Both the position numbers and the translations under genes were made by a program. DNA of 64,000 bases from Limisphaerales bacterium (lineage in GTDB: Bacteria > Verrucomicrobiota > Verrucomicrobiia > Limisphaerales > UBA9464). The stretch is taken from contig OZ260084.1 in assembly GCA_965284395.1 (NCBI GenBank), positions 595,401 to 659,400 on the forward strand, in the 5' to 3' direction. The notes beneath the pieces are model-generated. The model made no database searches. It was not told the DNA's origin and saw only the letters and a program-made list of their open reading frames with translations. The first letter of the stretch is position 1; every line of letters starts with the position of its first letter. This document shows positions 1 to 64,000 of this stretch, piece by piece.

Positions 1-1137
1 AATCAGGTTCGAGCCACAGTCGGCAATGAAGGCATCCCCCGCCACGTCGCCCGGATACGCGTCACCTCGATGGATGGTTACGCCCGTCGCGCCCGTGAAA
101 TAGCCCGATGGGCGCCCGCCTCCTTCGATCATTCCCTCCACCAGACCCGACACCCGCCAGCGCGTGCGAAGCACCCGCCACGGCTCGTCCGGCGACCTGC
201 GGTACACCGGTGCCGCCGGTCCGTCTGCTGCGATGCTGGCCCGATTCGCCGGCAAGGACTGGCCCGCTTCCACCGGGATTCCCGCATCATCGAAGAGGAT
301 CTGCTGCAGGTGATCCGAGTTGCTGCATACGAACTTCCGGCCCGTGCTGTCGAAACTCATCCCGTGCTGACCGCCGCCCGGTTCCGCCACCATCTCCAGG
401 GTCCGCGGATCAAAGGCAAAGTCCCGCCCCCGCAAGGCCAACGCCTCGGGAAGCCCGGCCCCGGGAACCCCTGCCTTCGCCCGCCACGCACGGACGAACG
501 CCGAGTCCACCAGCCCAACCCGCCCACCCGCCATGCTGGTCGCCCCATGGATCCGCTGGTCCAGGCCCCAGTGGAAGGAGTTCAACATCGCTTGCACGTT
601 CAGCTTCTTCGGATCGAGCGGCTGACCGTCCGACCCAAACCCCGTGAATATCCGCTCCCGCACCTCCGCCCGGCCGTCGCCGTCCGCATCCTTGATGTAC
701 CAGATGTCCGGCGTTGCCCCGACGAACACGCCCCCGTCCCAGCACGTCACCGCCGTCGGCCAAGGCAACCCATCACAAAGCACCGATCCCGAGTCCAGGT
801 CCCCGTCGAGATCCGTATCGACCAGCTTCCGGATCCGCCCCAGATGATCCTCGCGACGCTCCGAGTAGTCGCGCATCTCAACCACGAACACCGCCCCATG
901 CTCGTCGATGTCCAGCGCCACCGGACTCATCACCAACGGCTCCGCCGCCACCAACTGCGCCTCCCATCCAGACTTCACCGCGAACGTCCGCGCCGCCGCC
1001 CCCGCCTCCGTTGCCGGCACCCGCGGCATCTGCGATGCATCCACCTGCGGTTCGGCCGCGTGCCCTCCCATCGGAAGGCACGCCAACATCCACGGAACGG
1101 ACCAGCGCACCAGTCCTCGGATCAATGCGGTCGGCAT
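1..1137 (-). CDS. PVC-type membrane-bound dehydrogenase-domain protein, first 379 codons (3' end lies beyond the left window edge)
   Basis: Absent from the ORF track because it runs off the edge. My minus-strand translation from ATG 1137..1135 is open to base 1: MPTALIRGLVRWSVPWMLACLPMGG...FAVKSGWEAQLVAAEPLVMSPVALDIDEHGAVFVVEMRDYSERRED...KDADGDGRAEVRERIFTGFG...FHWGLDQRIHG...CSNSDHLQQI. It is colinear with the 7038..9737 product (FEIRLVAAEPVVVDPVYVDWDAQGRMWVVEMRDYP...DTDGDGRADVRKVLFTGFN...FEWGLDGWLY). Confidence 0.8.
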   Translation of the reverse strand, partial: MPTALIRGLVRWSVPWMLACLPMGGHAAEPQVDASQMPRVPATEAGAAARTFAVKSGWEAQLVAAEPLVMSPVALDIDEHGAVFVVEMRDYSERREDHLGRIRKLVDTDLDGDLDSGSVLCDGLPWPTAVTCWDGGVFVGATPDIWYIKDADGDGRAEVRERIFTGFGSDGQPLDPKKLNVQAMLNSFHWGLDQRIHGATSMAGGRVGLVDSAFVRAWRAKAGVPGAGLPEALALRGRDFAFDPRTLEMVAEPGGGQHGMSFDSTGRKFVCSNSDHLQQILFDDAGIPVEAGQSLPANRASIAADGPAAPVYRRSPDEPWRVLRTRWRVSGLVEGMIEGGGRPSGYFTGATGVTIHRGDAYPGDVAGDAFIADCGSNLI

Positions 1138-1589
1138 GCCCCGATTGGACCACGTTTCCCGTCCCCGTGTCTTGGAAATCAAGATTCCTGAAAATCGTGT
1201 GAAAGATTCTCACCACTCGCTGCGTTTACCCTCATGTGAGAGTGGTTGCTGCCCCATCCGTCGAAGAAGTCCGTGTGATGTCGCACACAATGTGTCAGGT
1301 GCCCGGGGGGCCATCATCGTCTCCCTGTTCGCGGTCTCGGGAGGCGATGCGGATTCAGCTTCACCCGCGGGATTTTCAGGTCGTCGACCTGTTCCAACGC
1401 GGCGTGGAGGGGCGGATGGTGGCAGCAACCCTGGGCCTCAACATCTGGCGGATCCACTGGCTCCGTCTGAGGATCGCCATCCAGGTCCTTTTCCGAGACC
1501 TGTCCCGCGGGTCGTCTGGGACCTGACACTTCTATCGGGGACTGCCCCCTTGAACTTCGCCGCAGGCCTTGGGTAATTTCGACGCGACC

Positions 1590-2264
1590 ATGAGCAACCC
1601 CTTCAACCTCGATTCCGTCCGCGAATCCCTCCAACGCATCGTCACCACCACCCAACTCCGAGGATTCGGCCGCCTCTGCCCGACGCCCCATATCCCGGAT
1701 TGCTGCGTCGACGAGACCGGTTGTCAGGCCGGTGCCCCAGAAGGACCCGCCGTCGTCCTACACGGTCTCGCCTCCGTCATCCCGTCCACTCCGCTCCATT
1801 TCATCCTCATCCTCGAACCCGGCGAACGCATCGCCATCGCGCGCATCGGAGCCCATCGGACCCGGCTCCAGGTCCTGTTCGGTGCCTGCGAGATCACCGC
1901 GCGCCACGTCTCCCGTCGTGTCACCGGGCCGGACGAAACCACCCTCACCGGCAAGGCAGGCAACACGATCCAGTTCCCCGTCCGCCTCGTGCCCGAAGGC
2001 AAGTCTCCGGACGGCGCGCAAGCTGCCTTCGATGCCGGGGATTTCCCCGATGACGACACCTTCCCGCTCTACATCGAAAGCCTGGGCGGCCTCAGCATCC
2101 TCCTCGTTTCCCGGCGCCAGGTCATCCGGGACGAGGCCGGGGCGGTGAAGGGCATCCAGGAACTCGAGGTCTATGCTTCGTCCTCCTGCGATCCGCGCTG
2201 CCAACGCGAGTGCCCGCATGCCACGGCATTCCCGGGCGTCGCTGCACCGGATGTCCAGCACTGA
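1590..2264 (+). CDS. hypothetical protein (ATG 1590; the track ORF starts at TTG 1569)
   Basis: 224-codon ORF with the same strong C-ending codon preference as neighbouring genes. No family recognised. Converges on the kinase gene. Confidence 0.5.
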   Translation: MSNPFNLDSVRESLQRIVTTTQLRGFGRLCPTPHIPDCCVDETGCQAGAPEGPAVVLHGLASVIPSTPLHFILILEPGERIAIARIGAHRTRLQVLFGACEITARHVSRRVTGPDETTLTGKAGNTIQFPVRLVPEGKSPDGAQAAFDAGDFPDDDTFPLYIESLGGLSILLVSRRQVIRDEAGAVKGIQELEVYASSSCDPRCQRECPHATAFPGVAAPDVQH

Positions 2265-2282
2265 GCCGAAGCACCGCGCTCC

Positions 2283-5240
2283 CTATCGAAGGTCCCAAAC
2301 CCGGATCGTGCCCGCCACGGTCCGGGCGGCCAGCCATCGCTCATCCCGAGACAAGACAAGCTGGCGGACGTCATGGGTTCCGTGACGGACCTTGGCGTCC
2401 ACCGCGGAGATCAAGGTCACCGGCTTCAGCGGGTCCATGGAATAGATCTGCAAATCGCCATTCCCCGTCCCTCCCACCAATCGCCCCCCCCGCTCGACAA
2501 AGGTCATCGAGTGCAGCTCCGTCGATGAAATGATGACCTCGTCTTTGGGTACCTCCCCCACCCGCGCCACACCGGTCAGGCCGGCCTCGCTGGCCACCGC
2601 ATACCAACTGCCATCCGGAGAGAGATAAGCGGCCTGCAATCGCATGGACGTGGAGGCGTCGAACAGCACCCGCCCACGCTTCGGACCAGCCGAGGTATCC
2701 AGCACCCGGATCTGCCCCCACCGATGCGATATCAGCGCCCGTTCCACGTCCCGGGCTGCGTAAACCATTCCGGGATTGCTCGGCCACTCCGCTGGCGGAG
2801 GAATCAGGTCGCTCCACACCAACTCTCCGTCATACCCATTCCATAGACGCTCACTTCCGTCCGTCCCAGCCACCAGGATCCATCGATTCCCAGGCCCGGT
2901 CGCCGCCGCAGAGCTGATCTCCAGCACCAGGTTCGTCCTCGGCACCAGAACCACTCCACGCTTTACCTCGAACGGAGGGCGCAGCGCGGCGCGCACCGCC
3001 TGCCCAGCCCGGTCATACCCAATCAACGCCTTGTCCGTATCAAACGTCAGCGGATAGAAAATCCCTGGGATCCGCTCCCGCTGCGTGAGATTCGTCGTCC
3101 GGAGGAGAGACACCGAATCGTCTGGATTGCTGACCGCGATCTGATCGCCGTCGTGGGAAAAGGCCAACCCTCCCCCGTCCCGGATGCTGAAGCCGGGAAT
3201 CTCGCCCAGCCGTGGCCCAGCCTTCAGGTTCCAGACGCGGACATCGCCGCCCACGGACGATCCCGCCAGCGCGGTTCCATCCGTGTTCCAGGCCAATGCC
3301 CGCACCTTCCCACTGAGTCCCACGAATTTTCGCACGATGCTGCCATCCGCGACCCGGCTGACCACCACCACGGCATCATCCGCCCCCGAGGCCAGCAGCG
3401 TACCATCCGGTGAGAATGCCAAGGTCGTCAACGAACCGAAGTGCAGGCCAGTCGACCAGATGGGCCTTCCGGACTCCGCGTCGTAGAGGTGAAGATCCTG
3501 CGGTCCCTGATTCGCCACCGCGATCCGATGCCCGTCCGGAGAGATCCGCATCGCCAGGATGGCGTGGGGATACTCAACCCTCCAAGGGGAAGCGCCGGAT
3601 GCCCGGAATGACACCACGGCCATGGTCGCGTTGTGGTTCCTGCCCCGGATCGTCGCCACCACGAACCGGGGATCCGCACCGTCCCCAACCACGGCAGCGA
3701 AAGGCGTCTCATCCGCCACCCCACCGGGAATCACCGCCGTTGCCAGACGAAGCCGAGGCCCGGGATCCATCTGCGCCATCCAGTAGTCGACCGAGGTTGC
3801 TGGCACCTTGGATCCCATGGTCCCCGGACGAGCCAGGTCCCGGAAGGGTTCCGATGTCAGTGCCCGCGGGAAAACCTTCGAGCCCTCGGGAATGTCCACA
3901 CGCATGCCGCCGGGGCCCAACGCGACCCTCGCCCCAGGAGGCGCGGTCCAGAGATTGCCGGCGAGATCGAGCCCGATCGGCGCGTTCGTGGACCGCACCC
4001 GCAATTCGGCCCCTGCCTTCTTCAGGTCCCACTCGATCACCTCGTGAAGTCGGCTTTCACCTCCGAGGGCGGCGTGCCCCAGGAGTCGACGACCATCCGG
4101 ATGGAACCGCAGCGACGTCACGTCGAGACCTCGTCGCTGGAGCTGGAGACACGGGTCTCCGTCCGCCTCCGTCCGCAGCGCGTGCCACTCGAAGCCCCGC
4201 GGATCGATCCAGCGGTCGGTCTGGGTATCCAGCAATTCCCGCGCCCGCGCAAAATTGGTGACGCTCAATGCCAGGTACGCCTGGTTCAACTGTGCCCTGT
4301 ACGCCTCCTCCGCGAAACGGGCCGCCTGCCAATACGCCGCCGATGCCAACCCCAGAGCCACCGCCAACATCACCAGGGACAGGGCCGTTGCACTCTTCAA
4401 CGCCCGGATCCGACGCTGCACCCGCGGGATCAACAGCAACCGCAGTTCTTCCACCATCTCCCGGATGTCCGCGTACCGACGGGCAGGATCCGGATCACAG
4501 GCGTGCAGGACGATCTGGTTCAGTTGCGGGAACTCGATTGCCAACTCGCCAGGTGTCTTCGGAGGCGAGAGAGACGGGAAATCCATGCGGTCCCGGCCAT
4601 TCGCCAATTCATACAGTACCTTGCCCAGCGCGTAGGCATCCGCAGACGGCGTCCCAGCCCCCTCGGACGGAACATAACCCGCCGTCCCGATCTGCTTGGA
4701 GTCCGCCGCACTGACCTCCATCAACCCGACGTCGGCCAGCTTGTAGACGCCTCCCACCACCACCACGTTGCCCGGCTTGACGTCTCGATGCACCAACCCC
4801 CGCCCGTGCAGATAGGCCAATGATTCCCCGAGCGTGATCCCGATCCGGATCACTTCTTCGATCGTGTGCCGCCGACGCTTCCGCTCCGCCTCCAACGTCA
4901 GCGGCTCATAAAGCACCGTATCCAGCTTCGGCCGACGAACCACGTCGTCCGCCAGCTCCATCACATAGAAGAAGAATCCGTCTTCCTCCCGTTTCCCGAC
5001 GTGCAGGATCGGCAGCTGCCCTGGATTGCCCAGGCAGACCTCGGCAAACAGTCGGATCCCTTCGAACTCCCGCTCAAAGCGCGAACCCGACTGAGTCCGG
5101 AACACCAGCTTCACCGCCCGGTAACCCCCAAGGACATTCCGCGCGAGCCACACCTCCCCGAAGGCCCCGCGCCCGATGGACCGGATCAACTCGAACTCGG
5201 GAATCTGGTAAGGGTCAGGACTCGGCCCGGCAGGATCCAT
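2283..5240 (-). CDS. serine/threonine protein kinase with transmembrane helix and C-terminal WD40-like beta-propeller
   Basis: Track ORF 2283..5372. The first 44 codons are Arg-rich read-through, and ATG 5240 gives MDPAGPSPDPYQIPEFELIRSIGRGAFGEVWLA (Gly-loop). Also present: YRAVKLV Lys, HRDVKPGN catalytic loop, LADVGL (DFG-like), a TM segment ATALSLVMLAVALGLASAAYW, then WD40-like blades (LAFSPDGTLLASGADD, DVRVWNL, IRVWDL). Confidence 0.9.
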   Translation of the reverse strand: MDPAGPSPDPYQIPEFELIRSIGRGAFGEVWLARNVLGGYRAVKLVFRTQSGSRFEREFEGIRLFAEVCLGNPGQLPILHVGKREEDGFFFYVMELADDVVRRPKLDTVLYEPLTLEAERKRRRHTIEEVIRIGITLGESLAYLHGRGLVHRDVKPGNVVVVGGVYKLADVGLMEVSAADSKQIGTAGYVPSEGAGTPSADAYALGKVLYELANGRDRMDFPSLSPPKTPGELAIEFPQLNQIVLHACDPDPARRYADIREMVEELRLLLIPRVQRRIRALKSATALSLVMLAVALGLASAAYWQAARFAEEAYRAQLNQAYLALSVTNFARARELLDTQTDRWIDPRGFEWHALRTEADGDPCLQLQRRGLDVTSLRFHPDGRRLLGHAALGGESRLHEVIEWDLKKAGAELRVRSTNAPIGLDLAGNLWTAPPGARVALGPGGMRVDIPEGSKVFPRALTSEPFRDLARPGTMGSKVPATSVDYWMAQMDPGPRLRLATAVIPGGVADETPFAAVVGDGADPRFVVATIRGRNHNATMAVVSFRASGASPWRVEYPHAILAMRISPDGHRIAVANQGPQDLHLYDAESGRPIWSTGLHFGSLTTLAFSPDGTLLASGADDAVVVVSRVADGSIVRKFVGLSGKVRALAWNTDGTALAGSSVGGDVRVWNLKAGPRLGEIPGFSIRDGGGLAFSHDGDQIAVSNPDDSVSLLRTTNLTQRERIPGIFYPLTFDTDKALIGYDRAGQAVRAALRPPFEVKRGVVLVPRTNLVLEISSAAATGPGNRWILVAGTDGSERLWNGYDGELVWSDLIPPPAEWPSNPGMVYAARDVERALISHRWGQIRVLDTSAGPKRGRVLFDASTSMRLQAAYLSPDGSWYAVASEAGLTGVARVGEVPKDEVIISSTELHSMTFVERGGRLVGGTGNGDLQIYSMDPLKPVTLISAVDAKVRHGTHDVRQLVLSRDERWLAARTVAGTIRVWDLR

Positions 5241-5601
5241 GGCAAGGCACCACCCTAACCCCCTGTCATCCAACCGAGGAAAGCGGAAAAATCGCGACCT
5301 TCGCCGCCCATGACGCCGGAGGCGTTGCAGCCGGTAGCGGGTCGCGAAGCGACCCCGGGTCCAACGCGACATTTCGACACCAACCCCGGCAGGGGTTGCA
5401 TCCGCCGCGTTCTTCCCCCTCCGGGATGCAAATGGATTCCGTTACGTCTTCCCCAGGTAGGCGCTGGCGCGCCAGCCCCGGGGCTATCTGCTGTAACGCC
5501 TCCGTCGTACACGATGAACACAAGCCTGCCTCTTGGCCCCTCGAACTTTCCCCCAGCCCCCGCCTTGATCTCCAAGCCGCGCGGCAGGAACCTCCACCTC
5601 C

Positions 5602-7041
5602 ATGAACCCCGTCCTCCTCCGACGACGCCCGTTCCTCCGGATGGCCGGCTTCGCCTGCGTTGCCTCCGCCATTGCCGCCCGGGCCGATGACCGGCCGAGC
5701 GAGCTTTCCATCGAGGGTTACCCCGGCTCTGTCAGTTACCCCCAGGGTTCCGAGTTGGACCTCCACATCTCCTCGAGCCTCCGCCGATTCAGCGTCGAGA
5801 TCTCTCGGGTCGGGGCGAAGCGCGAATCCGTCTGGAGCGGCACCTCGGATGCCGGCGCGTTGCATCCGATCCCCGAAGACGCCTCCTCCCGAGGATGCAA
5901 CTGGCCCGTCGCACTCCGCGTGCCCATCGCCCCGACCTGGCGCCCTGGCTATTACCACGTGACGCTCCGGGTGGAGGATCGCGGCGGGAAGTTCACCCGA
6001 CGCAACCGACGCACCTCCGAGTCCTCCTGCTATTTCATCGTCCGCTCGAACCAGCCCGGCCGCGATTCGAAGATCCTGCTCCAGCTCTCCACCCACACCT
6101 ACAACGCCTACAACAACTGGGGCGGCTTCAGCCTCTACGCCTACCACGGCCAGGGCGGTAACCAGGGTCACCGCGTCTCCTACCTTCGCCCGCCTGAATC
6201 GATCTTCCCCAGCTGGGAACAGCCCTTCGTCGAGTGGGCCGAATCCAACGGGTATACCTTGGACTACGCCGCCAACGGCGACCTTGAGTCGCATCCGGAG
6301 ATGCTCTCAGCCTACAAACTGGTCCTCAGCGTCGGGCACGACGAGTACTGGTCCGCCCCCATGCGCGATCACCTCGAGAAGTTCATCACCAACGGCGGCA
6401 ACGTCGCCTTCTTCAGCGGCAACACCTGCTGCTGGCAGGTCCGCGCCGAGGACAACGGTACCGCCCTGACCTGCTGGAAGCAGAACGTCCAGCAGGACCC
6501 TGTCTTCATCGCGCGCCAGAGCCAGGCCACCCTGTCGAGCCTCTGGAGCCATCACCTTGTCCAACGACCCGAGAACCAGCTCACCGGCGTCGGCTTCCTC
6601 TGGGGCGGCTACCACAAGAGCCACGGCCAACTCATGGATGCCCCGGGCGCCTTCAACGTCCATCGCCCCAACCACTGGATCTTCGAAGGCACCCAACTCA
6701 AGGCCGGCGACGCCTTCGGGGCCAAGGACACCATCGTCGGATACGAATGCGACGGTTGTGAACTGACCTGGAAGGACGGCATCCCGACGCCCACCTACCG
6801 CGACGGCACCCCCAAGACCTTCGAGATCCTCGCCTCCGCTCCGGCCCAGTGGCATCCCGACGACTGCGAGTGGTACGAACGCTGGGAACCCGGCCGCAAG
6901 GGCAACGCCGTCCTCGGCGTCTACACCCGCGGCGGCACGGTGTTCACCTGCGGTTCCACCGACTGGTCCCACGGACTTCGCGGACGCGATCCCGCCGTCG
7001 AACGGATCACCCGGAACATCCTCGATCGCCTCGGCAAATGA
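5602..7041 (+). CDS. N,N-dimethylformamidase beta-subunit-like family protein, Tat-signal-like N-terminus
   Basis: N-terminus MNPVLLRRRPFLRMAGFACVASAIAARA. Motifs LLQLSTHTYNAYNNWGGFSLY and GHDEYWS are typical of this family. The stop overlaps the next start (ATGA at 7038..7041). Confidence 0.7.
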   Translation: MNPVLLRRRPFLRMAGFACVASAIAARADDRPSELSIEGYPGSVSYPQGSELDLHISSSLRRFSVEISRVGAKRESVWSGTSDAGALHPIPEDASSRGCNWPVALRVPIAPTWRPGYYHVTLRVEDRGGKFTRRNRRTSESSCYFIVRSNQPGRDSKILLQLSTHTYNAYNNWGGFSLYAYHGQGGNQGHRVSYLRPPESIFPSWEQPFVEWAESNGYTLDYAANGDLESHPEMLSAYKLVLSVGHDEYWSAPMRDHLEKFITNGGNVAFFSGNTCCWQVRAEDNGTALTCWKQNVQQDPVFIARQSQATLSSLWSHHLVQRPENQLTGVGFLWGGYHKSHGQLMDAPGAFNVHRPNHWIFEGTQLKAGDAFGAKDTIVGYECDGCELTWKDGIPTPTYRDGTPKTFEILASAPAQWHPDDCEWYERWEPGRKGNAVLGVYTRGGTVFTCGSTDWSHGLRGRDPAVERITRNILDRLGK

Positions 7042-9737
7042 ACCTCCGACGCCCCGCGCAGGTCGTCCTGGCCTCATTCGCCTCAGCCCTTCTGGCCCAG
7101 CAGGCCCCGCCCGATCGTGTCGACTTCGACCACGACGGCACCCCGGAATCCCTCGCTCACCAACCGGGCAAAACCACGCTTCGCAAGCGGGACGGTTCCA
7201 ACGCCGACTTCCAGTTCCCGGAAGGCGTCCACGCCCTCGACGCCCAGGGCCGCGACAACGGCCTCCGCTTCGTCGACCTCAACGGCGATGGCTTCGTCGA
7301 TCTCCTCCAGTCCAATCCTGCCGGCTACGCCATCCACCTCTGGAACGGCAATGTCCAACCCCACCTCGGCTGGACCAAGGGCTGGTCCCAGTTCGTCCGC
7401 GCCAGCCAACGCACCGGCACCCCCGATGAACCCCCTTCCCTCGTCGGACTCGACGTCAGCGTCGTCGACGGACAGGTCATCCTCAGCGACGCCACCCGCA
7501 CGACCCGCCTCAACGCCCGCGAACTGATCGCCGTCCGGATGCCGCCGCCGAAGTCCCCGGACGAAGCCCTCGCCTCCATGCGTCTGCGCGATGGCTTCGA
7601 GATCCGACTCGTCGCGGCCGAGCCCGTGGTCGTCGACCCCGTCTACGTCGACTGGGACGCCCAGGGCCGGATGTGGGTCGTCGAGATGCGCGACTACCCT
7701 CTCGGCATCGACGGCAAGGGCAAGCCCGGCGGCCAGGTGAAGATCCTCCACGACGACGACGGCGACGGCCGCATGGACCGCGTTGTTCCGTTCCTCACCG
7801 ACATTCCCTTTCCTTCCAGCGTGCTCCCCTACGGAAAGGGCGCCCTCGTCGCCGCCGCCCCGGACCTGTTCTACGCCGAGGACACCGATGGCGACGGTCG
7901 CGCCGACGTCCGCAAGGTGCTCTTCACCGGCTTCAACCCCGGCAACCAGCAGCATCGCTTCAACGGCTTCGAATGGGGCCTCGACGGCTGGCTCTACCTC
8001 GCCAACGGCGACAGCGGCGGCACGGTGAAGTCCATCGCCACCGGGAAGTCGCTCTCGATCAGCGGACGCGACCTGCGCCTCCGCCCCGACACCGGCGAGT
8101 TGGAAACCGTCTCCGCGCAGACGCAGTTCGGACGACGCCGCGACGATTGGGGAAACTGGTTCGGCAACAATAACCCGACCTGGCTCTGGCACGTCACGCT
8201 CCCCGAACACTACCTCCGACGGAATCCGTCGGTCGCCGTGAAGCGCGTCTCCCGGACTCTCGCCAACGACGAGGATTCCACCCGCACCTTCCCGACATCC
8301 GCCCCGCTGACGCGGCCCAACCAACCCTGGTCCCTGAACCATGTCACCAGCGGCTGCAGCCCGACGCCCTATCGCGACGATCTCTTCGGTCCCGACTTCG
8401 CCACCTCCGTCTTCATCAGCGAACCCGTCCACAACGTCATCCACCGCGAAGTCCTTTCTCCTGACGGTTCCGGTCTCCAGAGCCATCGCGCCCCCGATGA
8501 ACGGACATCCGAATTCCTAGCGAGCACCGACCATTGGTTCCGCCCGACAACCCTGAAGACCGGACCCGATGGCGCGCTGTATGTGACCGACATGTACCGC
8601 TTCATCCTCGAGCATCCCGAGTGGATCTCGGCCGAGATGCAGGCGCGCGTAAACCTTCGGGCCGGTGAAGACCGCGGGCGGATCTATCGCATCGCTCCCA
8701 AGGGTTCGGCCCGGCGGCCCATCCCGAACCTCGCCCGACTCGACACCGCCGGCCTCGTCGCCGCCATGGATTCCCCCAATGGCTGGCAACGCGACCGCGT
8801 CATGGATCTGCTCGCCACCCGACGCGACCCCACCGCGGTCACCCGACTCCGCGAACTCCTCCAACCCAGCCATCGTCCGCAGGTCCGCGTCCAGGCCCTC
8901 GCCACGCTCGGCCTTCTGGGCGCGCTCGATCTCCCCACGCTCTCCGCTGCGCTCACCGACCCGCATCCGGCCGTCCGGCGTCAGGCCCTCGAACAATCCG
9001 AACGCCTTGCGCCTGGACCACGGGAACTCTTCGATTCGATTGCCGCGCTCGCCAGCGATCCCGATCCAGCCGTCCGCCTGCAGGCCGCCTTCTCCCTCGG
9101 CCCATGGCCCGCTTCATGGTCCGAACCCGTCCTCCGTGATCTCGCCGCCCGCGACGCCTCGGACGATTCCATCCGCATCGCCGTCCAGACTTCCCTGCGC
9201 CCGGACAGCGCGCTGTTCCTCGAACTCAAGGCCGGTCAGGCGCCCGCCCGCGCCGCCACCCAGCCCACCCTCAAGCCCAGCTCAACCGATCGCGCCGAGG
9301 TCATCAGCCGCTTCGCCAGCACCACCTCGCTCAAGGGAAACCCCGGCAAGGGCCACGCGCACTTCACCGCCCTTTGCGCCGGATGCCACCGCCTCCGCGG
9401 CGAAGGCAACGAGGTCGGCCCCGACCTCAACATGGTCGCCACGAAACCCGTCGACTGGATGCTCCACGCCATCCTCGATCCCAGTCAGGCCATCGAGGCC
9501 CGCTACCGCGCCTGGACCCTGGACGTCGACGGCGGCGAACCCATCTCCGGTATCATCGCCGCCGAGACCGCCAACAACCTCGTCCTCCGCTACGCCGGCA
9601 ATCCCGAGGTACCCGTCCTCCGTTCCCAGATCCGCAGCATGACGCCCATGAAGGAATCCCTCATGCCCGCTGGATTCGAATCCGCCCTGCAACCACAGGA
9701 CATGGCCGATCTCCTCGCGTGGATCCGCGGCGAATGA
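7038..9737 (+). CDS. membrane-bound dehydrogenase-domain / HEAT-repeat / Pirellula-Verrucomicrobium-type heme-binding CxxCH protein
   Basis: Track ORF 6849..9737 trimmed to ATG 7038 (MNLRRPAQVVLASFASALLAQQ signal). FG-GAP-like DLNGDGFVDLL; dehydrogenase-like core (WVVEMRDYP, FEWGLDGWLY); HEAT-like helical repeats; C-terminal cytochrome c motif CAGCHRLRGEGNEVGPDL...SLMP. Confidence 0.85.
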   Translation: MNLRRPAQVVLASFASALLAQQAPPDRVDFDHDGTPESLAHQPGKTTLRKRDGSNADFQFPEGVHALDAQGRDNGLRFVDLNGDGFVDLLQSNPAGYAIHLWNGNVQPHLGWTKGWSQFVRASQRTGTPDEPPSLVGLDVSVVDGQVILSDATRTTRLNARELIAVRMPPPKSPDEALASMRLRDGFEIRLVAAEPVVVDPVYVDWDAQGRMWVVEMRDYPLGIDGKGKPGGQVKILHDDDGDGRMDRVVPFLTDIPFPSSVLPYGKGALVAAAPDLFYAEDTDGDGRADVRKVLFTGFNPGNQQHRFNGFEWGLDGWLYLANGDSGGTVKSIATGKSLSISGRDLRLRPDTGELETVSAQTQFGRRRDDWGNWFGNNNPTWLWHVTLPEHYLRRNPSVAVKRVSRTLANDEDSTRTFPTSAPLTRPNQPWSLNHVTSGCSPTPYRDDLFGPDFATSVFISEPVHNVIHREVLSPDGSGLQSHRAPDERTSEFLASTDHWFRPTTLKTGPDGALYVTDMYRFILEHPEWISAEMQARVNLRAGEDRGRIYRIAPKGSARRPIPNLARLDTAGLVAAMDSPNGWQRDRVMDLLATRRDPTAVTRLRELLQPSHRPQVRVQALATLGLLGALDLPTLSAALTDPHPAVRRQALEQSERLAPGPRELFDSIAALASDPDPAVRLQAAFSLGPWPASWSEPVLRDLAARDASDDSIRIAVQTSLRPDSALFLELKAGQAPARAATQPTLKPSSTDRAEVISRFASTTSLKGNPGKGHAHFTALCAGCHRLRGEGNEVGPDLNMVATKPVDWMLHAILDPSQAIEARYRAWTLDVDGGEPISGIIAAETANNLVLRYAGNPEVPVLRSQIRSMTPMKESLMPAGFESALQPQDMADLLAWIRGE

Positions 9738-11824
9738 ACCCCGAACCCTCCCGCGACTATCAACGCGCCATGTTGGGCGCCGCCGCCGCCCTCGTCGGCG
9801 TGGTGGCCGTCTACATCGGCTTCGTCGTCGGCCTCATCGCACTCACCGCATGGCATGCGCAGGCACACCCGCATTGGATGCAACGCGGCCTCGGCGGAAG
9901 CCTCCTCTATGTCACGCCCATCCTGATGGGAGCACTGATCACGCTCTTCCTCATCAAGCCGCTGTTCGCCCGTCAGCTCCCACCGCCCCCGTCCCGTGCC
10001 ATCAGCCACGAGGAACACCCGCGACTCTTCCAGTTCATCGGCGCCATCTGCCGCGAAGTCGGTTCCCAACCACCCTCCCGCGTCGAGATCGATTGTTCGA
10101 TCAACGCGTCTGTCCGCTTCCGCGAGGGCTGGTCCAGCCTCAACGACGGCGACCTCACCCTCACCCTCGGTCTTCCCCTCGTCGCCGGCCTACCCGCCAC
10201 CCACCTCGGCGGCGTGATCGCCCATGAGTTCGGTCACTTCCGTCAGGACGCTGGCCTCCGACTGACCTTCGTCGTCCGCAGCCTCAGTGCCTGGCTCTGG
10301 CGCGTCGTCCATGAACGCGACCTCCTCGACGAGTACCTGAACGATACCTCCGAGGAATCCTCCGTCCTCGTTGCCCTCCCGCTCCACCTCGCCCGCTTCG
10401 GCATCGACCTCTCCCGCCGATTCCTCCGCCTCCTCATGCTCGCCGGCCACGCCGCCTGCTGCCGGCTGCTCCGTCAGATGGAGTTCGATGCCGACCAGCA
10501 CGAGATCCGCGTCGCCGGCTCCACCGCCTTCTGCGAGACCGCTTCCCGAATCCGCCTCCTCAACGCCGCGTGGGGCGGATCCCAGCAACTCCTCGCCCGC
10601 GCCTGGCGCGAACGCCGCCTACCAGACGATCTGCCCGCCTATATCCGTCACCTCGCCGACTCGCTCCCCGAATCCACCCGCACCGCCGTCGAGGAGGCCG
10701 CCGCCACTGCAAAGACCGGCACCTTCGACACCCACCCCTCCGACGCCGAACGCGAGGCTGCCGCACGGGCTGCGAGTCTCCCCGGCAAGATCGACCTCGA
10801 CGAACCCGCTTCCGACCTCTTCACCGACTTCCCCGCCCTCTGCCGCGAGATCACCCGCGAGCACTACACCGGCATCCTTGGCTTCGAACCCGAGGCGAGC
10901 CGCATGGAGACCACCGAGGCCGCCTCGGCCTCCCTCGAGAACGAACTCACCGGCCAACGCGTCGCCACCTTCTACGCCCCGGGCTCCGGTCCCTACCAAC
11001 TCACGGCCGCCTGGGCTGAGTTCGACCCGGACATTGCCGTCCCGCTCGCCGACCTCCACGCCACCCTCGCCTCGTGCCGGGTTGCACTCGATGCCGAGGC
11101 TGCGTCCATCCCACCCGTCCTCGAAGCCTGGCAGAAGTCGCTCGTCACCCAACGTCGGATCCAGGTCGCACGCGCCCTCTCGGCCGCCGCCATCCGCTGG
11201 GACCCCAACGAACTCTCGCTTCCCTCCACCCATCTCGAAACCCTCACCGTCCTCGACGAGCGTTGCCGCGAGGACCGCGAATCCGCCGAGGCCACCCTCC
11301 ACCCCGTCGCGGCGGCCGTAGGCCAACGCCTCCACGCCGCGTTGCTCCTCTGGTGGCACGACCCCGCCGTCACCCGCGATTGCCCCGAACTTCCCGCCGT
11401 CCAGGAAGAGATCCGTTCCCTGGAACCCATCGTCCGCACCATCCCGTCCATCGCGCCCACGCTCCACACCCTCGAGGGTCTCCACGACGCGCTCCTCGCC
11501 GTCATGAACTCCGCCGACCGCTGCAAGGACAGGGAGACCGGAAGACTTCACTTCCACGACCTGGGTGCCCAGATCCGCGCCCAACTCCGGATCCTCCTCC
11601 CCCGCCTCGCCGGCATCCGGCACCCCTACCTCGCCCAGGCCGGACCACCCGTCACCGTGCGCGAAGTCGTCCTCCGCGAATCCTCCGAGGACGACGGACT
11701 CCACGGTGCCCTCTCCGAAGCCGACTCCGTCCGCCGCATCGTCCCCGACCTCCACTCCCGTGCCCTCGCCCGCCTCATCGCCCTCGCCTACGAAGCCGAA
11801 CGCCGCGCCCATGTGGGGGGATGA
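9734..11824 (+). CDS. M48-family zinc metallopeptidase, membrane-anchored, with long helical C-terminal extension
   Basis: Track ORF 9374..11824 trimmed to ATG 9734, which forms an ATGA overlap with the upstream stop. Two N-terminal TM helices; HEXXH as VIAHEFGHF; downstream EFDAD and THPSDAER motifs characteristic of M48 (HtpX/Ste24-like) peptidases. Confidence 0.8.
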   Translation: MNPEPSRDYQRAMLGAAAALVGVVAVYIGFVVGLIALTAWHAQAHPHWMQRGLGGSLLYVTPILMGALITLFLIKPLFARQLPPPPSRAISHEEHPRLFQFIGAICREVGSQPPSRVEIDCSINASVRFREGWSSLNDGDLTLTLGLPLVAGLPATHLGGVIAHEFGHFRQDAGLRLTFVVRSLSAWLWRVVHERDLLDEYLNDTSEESSVLVALPLHLARFGIDLSRRFLRLLMLAGHAACCRLLRQMEFDADQHEIRVAGSTAFCETASRIRLLNAAWGGSQQLLARAWRERRLPDDLPAYIRHLADSLPESTRTAVEEAAATAKTGTFDTHPSDAEREAAARAASLPGKIDLDEPASDLFTDFPALCREITREHYTGILGFEPEASRMETTEAASASLENELTGQRVATFYAPGSGPYQLTAAWAEFDPDIAVPLADLHATLASCRVALDAEAASIPPVLEAWQKSLVTQRRIQVARALSAAAIRWDPNELSLPSTHLETLTVLDERCREDRESAEATLHPVAAAVGQRLHAALLLWWHDPAVTRDCPELPAVQEEIRSLEPIVRTIPSIAPTLHTLEGLHDALLAVMNSADRCKDRETGRLHFHDLGAQIRAQLRILLPRLAGIRHPYLAQAGPPVTVREVVLRESSEDDGLHGALSEADSVRRIVPDLHSRALARLIALAYEAERRAHVGG

Positions 11825-11951
11825 ACCCAAACGTCTACTGGCGTCCGTGGGGCAAAACCTGCCAGCTTTCCGCAGAAGTACCCGGCGTAACTGAAGTCGT
11901 GCACCCGCCCATCCACGGGGAGGACTTGGTCCACCCAATCGAGGTACTGAC

Positions 11952-12791
11952 ATGAAGGATCCGACACAACTGGGCCCGGACGAACTGAAAGCCTGGCTTC
12001 GGGATCACCTTCAGATGAGAGGATCCGCTGCCACGGCCATCAACGTGCGGCACGAAGAATCACCCTTCGAGAAACCCGCCGCGCTCTGGAAGGCGGGAGA
12101 CGGAACTTTTCGCGATCGACTCCAACAGGCGGTCCTCGACTTCATCCAGGAATCCGCGCGCGGTGAATGGACTCCCGAGGCGTTTCATCAGCTGGGCTTC
12201 CTGATCGAAGCCTGCCCCCTGCCCCGCACCGAAGCCGCTCTAGAAGATCTGGTTCAGGGCCAGCGATTGCGCCACCTGCAAGCGGGCCCCCAACTCCACA
12301 TGCTGGCCCTGCGAACCCTGCTCGCACTGGGATGGAAGGGCACCCCCGCTTTCTGGAAGTCGCAGCAACCACTCATCGGAGATCGCTGGCCCTCGATCAT
12401 CTTCGAGGGCCTCGCCTACCACGATCTGAATCTCGCCTTCGCTGCGCTCCCCGACCTCGCTCGAGATCCACAATCCATGCGCGAGATCTTCAACCTATTC
12501 CCCGGGCCGATGCGAACGGCCCAGATCAGCTTTCAGGAGTTGGCATCCCAGGCGGGCCGCATCATCAACAGGGTCGAGGCCGAACCGGCAGGATTGCTCC
12601 TCGAATGGTTCTCACTGCGAGGCATCGAACTAAGCCATAACCATGCGGCAGAATTCTCACGCGGAGCCGCGGAGAGCGCGGAGAGAGGGTCAGGTCCCCA
12701 AGCTTCCAACGTCGGACACTATTCACCAAACGGTGACTGCTCCGCCTCCCATCCAAGTGTCCTTTCTCCGCGTCTCCGCGTCTCCGCGTGA
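11952..12791 (+). CDS. hypothetical all-alpha protein; the last 53 codons and the stop are supplied by a MITE-like insertion
   Basis: ORF with somewhat more A/T-ending codons than its neighbours. From 12630 onward the reading frame lies inside repeat copy A (tail ...LSHNHAAEFSRGAAESAERGSG...SPRLRVSA). No family recognised. Confidence 0.55.
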   Translation: MKDPTQLGPDELKAWLRDHLQMRGSAATAINVRHEESPFEKPAALWKAGDGTFRDRLQQAVLDFIQESARGEWTPEAFHQLGFLIEACPLPRTEAALEDLVQGQRLRHLQAGPQLHMLALRTLLALGWKGTPAFWKSQQPLIGDRWPSIIFEGLAYHDLNLAFAALPDLARDPQSMREIFNLFPGPMRTAQISFQELASQAGRIINRVEAEPAGLLLEWFSLRGIELSHNHAAEFSRGAAESAERGSGPQASNVGHYSPNGDCSASHPSVLSPRLRVSA

Positions 12792-12828
12792 ACCTGTCCC
12801 CGCCTTCAACCGCATCGATACGGCTTAT
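12630..12828 (-). mobile_element. MITE-like element, copy A (inverted relative to copies B and C, the most diverged)
   Basis: Aligns over its full length with 28662..28860 and 37043..37233. Ends GCCATAACCATGC ... GCATCGATACGGC; flanks C-TAA-G and C-TTA-T. Confidence 0.8.
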
Positions 12829-12840
12829 GAGACCCCGCCG

Positions 12841-12929
12841 GGTGAGGGCACCCAGCCTACAAGCAGTGACCCCGGGGACTGGCGGCCGGCTTGAACTCGC
12901 GTTTGTAGGCCGCGTGCCCCCACGCGGCG
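12841..12929. repeat. R1 palindromic repeat (GTAGGCCGxGTGCCC... family), diverged copy
   Basis: GGTGAGGGCACCCAGCCTACAA ... TTTGTAGGCCGCGTGCCCCCACGCGGC. Shares arms with 15044, 26088, 33798 and 50308. Confidence 0.7.
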
Positions 12930-12985
12930 CTTCTCCATCGCCTGCGCGCTTGGCCAAGACGCCCCAAATCGGGTTTCATCGAGTC

Positions 12986-14368
12986 ATGTCGTCCGTGTGG
13001 ATCCACGCGCCCCGAGCTCGGTACGCCAGCTACCTGCTTGCCTTGGCCAGCTTCACCTCCCTCACCCTCACCGCCGCCCCGCCCGAGTGGCCGGAGTGGC
13101 GTGGGCCCGGTGGGCAGGGACACGCGCCGGCCTCCGCCCGGAACCTGCCCACGACCTGGGGCGACACCTCCAACGTCGTCTGGAAGACGTCCCTGCCGGG
13201 ACGTGGATGGTCTTCACCCGTCATCGAGGGCAACCGGATCTGGGTCACCACCGCCCACGAGACGCCCGCCTCACCCGAGGAAACCGAGGAACGGCTCAAG
13301 GCCAACACCAGCGATCAACCCCTTACACTGCTCTCCAAGGTCGCCATGCACGCCCTGTGCATCGACCGGACCTCCGGCCGGATCCTCCACGACCTGCCGC
13401 TCCTCTCCGAACAGAACCCCCAGTGGGTCCACACCCTCAACAGTTACGCGTCGCCGACGCCCGTCCTCGAATCGGGTCGCGGTTACTTCCACTTCGGCAC
13501 CTTCGGCACGCTTTGCCTCGACACCACTTCCGGCCAGGTCCTGTGGACGAACTCCGACCTGAAGATCATGCACGAGAACGGCCCCGGCAGCTCGCCGATC
13601 CTCGTCGGCGACCTGCTCGTGTTCCACCTCGATGGCAGTGACACGCAGTCGATCGCCGCCCTCGACAAGCGCACCGGCAAACTTGCCTGGCGAACCCAGC
13701 GCTCCGGGACGATGGCGAACCACCCGCAACTCCGGAAATCCTACGCCACCCCGGCCCTCGTCCCGATCGACGGCCACAACCAGATCCTCTCGCAGGGAGC
13801 AGACTGGCTGTACGCCTACGATCCCGCCGACGGGCACGAACTCTGGAAGCTGAAGTACGGCAGCCTCGGATTCTCGCTGTCGTCCCGTGCGGTCACCGGT
13901 CACGGACGGATCTATCTCTGCACCGGCTATTCGCGATCCGAGGTTCACGCCATCCAGCTTCCCTCGAAGTCCGGTGGCAACCCGTCCACCGAGGCCACCC
14001 ACTCGTGGAAGTACACCAAGGGCGCACCGACCATGTCCTCGCCGCTCCTCGTCGGGAACGAACTCTATTTCGTGAACGATTCCGGCGGGATGCTCACCTG
14101 CCTCGACGCCCACACCGGACAGGAGCTCTATCGCGAACGACTCGGCGGCAGCCATTCCGCCTCTCCGTTGCTCGCCGACGGCCTGATCCACATCGCCTCC
14201 CGCGAAGGCGACATCCACGTGATCCGACCCGGCCGTAAGTTCGAGCTCGTCGCCAAGAACAACCTCCCCGGCCAGATCATGGCGTCACCCGTGGCTCTCG
14301 GAGACGCCCTCTACTACCGCACGGACACCGCCCTCTACCGCATCGCGGCTCAACGTGCGTCCCGATAA
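12986..14368 (+). CDS. PQQ-like (BamB-type) beta-propeller repeat protein, secreted
   Basis: Track ORF 12788..14368 trimmed to ATG 12986 (signal MSSVWIHAPRARYASYLLALASFTSLTLTAA). EWPEWRGPGGQG and NVVWKTSLPGRGWSSPVIEGNRIWVTT are typical PQQ-like propeller blades. Confidence 0.8.
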   Translation: MSSVWIHAPRARYASYLLALASFTSLTLTAAPPEWPEWRGPGGQGHAPASARNLPTTWGDTSNVVWKTSLPGRGWSSPVIEGNRIWVTTAHETPASPEETEERLKANTSDQPLTLLSKVAMHALCIDRTSGRILHDLPLLSEQNPQWVHTLNSYASPTPVLESGRGYFHFGTFGTLCLDTTSGQVLWTNSDLKIMHENGPGSSPILVGDLLVFHLDGSDTQSIAALDKRTGKLAWRTQRSGTMANHPQLRKSYATPALVPIDGHNQILSQGADWLYAYDPADGHELWKLKYGSLGFSLSSRAVTGHGRIYLCTGYSRSEVHAIQLPSKSGGNPSTEATHSWKYTKGAPTMSSPLLVGNELYFVNDSGGMLTCLDAHTGQELYRERLGGSHSASPLLADGLIHIASREGDIHVIRPGRKFELVAKNNLPGQIMASPVALGDALYYRTDTALYRIAAQRASR

Positions 14369-14389
14369 CAACCTCAAGGCTCCACGGCG

Positions 14390-14941
14390 ATGAACACCGA
14401 TGCATCCAGCGTTGACCTGAGCAACCTGCCTGGCATCGCCGGAGGCGTTGCCGGCATGATCTTTCTGGGCTGGCTCATGAAGAGCATCCGGCCCATGCCT
14501 GAAATGCTTCAGGACGGCAGGAGGCTCCTTCGCTATCATCGCAGCTACGAGGTCATCGGCTGGCTGACGACGGTGCTCTTTCTGGTGGCGTTCGTCTGCA
14601 GCATCCTCTTCGCCCCGCCGAAGGATCGGTCCGCCTTCATCCTCATATTCGGAGGTTTCCTCGCCATGGGACTGTTCCTCGTCTGGATCGCCCGTCGTTG
14701 CGTCATCTCCTATACCCACCGCGAGGTTCTCTACGTCCCCCTCTTCAGCAAGCCTTTCCAGTTTTCCTGGACCGAGGTCGCTTCCGTCGGTTTCTCCCGG
14801 ATCAACCATTGGTGGGTCTTCCACCTCGCGGACGGGCGCAAGGCCCGCGTCAGCGTCTACATGAACGGCCACGAGGACTTCATAGAGACCGCCCGCCGAT
14901 CCACCAACATTCCCATTCCTCGGAACCCATTCCAGGGCTGA
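14390..14941 (+). CDS. hypothetical membrane protein (about 3 TM helices)
   Basis: Hydrophobic segments IAGGVAGMIFLGWL, VIGWLTTVLFLVAFVCSILF and FILIFGGFLAMGLFLVWI. No family recognised. Confidence 0.6.
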   Translation: MNTDASSVDLSNLPGIAGGVAGMIFLGWLMKSIRPMPEMLQDGRRLLRYHRSYEVIGWLTTVLFLVAFVCSILFAPPKDRSAFILIFGGFLAMGLFLVWIARRCVISYTHREVLYVPLFSKPFQFSWTEVASVGFSRINHWWVFHLADGRKARVSVYMNGHEDFIETARRSTNIPIPRNPFQG

Positions 14942-15043
14942 TGGGCACAAGTTGCTGCAGCCCCAGCGGAGAGGGGTGGGGCGAGTGTCCTCACGAGCCG
15001 CTCATCGGCGTCGGGGTCGGAATCGGCATCGGCATCGAGGATC

Positions 15044-15069
15044 GCCGCGTGAGGGCACGCGGCCTACAA
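15044..15069. repeat. R1 repeat half-site
   Basis: GCCGCGTGAGGGCACGCGGCCTACAA, preceded by a GGCATCGGCATCG tandem. Confidence 0.6.
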
Positions 15070-15117
15070 TCCACAGAACTGTACTGACTCACAGCAAAGC
15101 GGAGGCTTGAAGCCGGC

Positions 15118-16092
15118 ATGCGCTCGTTGAAGCATACCCCAATGCCGCCGTTCGACCCGATGACCTGGTTCCGGAAGAAGCTTGGGCCCGTTTCGCCGGC
15201 CCGAGTTTCCGCGGACGTGCATTGCGCGAAGGGAAACTGGCTCAAGGAAGAAGGGCGCCTTGAGGAGGCCGCGGCCGCCTACCGAAGAGCCATCGAAGCA
15301 GATCCCACCTGGTCGGCGCCGTGGTTCAACCTCGGTCTCGACGCCAAGTTGGCCGGGCAATGGAAGGAATCCCTCGCGTACAACCAGAAGGCCGTCGAAC
15401 TCGACCCGAAGAACGAAGGCGCCTGGTGGAACCTGGGCATCGCCGCCACGGCACTTGGCCAATGGCGGGAAGCTCGCCGCGCCTGGCGCAACAGCCAGAT
15501 GGAAATGGCGGACTCCGATGAACCCACCAACGGCTGCGACGGCTTTGGAGGCATTCAACCAGTCCGACTCAACCCGCACCAACGGGCGGAAGTGGTCTGG
15601 GGTACCCGGCTGGACCCCGCACGAGTCCGCATCACGAACCTTCCCATGCCGGGCTCGGGTTTCCAGTTTGGCGATGTGGTCCTGATCGACGGTGCAGCCC
15701 GGGGATCGAGGATCCTCCAAGGGCAGGAGATCCCCGTCCACGATGTCCTCGCCCGACTCGAACCTTCCAACTTCAAGGTCTTTCGCGTCCAGCTTCCTGC
15801 GGCAACGCCACCGATCCTCCATGCGCTGGCGCTTGCCGCCGATCAGGAGGGAGGCGGAGCCGAACACTGGGACTCCAGCGTCGTTAACCTCTGCGGCGGT
15901 TGCGATGAGACAGGCGTCTCCACCGATCGCGATGCTCCGCGCGCCGACGCCCGGGAGATGTTCGTCGCCGCCAGGGACCGCGAACACATGTCCGCCATCG
16001 AAGAGGCCTTCGCCCTGGCATTGAATGGGCGCCGACTCACCGATGTCGCGGAATTCGATCCCAGCCCCCGCCATCGCCCCGCCGAAGGCTGA
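15118..16092 (+). CDS. tetratricopeptide-repeat protein with uncharacterised C-terminal half
   Basis: TPR units such as AKGNWLKEEGRLEEAAAAYRRAIEADP, APWFNLGLDAKLAGQWKESLAYNQKAVELDP and GAWWNLGIAATALGQWREARRAW. Confidence 0.75.
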   Translation: MRSLKHTPMPPFDPMTWFRKKLGPVSPARVSADVHCAKGNWLKEEGRLEEAAAAYRRAIEADPTWSAPWFNLGLDAKLAGQWKESLAYNQKAVELDPKNEGAWWNLGIAATALGQWREARRAWRNSQMEMADSDEPTNGCDGFGGIQPVRLNPHQRAEVVWGTRLDPARVRITNLPMPGSGFQFGDVVLIDGAARGSRILQGQEIPVHDVLARLEPSNFKVFRVQLPAATPPILHALALAADQEGGGAEHWDSSVVNLCGGCDETGVSTDRDAPRADAREMFVAARDREHMSAIEEAFALALNGRRLTDVAEFDPSPRHRPAEG

Positions 16093-16111
16093 AACCGAAC
16101 GTACCGCCGTC

Positions 16112-16531
16112 ATGCCCCATCCCACCCGCCGACAATCCCTCGGCCAGATCGCCCTCGTCGTCCGCGACTACGACGAGGCCCTGGCCTTCTATGTCGGCAA
16201 GCTGGGATTCACACTGATCGAAGACACGCCCGTCCCCGTACAATCCAAGCGCTGGGTGCTGATCGCGCCACCGGGATCCTCTGGTTGCCGCATCCTGCTG
16301 GCTCAGGCGTCGGGGCCAGAGCAGGCGACGCGCATCGGGAACCAGACCGGCGGCCGTGTGTTCCTCTTCCTGTTCACCGACGATTTCTGGCGGGACTTCC
16401 GGGACTACACCGACCGCGGGGTAGTCTTCGTCCGGGAGCCCAAGGTTGAGTCCTATGGCACGGTCGCCGTCTTTCAGGATCTCTACGGCAACCTCTGGGA
16501 TCTGCTCCAACCGAGCGCACCGCCTTGCTGA
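16112..16531 (+). CDS. VOC (glyoxalase/bleomycin-resistance/dioxygenase) family protein
   Basis: Track ORF 16025..16531 trimmed to ATG 16112. SLGQIALVVRDYDEALAFYVGKLGFTLIED...GTVAVFQDLYGNLWDLLQ is typical of the VOC fold. Confidence 0.75.
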   Translation: MPHPTRRQSLGQIALVVRDYDEALAFYVGKLGFTLIEDTPVPVQSKRWVLIAPPGSSGCRILLAQASGPEQATRIGNQTGGRVFLFLFTDDFWRDFRDYTDRGVVFVREPKVESYGTVAVFQDLYGNLWDLLQPSAPPC

Positions 16532-16606
16532 TCCGCGCACGGACCACATTACCCATCTTTGGCAGTTCGACGAATCCTACCCAATCCGGGATATTGGAAG
16601 TCGTCT

Positions 16607-17266
16607 ATGAGTCGTTGGATTCCGTTCCGGTCTGCCGCACTGACTTCGCTCCTCGTATTGATCCCTGTCGCCGCCAGGGGCGACGTGACCATTACCCTGA
16701 CCAGCCAGTCGTTCGATGGTTGGACCTTCATGGAGGCCATTGATTATACCCAGTTCAACCTGACCGGTTCCTTGATGGCTGTCACGATCGACGCCTCGCT
16801 CGACGCCGACGCGCTTTCCTTCACCTATGCCAAGGACATCGCTGTCCTCCTCGATACGAAGACTCCTTCCACTGCGACTCTGGACTCAGGCAACCCCACC
16901 GGGCTCCGCCAGATTGGTGGAGGCGTCAACAATCTCTCCCTCAGCTACCAGGCCTGGCCCAACAACACAGGCGACGACTTTGTTGCCGGTACCAAGGTGA
17001 GTGGGACCGTCAGCCTCACGTCCGCCATCGTCTTCACCGGAGATGAAGGCATCGATGGCAAGCTGTGGATCGGCAACAGCTCGGAACCCTTCTCCTTCCT
17101 GGGACCCGCCACCGGCATCTGGACCGGCACGATCCTGCTCCAGGGCGTCAGCGCCGTTCCCATCGCCGGAACCCCGGTCCCGGAGGCCTCCACCTGGTCG
17201 GCAGCCGGCCTGCTCGTCCTCGGTTCGTGGTGGACCTACCGGCGCCGGAACGGACGCAATCACTGA
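16607..17266 (+). CDS. PEP-CTERM sorting-domain protein
   Basis: Track ORF 16559..17266 trimmed to ATG 16607 (signal MSRWIPFRSAALTSLLVLIPVAARG). C-terminus VPEASTWSAAGLLVLGSWWTYRRR has the PEP-like motif, TM helix and Arg cluster. Confidence 0.8.
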   Translation: MSRWIPFRSAALTSLLVLIPVAARGDVTITLTSQSFDGWTFMEAIDYTQFNLTGSLMAVTIDASLDADALSFTYAKDIAVLLDTKTPSTATLDSGNPTGLRQIGGGVNNLSLSYQAWPNNTGDDFVAGTKVSGTVSLTSAIVFTGDEGIDGKLWIGNSSEPFSFLGPATGIWTGTILLQGVSAVPIAGTPVPEASTWSAAGLLVLGSWWTYRRRNGRNH

Positions 17267-17340
17267 TCACAGGCCGCAAGCCGAGGAAAGTGATCCACGG
17301 CTATGCTGCGGTCCCTCTCGCCGTCAAACGGGGCGGCATA

Positions 17341-17397
17341 GTTCTCGTTGCCCTACCAAGCCCTTTCCATGGGCGATGAGGACATCGCCACCCCGAT
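17341..17397. repeat. R2 repeat module (GGCAACGTCCTCGTTGCC ... GGCGACGAGGACGTCGCCACCCC family)
   Basis: GTTCTCGTTGCCCTACCAAGCCCTTTCCATGGGCGATGAGGACATCGCCACCCCG. Same two-part module as at 20921 and 31218. Confidence 0.7.
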
Positions 17398-17488
17398 CCC
17401 GCTCAACAAATGGGGGCTGTGTGGGGATGCGCCGCCGTCACAGCCTCGTAACTCGCGCGGATCGATTGAAGCCCGGTAGCATGCGCCG

Positions 17489-18211
17489 ATGACCCGGGCT
17501 GGTACTCATCGATCCTCCTGCCGCGCATTCACCCTGATTGAACTGCTGGTGGTGATTGCGATCATCGCCGTGCTGGCTGGGTTGCTGTCGCCAGCCTTGG
17601 GACGGGCGAAACGTCTGTCCCTCCGGAGTGCCTGCCTTTCCAACCTGCACCAGATCGGCCTCGGAACCGCGATGTATGCGGGTGACTTCCGGGGCCGCAT
17701 GCCCTGGGTTCCGGACGAAAACCTCCAACTGACCCCGCCCGTCGACTCAGCCGGAAAACGCTACGCGCGCACGGGCGGCTTCATGCCTGTTCTTCACCCG
17801 TACCTACCCGATGTCCGGGTCTGGCAGTCGCCACCCGTCCGGAAGATCGCCACCAACTCCTGGCAGTCGAACTTCGTCGGCCCTTGGCTGGACGGACGCG
17901 GCGAAGACCCGCTCCGCGGCACCGCCAACTACATCAGCGACAAGTTGGGCGAGACCGATCCCCAGAAGGCCCGCTACCTGCGGGATCGGACCCCGGAGGA
18001 CTGCGCCAGCCTTCGCGGCACCAGCGTCTCGGATGAGGAATGGCTGATGACCCCGTTCTTCGAGAAGCCCTGGTGGGGAGCGTTCCGGAGCGCCTGGACC
18101 GTCGGCACGAGCGAGCCACCCGCAGGTGGCTGGTCCGCGCACAACGGAGGCCGGAATCAACTCTACCTCGACTTCCATGCCTCGTGGGTGCGCCGGAACA
18201 TCGACCGATGA
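17489..18211 (+). CDS. prepilin-type N-terminal cleavage/methylation domain protein (H-X9-DG-like family)
   Basis: N-terminal [21 protein letters not shown]-terminal [12 protein letters not shown] fits the H-X9-D(G/F) motif of the PVC DUF1559-type pseudopilins. Confidence 0.85.
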
Positions 18212-18226
18212 CGGACGCAACTAGTC

Positions 18227-20854
18227 CTACCGTCGCTTCCGTTCCCGTTCCTCTTCCTCTTCTTCCTCCTCGGTCTCGGCGGACAGGACGAATCCGGCCC
18301 GGACGGGCGCCGGCATCACGGAAGCCGCCCCTCGCACCGACCGCCAGATGACCTCGTTGAGCTCAAGGTCGTCGGCTGCGTCCTCCCGCGTCAGGTCCAT
18401 CCGCTCGGATTTCTCGTGTCCCCAGGCATCCGCAAGGTTGCGGGCATTCAGATCTGCGTGCGGCACGACCGCCGTGTAGGTCGAGAGGTCCGGCTTGGAT
18501 CCGAAGCTCGCGAACATCGGCATGGCTGCCGCATCGAACTGGCTCATCGGCTTCATGCCGAGGATCAGCTCCATCGTGCGCAGCATGCTGCACGTGGAAT
18601 ACAACGTTGAGTCCACCGTGTGCTTCCGAACGTAGGGACTGATCACGTAGGCGATCGTCCGGTGGGCGTCGATGTGGTCCGATCCGTTCTGCGCATCGTC
18701 TTCCACGACGAAGATGGCCGTACTGGCCCAGAACTTGGACCGACTGACGGCTTCCACCACACGGCCCAAGGCGAGGTCATTCTCGGCCATGTAGGCCGTG
18801 GGCGTCGGCTTGCCACGACTGGTCCCGGCCGTGTGGTCATTGGGAAGCCGGACAATCTGGAGCCGGGGCATCTCGCCCTCGCGTTCAAACCGCGCCAACT
18901 CCGAAATGAATCGGTCGGCCCGGGCCAGATCGCTGTAGTCCATGTCGAAGCTTCGGAAACCCGGGTCGAAGTGCCCCTTGAGATTCGCCACCAGCGTCGT
19001 GCAGGGATCGTTCGTCGTCGCCCCGTTGTTCACGAACTCGCCGTAGCTCCGATAGGTCACCCCGGCCGCCTTCGCCCGATCCCAGAGGTATCCCCCCGCC
19101 GGGGTCGCAATCCGGAACCGCCCCTCGCTCGGATAGGCGTACTTGCGATCCTGATTGTGCCCGTAGCTCATCGGCCACATCCGCTCCACGAAGTCCGTGG
19201 CATACGCGCCCATCGTCCATTCGTGTCCGTCGGCGCTGACCTCGCTCTCGACATAGAAGTTGTCCAGCAACACGAACTCGCGCGCGAGCCGATGATGATT
19301 CGGTGTAATGGCCTCCGGGAAGAGGCACAACGTGGGATCGCCCTTCCCTTCGGGCATGTCGCCCAGCACCTGATCGTAGGTCCGGTTCTCCTTGATGATA
19401 TAGATGCAGTGGCGGATCGGCGAAGCCCCCCCGGCCACCAACGGGATCGGATGATTGGCCGGCAACTCCTTCGGCGGCGCAGGGGGCCGGCATAGGTAGG
19501 TCCGTTTCGTGAACTCCCGCAACTTCTCCTCCAGATCCTCCCGATCCTTCGGCAGGTCGATGATCGACAGCGAACCCGGGAACAACCCGGCGATGTACTC
19601 CCGGATGGTTGCCGGCACCTCGTTGCCAGGCTGCGGCCCGTATCGGTTCGCACGCGAAGCCAAGCCCTTGCCGTTCGCCACCAACAGGCGCTTCCCATCC
19701 GGGGTTACCCGTACCGAGGTCGGGTACCAACCCACCGGGATGAACCCCATGGAACGGCTGCGTCCGGGTTCGCGGACGTCGAAGACGGCCACGGCATTGA
19801 TGTTGGCGTTGGCGACGAAGAGGAGGCCTTCGTCAGGGCTCAGCGCGAGGCTGTTCGGCGTCGATCCCGGAGGTGAATCGGGCTCCAACTCCGCCGCCAG
19901 CGTCTCCGTCACCCGCCCGGTCTCAGCATCCAGAACGCTGACGGTGTTCCGGTTGGCATTGGCCACGAAGAGGAACTTTCCATTCCGGCTCAGCAGCATC
20001 TCGTTCGGATGGTCCTGCACGGCCCACCTGGCGGTCACACTTCCGGAATCCAGGTCGATCACCCCGACGCCAGCCAACCCCCAGAGGCTCACGTAAAGCC
20101 GGTGCCGCTTCGCATCCACCACGCACGCGTACGGGTAGGGTGCCGTGCTGTTCACGGCCTCGAGCAACGCCCGGGCCCGCTTGGTGATGGCTTCATCATC
20201 CACATCCCGGAGCGGATCGCCGTCACCGGTGGCCGGCGCCGTCGACCGATCCGCCAGCTCAATTTCCCGCGACACCTGGGCCGTGCCCGTCGCCCGATCC
20301 AACTTCAACTCGGTGACCGAGTGCCCCAGCACGTTCGCTGACCAAAGCCGGCTGCCATCCGGGTGCACCGCCAACCCGCTGGGTACACCCCGTTCCTTCG
20401 CATCCCTCAGGGCGAAGCTCACGGGATTCGAAAGCAGTCCGCGCGAGAAATCGAACGCGTGGACCGTTTCCTTGCCTGCGCCGCTGGCGTAGAGCCGCCG
20501 CCCGTCCTCGGAGAACGCCAGCCCATAGAACGCCTCGGCTACCGGCACCTGGCAAACGATCCGGCCTGTTCCCACGTCCACCACGATGACCTCGTGGGGC
20601 CCGTAGCCCGAATGCAATACCGCCGCGTACTTGCCCGACGGATCCACAGCCACGTTCACCGGAAAATCGCCCAAGCGAACCTGCTTCCCGACCGGATCCA
20701 ACGCCCACTGGTTGGGAAGCCGCACCGTCCCGTCCTTCCGGCTCCCGGGCCAGTTTCCTGCACCCTCGGCAGACCTGCGGACAGGCCCATCTCCCGTGGA
20801 ACAACCAGCCGCGAGGGCAAGGACGCACGCCAGTGCAGTGGGTGAGTACTTCAT
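18227..20854 (-). CDS. lipoprotein fusion: YVTN/YncE-like beta-propeller + phosphoesterase (phospholipase C / AcpA family) domain, poly-Glu C-terminus
   Basis: Track ORF trimmed to ATG 20854 (MKYSPTALACVLALAAGCS lipobox). Propeller blades (RLYVSLWGLAGVGVIDL, FLFVANANRNTVSVLD, LLFVANANINAVAVFD). The phosphoesterase hallmark IKENRTYDQVLGDM is followed by a DGHEW-type segment. Ends ETEEEEEEEERERKRR. Confidence 0.8.
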   Translation of the reverse strand: MKYSPTALACVLALAAGCSTGDGPVRRSAEGAGNWPGSRKDGTVRLPNQWALDPVGKQVRLGDFPVNVAVDPSGKYAAVLHSGYGPHEVIVVDVGTGRIVCQVPVAEAFYGLAFSEDGRRLYASGAGKETVHAFDFSRGLLSNPVSFALRDAKERGVPSGLAVHPDGSRLWSANVLGHSVTELKLDRATGTAQVSREIELADRSTAPATGDGDPLRDVDDEAITKRARALLEAVNSTAPYPYACVVDAKRHRLYVSLWGLAGVGVIDLDSGSVTARWAVQDHPNEMLLSRNGKFLFVANANRNTVSVLDAETGRVTETLAAELEPDSPPGSTPNSLALSPDEGLLFVANANINAVAVFDVREPGRSRSMGFIPVGWYPTSVRVTPDGKRLLVANGKGLASRANRYGPQPGNEVPATIREYIAGLFPGSLSIIDLPKDREDLEEKLREFTKRTYLCRPPAPPKELPANHPIPLVAGGASPIRHCIYIIKENRTYDQVLGDMPEGKGDPTLCLFPEAITPNHHRLAREFVLLDNFYVESEVSADGHEWTMGAYATDFVERMWPMSYGHNQDRKYAYPSEGRFRIATPAGGYLWDRAKAAGVTYRSYGEFVNNGATTNDPCTTLVANLKGHFDPGFRSFDMDYSDLARADRFISELARFEREGEMPRLQIVRLPNDHTAGTSRGKPTPTAYMAENDLALGRVVEAVSRSKFWASTAIFVVEDDAQNGSDHIDAHRTIAYVISPYVRKHTVDSTLYSTCSMLRTMELILGMKPMSQFDAAAMPMFASFGSKPDLSTYTAVVPHADLNARNLADAWGHEKSERMDLTREDAADDLELNEVIWRSVRGAASVMPAPVRAGFVLSAETEEEEEEEERERKRR

Positions 20855-20920
20855 GTGCCAGTCAGCATGCTCTGGGGCACGAACCCGGAACAAGTGACGA
20901 GTCGGTTACTGCCCGAACGG

Positions 20921-20988
20921 GCCGGCAACGTCCTCGTGGGCTTCCCCAGCTGTTTTCCCGGGGCGACGAGGACGTCGCCACCCCGAAA
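20921..20988. repeat. R2 repeat module between pstB and the phosphoesterase gene
   Basis: GGCCGGCAACGTCCTCGTGGGC...GGGGCGACGAGGACGTCGCCACCCCG. Confidence 0.7.
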
Positions 20989-20989
20989 C

Positions 20990-21775
20990 TCACCCATAGT
21001 GCCCACCCAGATACTCCGCCGTCCGAGGGTCACGCGGTTGACGGAAGATCCTGGCGGACGGCCCCTGCTCCACCAATTCCCCCAGCAGCAGATAGGCCGT
21101 GTCGTCACTCACCCGTCGGGCCTGTGCCAGGCTGTGCGTCACCAGCACGACCACCCGACCCGGACACAGCTCGCGCATCAGGATTTCCAGTGACTCGGTG
21201 CCGGCCGCATCCAGCGCCGAACAGGGTTCGTCCAGCAACAGCACCGACGGCTTCATCGGCAACAACCGGGCGAAGCACAGCCTCTGCTGCTGTTCGAGGG
21301 ACAGTGCTCCCGCCGGGCGGGCAAGCCGATCCCGAACCGCCTCCCACAACCCCACTCCCCGCAGGGCCTGCTCAACGGCATCCGCCACTTCCGAGCGGGC
21401 CGGACGACCAGCTTCGCCGTGGATCCGAAGGCCGAACGCGACGTTCTCGAAGATCGAAAGCGGGAGCGGATTCGGCCGTTGAAAAACCATCCCGACCTGC
21501 CGGCGCAGTTCGCGTACACAGACGTCCGAGGCCAGGATGTCCTGCCCCAGCACCCGGATGCTGCCAGTCGTCCGGGCCGCTGGATTGCGTTCATGAACAC
21601 GGTTGAGGCAACGCAACAGCGTCGTCTTGCCGCATCCGGATGGACCTACCAGCGCTGTGATCCGTCCCGCCTCGAAACGGGTGGTCACCCCGTGCAGCGC
21701 CTGAAAGCCGCCGTACCAGCACTTCAAGTCCTGGATGTCGACGCCTCCGCTGTCCGTTGAACTCGATTCGTTCAT
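20990..21775 (-). CDS. pstB: phosphate ABC transporter ATP-binding protein PstB, paralog with degenerate signature motif
   Basis: GPSGCGKTTLLRCLNR, GMVFQRPNPLPLSIFENVAFG, VLLLDEPCSALD, VLVTHS and C-terminal EYLGGHYG. The signature reads LSLEQQQRL instead of LSGGQQQRL. Confidence 0.9.
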   Translation of the reverse strand: MNESSSTDSGGVDIQDLKCWYGGFQALHGVTTRFEAGRITALVGPSGCGKTTLLRCLNRVHERNPAARTTGSIRVLGQDILASDVCVRELRRQVGMVFQRPNPLPLSIFENVAFGLRIHGEAGRPARSEVADAVEQALRGVGLWEAVRDRLARPAGALSLEQQQRLCFARLLPMKPSVLLLDEPCSALDAAGTESLEILMRELCPGRVVVLVTHSLAQARRVSDDTAYLLLGELVEQGPSARIFRQPRDPRTAEYLGGHYG

Positions 21776-22533
21776 CCGAACCTCCCCTCGACATAGGCCC
21801 TCGTCCGCTCAGCGCCACCGCCACCAAACATCGCCGCCGTCGCCCCCAGTTCCACCTGCTCACCCGCCAGCAGGAACAGCGTCCGGTCGGAAAGCCGCTT
21901 CGCCTGGGCCAGGAGATTGGTCACCAGAACCACGGTCAGTTCGGACCTCAGCTCTCGCAGGATCTCCTCGATCCGCATGGTCGTCACCGGGTCGATGGCG
22001 ATGGAGAATTCGTCCAGACATAGAATCTCCGGGTGATGCGACAGCGCCCGGGCCAGCGCAAGCCTCTGCTGCTGCCCGCCCGAGAGGCGCGTGCCCAACT
22101 GTCCCAACCGATCCTTCACCTCGTCCCAGAGCGCCGCCCGTCGCAGGGCTTGCTCCACCCTATGGTCGAGTTCCGCGCGGTCGCGAAGCCCCGCACAGCG
22201 CGCGGCAAAGGCGACGTTGTCGTAGATGGAGAGCGGGAGCCCGACCGGCAATGGTGCAACCATCCCGATCCGCCGCCGCAATTCCTCAACCGTTCCGCCG
22301 GACCGCACACAACGACCGTTCAGACAAACCGTCCCCTCGACCTGCGCACCGGGAACATGATCGATGGTCCGGTTCAGGCAGCGGAGAAGGGTCGTCTTGC
22401 CACTTTGAGCCGGACCGATCACCGCGAGGATCTCGTGTCGCACGACACCCAACTGGACGCCGCGCAACGCCAGATGGCTCCCGTAGGCCACCTGCAGGCC
22501 ATCGACGGTCAAGACGAGGTCGGGGGTACTCAT
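21772..22533 (-). CDS. pstB: PstB-like ATP-binding protein, paralog with degenerate Q-loop and H-loop
   Basis: GPAQSGKTTLLRCLNR, LSGGQQQRLALARAL and C-terminal AYVEGRFG. The Q-loop is GMVAPLP (no Gln), Walker B is ILCLDEF, and the H-loop is VLVTNL (His to Asn). ATGA overlap with the downstream pstB. Confidence 0.85.
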   Translation of the reverse strand: MSTPDLVLTVDGLQVAYGSHLALRGVQLGVVRHEILAVIGPAQSGKTTLLRCLNRTIDHVPGAQVEGTVCLNGRCVRSGGTVEELRRRIGMVAPLPVGLPLSIYDNVAFAARCAGLRDRAELDHRVEQALRRAALWDEVKDRLGQLGTRLSGGQQQRLALARALSHHPEILCLDEFSIAIDPVTTMRIEEILRELRSELTVVLVTNLLAQAKRLSDRTLFLLAGEQVELGATAAMFGGGGAERTRAYVEGRFG

Positions 22534-22536
22534 GGG

Positions 22537-23448
22537 TTACCAGCGTCGATGCGATCGCGTGCGGATCCGAATGACGATGGCGCCCGCGTTCACGAGCAAC
22601 ACGACCCCCAACAAGGTGAGGGCCGTCGCAGATGGAAGGGCTGGCCTCACCCCGGGCACCTGGGTGGACAACGTGTAGAGGTGCATCGCCAGGGCCATGC
22701 ACTGCTCGTCCAGGCGGTAGGCGAAGACGTCACCGGAGGCGACGGACTTATAGAAGACGGCCCCCGTGAAGAGGATCGGAGCCGTTTCGCCCGCGGCCCG
22801 GCTTACCTGGAGGATAATGCCGGTGAGGATCCCGGGCAGGGCATTCGGAAGGACGACTGCGCGCAGCGTCTGCCAACGCGTCGCACCCACATTCCAACAC
22901 GCCTCGCGGAAACTGGCCGGCACCGCCGCCAACGCCTCGCGCGTGCTCGTGATGATCACCGGAAGCGTCATCACCGCCAACGTCAGCGAGGCCGCGAGCA
23001 CCGAGTAGCCGAGTCGTGCCCCGTAGACGAACGCCCCGAGCCCGAACAACGCATGCACGATGCTCGGCACGCCACCGAGGTTGATCACCGCTATCTGGAT
23101 CACCCGGTTCCACCAGGAATCCCGGGCATACTCATGGAGGTAAACTGCCGCCGCCACCCCGACCGGTGTCGCCACCACCAGCGACAATCCCACCAGGTAC
23201 AACGTGCCCACCAGCGCAGGCCAAAGCCCCCCGTCCCGCATCCCGTTCCGAGGCGATTCCCAGAGCAACCTCCAATTCAATGCTGGCCATGCTTCCGTCA
23301 CCAGATGCGACAGGATCGCCACCAACGGAAGGATCAGGATCACGGTCAAGGCACCGAGAACCCAACGCACCCGCGATTCCAGACGCCTTTGGTACGCGCC
23401 CGCCGTCGTCTCGCGAAATGGGTTGGTGGAGCGGTCCGGCGCGTTCAT
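22537..23448 (-). CDS. pstA: phosphate ABC transporter permease PstA
   Basis: Track ORF 22537..23478. ATG 23448 (MNAPDRS...) gives an ATGA overlap with the pstC stop. Multi-TM protein with the EAA-like region ITSTREALAAVPASFREACWNVGATRWQT typical of PstA. Confidence 0.9.
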   Translation of the reverse strand: MNAPDRSTNPFRETTAGAYQRRLESRVRWVLGALTVILILPLVAILSHLVTEAWPALNWRLLWESPRNGMRDGGLWPALVGTLYLVGLSLVVATPVGVAAAVYLHEYARDSWWNRVIQIAVINLGGVPSIVHALFGLGAFVYGARLGYSVLAASLTLAVMTLPVIITSTREALAAVPASFREACWNVGATRWQTLRAVVLPNALPGILTGIILQVSRAAGETAPILFTGAVFYKSVASGDVFAYRLDEQCMALAMHLYTLSTQVPGVRPALPSATALTLLGVVLLVNAGAIVIRIRTRSHRRW

Positions 23449-24368
23449 GAGCCCTTCCTCCCTCCACGGACCAACCACTCGGCAAGCAGGTTGATCACCA
23501 GCGTGATTCCAAACAGCAACACGCCCGTCAGGAACAGGACGCGGTAGTGATCCGATCCCGCCGGCGCTTCACCCAGCTCAGCCGCGATGTTGGCCGTCAA
23601 CGTCCGGACCGGATCCAGGAGGCTGGTCGGGATCTGAACCGCATTCCCCGTCGCCATCAGGACCGCCATCGTCTCGCCGACGGCCCGGCCGGTCCCGAGC
23701 AGCACCGCCGCGAGGATCCCATGCCTTGCCCCAGGGAGCAGCACCCGCCAAGTTACCTGCCAACGCGTCGCCCCCATCGCCTCCGCAGCCTCGCGATGCG
23801 CATCCGGGACCGACCTCAACGCATCCTCCGCCAGCGAGACGATCACCGGCAGGCTCATCAAGGCCAGGATCAGCGCGCCGTTGAGGAGATTCACACCCAC
23901 CGCCGCGGGCGTACCCCACCGGATCACCCGGCTCATCACCGTCAACCCGACGAATCCCCAGACCACCGACGGGATCGCCGCCAGCAACTCGATGATGACC
24001 TTCAGGAACTCGCGGGTCCGCCCGCGACAGAACTCCGAAAGGAAGACCGCCGCCCCCAATCCCATGGGAACCGAGATCAACAACGAAACCCCCGTCACCG
24101 ATGCGGTCCCCGCCAGCAGGCCGAGCGCCCCGTACCTCACCCGCTGCGCCGAGGTCGGATACCATTCCACGCTTCCCAGAAACTCGGTGACCGAGAACCC
24201 CGGGCGCCCCAGCACAGGAAACGCTTCGCGAAAGATGAAGAACAGGATCGCGAGGACGAGGAACACCGAACTGAAGCCACTGATCCGGATCCACGACTCG
24301 ATCACCGCTTCGGACCACCGGATCCGTAGCGCCGTCCAGCGGGTGGGCGACAAGGTGAACCGCTTCAT
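23445..24368 (-). CDS. pstC: phosphate ABC transporter permease PstC
   Basis: Multi-TM protein. SLAEDALRSVPDAHREAAEAMGATRWQVTWRVLLP is typical of PstC. ATGA overlap with pstS. Confidence 0.9.
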   Translation of the reverse strand: MKRFTLSPTRWTALRIRWSEAVIESWIRISGFSSVFLVLAILFFIFREAFPVLGRPGFSVTEFLGSVEWYPTSAQRVRYGALGLLAGTASVTGVSLLISVPMGLGAAVFLSEFCRGRTREFLKVIIELLAAIPSVVWGFVGLTVMSRVIRWGTPAAVGVNLLNGALILALMSLPVIVSLAEDALRSVPDAHREAAEAMGATRWQVTWRVLLPGARHGILAAVLLGTGRAVGETMAVLMATGNAVQIPTSLLDPVRTLTANIAAELGEAPAGSDHYRVLFLTGVLLFGITLVINLLAEWLVRGGRKGS

Positions 24369-25297
24369 CGTTGGACCTCCATCAGGCGCCCCGTTGGCTG
24401 GCGGCGATCCGGCGGCACCGGGACGAACCCACTCGCCGGCACCCAGCCCTGCCCGGCATCCGAAAGGATCCAGCCCATGTAGTCGCGCACCTCCGGTCGC
24501 GGTTCGCCCAGGGCGTACACCAACAACGATCGCGCAATCGGATAGCGACCGCTGACCGTCGCCTCCGGGGTCGGTGCGATGGCCTCCTCCCCCGCCCGCT
24601 CCGCCACCCGCAACAATTTCACGCCCGGCACCGCGAAGCCCATCCCGCTGTATCCGATCGCGGTCGGGGTGCTCGCAATCAACTCCACCACCTCCTTCGA
24701 CCCGTTCAGCTCCAGTGTCCCCAGCCGGAAGTCCCGGTCGTTCAGGACCCGATGCCTCAGGAATTCGAAGGTCCCCCCGCTCGACTGCCGCCCAACCCTC
24801 ACAATCCGGTCATGCCGCGAATCCGGGATGCGCACGCCGAGTTCAGACCATCGGGAGATTCGCCCATCGACGGCAAAGAGCTCACGCAATTGCTCAAAGG
24901 TGATCGATTCGAGGGGATTGTCCCGATGCACGTAGATGGCCAGCGCATCGTAGCCCACCAGGTATTCCCTAGGCGCCTTGCCAGTCGCGGCCAACGCAGC
25001 CTGACCTTCCGCCCCCTTCAGATCCCGACTGCTGTTCGCCAGGTCCGCCGAGCCTCGGATCAGCGCGGCAATCCCAACCCCGGACCCGCCACCTGAGACC
25101 TCAACCCGCACTCCCGGCTCCACCGCCGCATAGGCCTCCGCCCACGCCTGCGCCAGGTTGACCATCGTATCCGACCCCTTGCCCAGGATCGGAGGCCCCC
25201 CAGCCGGCGGCCGCGAACAACCCGACATGAGGACCACGAACAGCAGCATCGCGGATCGCGACCCTCCAGCCGATCGAGGAACCCTCCGAATCATCAC
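24365..25297 (-). CDS. pstS: phosphate-binding lipoprotein PstS (PBP-like)
   Basis: Lipobox LLFVVLMSGCS; GSDTMVNLAQAWAEAY and VSGGGSGVGIAAL motifs of PstS-family binding proteins; first gene of the pst operon. Confidence 0.85.
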   Translation of the reverse strand: MMIRRVPRSAGGSRSAMLLFVVLMSGCSRPPAGGPPILGKGSDTMVNLAQAWAEAYAAVEPGVRVEVSGGGSGVGIAALIRGSADLANSSRDLKGAEGQAALAATGKAPREYLVGYDALAIYVHRDNPLESITFEQLRELFAVDGRISRWSELGVRIPDSRHDRIVRVGRQSSGGTFEFLRHRVLNDRDFRLGTLELNGSKEVVELIASTPTAIGYSGMGFAVPGVKLLRVAERAGEEAIAPTPEATVSGRYPIARSLLVYALGEPRPEVRDYMGWILSDAGQGWVPASGFVPVPPDRRQPTGRLMEVQR

Positions 25298-25414
25298 CCA
25301 CCCACGCTACGGTCCACAGGGGCTTCCGGGAATTCCCTGATCCCTCCAAGGGCCAATCGTAGCGCCGCCGCCACATCCCCGACACACGATCCCTCCTGCG
25401 TTGCCTTCGTTGCG

Positions 25415-25678
25415 TCACCCTTTGCCACCCGCCTGATGGATGATCTCGGCGACCTCGGCAGATGTCGGCAAGGATTCCTTGGATCGGTCCCGCTTCACTG
25501 CCGGACTTTGAGCCCAGTCCACGCGCGCCTTCGCCTCGTCCTGCGCCGGGACCAGACGGGCCACCGTCTTGCCCCGCTGCGTGATGACGATTTCTTCCCC
25601 CGCTCCAATCCACGCGAGGAGCGTGCTGTAGCGGTTTCTGAGGTCTCGAACGGTTGCCGTCTTCAAGATGCTCCACAT
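25415..25678 (-). CDS. Phd/YefM-family type II antitoxin, no adjacent toxin gene
   Basis: MWSILKTATVRDLRNRYSTLLAWIGAGEEIVITQRGKTVARLVP is the classic Phd/YefM N-terminal fold signature. ATG 25678 (the track starts at GTG 25687). Confidence 0.75.
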   Translation of the reverse strand: MWSILKTATVRDLRNRYSTLLAWIGAGEEIVITQRGKTVARLVPAQDEAKARVDWAQSPAVKRDRSKESLPTSAEVAEIIHQAGGKG

Positions 25679-25686
25679 TTGGAGCA
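25669..25686. promoter_or_regulatory. inverted repeat TGCTCCA-N4-TGGAGCA overlapping the antitoxin start codon (possible autoregulatory operator)
   Basis: Sequence TGCTCCACATTTGGAGCA read directly, with 7-bp perfect arms. Confidence 0.35.
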
Positions 25687-25723
25687 CATGGATGGACTGT
25701 CAATTGGGGGACCAGCGCCCCCC

Positions 25724-26086
25724 TCACTTCGCCCCCACGCAGTAGAGGAACTTGTCCGACCGGATCAACGGGCGGCTTCCGTCCACGGTCGGGCTCGCGT
25801 CGAAGCTGCTGCGATCCCGCAGGGCGTTCCGGGCGACGAGTTCAAACGTGGGCTTCGCCGCCAGGACCACGGTCCCGCCCCCACGATCCACGGCGTGGAT
25901 CCTCCCGTCGGCCAGCACGGGTGACGCATAGAATTGCGAGGCCTTCGGGATGCGCTCCTCGTAGACCAGCTCCCCATCCACCAGCGGCGTGCTGGACGCG
26001 TACCCGTGATCGCGGACCTTCGGCTCGTCCGGTTGTACCGCGGCAACATCCTTCTTCCACAGCAGGCTTCCGTCCCCACGCTTCAG
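25724..26086 (-). pseudogene. 5'-truncated remnant of a PQQ-like beta-propeller gene (last ~1.5 blades only)
   Basis: My translation gives YKLKRGDGSLLWKKDVAAVQPDEPKVRDHGYASSTPLVDGELVYEERIPKASQFYASPVLADGRIHAVDRGGGTVVLAAKPTFELVARNAL...FLYCVGAK. This parallels the C-terminus of the 12986..14368 product (GQELYRERLGGSHSASPLLADGLIHIASREGDIHVIRPGRKFELVAKNNL...ALYRIAA). Homology stops at an R1 repeat, with no signal peptide or N-terminal blades. Confidence 0.7.
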
Positions 26087-26087
26087 T

Positions 26088-26152
26088 TTGTAGGCCGCGT
26101 GCCCCCACGCGGCGAGGCATGGGCAGCGCCGGGTTGGGGCACCCGGCCTACA
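26088..26152. repeat. R1 palindromic repeat
   Basis: TTGTAGGCCGCGTGCCCCCACGCGGCG...GGGTTGGGGCACCCGGCCTACAA, with inverted arms. Confidence 0.75.
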
Positions 26153-26186
26153 ATGACTTTATCCGGGCCCCGCCTCGTGACCTCGG

Positions 26187-27065
26187 CTACCTGGGCGGCG
26201 CGACGAGGCTTCTGGCTGGATTGAAACCGGAATCTCCCTCCACCACCCGCGCCACCGCGCGGGCCGCCGCCGCAAATCCGAAAGCCCCGGTCACGAACGT
26301 CGCCGACCCAAACCCTCCATCGCAGTTCAGCCGCATCGATTCCCCCGCAGCACCCGCCTCTCGTACGGCACACACACCGCCATCCGCCGACGGAAACACC
26401 GGTGTCTCGGCGGAGCAGATGCACTCGACGCCGGACTTCCGGTCATTCCGCGGAAACCCATGTTCCTTCCTAAGCCGCTTCCGCACTTCGCTCAGCAACC
26501 GGTCATGCGTAACGCGGGCCAAATCCTCCACCCGCACCGCCGTCGGATCCCGCCGTCCACCCGCGCCGCCACAGACGACCAGAGGAATTCGATTCCCGTG
26601 GCACTGGGCGATGAGGTGGACCTTGTTCCGCACGCTGTCGATCGCGTCGACGACCACGTCCGGTCGATCCGCCGTGTGCTCCGCTTCCAACCCGAGCAAC
26701 CGCCCGGCGGAATCGGCTGTGTAGAACTCCATCTTCACGTCCACCCGGGTCCCGGCGTGGATGCCCCGGATCCGCTCCGCCATCACGTCTGCCTTCGCCC
26801 GGCCGAGCGTGGAATCCATGGCCGGCAACTGGCGGTTCACGTTCGAGACACAGACCTCGTCCAGGTCCACCAAGGTCAGACGCCCGACACCCGTCCGCGC
26901 CAGCGCTTCCGCAACCCACGATCCAACCCCGCCGATCCCGATGACCATCGCATGCGATCGACGAAGTCGGGCAAGGCCCTGCCGCCCGTACAACCGCCCG
27001 ATGCCACCAAACCGGAAATCGAAGTCGTCGCTCGCCAGGGAAGAAGCAGGATCCACAGATTTCAC
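26187..27065 (-). CDS. tcdA: tRNA threonylcarbamoyladenosine dehydratase (ThiF-family, TcdA/CsdL)
   Basis: FGGIGRLYG, VIGIGGVGSWVAEALARTGVG.LTLVDLDEVCVSNVNRQ, DAIDSV..K, GGAGG and GFGSATFVTGAFG are colinear with E. coli TcdA as I recall it. GTG start 27065 lies inside an R5 repeat, so the exact start is uncertain. Confidence 0.8.
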   Translation of the reverse strand: MKSVDPASSLASDDFDFRFGGIGRLYGRQGLARLRRSHAMVIGIGGVGSWVAEALARTGVGRLTLVDLDEVCVSNVNRQLPAMDSTLGRAKADVMAERIRGIHAGTRVDVKMEFYTADSAGRLLGLEAEHTADRPDVVVDAIDSVRNKVHLIAQCHGNRIPLVVCGGAGGRRDPTAVRVEDLARVTHDRLLSEVRKRLRKEHGFPRNDRKSGVECICSAETPVFPSADGGVCAVREAGAAGESMRLNCDGGFGSATFVTGAFGFAAAARAVARVVEGDSGFNPARSLVAPPR

Positions 27066-27151
27066 GGATTACACCGATTTCATTGGCATTCGGAATGACG
27101 GAACGTCCCCCATCCCGGTCCATCCGTGCAATCGGTGCAATCCGTGGATGG
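27051..27151. repeat. R5 hairpin repeat (ATTTCACGGATT / AATCCGTG family)
   Basis: CCACAGATTTCACGGATTACACCGATTTCAT ... CATCCGTGCAATCGGTGCAATCCGTGGATGG, with arms in inverted orientation. Confidence 0.7.
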
Positions 27152-27171
27152 CCCAACCGCACCTCAGCGGC

Positions 27172-28428
27172 TTACTCCTTCACCGAGGCCATCTCCTCCT
27201 CGTGCTTCCTGCGGGCAGCATCGATGTCGTAGCGATCGTTGTCCGGATGTTCCGGGTTCAACGGCGAGATGTCCCGGAGCTTCTGGATGATGCGCGGGAG
27301 GTGTTCGAGGACGTAGTCCACTTCCTCCGACGTATTGTAGATCCCGAGGCTGAACCGCACGGAACCCCGCGCCCGCATCGGCACGACGCCCATCGCGGTC
27401 AGCACGTGCGACGGATCCAGCGAACCCGTCGTACAGGCCGAACCGGAGCTCGCACAGATGCCGACCTGATCCAGCAGCATCAACACCGCCTCCGCCTCCA
27501 CGAAATCGAACCCGATGTTCGCCGTGTTCGGCAGGCGTGGTTCCTTGGCCCCGTTGCGCACCGTGTTCGGGACGTTCGTCAGGATCCAGCCCTCCAGCCG
27601 GTCCCGCAACGCCCGCACCCGGGTGTTCTCGTCTTCCAAGGTCGCCAGCGCCAGCTCAGCCGCGCGACCGAACCCGACGATGTTCGCCACGCTCTCGGTA
27701 CCACCACGGCGACCGCGTTCCTGATGGCCGCCGATGACGTACGGCGTGTAACGCGTGCGCTTCTTGACGTAGAGCATCCCGACGCCCTTCGGCGCATGCA
27801 GCTTGTGCGCGCTCAAGGAGAGGAAATCCACGCCCAGGCGCTTCACGTCGATGGGCAGCTTGCCCGGCACCTGCACCGCGTCCGTGTGGCACAAAACGCC
27901 CTTGCTCCGGCAGATCGCCGCGACTTCCTCGATCGGGAAGATCACGCCCGTCTCGTTGTTGGCGTACATCGCCGACACGATCGCCGTGTCCGGCCGGATC
28001 GACTGCTCCAACACATGAAGGTCCAGGGAACCATCCGATTCCACCGGCAGGTACGTCACCTCGAAGCCCATCTTCTCCAGGTGCGCTCCGAAGCTGATGT
28101 TGGCCGAGTGCTCGACCTTGGTGGTGATCACGTGCCGTTTGCCGGTGGTCACCAGCGCCGAGTGGATCGCCGAGTTGTTCGACTCCGTGCCGCAGCTCGT
28201 GAACACGATCTCCTTCGGATCCGCGTTCACCAAGGCCGCCACCTTTTCCCGGGCCTTTTCGACGTGCCCGTGCACCTGGGCGCCAAACCCGTAGGCGCTG
28301 GACGGGTTGCCCCAGAACTCCCGCAGGAACGGGATCATCGCGTCGACGACCTCCGGCGCGACGCGCGTGGTGGCGTTGTTATCGAAATAGTAAACCTTCT
28401 GCTGCTCCATAAATCGTGGATCCGTCAA
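27172..28428 (-). CDS. cysteine desulfurase, NifS/IscS class
   Basis: YYFDNNATTRVAPEVVDAM, NPSSAYGFG, FTSCGTESNN, SAHKLHAPKGVG (PLP Lys) and SSGSACTTG (active-site Cys loop). An alternative start is MEQQK at 28410. Confidence 0.9.
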   Translation of the reverse strand: MTDPRFMEQQKVYYFDNNATTRVAPEVVDAMIPFLREFWGNPSSAYGFGAQVHGHVEKAREKVAALVNADPKEIVFTSCGTESNNSAIHSALVTTGKRHVITTKVEHSANISFGAHLEKMGFEVTYLPVESDGSLDLHVLEQSIRPDTAIVSAMYANNETGVIFPIEEVAAICRSKGVLCHTDAVQVPGKLPIDVKRLGVDFLSLSAHKLHAPKGVGMLYVKKRTRYTPYVIGGHQERGRRGGTESVANIVGFGRAAELALATLEDENTRVRALRDRLEGWILTNVPNTVRNGAKEPRLPNTANIGFDFVEAEAVLMLLDQVGICASSGSACTTGSLDPSHVLTAMGVVPMRARGSVRFSLGIYNTSEEVDYVLEHLPRIIQKLRDISPLNPEHPDNDRYDIDAARRKHEEEMASVKE

Positions 28429-28534
28429 AGCAGACGAAATCGCTCCGCTACGCTAACGGCCATCCCCAGCATCGCAAGGTGGGATTTTTTGGCGCACGCC
28501 CCCGGGGCGCACCCTTCCCCTCGTCCTCGCCGCC

Positions 28535-28660
28535 CGTACTCGTACTCGTACTCAGCCCGAAGGGCGGTACTCGTACTCGTACTCGAAACGAATCCTCGCG
28601 TCATCACTCCACCCGGCTCCCAGCGCATCGAGTACGAGTAGGAGTTCGAGTTCGAGTACG
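28535..28660. repeat. GTACTC hexamer tandem blocks with an inverted partner block
   Basis: CGTACTCGTACTCGTACTC, GGTACTCGTACTCGTACTCG, then CGAGTACGAGTAGGAGTTCGAGTTCGAGTACG. Abuts MITE copy B. Confidence 0.7.
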
Positions 28661-28661
28661 A

Positions 28662-28860
28662 CTAAGCCGTATCCATGCGATTGAAGGCGGGGACAGGTTC
28701 ACGCGGAGACGCGGAGACGCGGAGAAGGGACACTTGGACGGGAGGCGGAGCAGTCACCGTTTGGTGAATAGTGTCCGACGTTGAAAGGTTGGAGACCTGA
28801 CCCTCTCTCCGCGCTCTCCGCGGCTCCGCGTGAGAATTCTGCTGCATGGATACGGCTAAG
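28662..28860 (+). mobile_element. MITE-like element, copy B (best preserved)
   Basis: 13-bp TIRs GCCGTATCCATGC ... GCATGGATACGGC, flanked on both sides by C-TAA-G. The interior is an imperfect fold-back rich in GCGGAGA units. No credible ORF. Confidence 0.85.
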
Positions 28861-28965
28861 CCCCGGCCCCAATCCAAAAGGCCCTCTGCGCCTCCGTGCC
28901 TCTGCGGGAGATCACCCAGAAATTCCCTCTCCCCTCTCCGGCCCCACCGCGTGATACTCCCTCCC

Positions 28966-30228
28966 ATGTCCCCGGTTCTTCGACTTCTTGGAAGCTGGCT
29001 TGCCAGCGGTTGCCTGGCACTCGCGGCGAATCTCCCGGAACCCGCGTCGTTCCCGGCCCAGCCGGAATTGCCCGACCCGCTCCGCATGCTCTCGGGCGCC
29101 CCGGTGAAGTCCGCGCGCGAATGGCGCAACAAGCGTCGCCCCGAACTCAAGCAACTCTTCCAGGACTACATGTACGGCACGCTGCCCGCGAAGCCCGACC
29201 ACCTGGAGTTCAAGACCGTGATGGTCCATCCCGACTTCCTCGACGGACTCGGGACGCTCCGCATCGTGACGGTCGAGTGCGGACGCAAGGACCCGACGCG
29301 CATCAGCCTGATGGTGGTCACTCCGAACAAGATCAAGGGACGCGTGCCGACCTTCCTCGCGATGAACTTCTGCGGGAACCACACCGTCACCGACGACCCG
29401 CGCATCCCACTGACCGAAGGCTGGCTCTACAAGAACTGCGCCGGCTGCGTCGACAACCACGCCACCGCGGCCTCGCGCGGTTCCCAGAAGCAGGACTGGC
29501 CCATCGCCGAGATCCTCAACCGCGGCTACGCCTTCGCCACGTTCTGTTCCACCGACATCGATTCCGACCGCGGCGATGTCTCCGACGGCGTCCGCGCCCG
29601 TGAGGATCGGGCGGCCGGGCGTCCCGTCGAGGCTGCGAACCGCGGCACGATCGCGGCGTGGGCCTGGGGCTTCCATCGCTGCATGGATTATCTCGTCACG
29701 GACAAGCGGATCGACGGCAAGCGCATCGCCGCCGTGGGTCATTCGCGCAACGGCAAGACTGCACTGCTGGCCGCGGCCTTCGACGAACGCATCGCGCTGG
29801 CGATCCCGCACCAGGCCGGCTGCGGCGGAACCGCGCCGAGCCGCGGCAAGATCGGGGAGTCGGTGCAGCGCATCAACACGTCGTTCCCGCACTGGTTCAA
29901 CGCGCGCTTCAAGCAGTTCAACACCCAACCCGAGCGCCTGCCCTTCGACCAGCACTGCCTCCTCGCGCTCGTCGCGCCGCGCCCCGTCCTGTTCTCGAAC
30001 GCGCAGGAAGACCAGTGGGCCAATCCTTCCGGGCAATTCGACATCCTCAAGGCCGCCGAACCCGTTTACCGGCTCCTGAACGCCGGTGGACTCGACGCCA
30101 CCTCCATGCCCGCCAACAGCGTCCTCATCCGCAGCCAACTCGGCTACTACATCCGTCCCGGCAAACACTCCATGCACGCCGAGGACTGGGCCGTGTTCCT
30201 CGACTTCGCCGACGCGCATCTCAAGTAG
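28966..30228 (+). CDS. glucuronoyl esterase-like protein (carbohydrate esterase family 15), secreted
   Basis: Track ORF 28846..30228 trimmed to ATG 28966 (signal MSPVLRLLGSWLASGCLALAA). GHSRNGKTALLAAAFDERI (nucleophile-Ser motif, bacterial variant of GCSRxG), AAWAWGFHRCMDYL and ALVAPRP. Confidence 0.7.
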   Translation: MSPVLRLLGSWLASGCLALAANLPEPASFPAQPELPDPLRMLSGAPVKSAREWRNKRRPELKQLFQDYMYGTLPAKPDHLEFKTVMVHPDFLDGLGTLRIVTVECGRKDPTRISLMVVTPNKIKGRVPTFLAMNFCGNHTVTDDPRIPLTEGWLYKNCAGCVDNHATAASRGSQKQDWPIAEILNRGYAFATFCSTDIDSDRGDVSDGVRAREDRAAGRPVEAANRGTIAAWAWGFHRCMDYLVTDKRIDGKRIAAVGHSRNGKTALLAAAFDERIALAIPHQAGCGGTAPSRGKIGESVQRINTSFPHWFNARFKQFNTQPERLPFDQHCLLALVAPRPVLFSNAQEDQWANPSGQFDILKAAEPVYRLLNAGGLDATSMPANSVLIRSQLGYYIRPGKHSMHAEDWAVFLDFADAHLK

Positions 30229-30232
30229 CGGC

Positions 30233-30289
30233 GGGCAACGAGGACGTTGCCGCTCCGCTTGACCCGGGGGCAGTATCAAGATGCGCCCC
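30233..30289 (+). repeat. 57-bp repeat, upstream copy of an inverted pair flanking gene 30355..31143
   Basis: GGGCAACGAGGACGTTGCCGCTCCGCTTGACCCGGGGGCAGTATCAAGATGCGCCCC. 51 of 57 positions match the reverse complement of 31183..31239 by my alignment. Confidence 0.8.
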
Positions 30290-30354
30290 CCGCTGGAGGT
30301 CCGACTCTCCCATTGCCTGGATGGTGGCTTTGGAGTATCCCCGGAAATCCCGCC

Positions 30355-31143
30355 ATGAACCGCCAAGTGCTCCCCGCGTTGCTTTGCCTTTCCCTGCCGC
30401 TCGCAGGCCATTCTCAAGTCGTGAACGGCGACTTCGAGATCAACCGCTTCGGCGAACCCATCTCGGGCTGGACCGGGACAGCCCACATCCTCGGGCAGCC
30501 AGAAGGTTCGCCGCTGTTGCCACCCTTCAACACGCCTCCCCCTCCGATCGGCGTCTCGGGCAATTGCTCCGCTGGCATCCGATCCGGAGCAACGCTGCGC
30601 CAGGCGTTTGTCGGTGAACAGGGCCTGGGATATTCCCTGAGCTTTTCTGCCCAGGCCATGACCCAACCCACGGCTGGCTTGCTCCGCGTCCGGGTCCTGA
30701 CCGAAGGCGGAACCGTGCTGGCACAACTGGATCCGATCCTGAAATCGGGCGGAGCGGGCTCCGATGGTTACAGCCCGTTCACGCTCGTCGTGCCACCTCT
30801 CGTGGCAGGAGGCGCACTGGCCATCGAGTTTGCGAACACCCGGGTGCCGTCCCAGGACTCGACCGTTTCCGTCGATGCCGTCCAACTGGTCGCCACGGCG
30901 CCAAGCGCCCCGCCCGTTCTCCAGGTGAAGGGATATGTCGGCAGCACCTTCGGCAGCGTGGTCCAACTGCGGTGGACCGAACCGGCCTTCGGGTACGTGC
31001 TCCAGAGCTCTTCAAGAATCAGCGGTCCTTGGACAAACGTTCCCAACGTCCAGCCGGCACGGAAGGACGGACAGCTGGCCGCCGACATTTCCGGTCCGGC
31101 GGCTGCACCCCAGCTCTACTTCCGGCTCCGCGCATCGCCCTGA
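30355..31143 (+). CDS. secreted hypothetical protein
   Basis: Track ORF trimmed to ATG 30355 (signal MNRQVLPALLCLSLPLAGHSQ). N-terminal VVNGDFE motif. C-terminal segment VQLRWTEPAFGYVLQSSSRISGPWTNV...LYFRLRA, which I take to be a beta-sandwich tail. Confidence 0.65.
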   Translation: MNRQVLPALLCLSLPLAGHSQVVNGDFEINRFGEPISGWTGTAHILGQPEGSPLLPPFNTPPPPIGVSGNCSAGIRSGATLRQAFVGEQGLGYSLSFSAQAMTQPTAGLLRVRVLTEGGTVLAQLDPILKSGGAGSDGYSPFTLVVPPLVAGGALAIEFANTRVPSQDSTVSVDAVQLVATAPSAPPVLQVKGYVGSTFGSVVQLRWTEPAFGYVLQSSSRISGPWTNVPNVQPARKDGQLAADISGPAAAPQLYFRLRASP

Positions 31144-31182
31144 ACCGCGTCGCTGCCTCAGCGGTGGAGTTCCCAGCTTCCA

Positions 31183-31285
31183 GGGGCGCATCTTGACACC
31201 GCCCCCGCCTCATGCGGGGCGGCAACGTCCTCGTTGCCCTCCCAGGCCATTTCCCAAGGCGACGAGGACGTCGCCACCCCGTTCC
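31183..31285 (-). repeat. 57-bp repeat (downstream inverted copy) followed by an R2 module
   Basis: GGGGCGCATCTTGACACCGCCCCCGCCTCATGCGGGGCGGCAACGTCCTCGTTGCCC, then ...GGCGACGAGGACGTCGCCACCCCG. Confidence 0.8.
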
Positions 31286-31474
31286 TTTCCTCAATCGGTG
31301 GCAGTGTCGAGATGCGCCGAGTCTCCAGATGCCAGATACCAGTTCAGTGACGCAAAAGGCGGCGTCAGCAGTTCTGGTTTCTGGTGACTGGCAACTGAGG
31401 ACTCTCTCACAACCCGCCGCGCCGCTGCGTCGCCGTTGCAGAACCGCGGTCGCCGCGGTCGCCGCTGGGAAACT

Positions 31475-32557
31475 TCACCGGGAAATCCAGCCACCGCCCA
31501 GGACCCGATCGCCCTCGTAAAACACACACGCTTGCCCCGGCGTCACGGCCCGCGCCGGCGCATCGAGCCGGACTTCGGCCCGCCCGCCTTCACCGACGAT
31601 CACCGTCGCCGGTGCACCCGGATGGCTGTAGCGGACCTTTGCCGAACAGCGGAACTCGGCCGGCGGAACATCCCAGGCGATCCAGCTGGTCGAACTGACG
31701 GTGAAGCGGTCGCGATCGAGCGCGGACTCATCGCCGACGATCACCCGGTTTCGCTCCGGATCGAGCCCGATCACGTACAAGGGCCGACCTGCGGCCACGC
31801 CGAGGCCGCGCCGCTGTCCCACCGTGAAGAACTCGATCCCGTGGTGCCGACCGAGGACCTTGCCGTCGGGATCCACGATGTCGCCGGCATGACGTTCGAC
31901 CATCTTCGACTGCTCCAGGAAGCGGCCGTAGTCGTTGTCAGGCACGAAGCAGATCTCCATGCTCTCCTCCTTGTCGGCCGTCCGCAGGCCGCAGTGGCGG
32001 GCCACGTCGCGGGTGTCCGACTTCGTCTTCTCGCCCAGTGGAAAGATCGCTCGGCTCAACTGGTCCTGCCGCAGGCTGAACAGGAAGTAGCTCTGGTCCT
32101 TCCTTGGGTCCTTGCCCTTCAGCAGATGAACCCGGCCCGTGGCCTCGTCCTTCTCCAACCGCGCAAAGTGCCCCGTCGCGATGTACCTCGCCCCGAGCTG
32201 GTCGGCCCGACGCAACAGGCTCCCGAACTTCAGGTGCTGGTTGCACATCACGCACGGATTCGGAGTCCGCCCCGCCTTGTACTCGTCCGCGAAGTACTGG
32301 ATGACCCGTTGCTGGAATTCGGCGGCCTCATCCACCAGGTAGAATGGCACCCCCAGCTTCGAGCAGACGCCGCGCGCGTCCATCACCGCCTGCGGACCAC
32401 AGCACTTGTCCTCGGCGCGTGACGCGCAATCCTGCGGCCACAGCTTCAACGTCACACCGATGACGTCAAAGCCCTGCGACTGCAACAGGGCCGCCGTGGC
32501 GGAGGAATCCACCCCGCCACTCATGCCTACCACCACCCGCTCTCTTCGTTCGGTCAC
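31475..32557 (-). CDS. mnmA: tRNA 2-thiouridine(34) synthase MnmA
   Basis: Track ORF 31475..32995 trimmed to GTG 32557 (VTERRERVVVGMSGGVDSSATAALL PP-loop). DKCCGP, TPNPCVMCN, YIATGHFAR and KDQSYFL motifs. Length about 360 aa, as expected. Confidence 0.9.
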   Translation of the reverse strand: MTERRERVVVGMSGGVDSSATAALLQSQGFDVIGVTLKLWPQDCASRAEDKCCGPQAVMDARGVCSKLGVPFYLVDEAAEFQQRVIQYFADEYKAGRTPNPCVMCNQHLKFGSLLRRADQLGARYIATGHFARLEKDEATGRVHLLKGKDPRKDQSYFLFSLRQDQLSRAIFPLGEKTKSDTRDVARHCGLRTADKEESMEICFVPDNDYGRFLEQSKMVERHAGDIVDPDGKVLGRHHGIEFFTVGQRRGLGVAAGRPLYVIGLDPERNRVIVGDESALDRDRFTVSSTSWIAWDVPPAEFRCSAKVRYSHPGAPATVIVGEGGRAEVRLDAPARAVTPGQACVFYEGDRVLGGGWISR

Positions 32558-32674
32558 CAAAGCCCCGCCACCCTGCCAGTCCCTTCGCCTCGATGGCCAG
32601 TGGGCAGTGGCCAGTGTCCGTGACACTTCCCTGTTTCCCCGCCCGCCCTGCTTCCCGCACCCTCGCCCTGCCGC

Positions 32675-33802
32675 ATGCCACGTCGCATCCTCATCGCACC
32701 CGACAAGTTCAAGGGCACCCTGACCGCCCAGGCCGCCGCGGAAGCCATCGCCCACGCCTGGCATATGATCCATCCCGCCGACGAGCTCCGGATCGTGCCC
32801 ATGAGCGACGGAGGCGACGGATTCGGCAGCGTCCTCGCCGGCACGCTCGCAGCCGAACGTCATTCGACCGAGACCACCGACTCCGCCGGCCGACCACGGT
32901 CCGCGGAATGGTGGTTCTCCCCGTCGCGGTCGGTGGCCGTCGTCGAGACCGCCCAGGTCATCGGACTGGCACTGCTTCCACACCGTCAATTCCACCCGTT
33001 CGCCCTCGACACCTTGGGCATCGGAGCCGTCCTGCGCGACGCCGTGGCATCAGGCGCCCGGGACGCGTGGGTCGGCATCGGAGGCAGTTCCACCAACGAC
33101 GCGGGCTTTGGACTCGCCCGCGCACTCGGCTGGCAGTTCCTCGACGGAGAGGGCTCGGCCATCCTGCGCTGGCCGGAACTCCATCGACTGACCCAGGTTC
33201 GTCCGCCCGAACGATCCCTGTCCGACCTCTGCCGGTTCACCGTGGCGGTCGACGTCGACAATCCGCTCCTTGGTCCATCGGGTTGTTCGAGGATCTACGG
33301 CCCTCAGAAGGGACTCCAACCGGAGGACTTCCCAGTCGCTGAGGCCGCCCTCGGCCAACTCGCCCGTGTGATGGCCGATCATCTGGGCCGAGACATTGCC
33401 GCGATTCCCGGGAGTGGAGCCGCCGGCGGACTCGGCTTTGCCCTGCAGGCCTTCCTCGACGCCCGCGTGGAGTCCGGATTCGAGATCTTCGCCCGCGGCT
33501 GCGACCTCGATCGACATGTAGCATGGGCCGACTTCGTGATCACCGGCGAGGGCTCCCTCGATCGGCAATCCCTGATGGGCAAGGGAACCGGCCGCGTGGC
33601 GGCGCGCGCCCGCCAGCATGGCCGCCCCTGCATCGGCCTCGCAGGAATGGTTGAACCCCTGGCCTCGGGCGAACACTCCCTCTTCACTTCCGCCTTCGCC
33701 ATCGTCCCTGAGATTGCCCCCCTCGAGGCTGCCAAGGCCGACGCTACCCGCCATCTTGCCGAACTCGCCCGCCGCTGCGCCATCGCGAATCCTCGGTTGT
33801 AG
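32675..33802 (+). CDS. glycerate kinase
   Basis: MPRRILIAPDKFKGTLTAQAAAEAI, PMSDGGDGFG, ITGEGSLDRQSLMGK and VIGLAG-type motifs of the glycerate kinase family. Confidence 0.85.
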   Translation: MPRRILIAPDKFKGTLTAQAAAEAIAHAWHMIHPADELRIVPMSDGGDGFGSVLAGTLAAERHSTETTDSAGRPRSAEWWFSPSRSVAVVETAQVIGLALLPHRQFHPFALDTLGIGAVLRDAVASGARDAWVGIGGSSTNDAGFGLARALGWQFLDGEGSAILRWPELHRLTQVRPPERSLSDLCRFTVAVDVDNPLLGPSGCSRIYGPQKGLQPEDFPVAEAALGQLARVMADHLGRDIAAIPGSGAAGGLGFALQAFLDARVESGFEIFARGCDLDRHVAWADFVITGEGSLDRQSLMGKGTGRVAARARQHGRPCIGLAGMVEPLASGEHSLFTSAFAIVPEIAPLEAAKADATRHLAELARRCAIANPRL

Positions 33803-33870
33803 GCCGGGTGCCCTCACCCGGCGTGGATCGTGAACCGCTGCGTGAGGGCACGCGGCCTACAGAACGGAGC
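33798..33870. repeat. R1 palindromic repeat, full hairpin copy
   Basis: TGTAGGCCGGGTGCCCTCACCCGGCGTGGATCGTGAACCGCTGCGTGAGGGCACGCGGCCTACAGAACGGAG. 19-bp arms with one mismatch. Near-identical to 50308..50380. Confidence 0.85.
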
Positions 33871-34037
33871 TTTCTCCCCCGGGTAGGCGCGTTGGCGCCA
33901 ACCCGGGGCTACCGGCTTCAACGCCTCCGGCGTTGGGGGGTGACTGGGATCTGGCGACTGGCAACCAAGCCCTTCGGGACAAAAGCCCCGAGCGCTGATC
34001 GCTCGACGTCCCCGCCGCACTGGCCCACAACGACCGG

Positions 34038-35699
34038 ATGGAATCCGAGCCGACAGGATCCGCGGTGTGGCCCCCGTGGGGGCACGCCCTCGCATCCTTT
34101 GCGCTCGGCATCTCCCTGACCGGTGTCCTGGCTCTCATGGCCAGTCGCGACGCCGCTGCGCGGGAACGTGAACGCTTCGAGCGCCTGGCGGAGGGCCACG
34201 CGGGCTGGATCGATGGGCAGGTCGAACTTCATCGGACAGCCCTGCTCCGGATCGCCGACCATCTCGCCTTCCACCCCACGGCCAATGCCAACGATTGGGA
34301 CGCCGTCATCGCCCGGCTCGACCTTCGCGACACCCTCCCCGCTTTCCGGGAGATCGGATACGCCCAGCTCCACCGCGGAATCTGGCAACCTCAGGAGACA
34401 CCGTCTCTTCCCGTCCCCGACCCGGTGCCATGCCCGTCGACGAATTCACCCAACTGCCGCGAATGGGCGGTCGTGTTCGCATCGCGCGCCCACCCAGGTT
34501 CCCGCGTTGCCATTGGAGATGAGCTGGCCCCGGACACCCGGATGCGTGCCTGGTTGGAGTCCGCCCTACGGGGCGTCCCGGTCATCACCGGGCCGCACGT
34601 CCTTTCCGACGGCACGCGTGGCCTGACGCTTATCCAGCCCCTCGTCACCGGGCAGCATGCGGATGGCCGACCGGCCGTCCAGGGCGTGGTGTTTGGATCC
34701 TTCGACTTCGACGCCTTCCTCGCCCACTCGCTCGATTGGGCAGCCCGCGAGGTCGCCGTCGAGGTGTTCGACTCACCGGACCTCCAACCCGATACCCGGT
34801 GGAACAACTCCACCCCGGCTTCCCTCGCCGGGCCACCCGGCTGGAAACCGAGGCTGCAGGCCAGCTTCAGGCGCCACCGATTCGACGGCACCGCATACGT
34901 CCGCGTCACCACCACACCACTCTTCGACCGGGCGTCGCTCCGGCTCCGCTCGCTCTTCATCGCAGGCACCGGGTTCCTGCTCTCCTCCGCCATCAGCGGG
35001 ATTGTCTTCGTCCAGACCCTGGGCCGACGCCGCGCCGAGGCGCTCTCCACCGAACTCGCCGAATCCCGCGAGCTGCTGCGCCACGAATCCGCCCGCCGCG
35101 AACGCCTCGGACGAGACATCCACGACGAGACACTGCAGGACCTCTACGTGACCGGCCTCCATCTGGGCCGCCTCCGCCAGCAGTTGAAGGACCGACCTTC
35201 CGTTGTAGCCGACCTCGACCAATCCCGGTCCGCGCTCGAGTCCGTCATGCGCCGGCTCCGTGCCTTCCTGGTCGCCATCGACCCCAGCCCCGCAGATCCC
35301 GAAGATCTCGTCACCTCGGTTACCCGACTCGTCGAGCAGGCCCAGCGCGGCACCACCGCCCGGATCACCCTCGAATCCTCGATCCTTGCTGAAGTTTCAC
35401 TCCGTCCGGAGATGAACCTTGAAATCCTGCACTTCGTCCGCGAAGCCACCTGCAATGCCCTCCGACACGCTTCCCCTTCGTCGGTCGATGTCTCCTTCGC
35501 CCGAAGCCCCGACTCGATAACGGCTACGGTCACCGACAATGGTCGCGGGTTTGATCCGGAGACTGCGCCGCAGTCAGGGGGATTTGGTCTCGCTCAACTC
35601 CAGCGTCGCGCCACCGCGATACACGGGCGACTGGAGATCCGTTCGGCACCCGGCGGACCCACCCGGCTTACCCTTTCCATTCCCACCCCCAAACCATGA
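34038..35699 (+). CDS. sensor histidine kinase (periplasmic CHASE-like sensor, HisKA_3 + HATPase_c; NarL-partner type)
   Basis: Two TM segments flank a ~270-aa extracytoplasmic domain. RERLGRDIHDETLQDLYVTGLHL (H-box); NALRHA and DNGRGF / GGFGL ATP-lid motifs. ATGA overlap with the response regulator. Confidence 0.85.
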   Translation: MESEPTGSAVWPPWGHALASFALGISLTGVLALMASRDAAARERERFERLAEGHAGWIDGQVELHRTALLRIADHLAFHPTANANDWDAVIARLDLRDTLPAFREIGYAQLHRGIWQPQETPSLPVPDPVPCPSTNSPNCREWAVVFASRAHPGSRVAIGDELAPDTRMRAWLESALRGVPVITGPHVLSDGTRGLTLIQPLVTGQHADGRPAVQGVVFGSFDFDAFLAHSLDWAAREVAVEVFDSPDLQPDTRWNNSTPASLAGPPGWKPRLQASFRRHRFDGTAYVRVTTTPLFDRASLRLRSLFIAGTGFLLSSAISGIVFVQTLGRRRAEALSTELAESRELLRHESARRERLGRDIHDETLQDLYVTGLHLGRLRQQLKDRPSVVADLDQSRSALESVMRRLRAFLVAIDPSPADPEDLVTSVTRLVEQAQRGTTARITLESSILAEVSLRPEMNLEILHFVREATCNALRHASPSSVDVSFARSPDSITATVTDNGRGFDPETAPQSGGFGLAQLQRRATAIHGRLEIRSAPGGPTRLTLSIPTPKP

Positions 35700-36349
35700 A
35701 CACGCGACCCAACCTCATCCGCGTCCTCATCGTCGACGATCACCCCATCGTCCGAGTCGGACTGAAAACCGTCCTCGAACAGGAGTCGGACCTCCTCATC
35801 ACCGGTGCCGTCGCCAACGGAGTCGAGGCCCGACAGTCCTGCGAATCAGTTCCTCCGAACGTCCTCCTCCTCGACATCCGACTGGGCAACGAGAACGGAA
35901 TCACCCTTTGCCGCGACCTCCGCCAGCGCTGGCCCGAACTCAAGGTGATCTTCCTGACCTCGTACGCCGACGCCGGGACGGTCGTCGCCGCCCTGGGCGC
36001 CGGAGCCAACGGATACCTGTTGAAGGCCGTCGACGGTACCGACATCCCCGGCGCCATCCGCCGCGTCGCGGCTGGCGGATCGGTCTTCGACCCGGTCGTG
36101 ACGCCGCATGTACCCCCATCTTCCGCCCGACCAGCAGCCCCGCAACCCGTTGGTCTCGATCGCCTCTCTCCCACTGAGATTCAACTCCTGCGCTTGGTCG
36201 CCCGGGGCATGACCAACAAGGAGATCGGCTGCGAACTCGATCTGGCCGAGAAGACCATCCGCAATCACATGGTCACGCTGTTCGACAAGCTCGGCGTCCG
36301 CACCCGGACCGAAGCGGCCTTGCTCTTCGCCCAGTCTCCGGTCGCGTGA
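35696..36349 (+). CDS. response regulator, NarL/FixJ (LuxR-type HTH) family
   Basis: IRVLIVDDHPIVRVGLKTVLE, LLDIRL (phospho-Asp), and C-terminal LSPTEIQLLRLVARGMTNKEIGCELDLAEKTIRNHMVTLFDKLGV. Confidence 0.9.
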   Translation: MNTRPNLIRVLIVDDHPIVRVGLKTVLEQESDLLITGAVANGVEARQSCESVPPNVLLLDIRLGNENGITLCRDLRQRWPELKVIFLTSYADAGTVVAALGAGANGYLLKAVDGTDIPGAIRRVAAGGSVFDPVVTPHVPPSSARPAAPQPVGLDRLSPTEIQLLRLVARGMTNKEIGCELDLAEKTIRNHMVTLFDKLGVRTRTEAALLFAQSPVA

Positions 36350-36743
36350 CTCGCAGGCGACGCCTCGGATTGGAACTTTTGTTCCTGATTCAAGTTACTG
36401 CGGTTGAGCGTTTAACAGCCTGGCCCGAGCTACCCAGACCAAAGTAGGGACTCCCTCGACCCAACATTTTTGCAAACTTCTGCTCCGCAGCTACAGAAGA
36501 CTTTTTGGAGGCCGAACTCTCACATGAGCCTCCAAACGGCAGGTTGGAAAAGGAGAACAACATTCGGATCACACCACTGGGTGCCTGAAGGCACCACAGG
36601 CCAAGGGTTCAAGGGGGCCTGAACGAGCATCAAGCGATGCCCATGCCATTACCCCCCATGAAAACGAACCCCATTCCGGCAACTGCTTCCCTCGCCGAAC
36701 CCCGCTGCATCCGCACCTCCACCCCCACCAGCAGGAGGCTGCC

Positions 36744-37046
36744 ATGAGGACTGAATCCTTCGGAGAGGTCCTTCGCATCAGCGGTTTGGCCGAACTCTCG
36801 GCGCCCTCATCCCCGGCCATCCAGTACACGATCTCCTCCGCCCTCCGGGCCGAGCATCGGGACGTCGAGATCGATTCCCGCGAGCTCAAGTTCGTCGACT
36901 GCGCCGGACTCCGCACCCTGGTTGCGCTGCACCTGAGCCTCCAGTCCCGCCATGGTGGAATCCGGTTGCTGAAGCCCTCCGACGCCTTCCGGCGCCTGCT
37001 CGAGGCCACCCAGCTCCACCATCAGTTCCAGATCGTGAACAACTGA
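36744..37046 (+). CDS. STAS-domain protein (anti-sigma-factor antagonist-like)
   Basis: 100 aa. DSRELKFVDCAGLRTLVALHLSLQSRHGGIRLLKPSDAFRRLLEATQL is typical of SpoIIAA/RsbV-like STAS proteins. AGGAGG lies 5 nt before the ATG. The stop TGA sits in the flank of MITE copy C. Confidence 0.75.
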   Translation: MRTESFGEVLRISGLAELSAPSSPAIQYTISSALRAEHRDVEIDSRELKFVDCAGLRTLVALHLSLQSRHGGIRLLKPSDAFRRLLEATQLHHQFQIVNN

Positions 37047-37233
37047 GGCGTATCCATGCGATTGAAGGCGGGGACAGGTTCACGCGGAGACGCGGAGAAG
37101 GGACACTTGGACGGGAGGCGGAGCAGTCACCGTTTGGTGAATAATGTCCGACGTTGAAAGGTTGGTGACCTGACCCTCTCTCCGCGCTCTCCGCGGCTCC
37201 GCGTGAGAATTCTGCTGCATTGATACGGCTGAG
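37043..37233 (+). mobile_element. MITE-like element, copy C
   Basis: TIRs GGCGTATCCATGC ... GCATTGATACGGC, flanked on both sides by C-TGA-G. One GCGGAGAC unit fewer than copy B. Confidence 0.85.
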
Positions 37234-37280
37234 GCGGGGCGAAGGGAGTTGCCGGTCCCCAGTTCCCAGATTCCAGCGCA

Positions 37281-37363
37281 CCCGTAGCCGACGAGGTGAC
37301 GAGGCGGGGCCATAGGAAGACCGCAGTTCCCACAGAACTGGCAACTGGCGACTGGCAACTGGG
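37281..37363. repeat. R4 repeat (GTAGCCGACGAGGTxACGAGGCGGGGCCA family) plus ACTGGCAACTGG tandem
   Basis: CCCGTAGCCGACGAGGTGACGAGGCGGGGCCATAGGAAG...AACTGGCAACTGGCGACTGGCAACTGGG. Related copies at 50245 and 50458. Confidence 0.7.
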
Positions 37364-37425
37364 ATCTCCCCCACCGCATCCCGGATTCCCTCGAATGCCT
37401 GGTTGTGGTCTGCTCCTCGGCCGCG

Positions 37426-38358
37426 ATGCATAAGACCGCACTGTTGTTTGCCGGCCAAGGCGCCCAATCCGTCGGAATGGGCCGGGACCTCGCCGAGACC
37501 TTTCCGACCGCCCGCGCCCTGTTTGACCGGGCCAACGAGGCACTGGGATACGATCTCGCCTCCATCTGTTTCAACGGGCCCGAGGCCGACCTTACCAAGA
37601 CCGAGAACGCCCAACCCGGCATCTACCTCGTCAGCTGGATCGCCCTGACCCTGCTTCGTGAGAAGGTTCCCACCCTGCAATTCCAGGCCACCGCCGGGCT
37701 CTCCCTGGGTGAGTTCACCGCCCTCGCCGCCGCCGGTGCCCTCTCCTTCGAAGACGGCCTTCGCATCGTCCGACTCCGCGGCCGCTTCATGCAGGAGGCC
37801 TGCGAAGCCACCCGGGGCGGAATGGCAGCCGTCATCGGACTCGACGAAGCTCCTACCCGCGAGGTCTGCGCCGAGGCGGGCGTCACCCTCGCCAACCTGA
37901 ATTGCCCCGGCCAGATCGTCATCTCCGGCGACGCCGACCGCATTCCGCAGGCCATCGAACTCGCCAAGGCCAAGGGTGCCCGCAAGGTCCTCGCGCTTCC
38001 CGTTGCGGGCGCCTACCACTCGCCCCTCATGGCGTCCGCCCAACCCAAGCTCGCCGCCGAACTGGGCAAGGTCGCGCTCCTTGCGCCGACTGTCCCCGTC
38101 TTCAGCAACGTCAGCGCCGCGCCCCACGGCAGCCCGGCTGACATCACCCGACTGCTCGTCGAGCAGGTGACCGGCTCCGTCCGCTGGGAGGAATCCATCC
38201 GCGCACTCCTCGCGCAGGGCTTCACCCGCTTCATCGAACTTGGGCCCGGCACCGCCCTCACCGGATTCCTCCGCCGCATCGACAAGTCGGCCCAGGCGCT
38301 GAACGTCGCCGACGTCGCCTCCCTCGAGGCAACCGCCGCCGCACTCAACGCGGGCTGA
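37426..38358 (+). CDS. fabD: malonyl-CoA:ACP transacylase FabD
   Basis: Track ORF trimmed to ATG 37426. LLFAGQGAQSVGMG, GLSLGEFTALAAAGAL (active-site GxSxG) and VAGAYHSPLM. Confidence 0.9.
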   Translation: MHKTALLFAGQGAQSVGMGRDLAETFPTARALFDRANEALGYDLASICFNGPEADLTKTENAQPGIYLVSWIALTLLREKVPTLQFQATAGLSLGEFTALAAAGALSFEDGLRIVRLRGRFMQEACEATRGGMAAVIGLDEAPTREVCAEAGVTLANLNCPGQIVISGDADRIPQAIELAKAKGARKVLALPVAGAYHSPLMASAQPKLAAELGKVALLAPTVPVFSNVSAAPHGSPADITRLLVEQVTGSVRWEESIRALLAQGFTRFIELGPGTALTGFLRRIDKSAQALNVADVASLEATAAALNAG

Positions 38359-38374
38359 CCCCCAGCGTCCCCTC

Positions 38375-38604
38375 GCCTTCGGCCCGAGGGCATCCCGGAG
38401 GGATGAGGGCCGATAGCCCCGGGTCGTGCGAAGCACGCACCCGGGGAAGGGCGCGTTGTGATGGATTCCGCACCCCGGCAGGGGGCGAAGGCTGCGGGGG
38501 CTTCAACCCCTCCAGGGTTGTTTCCCTTTCCCACGGCAACCCGGGGTGCGCTTCGCGACCCCGGGCGACCCGCTGGTATCCCTCCGGGATAACGGAAGAG
38601 GCCG
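38375..38604. repeat. R6 repeat, two inverted copies between convergent genes (possible bidirectional terminator)
   Basis: Left copy: GGCATCCCGGAGGGATGAGGGCCGATAGCCCCGGGTCGTGCGAAGCACGCACCCGGGG. Right copy: CCCGGGGTGCGCTTCGCGACCCCGGGCGACCCGCTGGTATCCCTCCGGGATAAC. Each contains local palindromes. Related pieces at 5313..5432 and 33899..33940. Confidence 0.7.
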
Positions 38605-38632
38605 CGGAAACAGGACCTACCGCACCCCCCAC

Positions 38633-41600
38633 CTACCAAAGCGGGACCGGCTTCACCTGATAGTAGGATTGGTCAACGTCCGGAGCCGCCGGGATCACGA
38701 ACTCCAGGATCTCTCCCGTGCCGGCCCGTCGCTCCAACAACTCCCATCCGGCCGGCCCACGCAACGTGACCGTGCGCTCCAACCGATAGTCCCGGTCCAC
38801 CGTTGTCGGGACACGCAACACCAGCGTGCCGCCTTGGCCGGTCCGCCAGGAAACGCTCGGGAAGCTCGTCGCGCTCACCGGATCGGTACCGGCGTCGTAC
38901 TCGGCCCGCGCACCGAACCCATCGCCATCCCGATCCAGGAATGCATCCAGAGGGTCCGCCGGATCCAGGCCGTATGCGGACTCCCAGTTGCTGGGAATCC
39001 CATCGCCATCCGGATCCGCCAAGACCGTGGCCAGGAAGCTGAGCGTGGCGACCCGGTCCCGAAGACCGGCCGAGAGCGTCACGAGGGACGACAGTTGGGT
39101 GATGTCCCGGTTCACCTGAAAGGTGATCGTCAGAAGCGATCTTTGACCTACCTCGAATGCCCCCAGGGCTGCTTCTTCCACATCCGCACCGAAACGGGTC
39201 GAGGGAATCAGCACGCCATCCCGGCGAATCTCGGAGACGGTCGCGAACTGACTGTTCTTCCAGTCGAGATCCAGGTTCGCAACCCGGGTCGGTCCCTGAT
39301 TCGTGACGATCAGGGTCAGCGTAGAAGGCCGGCCCACGGTGATGGAAGGCGGAGGGCTGACCTGCCGGCCAAGCGTCACGCGGACATCGGAGAGTGATTG
39401 GCCCAAGGCGCCCGCCTGGAAGTCCTGACTGTGCGCCTGACTGTGCGTCGCGGATGACTGGCCAGCGCCGTAGACGACAATCTCGTCCAGTTCGCCATCG
39501 AATCCTCCACCACTCGCACCCCGGCCAATCCGGAGGGGCCCATCGCCGATACCTGAGTAGTTCCCAAGCAATGAAGACGTCGCCGGAATTCCCGCGAGGC
39601 CATCAACGCGCACGGTAACCCACGACTGACCCTGGATCAGGGTCCAGCTGACGTAATGCCATTCGCCGTCCCGCATGTCGGGGGCAAATCCGGTGGTTCC
39701 AATCCACTGCCCATCCCATTCGATCGACGGCTTGCCATTCCTGAGAATGAGCGCGAATCCCACTCCATTCGTACCGCCGGAAAACTCCGCCACCACCTGC
39801 CGTTCACGCTGCCCCGGGCGAACCCGGACCCAGGCGCTCAGGGTGAATCCCGAAAATGGGGTTAGTTTGAGCCTATCGATGGACGGCACTTCGATGACGG
39901 CATCTCCGCCGTCGAACTGGAAGGTGCGTTGGTCATAGCGACGCCCATACAGGACCCCGGACGCCAGCCCGTCATGGTTGCCCATGGTATCCCGGGCGTC
40001 GCCCTCGGCCCGCCACCAGGCCAGTCGGTTCGCCCGTTCCTGGACAAGCCCGTTGACCAGTTCAACCTGGAGTTCAGCCCGGTCGATCCCCGCACCACTC
40101 GCTCCACCCGTGCGCCGGGCTTCGGCCACCATCATGAGGGGCAGTCGCTGGGTGACCACACCCGGGCTGATTCCGACTTCCAGGGTCACCGATCCACCCG
40201 CGGGCAAGGTTCCGACATTGGCCACGACCCTGGCCCTCGGCTGCGCCGGCAAGCTCGGCGGCACAAAGTTCAATGTTCCCTGGCTCGTCTTCAGCAAGGT
40301 GATTCGCGGCGCGCTAAGCCCAAGTTCCGTCTCGAACGGGAGGTCCACCGTCACCCCGGACGCCGCAACCGGAGCCTCATTCGTCACCACGATCCGGAGC
40401 ACCATCTCGCGCCCCTGGATCGCGAATGGAGCGGCAGAATCAAAGGCCGCAATCCTCAGGTCCCCAGAGGAAGCCACCGTGACGCCCTCCGAAACCCCCA
40501 CCCGCCCAGAACCGTCATCCGCCAACAACCGGACGAACCCGGCCGTGGAACCCACCGTCAGCGTGCCGACCCAGGTTCCTTCACTGAACGTTGCGATCAC
40601 CGAAGGAGCCACCGGCACCAATCGCGAATCCACGAATGGAACACGCATCTGGTTGTTCTGGGTCCCGATTGGCCCGAGTCCGCGGTTCCACCCGTCCGCT
40701 CCCTTCCGGTTCGACCAGCCAACGCGCTGATGGTTGAAGTTGCGCGGAGTCAGGGCGCTGATGCCACCCATGGGGAAGCCCGGCCATTCGGTCGGATCCA
40801 GGCTCAGAGGAATGTCGATCTCACCCGGCTCCGCCCCGTTCGCTGCGAAGAAGTCCCGCAGCGCTCCCGAGGCATCCTGAAGCATCACGGCCATCGGCCG
40901 GGTTGTCAGGATGTCTTCCGCGGCGTCGATTCCCCAGTCCAACGGCTGGCCGAGCGAAAAACGGGGGAACGCGTTGGGCACCAGCGTCCCTTCCTGGATC
41001 CGGAACAGGCTGCCGGCAGCCATGACCGTCCCGACCGGAACCACGAACGTCCCGCGCGGCACCGGCCAGCGCGTATGGTCAAAGAACGATACCCGCCAGC
41101 CACTGATGTCGAGATCCCCGGACGTGACGTTCTGGAACTCGACGGCATCCGTCGTCCGCGTTTCAACCTCGGTGATCAACAACTGGCTGGGCAGATCGTT
41201 CCCGCCACCCGCGAATCCCGGGATCGCAGCAAGCGCCACCACTCCATTGAAATTGGACACCACCCCGCCCCGGCCGTCGACCGCCCGCAGTTGCGCCGCG
41301 AAAGCCTCGCCCGCGATCGCAGACGGCGGCGTCACCCACTCGAAGCCCCGGACCACTCCCGGACTCCGGTCGTCGTTGAGCACGATCCCCACCGCCACCG
41401 ACTTCGCGAATCCAACACCCGCCGAGGACGGCAGACTCGAAATGCCCAGGGTGAAATGCTCGTTCGGCTCTTCCACCTGATCGCCCACCACCGGAATCCG
41501 GATCTCCGCCTGGGCCGATCCACTCGGAATGACCACCGTCCCCGTGCCACCGACGAAATCAAACGGCGACCGCGCCGTCTCGTTCGTGGTCGCCCAGGCA

Positions 41601-44600
41601 ATCTCCAGATCCACACCGGCCAACCCGTTCATCGTCACCGGGAAGACCAGGTCCTTCGTCCCCGAGTCGCCTTCAGCCATCCGGCCACCAGCCACCGAGA
41701 TCTGCGGCACCTCGTCATCATTCGTGATCGTCAACACCGGCAGCAACCCCTCCAACGCCGCACCCACCGGATTGCTCAGCACCAACCCGAACACCTCGTC
41801 CGGTTCATAGAACGGATCTCCCAGGAGGACCACCGGCACCAACTTCTCCACCTCGCCCGGTGCAAACTCCAGCCGTCCAGAAACAGCCTCATAGTCCACA
41901 CCCGCCGCCGCCAGTTGCCTGCCAGTCCCAGGCCGCGGCGGCCCGATGACGTAATCCACGGATACCGTCCGCGAGACCGGAACCGACAACCGGACCGGAA
42001 CCGACAGGACGAGACGCTCTCCCATCCCACCTTCGGAACGTCCCGCATCAAGGACGGTCAGCGTCACTGTCACGGCCGTCACGGCCGCCCGCGCCTCATT
42101 GTTCGCCAGGCTCAGTTCCGCAGAATCCGAAAAGCCCCGGGCCACCAACAAGCCCTCTTGTGCGAGGTCAGCCCGCACCACGAGATCCACCGATACACGC
42201 CCACCCGCAGGCAGGACACCAAAGCTGCCGGAGACAGTACCCGAATCGTACGTGACCGTCCCCACCGTCGTGGTCAGCGCCATCACCGACCAACCGGCAG
42301 GCACGGTGTTCGTCAGCCGAACGTTGGCCAGCGCCTGGTTGGCCACGTTTTCCAGGTTCACCCGGGCATGAAAGGTCTCACCTGCCGCAAACCTCGACGG
42401 CACGCCTTCCCACACGACCCTCAGATCGGCATCGCACCGCCCCGCCGCACCCGCCGCGAACAACGACGCCACCTCCTCATTCAGGAGCGCCCGCGTGTAC
42501 ACCCCCACTTCATCAATGCGCCCGTCGAATCGTTCGGCTTCCCAGCCGAAGAAGGTCTGCGAACGGGCCCCGATCCGGAACGGCGCGTCCATCGCCGGCA
42601 TCGCCCCCGTCAACCCCACGAACTCCGAAACCTTCATCCCGTTGAGGAAGACACGCACCCGTCCCGGCTCCACCGCCAACGCCACGTGCGACCACCGGTT
42701 CAAAGGCACCGCTGCCCCCGTGTCCGTCCAGCCGTTGTGATTGCTGGGCATCCCATTCAGACCACTCACGAACACGGCGAGATTGCCGACCGGAATCGTC
42801 CCCACCGGATCCAAGGGCCCTCGGATTCCCAACTCGAACTGGATCGTCTGCAAAGAGGTCGCGCTCGCCTCCCGGTTCACGATGATGTCCTCCATCCCGT
42901 TGTAAGCCGTCGGATACACCCACGCATCCACCGTGAAATCCTGCCGGTTCAACCAAGCCGAGTCCGGCACGGCCACCCCGCCCGCCCCCTTGAAGTCAAA
43001 CGCCTCGCCCACCCGGCCCGCTGCGAACCCCAGCGAGCTCTCCTGCACCCCAGGATAACGGCCGGTCGCATCGCTTAGGTTCCCATCCCCACGATACAAA
43101 GCCCCCAGGCCAGCGATGGGAGCAGCGCAACCCGGAGAGACATCAAAATTCAGGATGGCCACGTCGTTCGTCGCGATCCCATCTCCCGCTCCTGGAGTAA
43201 GGGTCGCCCTCAGGCTAGCTGCGCCACCAAACGGCGCGATCACATCCAAGCCAAGCCGCAAGCTTCCCCCGATCGGGATCGTATCGACCTCCAACGCGAT
43301 CGGATTCGTCGAAACCTGCCGCATGCCGATCGGGATCTCGCGCAGCACGATCCGGTTCGAGCCCGTGACCGTCAGCTCAACGCGGCCACCCTGCGAAAAC
43401 CGGTTGCCCGATGCGCTGAGTGTCAACCATGCCGGTGCGGGCTCGAAGGCAATGGCGGACTCAAGACCACTCAACCGCACGCCCACATCCCGGAATGCAG
43501 GCAATTCGGTCGGCTGGGAAAAGATCGTCTGTACTTCGGCCGGATCCAAGGGCCGGTTGTAGACGCTCAGCCGGTTCATCCGCCCCTGGAATCCGTACCG
43601 TGCCCCTCCCACCACCTCGCCCAATGAACCAATCGCAAAAGGCGTCGTAAACGAGTAGGAACCTACGAGCGCTTCGACGCCCTGCGGCTGGCCATCGACG
43701 TAGAACCGCATCTCCGCCCCCCTCCGGGTCGTGACGACATGATGCCATTCGGTATCGCCCAACCCTCCCACCCCGTAGGCGTTTACGACGCCCACGCGTC
43801 CCGTGTAGGGACGGCCGGCATGGGTTACTCCAACGTGGTAGGAGCCAACCCCGCCCCCCAGCAGGATGCCACCCTCGAAGTCCGGTGAAGCAACCACCGA
43901 CGACGAACGCCGAATCCAGGCCGATACCGAGAATTCCTGAAGCTGCAACGCAGGCACCTCACCCAATTGGACCCGCGACGGCCCACCAGAGAGATTGAGA
44001 AAACCCATTCCCCCTTCAGCTCCGAACGAGGCCCCGTCCAAGAGTGGGCCCGACAAACCTCCTACGATATCCACCGTGTCGATCGCCAAGGGGAAATGGG
44101 CGACGAGACCACTGGAGATGCTGGCGCCACCAATACCGGGAATCAGGCTCAGTTGGGTAACGTTGTTTCGCGACGCCAACTCACCCGGAACGGAGCTCAA
44201 TGTGGCTTGGAGAAGGCGCCCGAAATTTCCCTCAACCTTCAGGACGTAGATCGCAGAAATCTCCGCCCCTCCAGCGAGGTCCAACGGACCCGAAGTCCAA
44301 ACGCCGTCGACCTGCGTCAAGACAGGCGACCCGGCAACCGAACGCAAAAGGGAAACCCCTGCAGGCAACTCAAGGCGCAGACGCGCGCCCTCGAGCGGAT
44401 GGGTTCCCTGGTTGGCCACGGACAATTGCCACCCAACCTCCGCGCTGGCGGGGATGATCGAGGTTCCCACCGTCTGGATCGCGCCATCACTGCGGCACCG
44501 CCCATCGGCCCCGGCGTCGACCACGGCGCGAAGCCCGGCCTCATCCAATGCTGTCCGATGCACGACGACTTCATCAATCAGCCCTGCAAAGGAATACCTT

Positions 44601-45217
44601 GAGCCCCCCACCAGGGCCCCAAGACCGCCCACTCCAAAGGTCCCAGTCCCGTTCAGGATGACACTGATTGGCTGGGAGCCCGCGGGCCGGCCGTCGACAT
44701 AGAATCTCAACTGGTCATCCCGTCTCGTCACCGCCACGTGGTGCCAGCCAGTATCCGTCACCCGGACATCGCCGTAGTAGTTCGCGACTCCCACATGTGA
44801 AAGATAGAGTCGTCCCTCGTGGGTCAGCGCCAAGGCATAGGACCCCACGTCGCCACCCAGGATCACTCCGCCCTCCAATCCTGGTCCCGCCAGCAGGGAA
44901 TCCGCCCGCTGCACCCATGCTTCTACAGTAAACTCAGCCACAGGCAGCGGGGTCGGCGGCACCCACACGAACGCCTGCTCGGCCACGCTCAGCCGGAACG
45001 CAGCACCGACCTTGCCCGGGACATGACCGGCACCCAAAAGCGGCGTCAGGGAGGTCCCACTGAGCACCTCCTGCGCCTCGCTCCCACCCGGAAACCACGC
45101 TGCAACACTCCTGGCATCGGCAAGGCAGTCAGCCTTCAGCCCCACACAAGGCATTGCTTGGAAGACGATCGCTGCAAAGGACGATACCGCCCCAAACACA
45201 ATTTTCCGGATACGCAT
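38633..45217 (-). CDS. giant secreted multidomain protein: four LamG-like lectin domains, DUF11-like repeats, two Calx-beta domains, lamin-tail (LTD) domain, C-terminal thrombospondin-type-3-like Asp repeats
   Basis: 2194 aa with signal MRIRKIVFGAVSSFAAIVFQA. LamG endings IDEVVVHRTAL, MNRLSVYNRPL, IDEVGVYTRAL and LDEIVVYG. Calx-beta VDYEAVSGRLEFAPGEVEKLVPVVLLGD and FDFVGGTGTVVIPSGSAQAEIRIPVVGD. LTD LLITEVETRTTDAVEFQNVTSGDLDISGWRVSFF. DPDGDGIPSNWE...DRDGDGF. Confidence 0.9.
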   Translation of the reverse strand: MRIRKIVFGAVSSFAAIVFQAMPCVGLKADCLADARSVAAWFPGGSEAQEVLSGTSLTPLLGAGHVPGKVGAAFRLSVAEQAFVWVPPTPLPVAEFTVEAWVQRADSLLAGPGLEGGVILGGDVGSYALALTHEGRLYLSHVGVANYYGDVRVTDTGWHHVAVTRRDDQLRFYVDGRPAGSQPISVILNGTGTFGVGGLGALVGGSRYSFAGLIDEVVVHRTALDEAGLRAVVDAGADGRCRSDGAIQTVGTSIIPASAEVGWQLSVANQGTHPLEGARLRLELPAGVSLLRSVAGSPVLTQVDGVWTSGPLDLAGGAEISAIYVLKVEGNFGRLLQATLSSVPGELASRNNVTQLSLIPGIGGASISSGLVAHFPLAIDTVDIVGGLSGPLLDGASFGAEGGMGFLNLSGGPSRVQLGEVPALQLQEFSVSAWIRRSSSVVASPDFEGGILLGGGVGSYHVGVTHAGRPYTGRVGVVNAYGVGGLGDTEWHHVVTTRRGAEMRFYVDGQPQGVEALVGSYSFTTPFAIGSLGEVVGGARYGFQGRMNRLSVYNRPLDPAEVQTIFSQPTELPAFRDVGVRLSGLESAIAFEPAPAWLTLSASGNRFSQGGRVELTVTGSNRIVLREIPIGMRQVSTNPIALEVDTIPIGGSLRLGLDVIAPFGGAASLRATLTPGAGDGIATNDVAILNFDVSPGCAAPIAGLGALYRGDGNLSDATGRYPGVQESSLGFAAGRVGEAFDFKGAGGVAVPDSAWLNRQDFTVDAWVYPTAYNGMEDIIVNREASATSLQTIQFELGIRGPLDPVGTIPVGNLAVFVSGLNGMPSNHNGWTDTGAAVPLNRWSHVALAVEPGRVRVFLNGMKVSEFVGLTGAMPAMDAPFRIGARSQTFFGWEAERFDGRIDEVGVYTRALLNEEVASLFAAGAAGRCDADLRVVWEGVPSRFAAGETFHARVNLENVANQALANVRLTNTVPAGWSVMALTTTVGTVTYDSGTVSGSFGVLPAGGRVSVDLVVRADLAQEGLLVARGFSDSAELSLANNEARAAVTAVTVTLTVLDAGRSEGGMGERLVLSVPVRLSVPVSRTVSVDYVIGPPRPGTGRQLAAAGVDYEAVSGRLEFAPGEVEKLVPVVLLGDPFYEPDEVFGLVLSNPVGAALEGLLPVLTITNDDEVPQISVAGGRMAEGDSGTKDLVFPVTMNGLAGVDLEIAWATTNETARSPFDFVGGTGTVVIPSGSAQAEIRIPVVGDQVEEPNEHFTLGISSLPSSAGVGFAKSVAVGIVLNDDRSPGVVRGFEWVTPPSAIAGEAFAAQLRAVDGRGGVVSNFNGVVALAAIPGFAGGGNDLPSQLLITEVETRTTDAVEFQNVTSGDLDISGWRVSFFDHTRWPVPRGTFVVPVGTVMAAGSLFRIQEGTLVPNAFPRFSLGQPLDWGIDAAEDILTTRPMAVMLQDASGALRDFFAANGAEPGEIDIPLSLDPTEWPGFPMGGISALTPRNFNHQRVGWSNRKGADGWNRGLGPIGTQNNQMRVPFVDSRLVPVAPSVIATFSEGTWVGTLTVGSTAGFVRLLADDGSGRVGVSEGVTVASSGDLRIAAFDSAAPFAIQGREMVLRIVVTNEAPVAASGVTVDLPFETELGLSAPRITLLKTSQGTLNFVPPSLPAQPRARVVANVGTLPAGGSVTLEVGISPGVVTQRLPLMMVAEARRTGGASGAGIDRAELQVELVNGLVQERANRLAWWRAEGDARDTMGNHDGLASGVLYGRRYDQRTFQFDGGDAVIEVPSIDRLKLTPFSGFTLSAWVRVRPGQRERQVVAEFSGGTNGVGFALILRNGKPSIEWDGQWIGTTGFAPDMRDGEWHYVSWTLIQGQSWVTVRVDGLAGIPATSSLLGNYSGIGDGPLRIGRGASGGGFDGELDEIVVYGAGQSSATHSQAHSQDFQAGALGQSLSDVRVTLGRQVSPPPSITVGRPSTLTLIVTNQGPTRVANLDLDWKNSQFATVSEIRRDGVLIPSTRFGADVEEAALGAFEVGQRSLLTITFQVNRDITQLSSLVTLSAGLRDRVATLSFLATVLADPDGDGIPSNWESAYGLDPADPLDAFLDRDGDGFGARAEYDAGTDPVSATSFPSVSWRTGQGGTLVLRVPTTVDRDYRLERTVTLRGPAGWELLERRAGTGEILEFVIPAAPDVDQSYYQVKPVPLW

Positions 45218-45514
45218 AGGTTATTGGGCTCGATCAACACGGGAACACAACCCCCGCCCTTCGACCGGGCCATCGGCCACTCGTTCCGTGATAGCTCTTA
45301 GCTACCGACGTGATTCTTCGGCGTCAAGCGACGGGGATGCCCCTTCCCCATATTTGCCCTCGCCAGGTTCAATCGGTCCTTTCAGGTCAGAAGGGGACAC
45401 GTCGAATGCTCCTCGGGAACCTCATGACGGGTAAGGGTATGTTCCCCTTGAAACTCCAATCTTGTGACTAGGAACTCCCCGCCCTGCTGCGTAGCCTGCG
45501 GCTTCGGATTTACA

Positions 45515-46291
45515 ATGAAGGTCGTCATCCTCTGCGGTGGTCTGGGCACGCGTCTCCGTGAGGAGACGGAGTATCGCCCGAAGCCCATGGTGCCCGTCGG
45601 CGGCAGGCCGGTCCTGTGGCACATCATGAAGTACTATGCCCACCACGGGCACCGCGACTTCATCCTCTGCCTTGGCTACAAGGGCGACGTCATCAAGGAC
45701 TACTTCCGGAATTACCTCTGGCACACTTCGGACGTCACGCTCCGCCTCGGGCGCAATCCCCAGATCCGCTACCACAACACCCACGAGGAGGAGGACTGGA
45801 CCGTGACGCTCCTCGAAACCGGACAGGAAACCCAGACCGGTGGACGCCTCCGCCGCGCCTTGCCGCACATCCCCGAGGACACGTTCCTCTTCACCTACGG
45901 CGACGGCCTCACCAACAGCGACGTCAACGCCACGGTCCGCTTCCACATGACCCATGGCGCCATCGCCACCGTCACCGCCGTCAAGCCCAGCGGACGATTC
46001 GGCGAACTCGCCATGGACGGCCAGACCATCACCGCCTTCCGCGAGAAGCCCGAACAGGAATCCGCCTACATCAGCGGCGGCTTCATGGTCCTCAACCGTC
46101 GCATCGGCGAGTACCTCGATCCCGACGACAGCTGCATCTTCGAGAAGGCCCCCCTCGAACGCCTCGCCAACAACGGCCAGCTCAAGGCCTGGTGCCACGA
46201 CGGGTTCTGGCAGTGCATGGACACCTACCGCGAACAGCAACTCCTCGACCGGATGTGGTCCTCCGGCAAGGCCCCTTGGAAGGTGTGGTGA
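45515..46291 (+). CDS. rfbF: glucose-1-phosphate cytidylyltransferase
   Basis: Track ORF trimmed to ATG 45515. MKVVILCGGLGTRLREETEYRPKPMVPVGGRPVLWHIMKYYAHHGHRDFILCLGYKG and WQCMDTYREQQLL are highly characteristic of RfbF. Confidence 0.9.
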   Translation: MKVVILCGGLGTRLREETEYRPKPMVPVGGRPVLWHIMKYYAHHGHRDFILCLGYKGDVIKDYFRNYLWHTSDVTLRLGRNPQIRYHNTHEEEDWTVTLLETGQETQTGGRLRRALPHIPEDTFLFTYGDGLTNSDVNATVRFHMTHGAIATVTAVKPSGRFGELAMDGQTITAFREKPEQESAYISGGFMVLNRRIGEYLDPDDSCIFEKAPLERLANNGQLKAWCHDGFWQCMDTYREQQLLDRMWSSGKAPWKVW

Positions 46292-46296
46292 CAGCC

Positions 46297-47379
46297 ATGT
46301 TCGGCGGCTTCTACAACGGAAAGGTCGCTGCCCTCACCGGTCACACCGGCTTCAAGGGCTCCTGGCTTGCCTTCTGGCTCTCGACGCTCGGTGCCCGCGT
46401 CCACGGTTTCAGTCTCCCGCCACCCACCCAGCCAAACCTCCACGAAGTCCTCGGCCCCGAATCGCTCGCCAGTTCGATCCAGGCCGACATCCGGGATCTG
46501 GACGCCATGAAACGATGGCTCGACCAGGCCAGGCCCGACATCGTCTTCCACCTCGCCGCACAACCGCTGGTCCGCCTTTCCTACCTCGAACCGATCGACA
46601 CGCTCACCTCGTGCGTGATCGGCACCGCACACGTCCTCGAAGCCGTCCGTACACTCGGCCTCACCTGCCGCGTGGTCATCGTGACCACCGATAAGGTCTA
46701 CGAGAATCACGGCTGGGCCTACGGCTACCGGGAGAACGATGCCCTCGGCGGTCATGACCCCTACTCCGCCAGCAAGGCTGCCGCAGAGATCATCAGCCAT
46801 GCCTGGCGCCGGTCGTATTTTCCCCCGGGACGGATCGCGACCGTCCGGGCCGGCAACGTAATCGGGGGCGGTGACTACGCCGTCGAACGGATCGTTCCAG
46901 ATGCCGTGCGCGCCCGACTCACCGGCAAACCCCTCCTGCTTCGGCATCCCGAGGCAACCCGGCCCTGGCAGCATGTCCTCGATTGCCTGAGCGGATACCT
47001 CGAAGTTGGGGCCCGCCTCGACGGTTCAAGGGAATTCCCGGAGTCCTTCAATTTCGGCCCGGGGCCCGATGGCAACCGTTCCGTCGCCGACCTAGTGGAC
47101 GCCTTCGCCCGCCACTGGCCCGGCACGTGGGACAAGACCGGCACGGACCCCTTCCGCGTCGAGGCAAACCTCCTGAACCTCACCATCGATCGCGCGGTCA
47201 CCCGCCTTGGCTGGCGTCCGGTCTGGAGTTTTGAACGTGCGGTCGCGGAAACGGCGCAATGGTACGCCGCGCGGCATCAGTCCGCCGTCGACATGCTAGC
47301 ACATACCCAGGACCAGATTCTCCGATACCAGACCGACGCCCGCTCCGCACGGGTCGCCTGGGCCATCCGCTCGTCATGA
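46297..47379 (+). CDS. rfbG: CDP-glucose 4,6-dehydratase
   Basis: Lies inside track ORF 45616..47379, with the real start at ATG 46297 (MFGGFYNGKVAALTGHTGFKGSWLAFWL). SDR-type YSASKAAAE and RAGNVIGGGD motifs. Confidence 0.9.
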   Translation: MFGGFYNGKVAALTGHTGFKGSWLAFWLSTLGARVHGFSLPPPTQPNLHEVLGPESLASSIQADIRDLDAMKRWLDQARPDIVFHLAAQPLVRLSYLEPIDTLTSCVIGTAHVLEAVRTLGLTCRVVIVTTDKVYENHGWAYGYRENDALGGHDPYSASKAAAEIISHAWRRSYFPPGRIATVRAGNVIGGGDYAVERIVPDAVRARLTGKPLLLRHPEATRPWQHVLDCLSGYLEVGARLDGSREFPESFNFGPGPDGNRSVADLVDAFARHWPGTWDKTGTDPFRVEANLLNLTIDRAVTRLGWRPVWSFERAVAETAQWYAARHQSAVDMLAHTQDQILRYQTDARSARVAWAIRSS

Positions 47380-48614
47380 CCCCCACCTTCCACTGTCGTT
47401 CCTGTGGCTCCGTGTCTGGCCGTCCCGTGCTGGACCTGGGCCTGCAACCGTTGGCCAACAACCTGCCGCGCCCGGAGGATCTTTCCCGGCCGGAGCCGCG
47501 GTTCCCGTTGCGCGTCGCCGTCTGTGATTCCTGCTGGATGCTCCAGATCACGGACATCGTCCCGCCGGTCGAACTGTTCAGTGAGTACCTGTACTTCTCC
47601 TCGTTTTCCGACGCGCTGCTCCGGCACTCGAAGCAGGCCGTGGAACAGCACCTCGCCCAGGAGAAACTCCACGGCGGTTCGTTCGTCGTCGAGGTCGCCT
47701 CCAACGACGGTTACCTACTCCGGAACTTCGTCGACGCCGGCGTTCCCTGCCTCGGCATCGAACCCGCCTCGAACATCGCCCAGGTCGCTGTCGAACGCGG
47801 GATCCCGACGCTCAACCGCTTTTTCAGCCTCGAACTCGCCCGGGAACTCGCCGCACAGGGCCGCCAAGCGGACCTCATCCTCGGCAACAACGTCTTCGCC
47901 CACGTTCCCGACACCAACGACTTCGTAGCGGGCCTCGCCGCGCTCGTGAAGCCCACCGGGCGCATCACGCTCGAGTTCCCCTACGGATGCGACCTCGTCG
48001 AACACCTCGAGTTCGACACCATCTACCACGAGCACGTCTTCTACTTCACGCTGACGGCCCTGATCCCGCTCTTCGCCCGCCACGGCCTCGACGTCGTCGA
48101 CGTCCAGCGCATCCCCATCCACGGAGGTTCGCTGCGCTTCTCGGCTGCCCCGGCAGGATCCCGCCCCATCGCCGATTCCGTGCGCGCCCTCCTCGCCGAA
48201 GAAGCCGCCAAGGGTGTCGCGTCGCCCGCGTACTACGAAGCCTTTGCCGGACGCGTCCAGGCCCTGCGCACCCAACTCCTCGAACTCCTCCATGACCTGC
48301 AGGCCAAGGGTGCCCGCATCGCCGCGTACGGCGCCTCCGCCAAGGGTTCCACGCTCCTGAATTTCTACGGCATCGGCCGGCAGGGATTCGACTGCCTCGA
48401 GTTCGTCGCCGACCGATCGACCGCGAAGCAAGGCCGGCTCACACCCGGCTCCCATCTGCCCATCGTCCCGCCGTCCGAACTCCTCGCACGCCGCCCCGAC
48501 TACGCCCTGCTGCTCACCTGGAACTTCGCCGACGAGATCCTCGCCCAGCAACACGAGTACCGCGCCGCCGGCGGCAGGTTCATCGTCCCGGTCCCAGATG
48601 TCCGGGTCGTGTAG
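47376..48614 (+). CDS. SAM-dependent NDP-hexose C-methyltransferase-like protein (TylCIII-type: Zn-ribbon + class I MTase + C-methyltransferase C-terminal domain)
   Basis: Track ORF trimmed to ATG 47376 (ATGA overlap with rfbG). CRSCGS...CDSCWMLQ Cys pairs, VVEVASNDGYLL (SAM site), TIYHEHVFYFT and AAYGASAKGSTLLNF. Confidence 0.8.
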   Translation: MTPTFHCRSCGSVSGRPVLDLGLQPLANNLPRPEDLSRPEPRFPLRVAVCDSCWMLQITDIVPPVELFSEYLYFSSFSDALLRHSKQAVEQHLAQEKLHGGSFVVEVASNDGYLLRNFVDAGVPCLGIEPASNIAQVAVERGIPTLNRFFSLELARELAAQGRQADLILGNNVFAHVPDTNDFVAGLAALVKPTGRITLEFPYGCDLVEHLEFDTIYHEHVFYFTLTALIPLFARHGLDVVDVQRIPIHGGSLRFSAAPAGSRPIADSVRALLAEEAAKGVASPAYYEAFAGRVQALRTQLLELLHDLQAKGARIAAYGASAKGSTLLNFYGIGRQGFDCLEFVADRSTAKQGRLTPGSHLPIVPPSELLARRPDYALLLTWNFADEILAQQHEYRAAGGRFIVPVPDVRVV

Positions 48615-48617
48615 GAC

Positions 48618-48705
48618 CGGAGAGTTTCAAGGACGGGAGTTTCAAGTTTCAAGCGGGGCAGGTCACTTCCCCGCTTCAAACTTGAATCTGAACACTTCAA
48701 GCTCC
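48618..48705. repeat. R3 repeat (GTTTCAAGTTTCAAG / CTTGAAACTTGAA family) forming a ~20-bp-stem hairpin after the methyltransferase gene
   Basis: GGAGAGTTTCAAGGACGGGAGTTTCAAGTTTCAAGCGGGG-caggtcactt-CCCCGCTTCAAACTTGAATCTGAAC. May act as a terminator. Confidence 0.75.
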
Positions 48706-48710
48706 AAGCC

Positions 48711-50186
48711 ATGGCCCGCCTCGTTGCCTCCACGTCCCTGGCCCTCCTGGCCGCATTGACGCTTTCCGCCGCGGACAAACCCCAGCCGAAGCCGTCCGGT
48801 CCGCAGTCCGACGGCCCCTTCCGCAAGGTAATCCTCGATGCCGACCGCGACCTCGATGGCGACGGCTCCATCGACGACGTGGTCGTGGATCCGATGGAGA
48901 TCGCGACCGCGCCAGACGGCCGCGTCTTCCTCATCGAACGTTCCGGGGTGGTGAAGATCTGGAAGCCCGACACCAAGTCCACCGTGGTCGCCGCGAAGAT
49001 CGAGGTGTTCAAGGAACTCGAGGACGGCCTCATCGGGATCGCCCTCGATCCGAAGTTCGCCGAGAACCACTGGGTCTACCTCTTCCACTCCGAACCAGAG
49101 ACCCGCCAGACGCCCGGCATCGGCAAGACCGGCGACAACCTCGTCTCCCGCTTCACTCTCAGGGGTGACACCCTCGACCTGACCTCGCGCAAGGAGATCC
49201 TTCGCGTCACCACGCAGCGCGAGCAGTGCTGCCATTCCGCGGGTTCACTGGCCTTCGATGCCGACGGCAACCTCTACGCCGCCACCGGCGACAACACCCA
49301 CCCCGGTGAATCGGACGGCTTCACCCCAATCGACGAACGCGACGGCCGAGGTCCTTGGAACGCCCTCAAGTCCGCCGCCAATGCGAATGATCTCCGCGGA
49401 AAGATCCTGCGCGTCCACCCGGAACCCGACGGCACGGTCACGATCCCCAAGGGTAACCTCTTTCCTCCCGGCACGCCCAACACGCGCCCCGAGATCTACG
49501 TCATGGGGAACCGTAACCCCTGGCGCATCGAGGTCGATCGCCGCACCGGATACCTGTACTGGGGCGAGGTCGGACCCGACGCCGGCGGTCCCAATGACAA
49601 GCGCGGGCCCGCGGGTTTCGACGAGATCAACCAGGCCCGCAAGGCTGGCAACTTCGGCTGGCCCCTCATCATCGGCGACAACCGGCCGTATCTCCGACAC
49701 GACTTCGCCACGCGCGCCGTTGGCGAACCCTTCGATCCCGCCAAGCCCCTCAACGAATCGCGCTACAACACTGGGCCTCGCGAACTCCCGCCCGCCCAGC
49801 CCGCCTTCATCTGGTACCCGTATTCCGCCTCGACCCGCTTCCCTGCCGTCCGCGACGGCGGCCGCACCGCTTGCGCCGGACCGGTGTATTACTTCGACGA
49901 GAAACTCACCTCGGCTACCAAGCTGCCCCGCGAGTTCGATCGCACGCTCTTCATCTACGAATGGTCGCGGAACTGGATCATCGCCGTGCACCTCGACGAG
50001 GACCATCGGATCGCCAAGAAACCGGACGGGACCCTCCACATGGACCGGTTCTGCCCCGGCATGACCTTCATGCGCCCGACCGACCTCAGCATCGGATCCG
50101 ACGGCTGCCTCTACGTCCTCGAGAACGGCACCGCCTGGAACGGCAACAAGGACACGCAGCTCGTCCGGATCGAGTATAGGCCCTGA
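48711..50186 (+). CDS. PQQ-dependent sugar (glucose/sorbosone) dehydrogenase-like beta-propeller, secreted
   Basis: Signal MARLVASTSLALLAALTLSAA. DGRVFLIERSGVVKIW, GLIGIALDPKFAENHWVYLFHS, CCHSAGSLAFDADGNLY, GKILRVHPEPDGTVTIP and NPWR motifs. Confidence 0.8.
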   Translation: MARLVASTSLALLAALTLSAADKPQPKPSGPQSDGPFRKVILDADRDLDGDGSIDDVVVDPMEIATAPDGRVFLIERSGVVKIWKPDTKSTVVAAKIEVFKELEDGLIGIALDPKFAENHWVYLFHSEPETRQTPGIGKTGDNLVSRFTLRGDTLDLTSRKEILRVTTQREQCCHSAGSLAFDADGNLYAATGDNTHPGESDGFTPIDERDGRGPWNALKSAANANDLRGKILRVHPEPDGTVTIPKGNLFPPGTPNTRPEIYVMGNRNPWRIEVDRRTGYLYWGEVGPDAGGPNDKRGPAGFDEINQARKAGNFGWPLIIGDNRPYLRHDFATRAVGEPFDPAKPLNESRYNTGPRELPPAQPAFIWYPYSASTRFPAVRDGGRTACAGPVYYFDEKLTSATKLPREFDRTLFIYEWSRNWIIAVHLDEDHRIAKKPDGTLHMDRFCPGMTFMRPTDLSIGSDGCLYVLENGTAWNGNKDTQLVRIEYRP

Positions 50187-50527
50187 GGAGTTTCAAGGAC
50201 GGGAGTTTCAAGTTTCAAGCCAGCCCAGCCTCCTCATCCCGGCCACGTAGCCAGGTCACGAGGCGGGGCCACAGGGAGTTCCCAATTGCCAGATCCCCGG
50301 TCCACGCGTGTAGGCCGGGTGCCCTCACCCGGCGTCGATCGGTAATCGCCGCGTGGGGGCACGCGGCCTACAGAACGGAGTTGAACCCGGCCGTAGTACC
50401 TCTGTCGTTGGGCCGGAGCCCGTCCCGAGCCTCCTCACGTCGTCTCCTACCCTGTAACCGTAGCCGACGAGGTCACGAGGCGGATGGCTTCCCGGCTTCA
50501 AACTTGAAACTGAAAACTTCGAACTCC
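50187..50527. repeat. intergenic mosaic of five repeat modules in the order R3, R4, R1, R4, R3
   Basis: R3 50187..50221; R4 50245..50300; R1 50308..50380; R4 50458..50483; R3 (inverted) 50494..50527. Confidence 0.8.
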
Positions 50528-50529
50528 AG

Positions 50530-51333
50530 TCAACCCAGCCCCACCACCACCGGCCGGTGATCCGACGCCACCGGTTCGGCCGGGACCTCGCTGCTCAGGA
50601 CCTTCCAGGGATTGCGCGACCTCAGGAGCAGGACGAAATCGATCCGGGCGTCCGGCTTCTCCGCAGGGATCGTCGGCATCGGATCGGCTGCTGATGCATC
50701 GTCCCAGTCGGTCAGCAACTTCTGCATCACCCGACTCTCGGGCCGATCGTTGAAATCTCCCGCGAGGATCACGGGTTCCGTCGCGGCCCCGAACAACTCG
50801 TGTAACCGCGCTGCCTGCAACCATCGATCGTCGTCACCACGCGACGCATCCAGATGCAGCCCGACGAACTGGAATCGCGGCTGACCCGGAGGATGGATCC
50901 GGGCCGAAATCGCGATCCGTTGCTCGCGCTTCATCGGGTTGGGCAAGGCATGGACGGTGAAGTCCTCCATGGGCCACCGGCTGAGGAGCATCCCGCCGTA
51001 CGCTCCACCCTGGAAATCGATCGCCTTGCCGAACTGCCCATGCAGCCCGGTCAACCGGATGTACTCCGCTGCTTGGTCTACCCGACCCGTCCGCTGCGTG
51101 TTCACGTCGATCTCCTGCAATGCCACCACATCCGCCCGACTCTCCCGGATCACCCGAGCGATCCGCTCGAGGTCGAGCTTTCCATCGACGCCTTCCCCGT
51201 GATGCAGGTTGTAGGTCATCACCCGAAGCGGAACCCGGGGAGTCGGTGGGTGTCCGTGCGGCATCCTGGCGCATCCGGCCGCCAAGGCAGCGGCCGTCAG
51301 GGGCATCATCTCGAGGAATTCACGACGCTTCAT
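50530..51333 (-). CDS. endonuclease/exonuclease/phosphatase (EEP) family protein, exported
   Basis: Track ORF trimmed to MKRREFLEMMPLTAAALAAGC. LRVMTYNLHHG, ADVVALQEID, ILAGDFN and SDHRPV motifs. Confidence 0.85.
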   Translation of the reverse strand: MKRREFLEMMPLTAAALAAGCARMPHGHPPTPRVPLRVMTYNLHHGEGVDGKLDLERIARVIRESRADVVALQEIDVNTQRTGRVDQAAEYIRLTGLHGQFGKAIDFQGGAYGGMLLSRWPMEDFTVHALPNPMKREQRIAISARIHPPGQPRFQFVGLHLDASRGDDDRWLQAARLHELFGAATEPVILAGDFNDRPESRVMQKLLTDWDDASAADPMPTIPAEKPDARIDFVLLLRSRNPWKVLSSEVPAEPVASDHRPVVVGLG

Positions 51334-51408
51334 GGCCCGACCAGTCAACCACCCCCGTCCGGATCAAGCCAGAGCGACTCCGTTCACCCCAACCGGCCAA
51401 CCCGCCAC

Positions 51409-51448
51409 TTACATCCGCATGTCGCACCTGCGACACGGGATTGTAAAT
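51409..51448. repeat. R7 40-bp imperfect palindrome, copy 1 (perfect core TGTCGCA-cc-TGCGACA at 51420..51435)
   Basis: TTACATCCGCATGTCGCACCTGCGACACGGGATTGTAAAT. Confidence 0.8.
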
Positions 51449-51507
51449 CGCCCCCCGCCCTGAGCCACCCATGCCCTGCGTCCGTCCCACCCCAAGTCTG
51501 TGCCCAT

Positions 51508-51547
51508 TTACATCCGCATGTCGCATATGCGACACGCCATTGTACAT
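51508..51547. repeat. R7 40-bp imperfect palindrome, copy 2 (perfect core TGTCGCA-ta-TGCGACA at 51519..51534)
   Basis: TTTACATCCGCATGTCGCATATGCGACACGCCATTGTACAT. Confidence 0.8.
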
Positions 51548-51676
51548 GCACACCCTGGCGGAGCCCGCACCTCTCTGCCTCGCTGCTCCTGTGGGAAACC
51601 GTCCCCCTCCGCGTCCTCCGCGTGAACACGGTCCTCCCCCCGCGCCTCCCACCGAAACCGTCTTCCTCCCGCCCCC

Positions 51677-51711
51677 GGGCTTGAAACTTGAATCTGAAAA
51701 CGCCCAACTCC
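51677..51711. repeat. R3 repeat copy immediately upstream of the epimerase gene
   Basis: GGGCTTGAAACTTGAATCTGAAAACGCCCAACTCC. Same orientation as 48672 and 50495. Confidence 0.7.
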
Positions 51712-51719
51712 CTGCGCTC

Positions 51720-52280
51720 ATGACCTTCACTCGTGGTCAACTGGACGGCATCTGGATTGTCGGACTCGAGGCCCGCCATGATGCGCGGGGCTGGTTCGCG
51801 CGTACCTGGTGCGAGGAGGAGTTCTCGCGACATGGACTCAACCTCCGCTGGCCGCAGGCGAACACCACCCGAACGGTCCGCCGCGGCATGATCCGCGGCA
51901 TGCACTGGCAGGCCGAGCCGCACCCGGAGATCAAGCTGATCCGCTGTGCGCGTGGCGCGGTCTGGGACGTGGTGGTCGACGTCCGCCCGAACTCTGCCAC
52001 GTTCGGACGCTGGGAGTCCTTCGAACTCTCGGAAGCCAACCAACGCCAACTCTACGTCCCGGCCGGATTCGCCCACGGATTCCAGTGCCTGACCGACGAT
52101 GCCGAACTCAATTACCTGATGTCGGACGTCTATCATCCCGACCTCGCCCGCGGCCTGCGATGGGACGATCCCTCGGTCGGTATCCCATGGCCGGTGCGGG
52201 AACCCTTCCTGTCGGACCGTGACCGTTCGCTTCCAACCCTGGAGGAACTCCGGAGCAACGGGGCCGGTTTCGCTCTCTGA
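51720..52280 (+). CDS. NDP-4-keto-6-deoxyhexose 3,5-epimerase (RfbC-like cupin)
   Basis: Track ORF 51471..52280 trimmed to ATG 51720. DARGWFARTW, RGMHWQ, KLIRCARGAVWDVVVDVR, YVPAGFAHGFQCL and RWDDPSVGIPWP. Confidence 0.85.
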   Translation: MTFTRGQLDGIWIVGLEARHDARGWFARTWCEEEFSRHGLNLRWPQANTTRTVRRGMIRGMHWQAEPHPEIKLIRCARGAVWDVVVDVRPNSATFGRWESFELSEANQRQLYVPAGFAHGFQCLTDDAELNYLMSDVYHPDLARGLRWDDPSVGIPWPVREPFLSDRDRSLPTLEELRSNGAGFAL

Positions 52281-52286
52281 ACCTGC

Positions 52287-53171
52287 ATGCGCCTCCTCAT
52301 CACGGGTGGGTCGGGATTCCTGGGCAGCGCGGTCGCACGCCAGTCGCTGGCCGCCGGTCACGAGGTGGCGATCCTGTCGCGCCGACCTGCCGTTGCTGCT
52401 GGCGTGGAGGGACCCGTTCCCATTCACGGCGACCTGGCAACGCCGCCATGGCAAGCCATCGCAAGCTTCCGCCCTGAATCCGTGCTGCATGCCGCCTGGA
52501 TTGCGACACCCGGCGTCTATCTGGATTCTCCCGAGAACGCCGACTGGGTCCGTTGGAGCCTCGCCTTCGCCAGCCGGCTTCCCGACCTCGGGGTCCGACA
52601 TCTGACGGTGCTGGGCACCTGCATCGAGTACGCCATCACCGGGAAGTCCCTGCACGAGACGGAGACACCCCTCGCACCGGCGTCTCCCTACGCACGAGCC
52701 AAGGCCGAACTACACGAGGCACTCACCTCCGCTCTAGTCGGGAGTGGCACGGGTCTCGCCTGGGCCCGGATCTTCTATCCGTACGGTCCCCACGAACACC
52801 CCGCGCGGCTGGCAAGTTCCCTCCTTTCCCGAGTGCTGGCTGGCCAACCGATCACGCTCAAGACCCCGAACAGCACCAAGGACTACATCCACGAGGAGGA
52901 CCTTGCCCGCGCCCTGCTGGCCGTTGTCGGGGCGGGCTTCCAAGGTCCGATCAACATTGGCACGGGCGAAGGCGTGACCGTCGGGATGCTGGCCCGGACC
53001 CTGGCGGAATTCGCAGGCCGGCCAGACCTGGTGGTATTGCCCGCCGATGCTCCCCGAGACCCACTCGACTTCGTCGTGGCGGACGTTTCCCGGCTGCGTT
53101 CCCTGGGCTGGCGGCCGCAGGTAGCGCTTGTGGACGGACTGCGCCGGTTGGTAGAGGCTCGGCGCGCATGA
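52287..53171 (+). CDS. NAD-dependent epimerase/dehydratase (SDR) family protein, probable NDP-4-ketosugar reductase
   Basis: MRLLITGGSGFLGSAV Rossmann motif, YARAKAE (YxxxK), and genomic context. Confidence 0.75.
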   Translation: MRLLITGGSGFLGSAVARQSLAAGHEVAILSRRPAVAAGVEGPVPIHGDLATPPWQAIASFRPESVLHAAWIATPGVYLDSPENADWVRWSLAFASRLPDLGVRHLTVLGTCIEYAITGKSLHETETPLAPASPYARAKAELHEALTSALVGSGTGLAWARIFYPYGPHEHPARLASSLLSRVLAGQPITLKTPNSTKDYIHEEDLARALLAVVGAGFQGPINIGTGEGVTVGMLARTLAEFAGRPDLVVLPADAPRDPLDFVVADVSRLRSLGWRPQVALVDGLRRLVEARRA

Positions 53172-54325
53172 AACCACGACAAGACTGCCCGGGCTGCGGC
53201 GGGAGCCGACTGACCGCCGCATTCGTGCTGCCGAGGCAGCCGGTCGTGCTCAATTACCGTTTCCGTTCGGCGGCCGATGCCCGCGCCGTTCCCCGCCGCA
53301 ACGTGCACCTCGTCCAGTGCCGGTCCTGCAGCCTGGTATTCAACGCCGAGTTTGAGCCGGACATCACGCCCTACGACCAGAACTACGAGAACCGGCAGGG
53401 CTTCTCGCCCGTGTTCCGCGCCCACGTCACCGACCTGATCCGCCGGCTCGCCAAGACTCCCGGCGTCCAGGGCGGAAGGATCCTCGAGGTCGGATGCGGC
53501 AAGGGCGATTTCCTCCGGGAAGCCGCCGCCACCACCGGTGCCCGCGCCGACGGCTACGATACGTCGTACGAAGGCCCGCCAATTGAAGACGGTGGCCGCA
53601 TCCGGTTCTTCTCGTCCTACGTCTCGGCCGCGAATGTCGACGGCCGGTACGATGCCGTGATCTGCCGGCATGTCGTCGAGCACGTGCCGGGAATCGGAGC
53701 CTTCCTGAAGGAACTCGCCGGGATCGCGCGGGCTGCGGGAGATCCATTGGTTGTCGTCGAGACGCCGCGTTTTGAGTGGATCGTGGAGAACCGTTGCCTG
53801 TGGGACGTGTTCTACGAGCACTGCAATTACTTCACGCAGCCCGCCCTCGCGCATCTGGCGCGCCTGGCTGGCTTCAAGGTCGTGCGCCACTCGCCCGTCT
53901 TTGGCGACCAGTACCAGTGGCTCGAACTGCGGTTGGCACGCCGGGCCTCGCCCCCCGAACCACCCGGCATCCCGCCCAAGGCCAGGCTCTCGACATTCGC
54001 CCGTTCCGCCCGCCGTCAACTCGACGGACTCGTCACGCGCATCCGCACCGAACGTAATGGACGGCCCTGGGCGATCTGGGGCGCCGGGGCCAAGGGCGTG
54101 GCGCTTGCCAACCTCCTTCCGCGCATCCGACCTGCCTACGTCGTCGACACGAACCCGGCCAAGCAAGGCGGCGTCCTCACCGGCACCTCGATCCCCATCA
54201 TCGCACCGCACGATCCGCGCATCGGGGACTTCGGGCTCGTCGTGATCGCCAATCCCAACTATGCCGAGGAAATCCGTGCCGACCTCGCCAAGGCCCGGTT
54301 CTCCGGAAAGACGTTCTGCCTCTGA
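53168..54325 (+). CDS. second TylCIII-like SAM-dependent methyltransferase (divergent paralog)
   Basis: Inside track ORF 52553..54325, with ATG 53168 (ATGA overlap with the SDR gene). CPGCGG...CRSCSLVF Cys pairs, ILEVGCGKGDFL SAM motif, DVFYEHCNYFT and AIWGAGAKGVALANL. Confidence 0.75.
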   Translation: MKPRQDCPGCGGSRLTAAFVLPRQPVVLNYRFRSAADARAVPRRNVHLVQCRSCSLVFNAEFEPDITPYDQNYENRQGFSPVFRAHVTDLIRRLAKTPGVQGGRILEVGCGKGDFLREAAATTGARADGYDTSYEGPPIEDGGRIRFFSSYVSAANVDGRYDAVICRHVVEHVPGIGAFLKELAGIARAAGDPLVVVETPRFEWIVENRCLWDVFYEHCNYFTQPALAHLARLAGFKVVRHSPVFGDQYQWLELRLARRASPPEPPGIPPKARLSTFARSARRQLDGLVTRIRTERNGRPWAIWGAGAKGVALANLLPRIRPAYVVDTNPAKQGGVLTGTSIPIIAPHDPRIGDFGLVVIANPNYAEEIRADLAKARFSGKTFCL

Positions 54326-54344
54326 ATCCCGTTTTCTGACCGCC

Positions 54345-55109
54345 ATGAAACTCACCATCGACACCGACGCGAAGACGCTCGTCGCCGAAGGCCCTGCCGG
54401 ACGCGAGGAACTGCCGCTCTACTCCGACCGCGCCTTCGACCTGCTCTCCGACGCCTGGGTCAAGGTCGGCTGGAACCAGCGCTACTCCTACACGTTCTCC
54501 TGGATGGGACGGCCCATCATCCAGCTGCCCGAGGACATGGTCCGCACCCAGGAGGTCATCCACCGAGTCCAGCCCGACGTCATCATCGAGACCGGCGTCG
54601 CGCACGGCGGGTCATTGATCTACTACGCCAGCCTCTGCAAGGCGCTGGGGCGCGGGCGCGTCATCGGCATCGACATCGAGATCCGCCCGCACAACCGGCA
54701 GGCCATCGAGAGCCATCTTCTCGCTCCGTACATCACGCTCGTCGAGGGCAGTTCCACCGCGCCGGAGATCGTCGCGCAGGTGCGCTCGCTCGTGAAACCG
54801 GGTGAGAAGGTCCTGGTTCTCCTCGACTCCAACCACACCAAGGCCCACGTCGCCGCCGAACTCGAAGCCTACCACCCGCTCGTCACCGCGGGCTCCTACC
54901 TGGTCGCCACCGACGGCATCATGAAGGACCTCCACGATGTTCCACGCGGCCAGCCCGAATGGACCTGGGATCATCCCACGGCCGCGGCCGAGGAGTTCGC
55001 CGCCGCCCATCCCGAGTTCGAGCTCGCCCAACCACCCTGGCTCTTCAATGAGAGCGGCCTGAAGCAGAACATCACCCACTGGCCAGGAGCCTGGTTGCGC
55101 CGCCGCTGA
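54345..55109 (+). CDS. cephalosporin hydroxylase (CmcI)-family protein, methyltransferase-like
   Basis: Track ORF trimmed to ATG 54345. FSWMGRPIIQLPEDMVRTQEVIHRVQPDVIIETGVAHGGSLIYYA and LLDSNHTKAHV are typical of the CmcI family found in O-antigen and sugar O-methylation loci. Confidence 0.8.
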   Translation: MKLTIDTDAKTLVAEGPAGREELPLYSDRAFDLLSDAWVKVGWNQRYSYTFSWMGRPIIQLPEDMVRTQEVIHRVQPDVIIETGVAHGGSLIYYASLCKALGRGRVIGIDIEIRPHNRQAIESHLLAPYITLVEGSSTAPEIVAQVRSLVKPGEKVLVLLDSNHTKAHVAAELEAYHPLVTAGSYLVATDGIMKDLHDVPRGQPEWTWDHPTAAAEEFAAAHPEFELAQPPWLFNESGLKQNITHWPGAWLRRR

Positions 55110-55130
55110 TCCCGCTCCTCTCCTGACGCC

Positions 55131-56120
55131 ATGCCCGAGGCCATCACCGTCATCCCGACCTACAACGCGGAGCATTTCCTCCCCGCGACGCTCGACTGCA
55201 TCGCTGCCCAATCTCGCCGCCCCGACCGGGTCATCGTCATCGACAACGGGTCAACCGACAGCACCGAGTCCCTCGTCCGCAACCACCCATCGCTCCGCAT
55301 CGAATGGCTCCGCAACCCCACCAACATCGGGGTCATCGGAAACCTCAACCGCTGCCTCGGCTTTGCCGACCAGACCGACTACCTGCACCTGTTGATGGCC
55401 GATGATCTCGTCCGGCCCGCCTTCTTAGAACGTTCCCTCGCGGGCCTCCGGGACATCCCCGGACAGGCGCTCTCGTACGTCCTCGACGACAAGATAAACC
55501 AGCACGGCCGCGTCGTCCTGCCTGCCGCCGTGCCGGCCGGAGGTCGCGCGCGCACGGTTCCAACCGCCGAGTTCACGCGGCGCCAGGCGACCCTTGAAAC
55601 CGTCCTGCTGCCGGGAGTCCTCTTCAAGACCGACCGCCGCGCGATCCCGGCGCGATTTGGCAACCTGCCACAGGTCGCCGACGGCGTCTTCCTGGCCGAG
55701 TGCTCACATCTCGGAATGACCGTCGTGGAGATTCCTGAAGCCCTCTGCGAATACCGCCTCAGCGACATCAACGCGAGCAGCCGCCATCGCACCCAGATCG
55801 AATCGTTCGTGCGGGACGAATGGCGCGCCATGACCACGGTGGCTGGGTGGATACCTGAGCCGGCGTGGCGACGCCCGATCACCCGTGCCCTGCTTCGCCT
55901 CCGATTCTCCGCCCGCACCGAGGTCAAACGCCAACTCTTCGCCGCTGCGAATCCCGAGTACTCGCGGGAAGTCGATGCCGTGCGTCGCGAGATCGGCGGG
56001 TTGCTGCTGGGCACGGCCGGCGTCGCAGCCGTCCGGGCCCGCGATCTGGTCCGGCGCCTTCAGGGCCTACCCACCCGCCTGCAGGAATTCGAGCGACTGC
56101 AGGACGCGGGCAAGCCCTGA
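55131..56120 (+). CDS. glycosyltransferase family 2
   Basis: ITVIPTYNAEHFLPATLDCIAAQS, VIVIDNGSTDST and LLMADD (DxD-like). Confidence 0.85.
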   Translation: MPEAITVIPTYNAEHFLPATLDCIAAQSRRPDRVIVIDNGSTDSTESLVRNHPSLRIEWLRNPTNIGVIGNLNRCLGFADQTDYLHLLMADDLVRPAFLERSLAGLRDIPGQALSYVLDDKINQHGRVVLPAAVPAGGRARTVPTAEFTRRQATLETVLLPGVLFKTDRRAIPARFGNLPQVADGVFLAECSHLGMTVVEIPEALCEYRLSDINASSRHRTQIESFVRDEWRAMTTVAGWIPEPAWRRPITRALLRLRFSARTEVKRQLFAAANPEYSREVDAVRREIGGLLLGTAGVAAVRARDLVRRLQGLPTRLQEFERLQDAGKP

Positions 56121-56344
56121 CGCCCGACGTCGGCCCGCATGCCGTGCGGCGAAGGCTGCATCTTGTTACTGCCCCCGATTCCGGTGGGGCGAGTCCCTCT
56201 CAAGCCTTTTTCCATTGTGAACTGTGGGCTTCCGTTCGAGGCGGATGCCGAGCCCGGAGCGGCCACCGATCCTCTTACGCGGACTGCCCGTGACAACGGA
56301 AGTGAAGGATATCCCGTACCGGTGCATTGACGTGCAGCCTTGAC

Positions 56345-56356
56345 GCATCATGATGC
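56345..56356. promoter_or_regulatory. 12-bp perfect palindrome GCATCATGATGC 5 bp upstream of the vapB start, preceded by two TTGACG hexamers (56327, 56340)
   Basis: Read directly. The position is typical of an antitoxin-bound operator overlapping the promoter. Confidence 0.4.
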
Positions 56357-56360
56357 TCCA

Positions 56361-56606
56361 ATGCGAACCACGCTGACGCTGGACCCTGACGTCGCCGCAA
56401 AGGCCCGAAAGGGTGCCGCCCGGCTGCACAAGCCCTTCAAGGAGGTGATCAATGCCGCCTTGCGTGTCGGGTTGGATGCGATCCTCACCCCGCCCCCTGC
56501 GAAACCCTACCGCACCCACCCGCGGCCGATGGGGCTACGCAAGGGCTTCAGCTACGACAATATCTCCGAATTGATCGCCGCGGCTGAAGGAGAGGATCAT
56601 TCGTGA
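56361..56606 (+). CDS. VapB-like antitoxin
   Basis: Track ORF (TTG 56340) trimmed to ATG 56361. MRTTLTLDPDVAAKARKGAARLHKPFKEVINAALRVGL (DUF2191/RHH-like). Overlaps vapC by GTGA. Confidence 0.75.
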   Translation: MRTTLTLDPDVAAKARKGAARLHKPFKEVINAALRVGLDAILTPPPAKPYRTHPRPMGLRKGFSYDNISELIAAAEGEDHS

Positions 56607-57034
56607 TTCTCGTGGATGCCAATCTGCTGCTTTATGCCGAGGACAGTCTCTCGGAGCACCACGCGGCCGCGCGGGATTGGTGGGATGAACAGCTGAGTGG
56701 ATCCGAACCCGTGGGCTTGTGCTGGCCTGTGCTGAATGCGTTCATCCGCATCGGTACGAATACTCGGCTTCACCGTAGGCCAATGACGCTCAAGGAAGCG
56801 ACTGACCGCGTGGAGAGCTGGTTCCAACAACCCTGCGTTCGCATCCTCCAGCCAACTGACGAGCACTGGAGCATCTTCCAGGAAATGCTGCATGGCGGTA
56901 ACGCGTCGGGCAATCTGGTTTCCGACGCACAGCTGGCCGCACTCGCCGTGGAACATAACTGCGTGCTCTGCTCCACCGACGCCGACTTCTCCCGCTTCCG
57001 CGGGCTCAAATGGAAGAACCCGTTGGCGCGCTGA
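56603..57034 (+). CDS. vapC: PIN-domain ribonuclease toxin VapC
   Basis: ILVDANLLLYA (first acidic residue), SDAQLAALAVEHNCVLCSTDADFSRF (C-terminal acidic residues). GTG start. Confidence 0.85.
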   Translation: MILVDANLLLYAEDSLSEHHAAARDWWDEQLSGSEPVGLCWPVLNAFIRIGTNTRLHRRPMTLKEATDRVESWFQQPCVRILQPTDEHWSIFQEMLHGGNASGNLVSDAQLAALAVEHNCVLCSTDADFSRFRGLKWKNPLAR

Positions 57035-57035
57035 A

Positions 57036-57389
57036 CCTGAAAGCGGCAGTTGGGTTGTCCACCGATTTCACGGATTGCACAGATGGGCCGGGACTAGAGG
57101 CCTCACCGCGTCGCTGTTTCCAGATCACCCGTGGGGTGAACCTAGAATCGGCAGTTCATTCATCCGCAGATGGCGCCGATTGCGCAGATGGAACGGCAGA
57201 TATGCCAGCACGGGGGCTCGTGCAGACGTCGCCTTGCGGGTAAACGGCACGCCCGATCCAAGCTCCTCATTATCTGCGTCATCTGCGCATCCAACTGCCG
57301 CTTTCAGGGTGAAACGACAGCCCCTCTCAACCGGCTTCCAATCCGTGGAATCGCTGTAATCCGTGGTCCAGGCAACTGCCGCTTTCAGG
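57036..57389. repeat. R5-type repeat complex with two concentric inverted-repeat pairs
   Basis: Outer arms: CCTGAAAGCGGCAGTTG (57036..57052) and CAACTGCCGCTTTCAGG (57373..57389). Inner arms: CCTAGAATCGGCAGTTC (57141..57157) and CAACTGCCGCTTTCAGG (57292..57308). ATTTCACGGATTGCAC / ATCCGCAGATGG motifs are mirrored on the other side. Confidence 0.8.
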
Positions 57390-57413
57390 CTGAGCCCTCA
57401 CAAAGCCCACGAA

Positions 57414-57887
57414 TCACTGATGGGATGGTGGCCACTGCACTCCATTGAGTTCCGCCGGAAGCTGGGTGGGGTCGACGGGATAGTGCTGTTTCAAGTCCAC
57501 CTTGCCGGACTCAAATTCCTTGTCCGGAGCGCCGACGATCAGCCAGAGCACCTCCCCGTCTGAATCGTTGAAGACCTGTCGCAGGACGGAGGGCCCCACC
57601 AGGACACCGCCGTACCGGGGGACCGTCAACGTCTCGTCGCCTACCCGGATCCGGCCCGTGCCTTCGAGGACAAAGTAGAACTCCTCAGCGAGAACGTGCT
57701 TGTGCAGCGTGTTCGCGCTCTGGGGTGGAAGCCGCCAGAGGCGGGCGCCCAGGATCTCGCTTCCCGTACGCTCCAGATAATCCGCATTCGGGATGCGCAT
57801 CAGATTCGAGGGCCGCCAGGTCAACTCGTCCGGCGTGATCAACCGATATCCTTCGATGGTTTTCATCAGGTAGGGGAACTCCGTCAT
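57414..57887 (-). CDS. cupin-domain protein
   Basis: Track ORF 57414..58010 trimmed to MTEFPYL (57887). HKHVLAEEFYFVLEGTGRIRVGDE is a cupin motif-1/2 region. Confidence 0.75.
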   Translation of the reverse strand: MTEFPYLMKTIEGYRLITPDELTWRPSNLMRIPNADYLERTGSEILGARLWRLPPQSANTLHKHVLAEEFYFVLEGTGRIRVGDETLTVPRYGGVLVGPSVLRQVFNDSDGEVLWLIVGAPDKEFESGKVDLKQHYPVDPTQLPAELNGVQWPPSHQ

Positions 57888-58160
57888 TCTGGTTAAGGTC
57901 GGATCGCACCATCCCGCGCGTGGTGTGAATGGCACGCCGTCACAGGTCACCTCCCGGGATCCTGTCACCCCTCCGGGACCTGACGCGCACAGAAAAAGCC
58001 CAGCGCTCACGCGCTGGGCTATCTTCTACCAGTGTTCTTCACCGGTCGCGGCTCAGAATTCGCTTCCAGCTGGATCACGCAAAACGAAGGCAAACCAGTA
58101 ACAGCGCTACCTTCTCCGCGCCTCCGCGCCTCTGCGCTAGAACCATCCCTTCGCCCGAGA

Positions 58161-60794
58161 TCACCCAATGGGCAATCCCGGCTCGCCAACAGCCTCGTCC
58201 TCCTGACCTTCGGAGATGACCGGTGCGATTGCCTGCAACCGATCCTTCGGAGCGAGGTCGATGAGCTTCACGCCCATCGTATTCCGGCCGGCTTCACGGA
58301 TGCCCTTCACCGGGATGCGGACCATCTGGCCGCCGACGGTGATCAACATCAGTTCATCGCCATCCAGGACGGTGAGGGCACCCACGACAGCACCGGTCTT
58401 CTCGCCGGTCTTCATCGTGATGATGCCCTTCCCGCCGCGGGATTGGATCCGGTATTCCTCGAACTCCGTGCGCTTGCCGATGCCGTTCTCGCCGGCAACG
58501 AGCAACGTGGCGTTCGGGTCGACGATGGCGAGGGCGACGACGGCGTCGGCCTTCTCCAGCTCGATTCCCTTCACGCCCGTGGCCGAGCGGCCCATGGAGC
58601 GGACGCCCTCCTCGTGGAAGCGGATGCTCATGCCCTCGCGGGTGATGATGACGACCTCGTTGTTGCCCGAGGTCAGCTTCACGTCCACGAGCGCATCGGT
58701 CGCCTCGATGTTGATGGCGATGATGCCGCCCTTGCGGACGTTCTGGAAATCCGAGAGGGCGGTACGCTTGACCGTTCCCTGGCGGGTGACGAAGAAGAGT
58801 TCGAAGGCCTGCTGCCAAGTCTGCTCTTCCTTGTTGGCGCCGTATTTGGCGCCGACGCGGACGAGAGCCTGGATCTTCTCGTCGGCGCGGAGCTCCAGCA
58901 GGTTGGCGATCGATCGGCCCTTGGCGGCACGCCCCATGTCCGGGATCTCGTGGACCCGTTCCACGTACACGCGGCCCAGGTTCGTGAAGAACATGAGGTA
59001 ATCGTGCGTGGACGCGGTGAAGAGACGTTCGATGAAGTCCGCGTCCTCAGGCGTCGCGGCCTCGCGGGTGGACATGCCGATGACGCCCTTGCCACCGCGC
59101 TTCTGGGAGCGGTAGGAGGCGACGTTCGTGCGCTTGATCAACCCGTTGTGCGTCAGCGTCACGATGACGCCTTCGTTCGCGATCAGGTCCTCGATGGCGA
59201 TGTCGCCTTCGTCCGGAACGATCTGGGTGAGGCGCGGCGTGGCGTGCTTGTCGCGGATCTGCTTGAGCTCGGCCTTGATGATCGAGAGCACGCGGGCTTC
59301 GCGGGCGAGGATGTCCATCAGGTCCTTGATCCGCTCCAGCAACTCCCTGTACTCGGCCTCGACCTTGTCGATTTCAAGGCCGGTCAGTTGGTACAGGCGG
59401 AGTTCGAGGATGGCGTCGACCTGGCGTTCGGTGAGGGAGTAGCGACCGTCGACCAACCGGCCTTCCGAGCGGAGGAAGATGCCCCAACGTTCGACCTGGG
59501 TCTTGGTCCATTCGAAGGCCAGCAACTTCACGCGGGCTTCGTCCCGGTTCTTGGAATTCCGGATGATGCGGATGAACTCGTCGAGGTTGCGCAGGGCGCA
59601 GATGTAACCTTCGAGGATCTCAGCCCGTTCTTCGGCCTTCTTCAGCTGGAAGCGCGTACGCCGGAGGATCACCTCGCGCCGATGCTCGACGTAGCAGTTG
59701 ATCAGGTCCTTGAGATTGAGCGTCTTTGGGCGACCCCGATCGATGGCCAACGCATTGACCGAGAAGCTCGTCTCCAGCTGGGTGTGCTTGTAGAGGTTGT
59801 TGATCACCACCTTCGGGATGGCGTCCCGCTTCAACTCGACCACCACCCGGGTGTTCTCGTCGGACTCATCGCGGATCGCCGTGATCTCGGTGAAGCCCGG
59901 CGTCCGTTCGTTGACGAGGTCCGCGATCTTCTCGACCAAGGTCGCACGGTTCACGTTGTAGGGGATCTCCGTGATGACCAACTGCTCACGGTTGCCCTTC
60001 AACTGCTCGACCCCGACCTTGCCGCGGATCTTCACCGAGCCGCGACCGGTGGTGAAGTACTGCTTGATGCCCTCCATCCCGCAGACCATGCAACCCGTCG
60101 GAAAATCCGGGCCCTTCATGAACCGCATCAACTGCGGGATCGTGATGTTCGGGTTGTCGATCTGGGCGCACACGGCATCGATGGTCTCGCCGAGATTGTG
60201 CGGGGCCATGTTGGTGGCCATGCCGACGGCGATACCGGTGCCGCCGTTGACAAGCAGGTTCGGGAACGCAGCCGGGAACACGACCGGCTCGTGCATCGAC
60301 TCGTCGTAGTTTGGTGCGAAATCGACGGTCTCCTGATCCATGTCCTGCATCAGGACCGCGCCGAGGTGGGTCAAGCGGGCCTCGGTATAACGCATGGCCG
60401 CGGGGGGATCGCCCTCGACGGAGCCGAAGTTGCCCTGCCCATCCACCAACCGCTCGCGCATCGCCCAGGGCTGCGCCATGTGCACCAGCGTCGAGTAAAC
60501 CGCCTGATCGCCGTGGGGATGGTACTTGCCGATCGTCTCACCCACGATACGCGCGCACTTCAGGTGCTTGCGGTTCGGCATCACGCCGAGTTCGTGCATC
60601 GCGTACAACGTGCGGCGCTGGGACGGCTTGAGTCCGTCGCGGACATCCGGCAAGGCCCGCGAGATGATCACGGACATCGAGTAGTCGAGGAACGAGTTCT
60701 TGATCTCGTCGGCGACATTGATCTTGCCGATCTTCTCGTTGGCGGCGTAGGCCGGGGTTCCGGCGCCGCCCTGTGGTATGATTTCGTCGGCCAT
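58161..60794 (-). CDS. gyrA: DNA gyrase subunit A
   Basis: DGLKPSQRRTLYAM, GKYHPHGDQAVY, the active-site region AAMRYTEARL, and C-terminal beta-pinwheel repeats. Confidence 0.97.
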   Translation of the reverse strand: MADEIIPQGGAGTPAYAANEKIGKINVADEIKNSFLDYSMSVIISRALPDVRDGLKPSQRRTLYAMHELGVMPNRKHLKCARIVGETIGKYHPHGDQAVYSTLVHMAQPWAMRERLVDGQGNFGSVEGDPPAAMRYTEARLTHLGAVLMQDMDQETVDFAPNYDESMHEPVVFPAAFPNLLVNGGTGIAVGMATNMAPHNLGETIDAVCAQIDNPNITIPQLMRFMKGPDFPTGCMVCGMEGIKQYFTTGRGSVKIRGKVGVEQLKGNREQLVITEIPYNVNRATLVEKIADLVNERTPGFTEITAIRDESDENTRVVVELKRDAIPKVVINNLYKHTQLETSFSVNALAIDRGRPKTLNLKDLINCYVEHRREVILRRTRFQLKKAEERAEILEGYICALRNLDEFIRIIRNSKNRDEARVKLLAFEWTKTQVERWGIFLRSEGRLVDGRYSLTERQVDAILELRLYQLTGLEIDKVEAEYRELLERIKDLMDILAREARVLSIIKAELKQIRDKHATPRLTQIVPDEGDIAIEDLIANEGVIVTLTHNGLIKRTNVASYRSQKRGGKGVIGMSTREAATPEDADFIERLFTASTHDYLMFFTNLGRVYVERVHEIPDMGRAAKGRSIANLLELRADEKIQALVRVGAKYGANKEEQTWQQAFELFFVTRQGTVKRTALSDFQNVRKGGIIAINIEATDALVDVKLTSGNNEVVIITREGMSIRFHEEGVRSMGRSATGVKGIELEKADAVVALAIVDPNATLLVAGENGIGKRTEFEEYRIQSRGGKGIITMKTGEKTGAVVGALTVLDGDELMLITVGGQMVRIPVKGIREAGRNTMGVKLIDLAPKDRLQAIAPVISEGQEDEAVGEPGLPIG

Positions 60795-60848
60795 GGATTC
60801 GGAGGAAAGTGACTGATCTGAAGGTGGAACGGATCGGACTGCGCTGGC

Positions 60849-63467
<2,619 letters not shown>

Positions 63468-63582
63468 CTAGGCCTCCAGCAGGGCCTCTACGCGATGGGA
63501 AGGGGTGTCTTCGGGAGGCGACTCCCAGTGGTTGTGGAGCACGCCTTGCGGAGGTTCAGGCCGGGCAACCGACAGACCTCGA

Positions 63583-64000
63583 TCAGGGCTTCGCCGCAGG
63601 TGCAGGCTTCTCCACGCCGACGATCACCAACCACGCGTCGTCCCACCGATCCTTGGAATCCCCGCCGTAGCCGATCAAGCCACCTGCCCGAAGCTCCTTG
63701 AGGCCCATCGTCCTGCTGGCCACCTGCTTGGGTTCAGCCCCGGCCTGAAGGCTGTAGATCCGGAGCTCCAACTGCTCATTGGGCAACTCCTTCAACTCCA
63801 CCGCGCACTTGTCGCTCAGGGTGACCTTCTTGGATTCCTTCGCCGAAACGGCGGCGACCTCCGACTTCACCACGAAGTAGTTCTTCCATCGCAACTGCCT
63901 CAATCGTTCGCGGATCTCGGGAGCCAGGACCTTCATGTCCTCGGACTTGGCCTTGGGATCATCGGTACCCCAGACGAGCTGCACCTGATAGCGGGCCTCG
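63583..64000 (-). CDS. hypothetical protein, C-terminal part (5' end beyond the right window edge)
   Basis: The frame stays open upstream of the track start (…EARYQVQLVWGT…) to the window edge. No family recognised. Confidence 0.5.
   Translation of the reverse strand, partial: EARYQVQLVWGTDDPKAKSEDMKVLAPEIRERLRQLRWKNYFVVKSEVAAVSAKESKKVTLSDKCAVELKELPNEQLELRIYSLQAGAEPKQVASRTMGLKELRAGGLIGYGGDSKDRWDDAWLVIVGVEKPAPAAKP

Follow-up and report, generated by a model that had tools for sequence, protein, structure and literature searches.

Two adjacent genes that close a phosphate-transport operon in a Limisphaerales bacterium probably encode the different halves of a single ATPase motor. We estimate at roughly 0.78 the probability that their products, PstB' and PstB, serve PstS-PstC-PstA as an obligate heterodimer with asymmetric ATP sites, one consensus and one degenerate. 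The motif losses of the two proteins are complementary, and this pattern is fixed in 77/77 gene pairs. Physical formation of the heterodimer and its catalytic asymmetry are inferred from the sequences of the two subunits and their relatives.

The operon lies on the minus strand of the window, by which we mean the whole stretch of 64,000 nucleotides that was analysed. Its gene order is pstS-pstC-pstA followed by two PstB-like genes, here termed proximal and distal, and the features of the region are as follows:

24365..25297, minus strand: pstS, phosphate-binding protein, first gene of the operon (TIGR02136, 181 bits, below the cut-off of 206.6; PF12849)
23445..24368, minus strand: pstC permease (TIGR02138, 267 bits, above the cut-off of 196)
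22537..23478, minus strand: pstA permease (TIGR00974, 260 bits, above the cut-off of 193)
21772..22533, minus strand: proximal PstB', 253 aa, signature intact, its own half of an ATP site degenerate (TIGR00972, 265.3 bits)
20990..21775, minus strand: distal PstB, 261 aa, catalytic motifs canonical, signature degenerate (TIGR00972, 292.9 bits)
21772..21775, minus strand: ATGA overlap of the proximal stop and the distal start, 4 nt (...TTC GGA TGA / ATG AAC)
18227..20893, minus strand: 888-aa beta-propeller and phosphoesterase protein, directly downstream of the ATPase pair (PF10282, PF04185)

The pair occupies the operon position of a PstB, directly after pstS, pstC and pstA. The first two genes overlap by 4 nt, and 3 nt lie between the TAA stop of pstA and the ATG of the proximal pstB'. 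A preliminary description of this DNA had given the extents of both ATPase reading frames and the overlap of the proximal TGA with the distal ATG, and these stand; a GGAGG is found 5 nt upstream of the distal ATG. Through the overlapping stop and start, the two subunits may be synthesized 1:1. The 888-aa protein is likely a phosphate-scavenging enzyme outside the ATPase pair, and no tblastn match to it was assigned in any of 80 related loci. Within the window, tblastn revealed no PstB-like gene beyond the pair, and a scan of positions 20500-25800 for promoter and terminator consensus sequences found nothing.

Both copies have TIGR00972 (PstB) as their best family, matched end to end, and both score below its curated cut-off of 343.2 bits. 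They are 44% identical to each other and about 42% identical to E. coli PstB, the best sequence match of each. Neither polypeptide carries the full canonical motif set (GPSGCGKS, VFQ, LSGGQQQRL, DEP, VTH). An AlphaFold model of the proximal PstB' (pLDDT 83, pTM 0.82) has the E. coli PstB structures 9k3s and 9k3x as its top PDB fold matches (TM 0.80-0.86, with 0.84-0.86 for the best), and on this model the proximal protein is predicted to fold as a PstB-like NBD.

Motifs were placed through a HMMER alignment to the solved E. coli PstB (9k3x) together with MAFFT alignments, and the assignment of residues to the two ATP sites likewise rests on the alignment to E. coli PstB. The motifs located in this manner are:

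21623..21646, minus strand: distal Walker A, GPSGCGKT, canonical
21461..21493, minus strand: distal Q-loop, GMVFQRPNPLP, Gln99 kept (Gln in 77/77 pairs)
21278..21304, minus strand: distal signature, LSLEQQQRL, GG changed to LE, residues 158-166
21209..21241, minus strand: distal Walker B and D-loop, LLLDEPCSALD, canonical
21131..21148, minus strand: distal H-loop, VLVTHS, His214 kept (His in 76/77 pairs, the lone exception being an X)
22393..22416, minus strand: proximal P-loop, GPAQSGKT, residues 40-47 (canonical GPSGCGKS)
22234..22266, minus strand: proximal former Q-loop, GMVAPLPVGLP, Gln replaced by Pro94
22060..22086, minus strand: proximal signature, LSGGQQQRL, canonical, residues 150-158
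21991..22023, minus strand: proximal Walker B and D-loop, LCLDEFSIAID
21913..21930, minus strand: proximal H-loop, VLVTNL, His replaced by Asn206

Among its motifs, the distal copy departs from the canonical set in the signature, where the first substituted position is Leu in 77/77 pairs and the second Glu in 75/77. Most relatives read LQLEQQQKL, and the GG is kept in 0/120 homologues. The proximal copy presents the reverse case: its canonical signature is found in 120/120 homologues and in 76/77 pairs, with a single ISGGQ exception, while its other motifs are remodelled. In the P-loop, the fourth-position Gly is replaced by Gln (76/77 pairs), Lys46 and Thr47 are kept (Lys in 77/77), and the loop still matches GxxxxGK[ST]. 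Pro stands at the Q-loop Gln position in 77/77 pairs and 120/120 homologues, within a PLPVGLP stretch shared by 77/77 pairs; residues 94-97 form the lowest-confidence stretch of the proximal model. Walker B retains Asp174 and Glu175, with Pro changed to Phe176 (DEP to DEF), and the D-loop CSALD has become SIAID, Ser being replaced by Ile; each of these D, E, F and I residues occurs in 77/77 pairs. The H-loop Asn is present in 77/77 pairs and 120/120 homologues, and Asn-Leu in 77/77 pairs. The A-loop Tyr is kept in the proximal copy, as are the Walker A Lys and the Walker B Asp and Glu.

Every substitution named in the preliminary description falls inside its named motif in these alignments, which bear out its account of a distal copy with intact Walker A, Q-loop, Walker B and H-loop and an LSLEQ signature, and of a proximal copy with LSGGQQQRL kept and the Q-loop, H-loop, DEF and P-loop changed. 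The rule by which it allotted them to sites, combining Walker A and B, Q-loop and H-loop of one domain with the signature of the partner, is the accepted one (PMC7756269), which also counts the A-loop on the side of the first domain. Its assertion that all defects fall on one composite site holds for these motifs but does not extend to the proximal D-loop, where the Ser to Ile change lies at the dimer centre. Similarly, the other site, described as fully canonical, does keep its motifs, but that wording is slightly too strong, as the D-loop change (77/77) adjoins it; the change would touch the consensus side, and the consensus site is thus not strictly canonical. The D-loop change had been overlooked, as had the retention of GxxxxGK[ST], Lys, Asp, Glu and Tyr and the extent to which the pattern exceeds chance.

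The arrangement is widespread. A scan using one genome per species returned at least 589 stretches encoding the proximal type in many phyla. At least one carrier (locus L022), Limisphaera sp. 4302-co, is apparently a strain in culture. The order pstS-pstC-pstA-B'-B recurs in nearly all of 80 related loci, and wherever enough downstream DNA was available (76/76 loci, from Acidobacteriota, Verrucomicrobiota, Myxococcota, Poribacteria, Fibrobacterota and others) the proximal type is followed directly by the distal type on the same strand; the partial locus L001 agrees. As in known asymmetric systems, two unlike ATP-binding domains are present, and in these loci neither is seen without the other. 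The survey of related genomes proposed in the preliminary description thus showed co-occurrence of the LSLEQ-type and Q/H-loop changes throughout these loci, and all checks from that description which were carried out favoured its interpretation.

This constant association bears on whether the two proteins might instead shun each other, each homodimerising on PstCA to give two alternative forms of the transporter, much as has been proposed for the non-equivalent PstB1/PstB2 of Enterococcus faecalis. Tandem paralogs need not be obligate partners, given that the tandem pstB genes of E. faecalis do not overlap in their roles and that PstB2, when in excess, can take the place of PstB1 (PMC12096839). 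However, each site of a B'2 homodimer would be without the Q-loop Gln and the H-loop His, and each site of a B2 homodimer would have LxLEQ; with both sites of either homodimer defective, a complete site would arise in the heterodimer alone. The start and stop of the two genes also usually overlap, a 4-nt overlap being counted in 44/76 related pairs by a procedure that took the start codon nearest the stop and is therefore biased towards short distances. As neither homodimer has a complete site and the genes are never found apart in the 76 loci, we rejected separate homodimers, which we consider very unlikely.

The alternative that one of the copies is a duplicate degenerating into a pseudogene, with the complementarity a coincidence, draws on the scores of both copies below the curated PstB cut-off. 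Yet both reading frames are intact, and the deviant residues are fixed across phyla, being the same in 120/120 homologues of each copy. The proximal and distal families have mean pairwise identities of 0.705 and 0.732, respectively, and the invariant columns of the proximal family are as many as those of the distal one (near-invariant columns: 110/253 and 94/256, respectively). The pairwise distances of the two families correlate (r=0.77). Judged on these alignments, both families are under strong and similar constraint. A neighbour-joining tree placed each family in one clade, with the window's copies basal in both; it carries no support values and was not used to decide on a shared origin of the two asymmetric lineages. 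The second of these lineages has a milder proximal defect, limited to Gln to Ala/Ser and His to Asn, and in the three contexts examined its partner reads LSAEQ or LPLEQ, which is the same complementary pattern recurring. These conservation data contradict pseudogene decay, which was rejected and to which we attach next to no probability.

The complementarity was also apparent in an unbiased scan for fixed differences, the canonical reference set of which was chosen by motif and inflates conservation at motif positions: 12/17 fixed differences of the proximal family fell in its own ATP-site motifs (5.6 expected, P=5e-4) and 0/17 in the signature, while 3/11 of those of the distal family fell in the signature and 0/11 at catalytic residues. 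By this measure, and by its fixation in 77/77 pairs, the complementary pattern lies far beyond chance.

If the two proteins pair as we propose, the consensus site would consist of the distal Walker A and B, Q-loop and H-loop together with the proximal LSGGQ, and would be complete and able to hydrolyse ATP. The degenerate site would combine the proximal GPAQSGKT, Pro for Gln, DEF and Asn for His with the distal L(S/Q)LEQ, the distal signature facing the proximal P-loop. Such a site would keep the residues that hold nucleotide (A-loop Tyr, Walker A Lys and Thr, Walker B Asp and Glu) and be without the residues that sense the gamma-phosphate and attack it. Its Walker B Glu, Walker A Lys and A-loop Tyr make it probable that ATP can still bind, and most probably the bound ATP is turned over slowly or not hydrolysed at all. 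The importer would then use one hydrolysis per cycle, the second site being structural or allosteric.

Several aspects of this mechanism call for care. Firstly, because the catalytic Glu is kept, we infer the label "degenerate" only from the Q-loop, the H-loop, the P-loop and the partner signature. Secondly, some residual hydrolysis at this site might persist, because MRP1 with His to Asn or His to Gln in the H-loop of NBD2 transports at near wild-type levels (PMC7756269). Thirdly, with an acidic residue in place of the second signature Gly, the site might be unable to close tightly around ATP, and the comparison with the "ATP glue" of exporters would then not hold.

The altered pocket may also be viewed, with PstB' still paired to PstB, as a conserved sensor or regulatory site rather than as a dead ATP site. 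It might, for instance, respond to ADP, some other nucleotide or cytosolic phosphate, or serve as a dock for PhoU/PhoR-type partners, and it would gate uptake in addition to holding the dimer together. The replacements are themselves invariant (Gln in 76/77; PLPVGLP, Phe, Ile and Asn-Leu in 77/77; the partner's Leu-Glu), which suggests selection for a new property and not mere loss, although the ordinary degenerate ATP sites of exporters also typically carry conserved deviant residues. Most related operons have a linked PhoU-like gene, which lies upstream of pstS in approximately 54/80 loci, whereas tblastn found no phoU in the window's 64 kb. Degenerate sites can have positive roles, since restoring canonical motifs in that of Pdr5 kills function (PMC7756269). 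All nucleotide-holding residues are nevertheless kept here, making ATP the simplest ligand, and we judge a sensor site to be distinctly unlikely. Rather unlikely, too, is the more elaborate possibility that the second site was remodelled as a purpose-built control site, so that a widespread class of bacterial phosphate importers would spend a single ATP per cycle and have uptake coupled to the nucleotide or phosphate state of the cell. Among importers, it would correspond to the degenerate sites with a regulatory role in CFTR or TAP, and may have arisen stepwise, first via the milder lineage that is without only the Q-loop Gln and H-loop His.

Degenerate ATP sites are a textbook feature of exporters. 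Reviews call them frequent there (PMC3971661), in line with the preliminary description, and their behaviour is treated in PMC7756269 and PMC3971661. Asymmetric exporters such as TM287/288, TAP1/2, CFTR, MRP1 and Pdr5 likewise have two non-identical domains with substitutions confined to one composite site, as holds for the catalytic motifs of the present pair, with the caveat of the proximal D-loop Ser to Ile at the dimer centre. The degenerate signature of yeast Pdr5, LNVEQ, compares with L(S/Q)LEQ here, and loss of the H-loop, common in these exporters, is also present (PMC7756269). However, their membrane fold differs from that of the Pst importer, and most of their degenerate sites replace the Walker B catalytic Glu, whereas here Glu175 is kept (Glu in 77/77 pairs) and the Q-loop Gln and P-loop Gly are replaced instead.

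Among importers, E. coli PstSCAB has the same parts in the same order, pstS, pstC and pstA followed by the ATPase, and in its structure (9k3x/9k3s; PMC12976172) PstA and PstC each carry one of two identical PstB subunits, both products of one pstB gene. The present system differs in having two different subunits, neither with a full motif set and both below the TIGR00972 cut-off. The tandem PstB1/PstB2 (PstBA/PstBB) of Firmicutes such as Enterococcus faecalis and Bacillus subtilis are likewise adjacent paralogs inside a pst operon, and those of B. subtilis have been modelled as a pair on PstCA (PMC11466899). In E. faecalis both are canonical in their motifs (PMC12096839), whereas our copies, at 44% identity, have complementary motif losses; compared with the E. 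faecalis motifs of PMC12096839, the window's pair is not of the Firmicute tandem type. The B. subtilis importers with RbsA and NupO also rely on a binding protein, and one ATP site of the two is predicted to be without activity (PMC11466899). These ATPases are single fused polypeptides of type II importers without the Walker A Lys (PMC11466899), while here the importer is of type I, its ATPases are two separate proteins, and the Lys remains. The full-text literature searched, of limited coverage and thus leaving absence unproven, yielded no description of a degenerate-site PstB.

Pairing of a consensus with a degenerate site is here predicted for a large, strictly conserved family of type I importers. 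Neither subunit reaches the curated threshold for PstB, which constitutes an annotation gap, and one proximal-type homologue (P0042) bears only a generic ABC name in NCBI. The apparently cultured carrier Limisphaera sp. 4302-co may render the prediction directly testable. If true, the pair would offer a natural test of one versus two hydrolyses per cycle in a binding-protein-dependent importer, and would alter estimates of how much energy phosphate scavenging costs the abundant phyla of soil, fresh water and sponges, namely Acidobacteriota, Verrucomicrobiota, Planctomycetota-like lineages, Myxococcota and Poribacteria.

The two ATPase genes close a compact five-gene operon on the minus strand, in the order pstS-pstC-pstA-proximal PstB-like-distal PstB-like:

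24365-25297, minus strand: pstS, first operon gene
23445-24368, minus strand: pstC (NCBIfam PstC, above cut-off)
22537-23478, minus strand: pstA (NCBIfam PstA, above cut-off)
21772-22533, minus strand: proximal PstB-like gene (B'), 253 aa
20990-21775, minus strand: distal PstB-like gene (B), 261 aa

Both ATPases contain an ABC_tran domain (Pfam), and TIGR00972, the PstB equivalog, is the best family for each, matched end to end with scores below its cut-off of 343.2 bits (proximal 265.3, distal 292.9). They are 44% identical to each other and approximately 42% identical to E. coli PstB. The pstA stop lies 3 nt before the start codon of the proximal gene, whose own stop (TGA) shares an ATGA with the distal start; GGAGG stands 5 nt upstream of the distal ATG. 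Neither phoU nor a PstB-like gene beyond the pair was detected by tblastn anywhere in the 64-kb window.

The preliminary description had placed complementary substitutions in the motifs of the two copies, and had read the pair as combining one consensus with one degenerate ATP site. When the copies are aligned with the solved E. coli PstB (9k3x) by HMMER, and also by MAFFT, all of these substitutions do lie inside the named motifs; neither the altered proximal D-loop nor the catalytic Glu that is kept was part of that description.

ATP-site motifs of E. coli PstB, the proximal copy and the distal copy
Walker A / P-loop: GPSGCGKS; GPAQSGKT; GPSGCGKT
Q-loop: GMVFQ; GMVAP (Gln→Pro94); GMVFQ
Signature: LSGGQQQRL; LSGGQQQRL (intact); LSLEQQQRL
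Walker B: LDEP; LDEF; LDEP
D-loop: CSALD; SIAID; CSALD
H-loop: VTH; VTN (His→Asn206); VTH

In the proximal copy the A-loop still has its Tyr, Walker A its Lys and Thr, and Walker B its Asp and Glu; the P-loop still matches GxxxxGK[ST]. AlphaFold models it as a normal nucleotide-binding domain (pLDDT 83, pTM 0.82), with the lowest confidence at the former Q-loop and with E. coli PstB within PstSCAB as the top PDB matches.

An ABC ATP site joins the Walker A/B motifs and the A-, Q- and H-loops of one domain to the signature of the other (PMC7756269). A B'/B heterodimer would have one complete site, formed by the distal catalytic motifs and the proximal LSGGQ, and another with no Gln in the Q-loop, no His in the H-loop and no glycines in the signature, but with the nucleotide-holding residues kept. 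A homodimer of either type would have two defective sites, which leaves the alternative of two separate homodimers poorly supported. Since only the heterodimer would yield a complete site, we take the two proteins to form an obligate heterodimer, predicted to hydrolyse ATP at one site. The degenerate site would probably bind ATP stably or turn it over slowly, as do those of TM287/288, TAP, CFTR and Pdr5 (PMC3971661, PMC7756269). Every comparative test that could be run supports a heterodimer with one consensus and one degenerate site, to which we assign a probability of nearly four in five; the heterodimer itself, 1:1 synthesis and the absence of hydrolysis are all three what we infer.

The best 120 proximal homologues (64-96% identity; source-named proteins from Acidobacteria, Rokubacteria and Myxococcales) all have the Q-loop Pro, LSGGQQQRL, LDEFSIA[IV]D and VTNL, and their P-loop reads GPA[QH]SGK with a single exception, GPAGSGK. 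Canonical catalytic motifs occur in 120/120 of the best distal homologues and the signature GG in 0/120, the majority reading LQLEQQQKL. Scanning one genome per species gave at least 589 stretches that encode the proximal type, from genomes with the labels Acidobacteriota, Verrucomicrobiota, Myxococcota/Polyangiaceae, Poribacteria, Fibrobacterota, Eisenbacteria and others.

A survey of related genomes for the gene pair covered 80 loci, 76 of them with sufficient downstream DNA, and in all 76 the complementary types are adjacent on the same strand, proximal then distal. Nearly all of the 80 have the order pstS-pstC-pstA-B'-B, and a 4-nt overlap was counted in 44/76 by taking the nearest start codon, a method biased to short distances. 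In a truncated locus (L001), a distal-type gene also begins after B'. This 5-kb contig (JBIKWS010000331.1), from a MAG labelled Cyanophyceae, is the closest genome match to the window's operon among those listed (85-91% identity over pstS, pstC, pstA and B'), and may be mis-binned, as no other carrier among the 80 loci has a cyanobacterial label.

Across 77 pairs, the window's included, the proximal Gln→Pro, His→Asn, Pro→Phe and D-loop Ser→Ile changes are each present in 77 and the P-loop Gly→Gln in 76; Lys, Asp and Glu are retained in 77 and the A-loop Tyr in 76. The distal signature has Gly→Leu in 77 and Gly→Glu in 75. Such invariance of the replacement residues leaves room for the main rival reading, that the degenerate site may have a positive role, for example in sensing or regulation, within what is likewise assumed to be a heterodimer. 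Constraint is about equal in the proximal and distal families (mean pairwise identity 0.705 and 0.732; near-invariant columns 110/253 and 94/256), their pairwise distances correlate (r=0.77), and gene decay as a source of the substitutions is poorly supported.

We also scanned for positions conserved in canonical PstB yet fixed to a different residue in each family. Of 17 such positions in the proximal family, 12 belong to that family's ATP-site motifs (5.6 expected, P=5e-4) and none to the signature; of 11 in the distal family, 3 belong to the signature and none is a catalytic residue. The canonical set was picked by motif, which inflates conservation at motif positions. Each main family forms one clade in a neighbour-joining tree without support values, with the window copies basal in both. 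No other pair seen is as divergent as that of the window (proximal 62%, distal 53% identity to the others), whose distal signature keeps Ser (LSLEQ) where most relatives have LQLEQ.

Four points weigh against the preferred reading. The proximal catalytic Glu is kept, in which most degenerate sites differ, and a His→Asn change in the H-loop was tolerated in MRP1 NBD2 (PMC7756269). With Glu in place of the second signature Gly, the dimer might close less well around ATP. Nor may the consensus site be strictly canonical, as the altered proximal D-loop borders it; D-loops lie at the centre of the ABC dimer (PMC7756269).

About 54 of the 80 related loci have a PhoU-like gene just upstream of pstS on the same strand (tblastn), approximately 1 kb upstream among L002-L077 (e.g. 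L002:2135-2791, L022:2067-2699). The usual layout there would be phoU-pstS-pstC-pstA-B'-B, in contrast to E. coli, where phoU follows pstB. In two Verrucomicrobiota loci (L015:584-2044, L027:577-2062) a fully canonical pstB (GPSGCGKS, LSGGQQQRL, DEP) and then phoU directly precede the asymmetric operon, so some genomes hold both kinds of importer ATPase side by side. Poribacteria loci have extra genes downstream of the pair (e.g. L035:7635-9903; similarly L034, L039, L052, L055, L061, L068, L071 and L078-L080), among them a short gene for a permease and a third that is PstB-like (GPSNSGKT, LSNGQQQRL, VTNK; Q-loop Gln kept), then PhoU (PF01895, 153 bits). The window itself has downstream of the pair:

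20962-20979, minus strand: GC-rich hairpin GGCGACG-tcct-CGTCGCC, beginning 11 nt past the distal pstB stop
18227-20893, minus strand: 888-aa protein, 7-bladed beta-propeller (PF10282) fused to a phosphoesterase (PF04185)
16559-17266 and 17489-18211, plus strand: two ORFs

The hairpin has no T tract after it and was not reported by a consensus terminator scan. The 888-aa protein, whose gene starts 96 nt after distal pstB, is likely a phosphate-scavenging enzyme, and tblastn gave no assigned match to it in the 80 related loci. Read by eye, one of the two ORFs has a PEP-CTERM-like tail (VPEAST, a hydrophobic stretch, RRR) and the next a prepilin-type N-terminal segment, features that Planctomycetota and Verrucomicrobiota often have.

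Among the 1.84 billion cluster representatives searched, the proximal family has only a few after clustering. The search also uncovered a second group (P0260, P0262, P0273, P0295) with Q-loop Gln→Ala/Ser and H-loop His→Asn (VTNN), and with a normal P-loop and DEP. Three contexts of this group were readable:

L081:1802-3203
L083:5001-6550
L085:3-921

Where the upstream sequence is available (L081, L083), the gene sits after permease genes, and in all three contexts the partner that follows it has canonical catalytic motifs and the signature LSAEQQQRL or LPLEQQQRL. Taken with the proximal-type family, this milder group shows that there are at least two grades of complementary asymmetry; it could mark a stage in between or have arisen independently. 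Further PstB-like representatives (P0302, P0334, P0340, P0309, P0356, P0368, P0296, P0315) show the single-residue signature deviations LSLGQ, LSVGQ, LSIGQ, LSAGQ and LSPGQ.

In the E. coli PstSCAB structure two PstB subunits, on PstA and PstC, derive from a single pstB gene (PMC12976172), and tandem pstB paralogs were unstudied before, according to a 2025 E. faecalis study (PMC12096839). According to reviews, exporters often have degenerate sites (PMC3971661), and a B. subtilis survey noted them among importers only in the fused RbsA and NupO (PMC11466899). The degenerate Pdr5 signature, LNVEQ, is strikingly similar to the L(S/Q)LEQ of the distal family (PMC7756269). No description of a degenerate-site PstB was found in the limited full-text collection searched. 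The asymmetric PstB pairs of this type I importer make up a widespread, conserved and apparently unannotated class, and PstB may have a wider variety of non-canonical or asymmetric forms than those of the two lineages examined.

Follow-up and report, generated by a model that had tools for sequence, protein, structure and literature searches.

The repeat of about 190 bp found three times in the window (the whole stretch of 64,000 nucleotides analysed here) is probably a non-autonomous, hairpin-shaped MITE of a verrucomicrobial (Limisphaerales-like) lineage. That the three repeats are true copies of a MITE inserting at C-TNA-G, with TNA duplicated, is supported by the flanks of 11 insertion loci, three in the window and eight in related genomes, in which the middle base of the triplets at both ends of the element coincides in 9/11 cases.

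Three copies in the window and their surroundings

The three copies align from end to end, as the earlier note had seen by eye, copy A (on the opposite strand) and copy C being 94.4% and 93.4% identical to copy B, respectively (196-198 nt; BLAST E-values of 1e-83 to 1e-101). Their flanks are unrelated to each other. The element proper is taken here from terminal repeat to terminal repeat, which gives 191, 191 and 183 bp for copies A, B and C, the earlier note having counted in the flanking C-TNA...TNA-G as well. The features of the three copies are the following:

12634-12824 (-): copy A, core, 191 bp; most diverged termini of the three
12825-12827 (-): copy A, left triplet, read TAA along the element and TTA on the + strand
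12631-12633 (-): copy A, right triplet, read TTA along the element and TAA on the + strand; middle base mismatched to the left triplet
28666-28856 (+): copy B, core, 191 bp, both terminal inverted repeats included
28663-28665 (+): copy B, left target-site duplication TAA; the host base before it is C (28662)
28857-28859 (+): copy B, right target-site duplication TAA; the host base after it is G (28860)
28666-28678 (+): copy B, left terminal inverted repeat GCCGTATCCATGC
28844-28856 (+): copy B, right terminal inverted repeat GCATGGATACGGC, complementary to the left one at every position
28698-28725 (+): copy B, inner left arm TTCAC(GCGGAGAC)n, a hairpin-arm motif widespread outside the MITE family
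28804-28836 (+): copy B, inner right arm TCTCTCCGCGCTCTCCGCGGCTCCGCGTGAGAA, pairing with the left arm
28750-28769 (+): copy B, central mini-hairpin GCAGTCACC-GTTT-GGTGAAT, family-specific and kept in most subfamilies recovered
37047-37229 (+): copy C, core, 183 bp, one GCGGAGAC unit shorter
37044-37046 (+): copy C, left duplication TGA, also serving as stop codon of the STAS gene
37230-37232 (+): copy C, right duplication TGA; the host base after it is G (37233)

Copy C differs in length from copies A and B by exactly one 8-bp GCGGAGAC octamer. The 13-bp terminal inverted repeats match at 13/13 positions in copy B, with 1-2 mismatches per arm in copy A (GCCGTATCGATGC / GCATGGTTATGGC) and in copy C (GGCGTATCCATGC / GCATTGATACGGC), and they are kept in 11/11 loci, the outermost bases being G...C. 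The flanks read C-TAA-G on both sides of copy B and C-TGA-G on both sides of copy C; at copy A, the + strand has C-TAA-G on the low-coordinate side and C-TTA-T on the high-coordinate side. The octamer difference, the terminal repeats and this flank pattern had all been described in the earlier note, and each was reproduced. A sensitive BLAST search and a profile search recovered no fourth copy or fragment within the 64-kb window. The statement that the interior holds no credible ORF also held, since the frames open across the element match no Pfam family; elsewhere only spurious 'hypothetical' ORFs were found for it.

Genes of the window were mapped from codon-position GC together with Pfam matches:

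27172-28428 (-): class-V aminotransferase, on one side of copy B, divergent from the esterase
28846-30228 (+): glucuronyl esterase ORF, on the other side of copy B
36744-37046 (+): STAS-domain gene, upstream of copy C, which is followed by fabD (+)
58161-63380 (-): gyrB-gyrA, at the end of the window

Copy A lies upstream of a PQQ-propeller gene and antisense to the neighbouring genes, with its left end (the high coordinate) at 10 nt from a GTAG-headed REP-like repeat. That copy B sits at the end of a 626-aa gene, whose TAG is followed 24 nt later by an in-frame TAA, was considered and rejected: the ORF in question, 26761-28641 (+), has no homologues and is, according to codon-position GC, a shadow of the real aminotransferase gene on the opposite strand. 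The closest relatives of the FabD protein are 88-90% identical, and the few named matches (78-79%) carry the label Verrucomicrobiota or Limisphaerales. Two genes, for a CHASE histidine kinase and a LuxR-type response regulator (34038-36349), are placed between the glycerate kinase and STAS genes; this pair is missing from the corresponding position in three loci of relatives (L126-L128), which indicates a local gene insertion or loss with respect to them. The sequence of the window has a GC content of 65%, in which long spurious ORFs are common, and its GC skew is negative over nearly the whole length (-0.04 to -0.27), approaching zero towards the gyrB-gyrA end.

Other repeat families could be seen in the window. 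One consists of GTAG-headed palindromes (TGTAGGCCGGGTGCCCTCACCCGGCG ...), often arranged as inverted doublets of ~75 bp, which look like REP/REPIN of the RAYT-mobilised kind. Another is a small hairpin repeat built on GGCAACGAGGACGTTGCC, which occurs between genes at several places in the window and also in the relative L128. AT-richer short repeats, GAGTTTCAAGGACGGGAGTTTCAAGTTTCAAGC (two identical 33-mers) and CTTCAAACTTGAATCTGAA, lie upstream of several sugar-modification genes and may be a common regulatory or promoter-region sequence. The positions of these repeats are:

12833-12871, 12903-12940, 15034-15069, 26080-26160, 33790-33870 and 50299-50393: GTAG-headed repeats, window
17329-17395, 20918-20985, 30230-30289 and 31183-31281: GGCAACGAGGACGTTGCC repeats, window; ~14300-14400 in L128
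48622-48706, 50188-50220, 50476-50528 and 51660-51712: AT-richer repeats, window

Flanking triplets in eleven insertion loci

In the window the middle base of the flanking triplets matches in two of three copies (p ~0.16), and, three copies being insufficient, more were sought in relatives, as the earlier note had proposed. Eight further independent insertion loci were obtained from related Verrucomicrobiota assemblies, namely a Verrucomicrobia MAG and metagenome contigs. A scan of a genome collection with the central 20-mer found one Verrucomicrobia MAG only, which carries a subfamily ~80% identical to the window copies (L001, L002, two copies in L004, and L005). The syntenic fabD loci of relatives provided one more diverged copy, situated behind a Kup gene (L129-L131). 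In addition, a 64-codon frame open across the element on the reverse strand was translated and used as protein query; it recovered spurious 'hypothetical proteins' that are other copies of the element, and three such ORFs could be traced to contigs, yielding four copies (two in L133, and one each in L134 and L135). Two of these hypothetical ORFs (P0121 and P0130) are both on one NCBI contig. Searches for exact matches to window proteins and to P0121 returned no record. The sample of 11 loci is small, and several come from fragmented MAGs. The triplets, in element orientation, are:

Copy A: left TAA, right TTA
Copy B: left TAA, right TAA
Copy C: left TGA, right TGA
L001: left TGA, right TGA
L002: left TAA, right TCA
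L135: left TAA, right TAA
L004b: left TAA, right TAA
L129: left TGA, right TGA
L134: left CTG, right TTG
L133a: left TGA, right TGT
L133b: left TGG, right TGA

Both triplets are identical in 6/11 loci and share two of their three bases in the remaining five. The middle base is the same on both flanks in 9/11 (permutation p = 6e-4; binomial p = 1.3e-4 at a match rate of 25%, or 2.5e-3 with the pooled composition), the two mismatches being copy A and L002. The host base ahead of the left triplet is C in 9/11 loci, and the one after the right triplet is G in 11/11. Alignments of 8 and of 11 copies showed sharp edges, the conservation being confined between the flanking triplets, with unrelated sequence beyond. 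L134 has the non-canonical triplets CTG and TTG, in which the deviant third base is common to both sides; the duplication of an atypical target would produce this. Together the loci support cut-and-paste insertion with duplication of TNA, in line with the transposition into CTNAG proposed in the earlier note, and the case that the note had named as contrary, an element forming part of a larger conserved and non-mobile sequence, was not seen.

The copy L004a (TAA/TCA) is represented in the list above by L135 (TAA/TAA), with which it shares the left flank and an element 99% identical. The two sequences (L004, 3124-3420; L135, 3130-3424) coincide as far as the element's right end, after which they are wholly different. 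This comparison indicates that L004a is rearranged or chimeric (mis-assembled). The right triplet varies among near-identical copies and is therefore not carried along with the element.

The left triplet can be assigned to the host from loci of relatives in which the element is missing. The STAS-fabD spacer of three such loci and the 3' end of the Kup gene in L128 are devoid of it. The STAS orthologues of these three loci end in AAC-TGA-G, as in the window, so that the left triplet is host sequence; the Kup gene ends in ATC-TAG-G in L128, with no element, and in ATC-TGA-G followed by the element in L129. The spacers 3' of STAS and Kup in relatives do not align with the window or with L129, and no clean empty site with an alignable downstream flank was obtained. 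The STAS-fabD spacer of the relatives holds a different hairpin unit, CCTCAGCCTCCTGACGTCG...CGACGTCAGGAGGCGA, in three tandem copies in L128 (9697-10000) and in one copy each in L126 and L127 (9878-10000), which indicates that this spacer has been colonised independently by different repeats.

Two further readings of the triplets were discarded. The left triplet was TRA in the first 8/8 loci, suggesting an asymmetric target as in IS200/IS605. Left triplets TCA, TTA and TGA are found, however, in the read-through ORFs of other copies (with E, K or Q after ...MDTA), and the presence of TCA and TTA on the left implies that both orientations relative to the target occur. Right triplets TTA and TCA were also considered as stops of convergent genes, and the ORFs ending there are not credible. 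Finally, the terminal G and C of the element regenerate CTNAG on both sides, so a duplication of 5 bp (CTNAG), with termini CCG...CGG, is possible as well.

Two alternatives to a duplicated target bear on these flanks. A passive repeat, spread by recombination or segmental duplication, would have terminal inverted repeats of 18 bp that take in CTNAG; this pentamer is close to a palindrome, and the flanks of copy A (CTAAG/CTTAG, the first base aside) do fit such an inverted reading. This explanation is very improbable and largely refuted, as the middle base is repeated directly and not as its complement in the nine matching loci, the CTGAG to the left of copy C belongs to host coding sequence and is found also in relatives free of the element, and the flanks are unrelated beyond the triplets. 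The alternative of a REP/REPIN or TIR-repeat-type element moved as single-stranded DNA by a Y1 HUH transposase (RAYT/TIRYT) is improbable, to a lesser degree. The enzymes of this type are relatives of IS200/IS605 that recognise hairpins and insert them beside a short target with no duplication. In its favour, the unit in its entirety forms a very stable hairpin, both as DNA and as RNA, its orientation is well defined (219 bits with an nhmmer profile on one strand, against 53 bits on the opposite one), and the GTAG-headed family in the window means that a RAYT-type system may exist in the genome (PMC3733652). GTAG-tagged REP/REPIN moved by RAYTs resemble the element in being intergenic, hairpin-forming and abundant, and their termini are reported to supply stop codons to neighbouring ORFs (PMC3733652). 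Unlike them, the element has no GTAG or CGTC tag, is 5-10 times longer, and has terminal inverted repeats and a flanking triplet that covaries; Y1 transposition leaves no duplication, whereas the middle base is shared in most loci here and the right triplet is not borne by the element. None of the window ORFs matches an HUH transposase family. A REP or REPIN is defined by a GTAG (or CGTC) tag at one end of a palindrome of 20-40 bp with no target duplication; the present element, at ~190 bp, is untagged and its flanking triplet covaries. In the same way, PATEs of the IS200/IS605 type have neither terminal inverted repeats nor a duplication, and their conserved target is only 5' of the left end; terminal inverted repeats are found here, together with a right triplet that varies and matches the left one.

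Inner hairpin and position at gene ends

A profile of the 11 copies showed that the family-specific part is restricted to the outer ~30 nt of each side, consisting of the terminal repeat and GATTGAAGGCGGGGACAGG at the left end and of TTCTGCT and the terminal repeat at the right end. TTCAC(GCGGAGAC)n and its complement, which form the inner arms, constitute a generic motif that is also found free-standing in many other bacteria. A metagenome scan with the arm motif TCACGCGGAGMCGCGGAGA gave at least 120 contigs (L006-L125), and among the matches listed none has the full element; in a profile search these loci match element positions ~35-180 only. The motif was located also on plasmids of Sphingomonadaceae (Sphingomonas) and of Gemmatirosa. 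The generic inverted arm pairs, for which the variants CGCAGAGG and CGCGAAGG were seen too, either have nothing between them or flank nested variant hairpins or a PDDEXK_3 (GxxExxY) gene. In two loci the arms enclose an ORF of ~139 aa of this nuclease superfamily, the C-terminus of which (...SASPRLRV) is encoded by the hairpin arm itself. Examples are listed together with the solitary arm remnants of the window:

390-459 in L015; 3148-3222 in L060; 10314-10588 in L044; 1440-1588 in L050; 1437-1667 in L145: inverted arm pairs
7083-7533 in L022; 756-1203 in L122: arms enclosing the PDDEXK_3 (GxxExxY) ORF
28883-28906, 51607-51627 and 58113-58136 in the window: solitary arm remnants

The literature search found no paper containing the TTCAC(GCGGAGAC)n arm sequence or describing this hairpin class.

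The folding back of the two halves onto each other, which the earlier note had read from the letters, is strong for both nucleic acids. The whole element has a minimum free energy of -116.4 kcal/mol as RNA (z = -8.6) and of -62.1 kcal/mol as DNA (z = -8.1), and in each case 0/200 shuffled sequences folded as well.

The stop codon of a real gene serves as target in 5/11 loci (the genes being STAS, a secretin-like protein, an epimerase, a pfkB remnant and Kup), and in all five the element is co-oriented with the gene (p = 0.06). The window offers ~4 sites in stop context against 10 intergenic CTNAG sites, from which ~29% of insertions at stops would be expected; a specific targeting of stop codons was therefore rejected, the five cases being no excess over site availability (p = 0.18). 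TAA and TGA stops in a C_G context offer the element a ready-made target and are restored by the duplication, so that insertions exactly at gene ends are tolerated and common. At these positions the element would be transcribed as a 3'-UTR hairpin of ~70 pairs, any effect of which on mRNA decay or termination is speculative. Compensatory changes affect only 3/55 pairs, with an unfavourable covariation term of +3.96. The + strand RNA folds better than the - strand in 9/11 copies, a weak bias that is inconsistent across subfamilies. Nothing was retrieved from Rfam at gathering thresholds, the best hits under relaxed ones being plant miRNA-precursor hairpins at 25-27 bits where 137-168 are required, and scans of copies B and C for promoter and terminator consensus sequences returned nothing. 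The lack of a stop-codon excess, the negligible covariation, the weak strand bias and the lack of promoters or terminators make an RNA-level role at gene ends speculative.

These data bear on two proposals in which the hairpin matters more than the vehicle. The selected unit could be the inner TTCAC(GCGGAGAC)n hairpin, acting as an RNase III substrate or other 3'-end RNA structure or as a protein-binding site, with the shell as a mere vehicle and the family persisting since the hairpin is useful at gene ends. The wide occurrence of the arms in metagenomes and plasmids, their matching of the inner positions only, the five co-oriented copies at stop codons and the better folding of the + strand are all in line with this proposal. 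We regard it as unlikely, because stop usage does not exceed availability, the co-orientation reaches no more than the p value given above, both orientations relative to the target occur, covariation is nearly nil, Rfam and the consensus scans gave no match, and copies A and B are away from gene ends. A broader version, a two-layer construct, is slightly less likely still: a DDE-type shell would carry the cross-phylum hairpin as passenger and place it precisely, by way of C-TRA-G stops and in sense orientation, at the 3' ends of genes, with a role there at the RNA level in processing, stabilisation or termination. If true, the family would be a domesticated or mutualistic vehicle and not a purely selfish repeat, and it would provide a handle on the role of a widespread hairpin class.

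Candidate transposase and relation to known elements

A non-autonomous MITE would depend on a DDE-type cut-and-paste transposase acting in trans, which would bind the terminal repeats and cut C-TNA-G with a 3-nt stagger on either side of TNA; repair of the gaps would then copy TNA. The enzyme would most likely be of the IS5 (IS1031/IS427-like) / PIF-Harbinger type and be encoded elsewhere in the genome, an assignment whose sole basis is the type of target and of duplication. As the earlier note had stated, the window carries no transposase: the ~56 ORFs, those in the gaps between confident genes included, match no Pfam transposase family. An autonomous IS with the same 13-bp ends, which the note had proposed to look for, was not found: no longer unit bounded by these terminal repeats was present in the window or in 130 loci (~770 kb). 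Viral contigs had no match to the left-end pattern, and plasmids matched the arm motif only.

MITEs are in general shorter than ~300-500 bp, noncoding, bounded by terminal inverted repeats, flanked by a duplication of fixed length and dispersed in several copies, which may be present in one relative and absent from another. The size and lack of coding capacity, terminal repeats, duplication and dispersed copies described above are those of such an element, and most triplets are TNA within C-TNA-G, the 3-bp target of the IS5/PIF-Harbinger type. A C-TNA-G target cut around a duplicated TNA has been documented for NuwaII, which is PIF-Harbinger-related and presents the same ambiguity between 3 and 5 bp (PMC4482050), and the recognition of three nucleotides at the target is reported to be common in the IS1031 group of IS5 (PMC2516522). 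The element is like the IS5-derived MITEs (IS1031/IS427-like) and the eukaryotic PIF-Harbinger/NuwaII elements and their Tourist-like MITEs in being short, noncoding, flanked by terminal repeats and present in many copies, and also in the 3-nt TNA duplication and the C-TNA-G target. Unlike those MITEs, its interior is a long, near-perfect hairpin built on an octamer-repeat module and not a deletion derivative of transposase flanks.

The Correia elements of Neisseria and the ERIC/IRU of enterobacteria are likewise 100-200 bp long, fold from end to end, are intergenic and are often co-transcribed with their neighbours. Their hairpin RNA is a possible RNase substrate, and by analogy the present hairpin may be one too. 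They differ from it in duplicating TA, in having other and longer terminal repeats and in occurring in Proteobacteria, and they share no sequence similarity with it.

The MITE is ordinary in kind, and the family does not appear to have been described before; no paper on MITEs in Verrucomicrobiota was found in the literature search. It represents a bacterial case of the C-TNA-G target reported for one eukaryotic PIF-Harbinger-related group. It also illustrates that a stop codon can be a harmless landing site, since the duplication rebuilds the stop.

The family also leaves its mark on sequence databases. It generates spurious 'hypothetical protein' calls, with 23 matches among representatives of 50%-identity clusters, and it breaks short-read assemblies, whose contigs end in or beside copies: L005 begins inside a copy, several contigs (the starts of L129-L132) begin just upstream of fabD, and one MAG contig is apparently chimeric across a copy. 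The family may help to mark strains and to trace its transposase, and the point of greatest interest beyond the MITE itself is the nature of the GCGGAGAC-repeat arms, which occur in several phyla.
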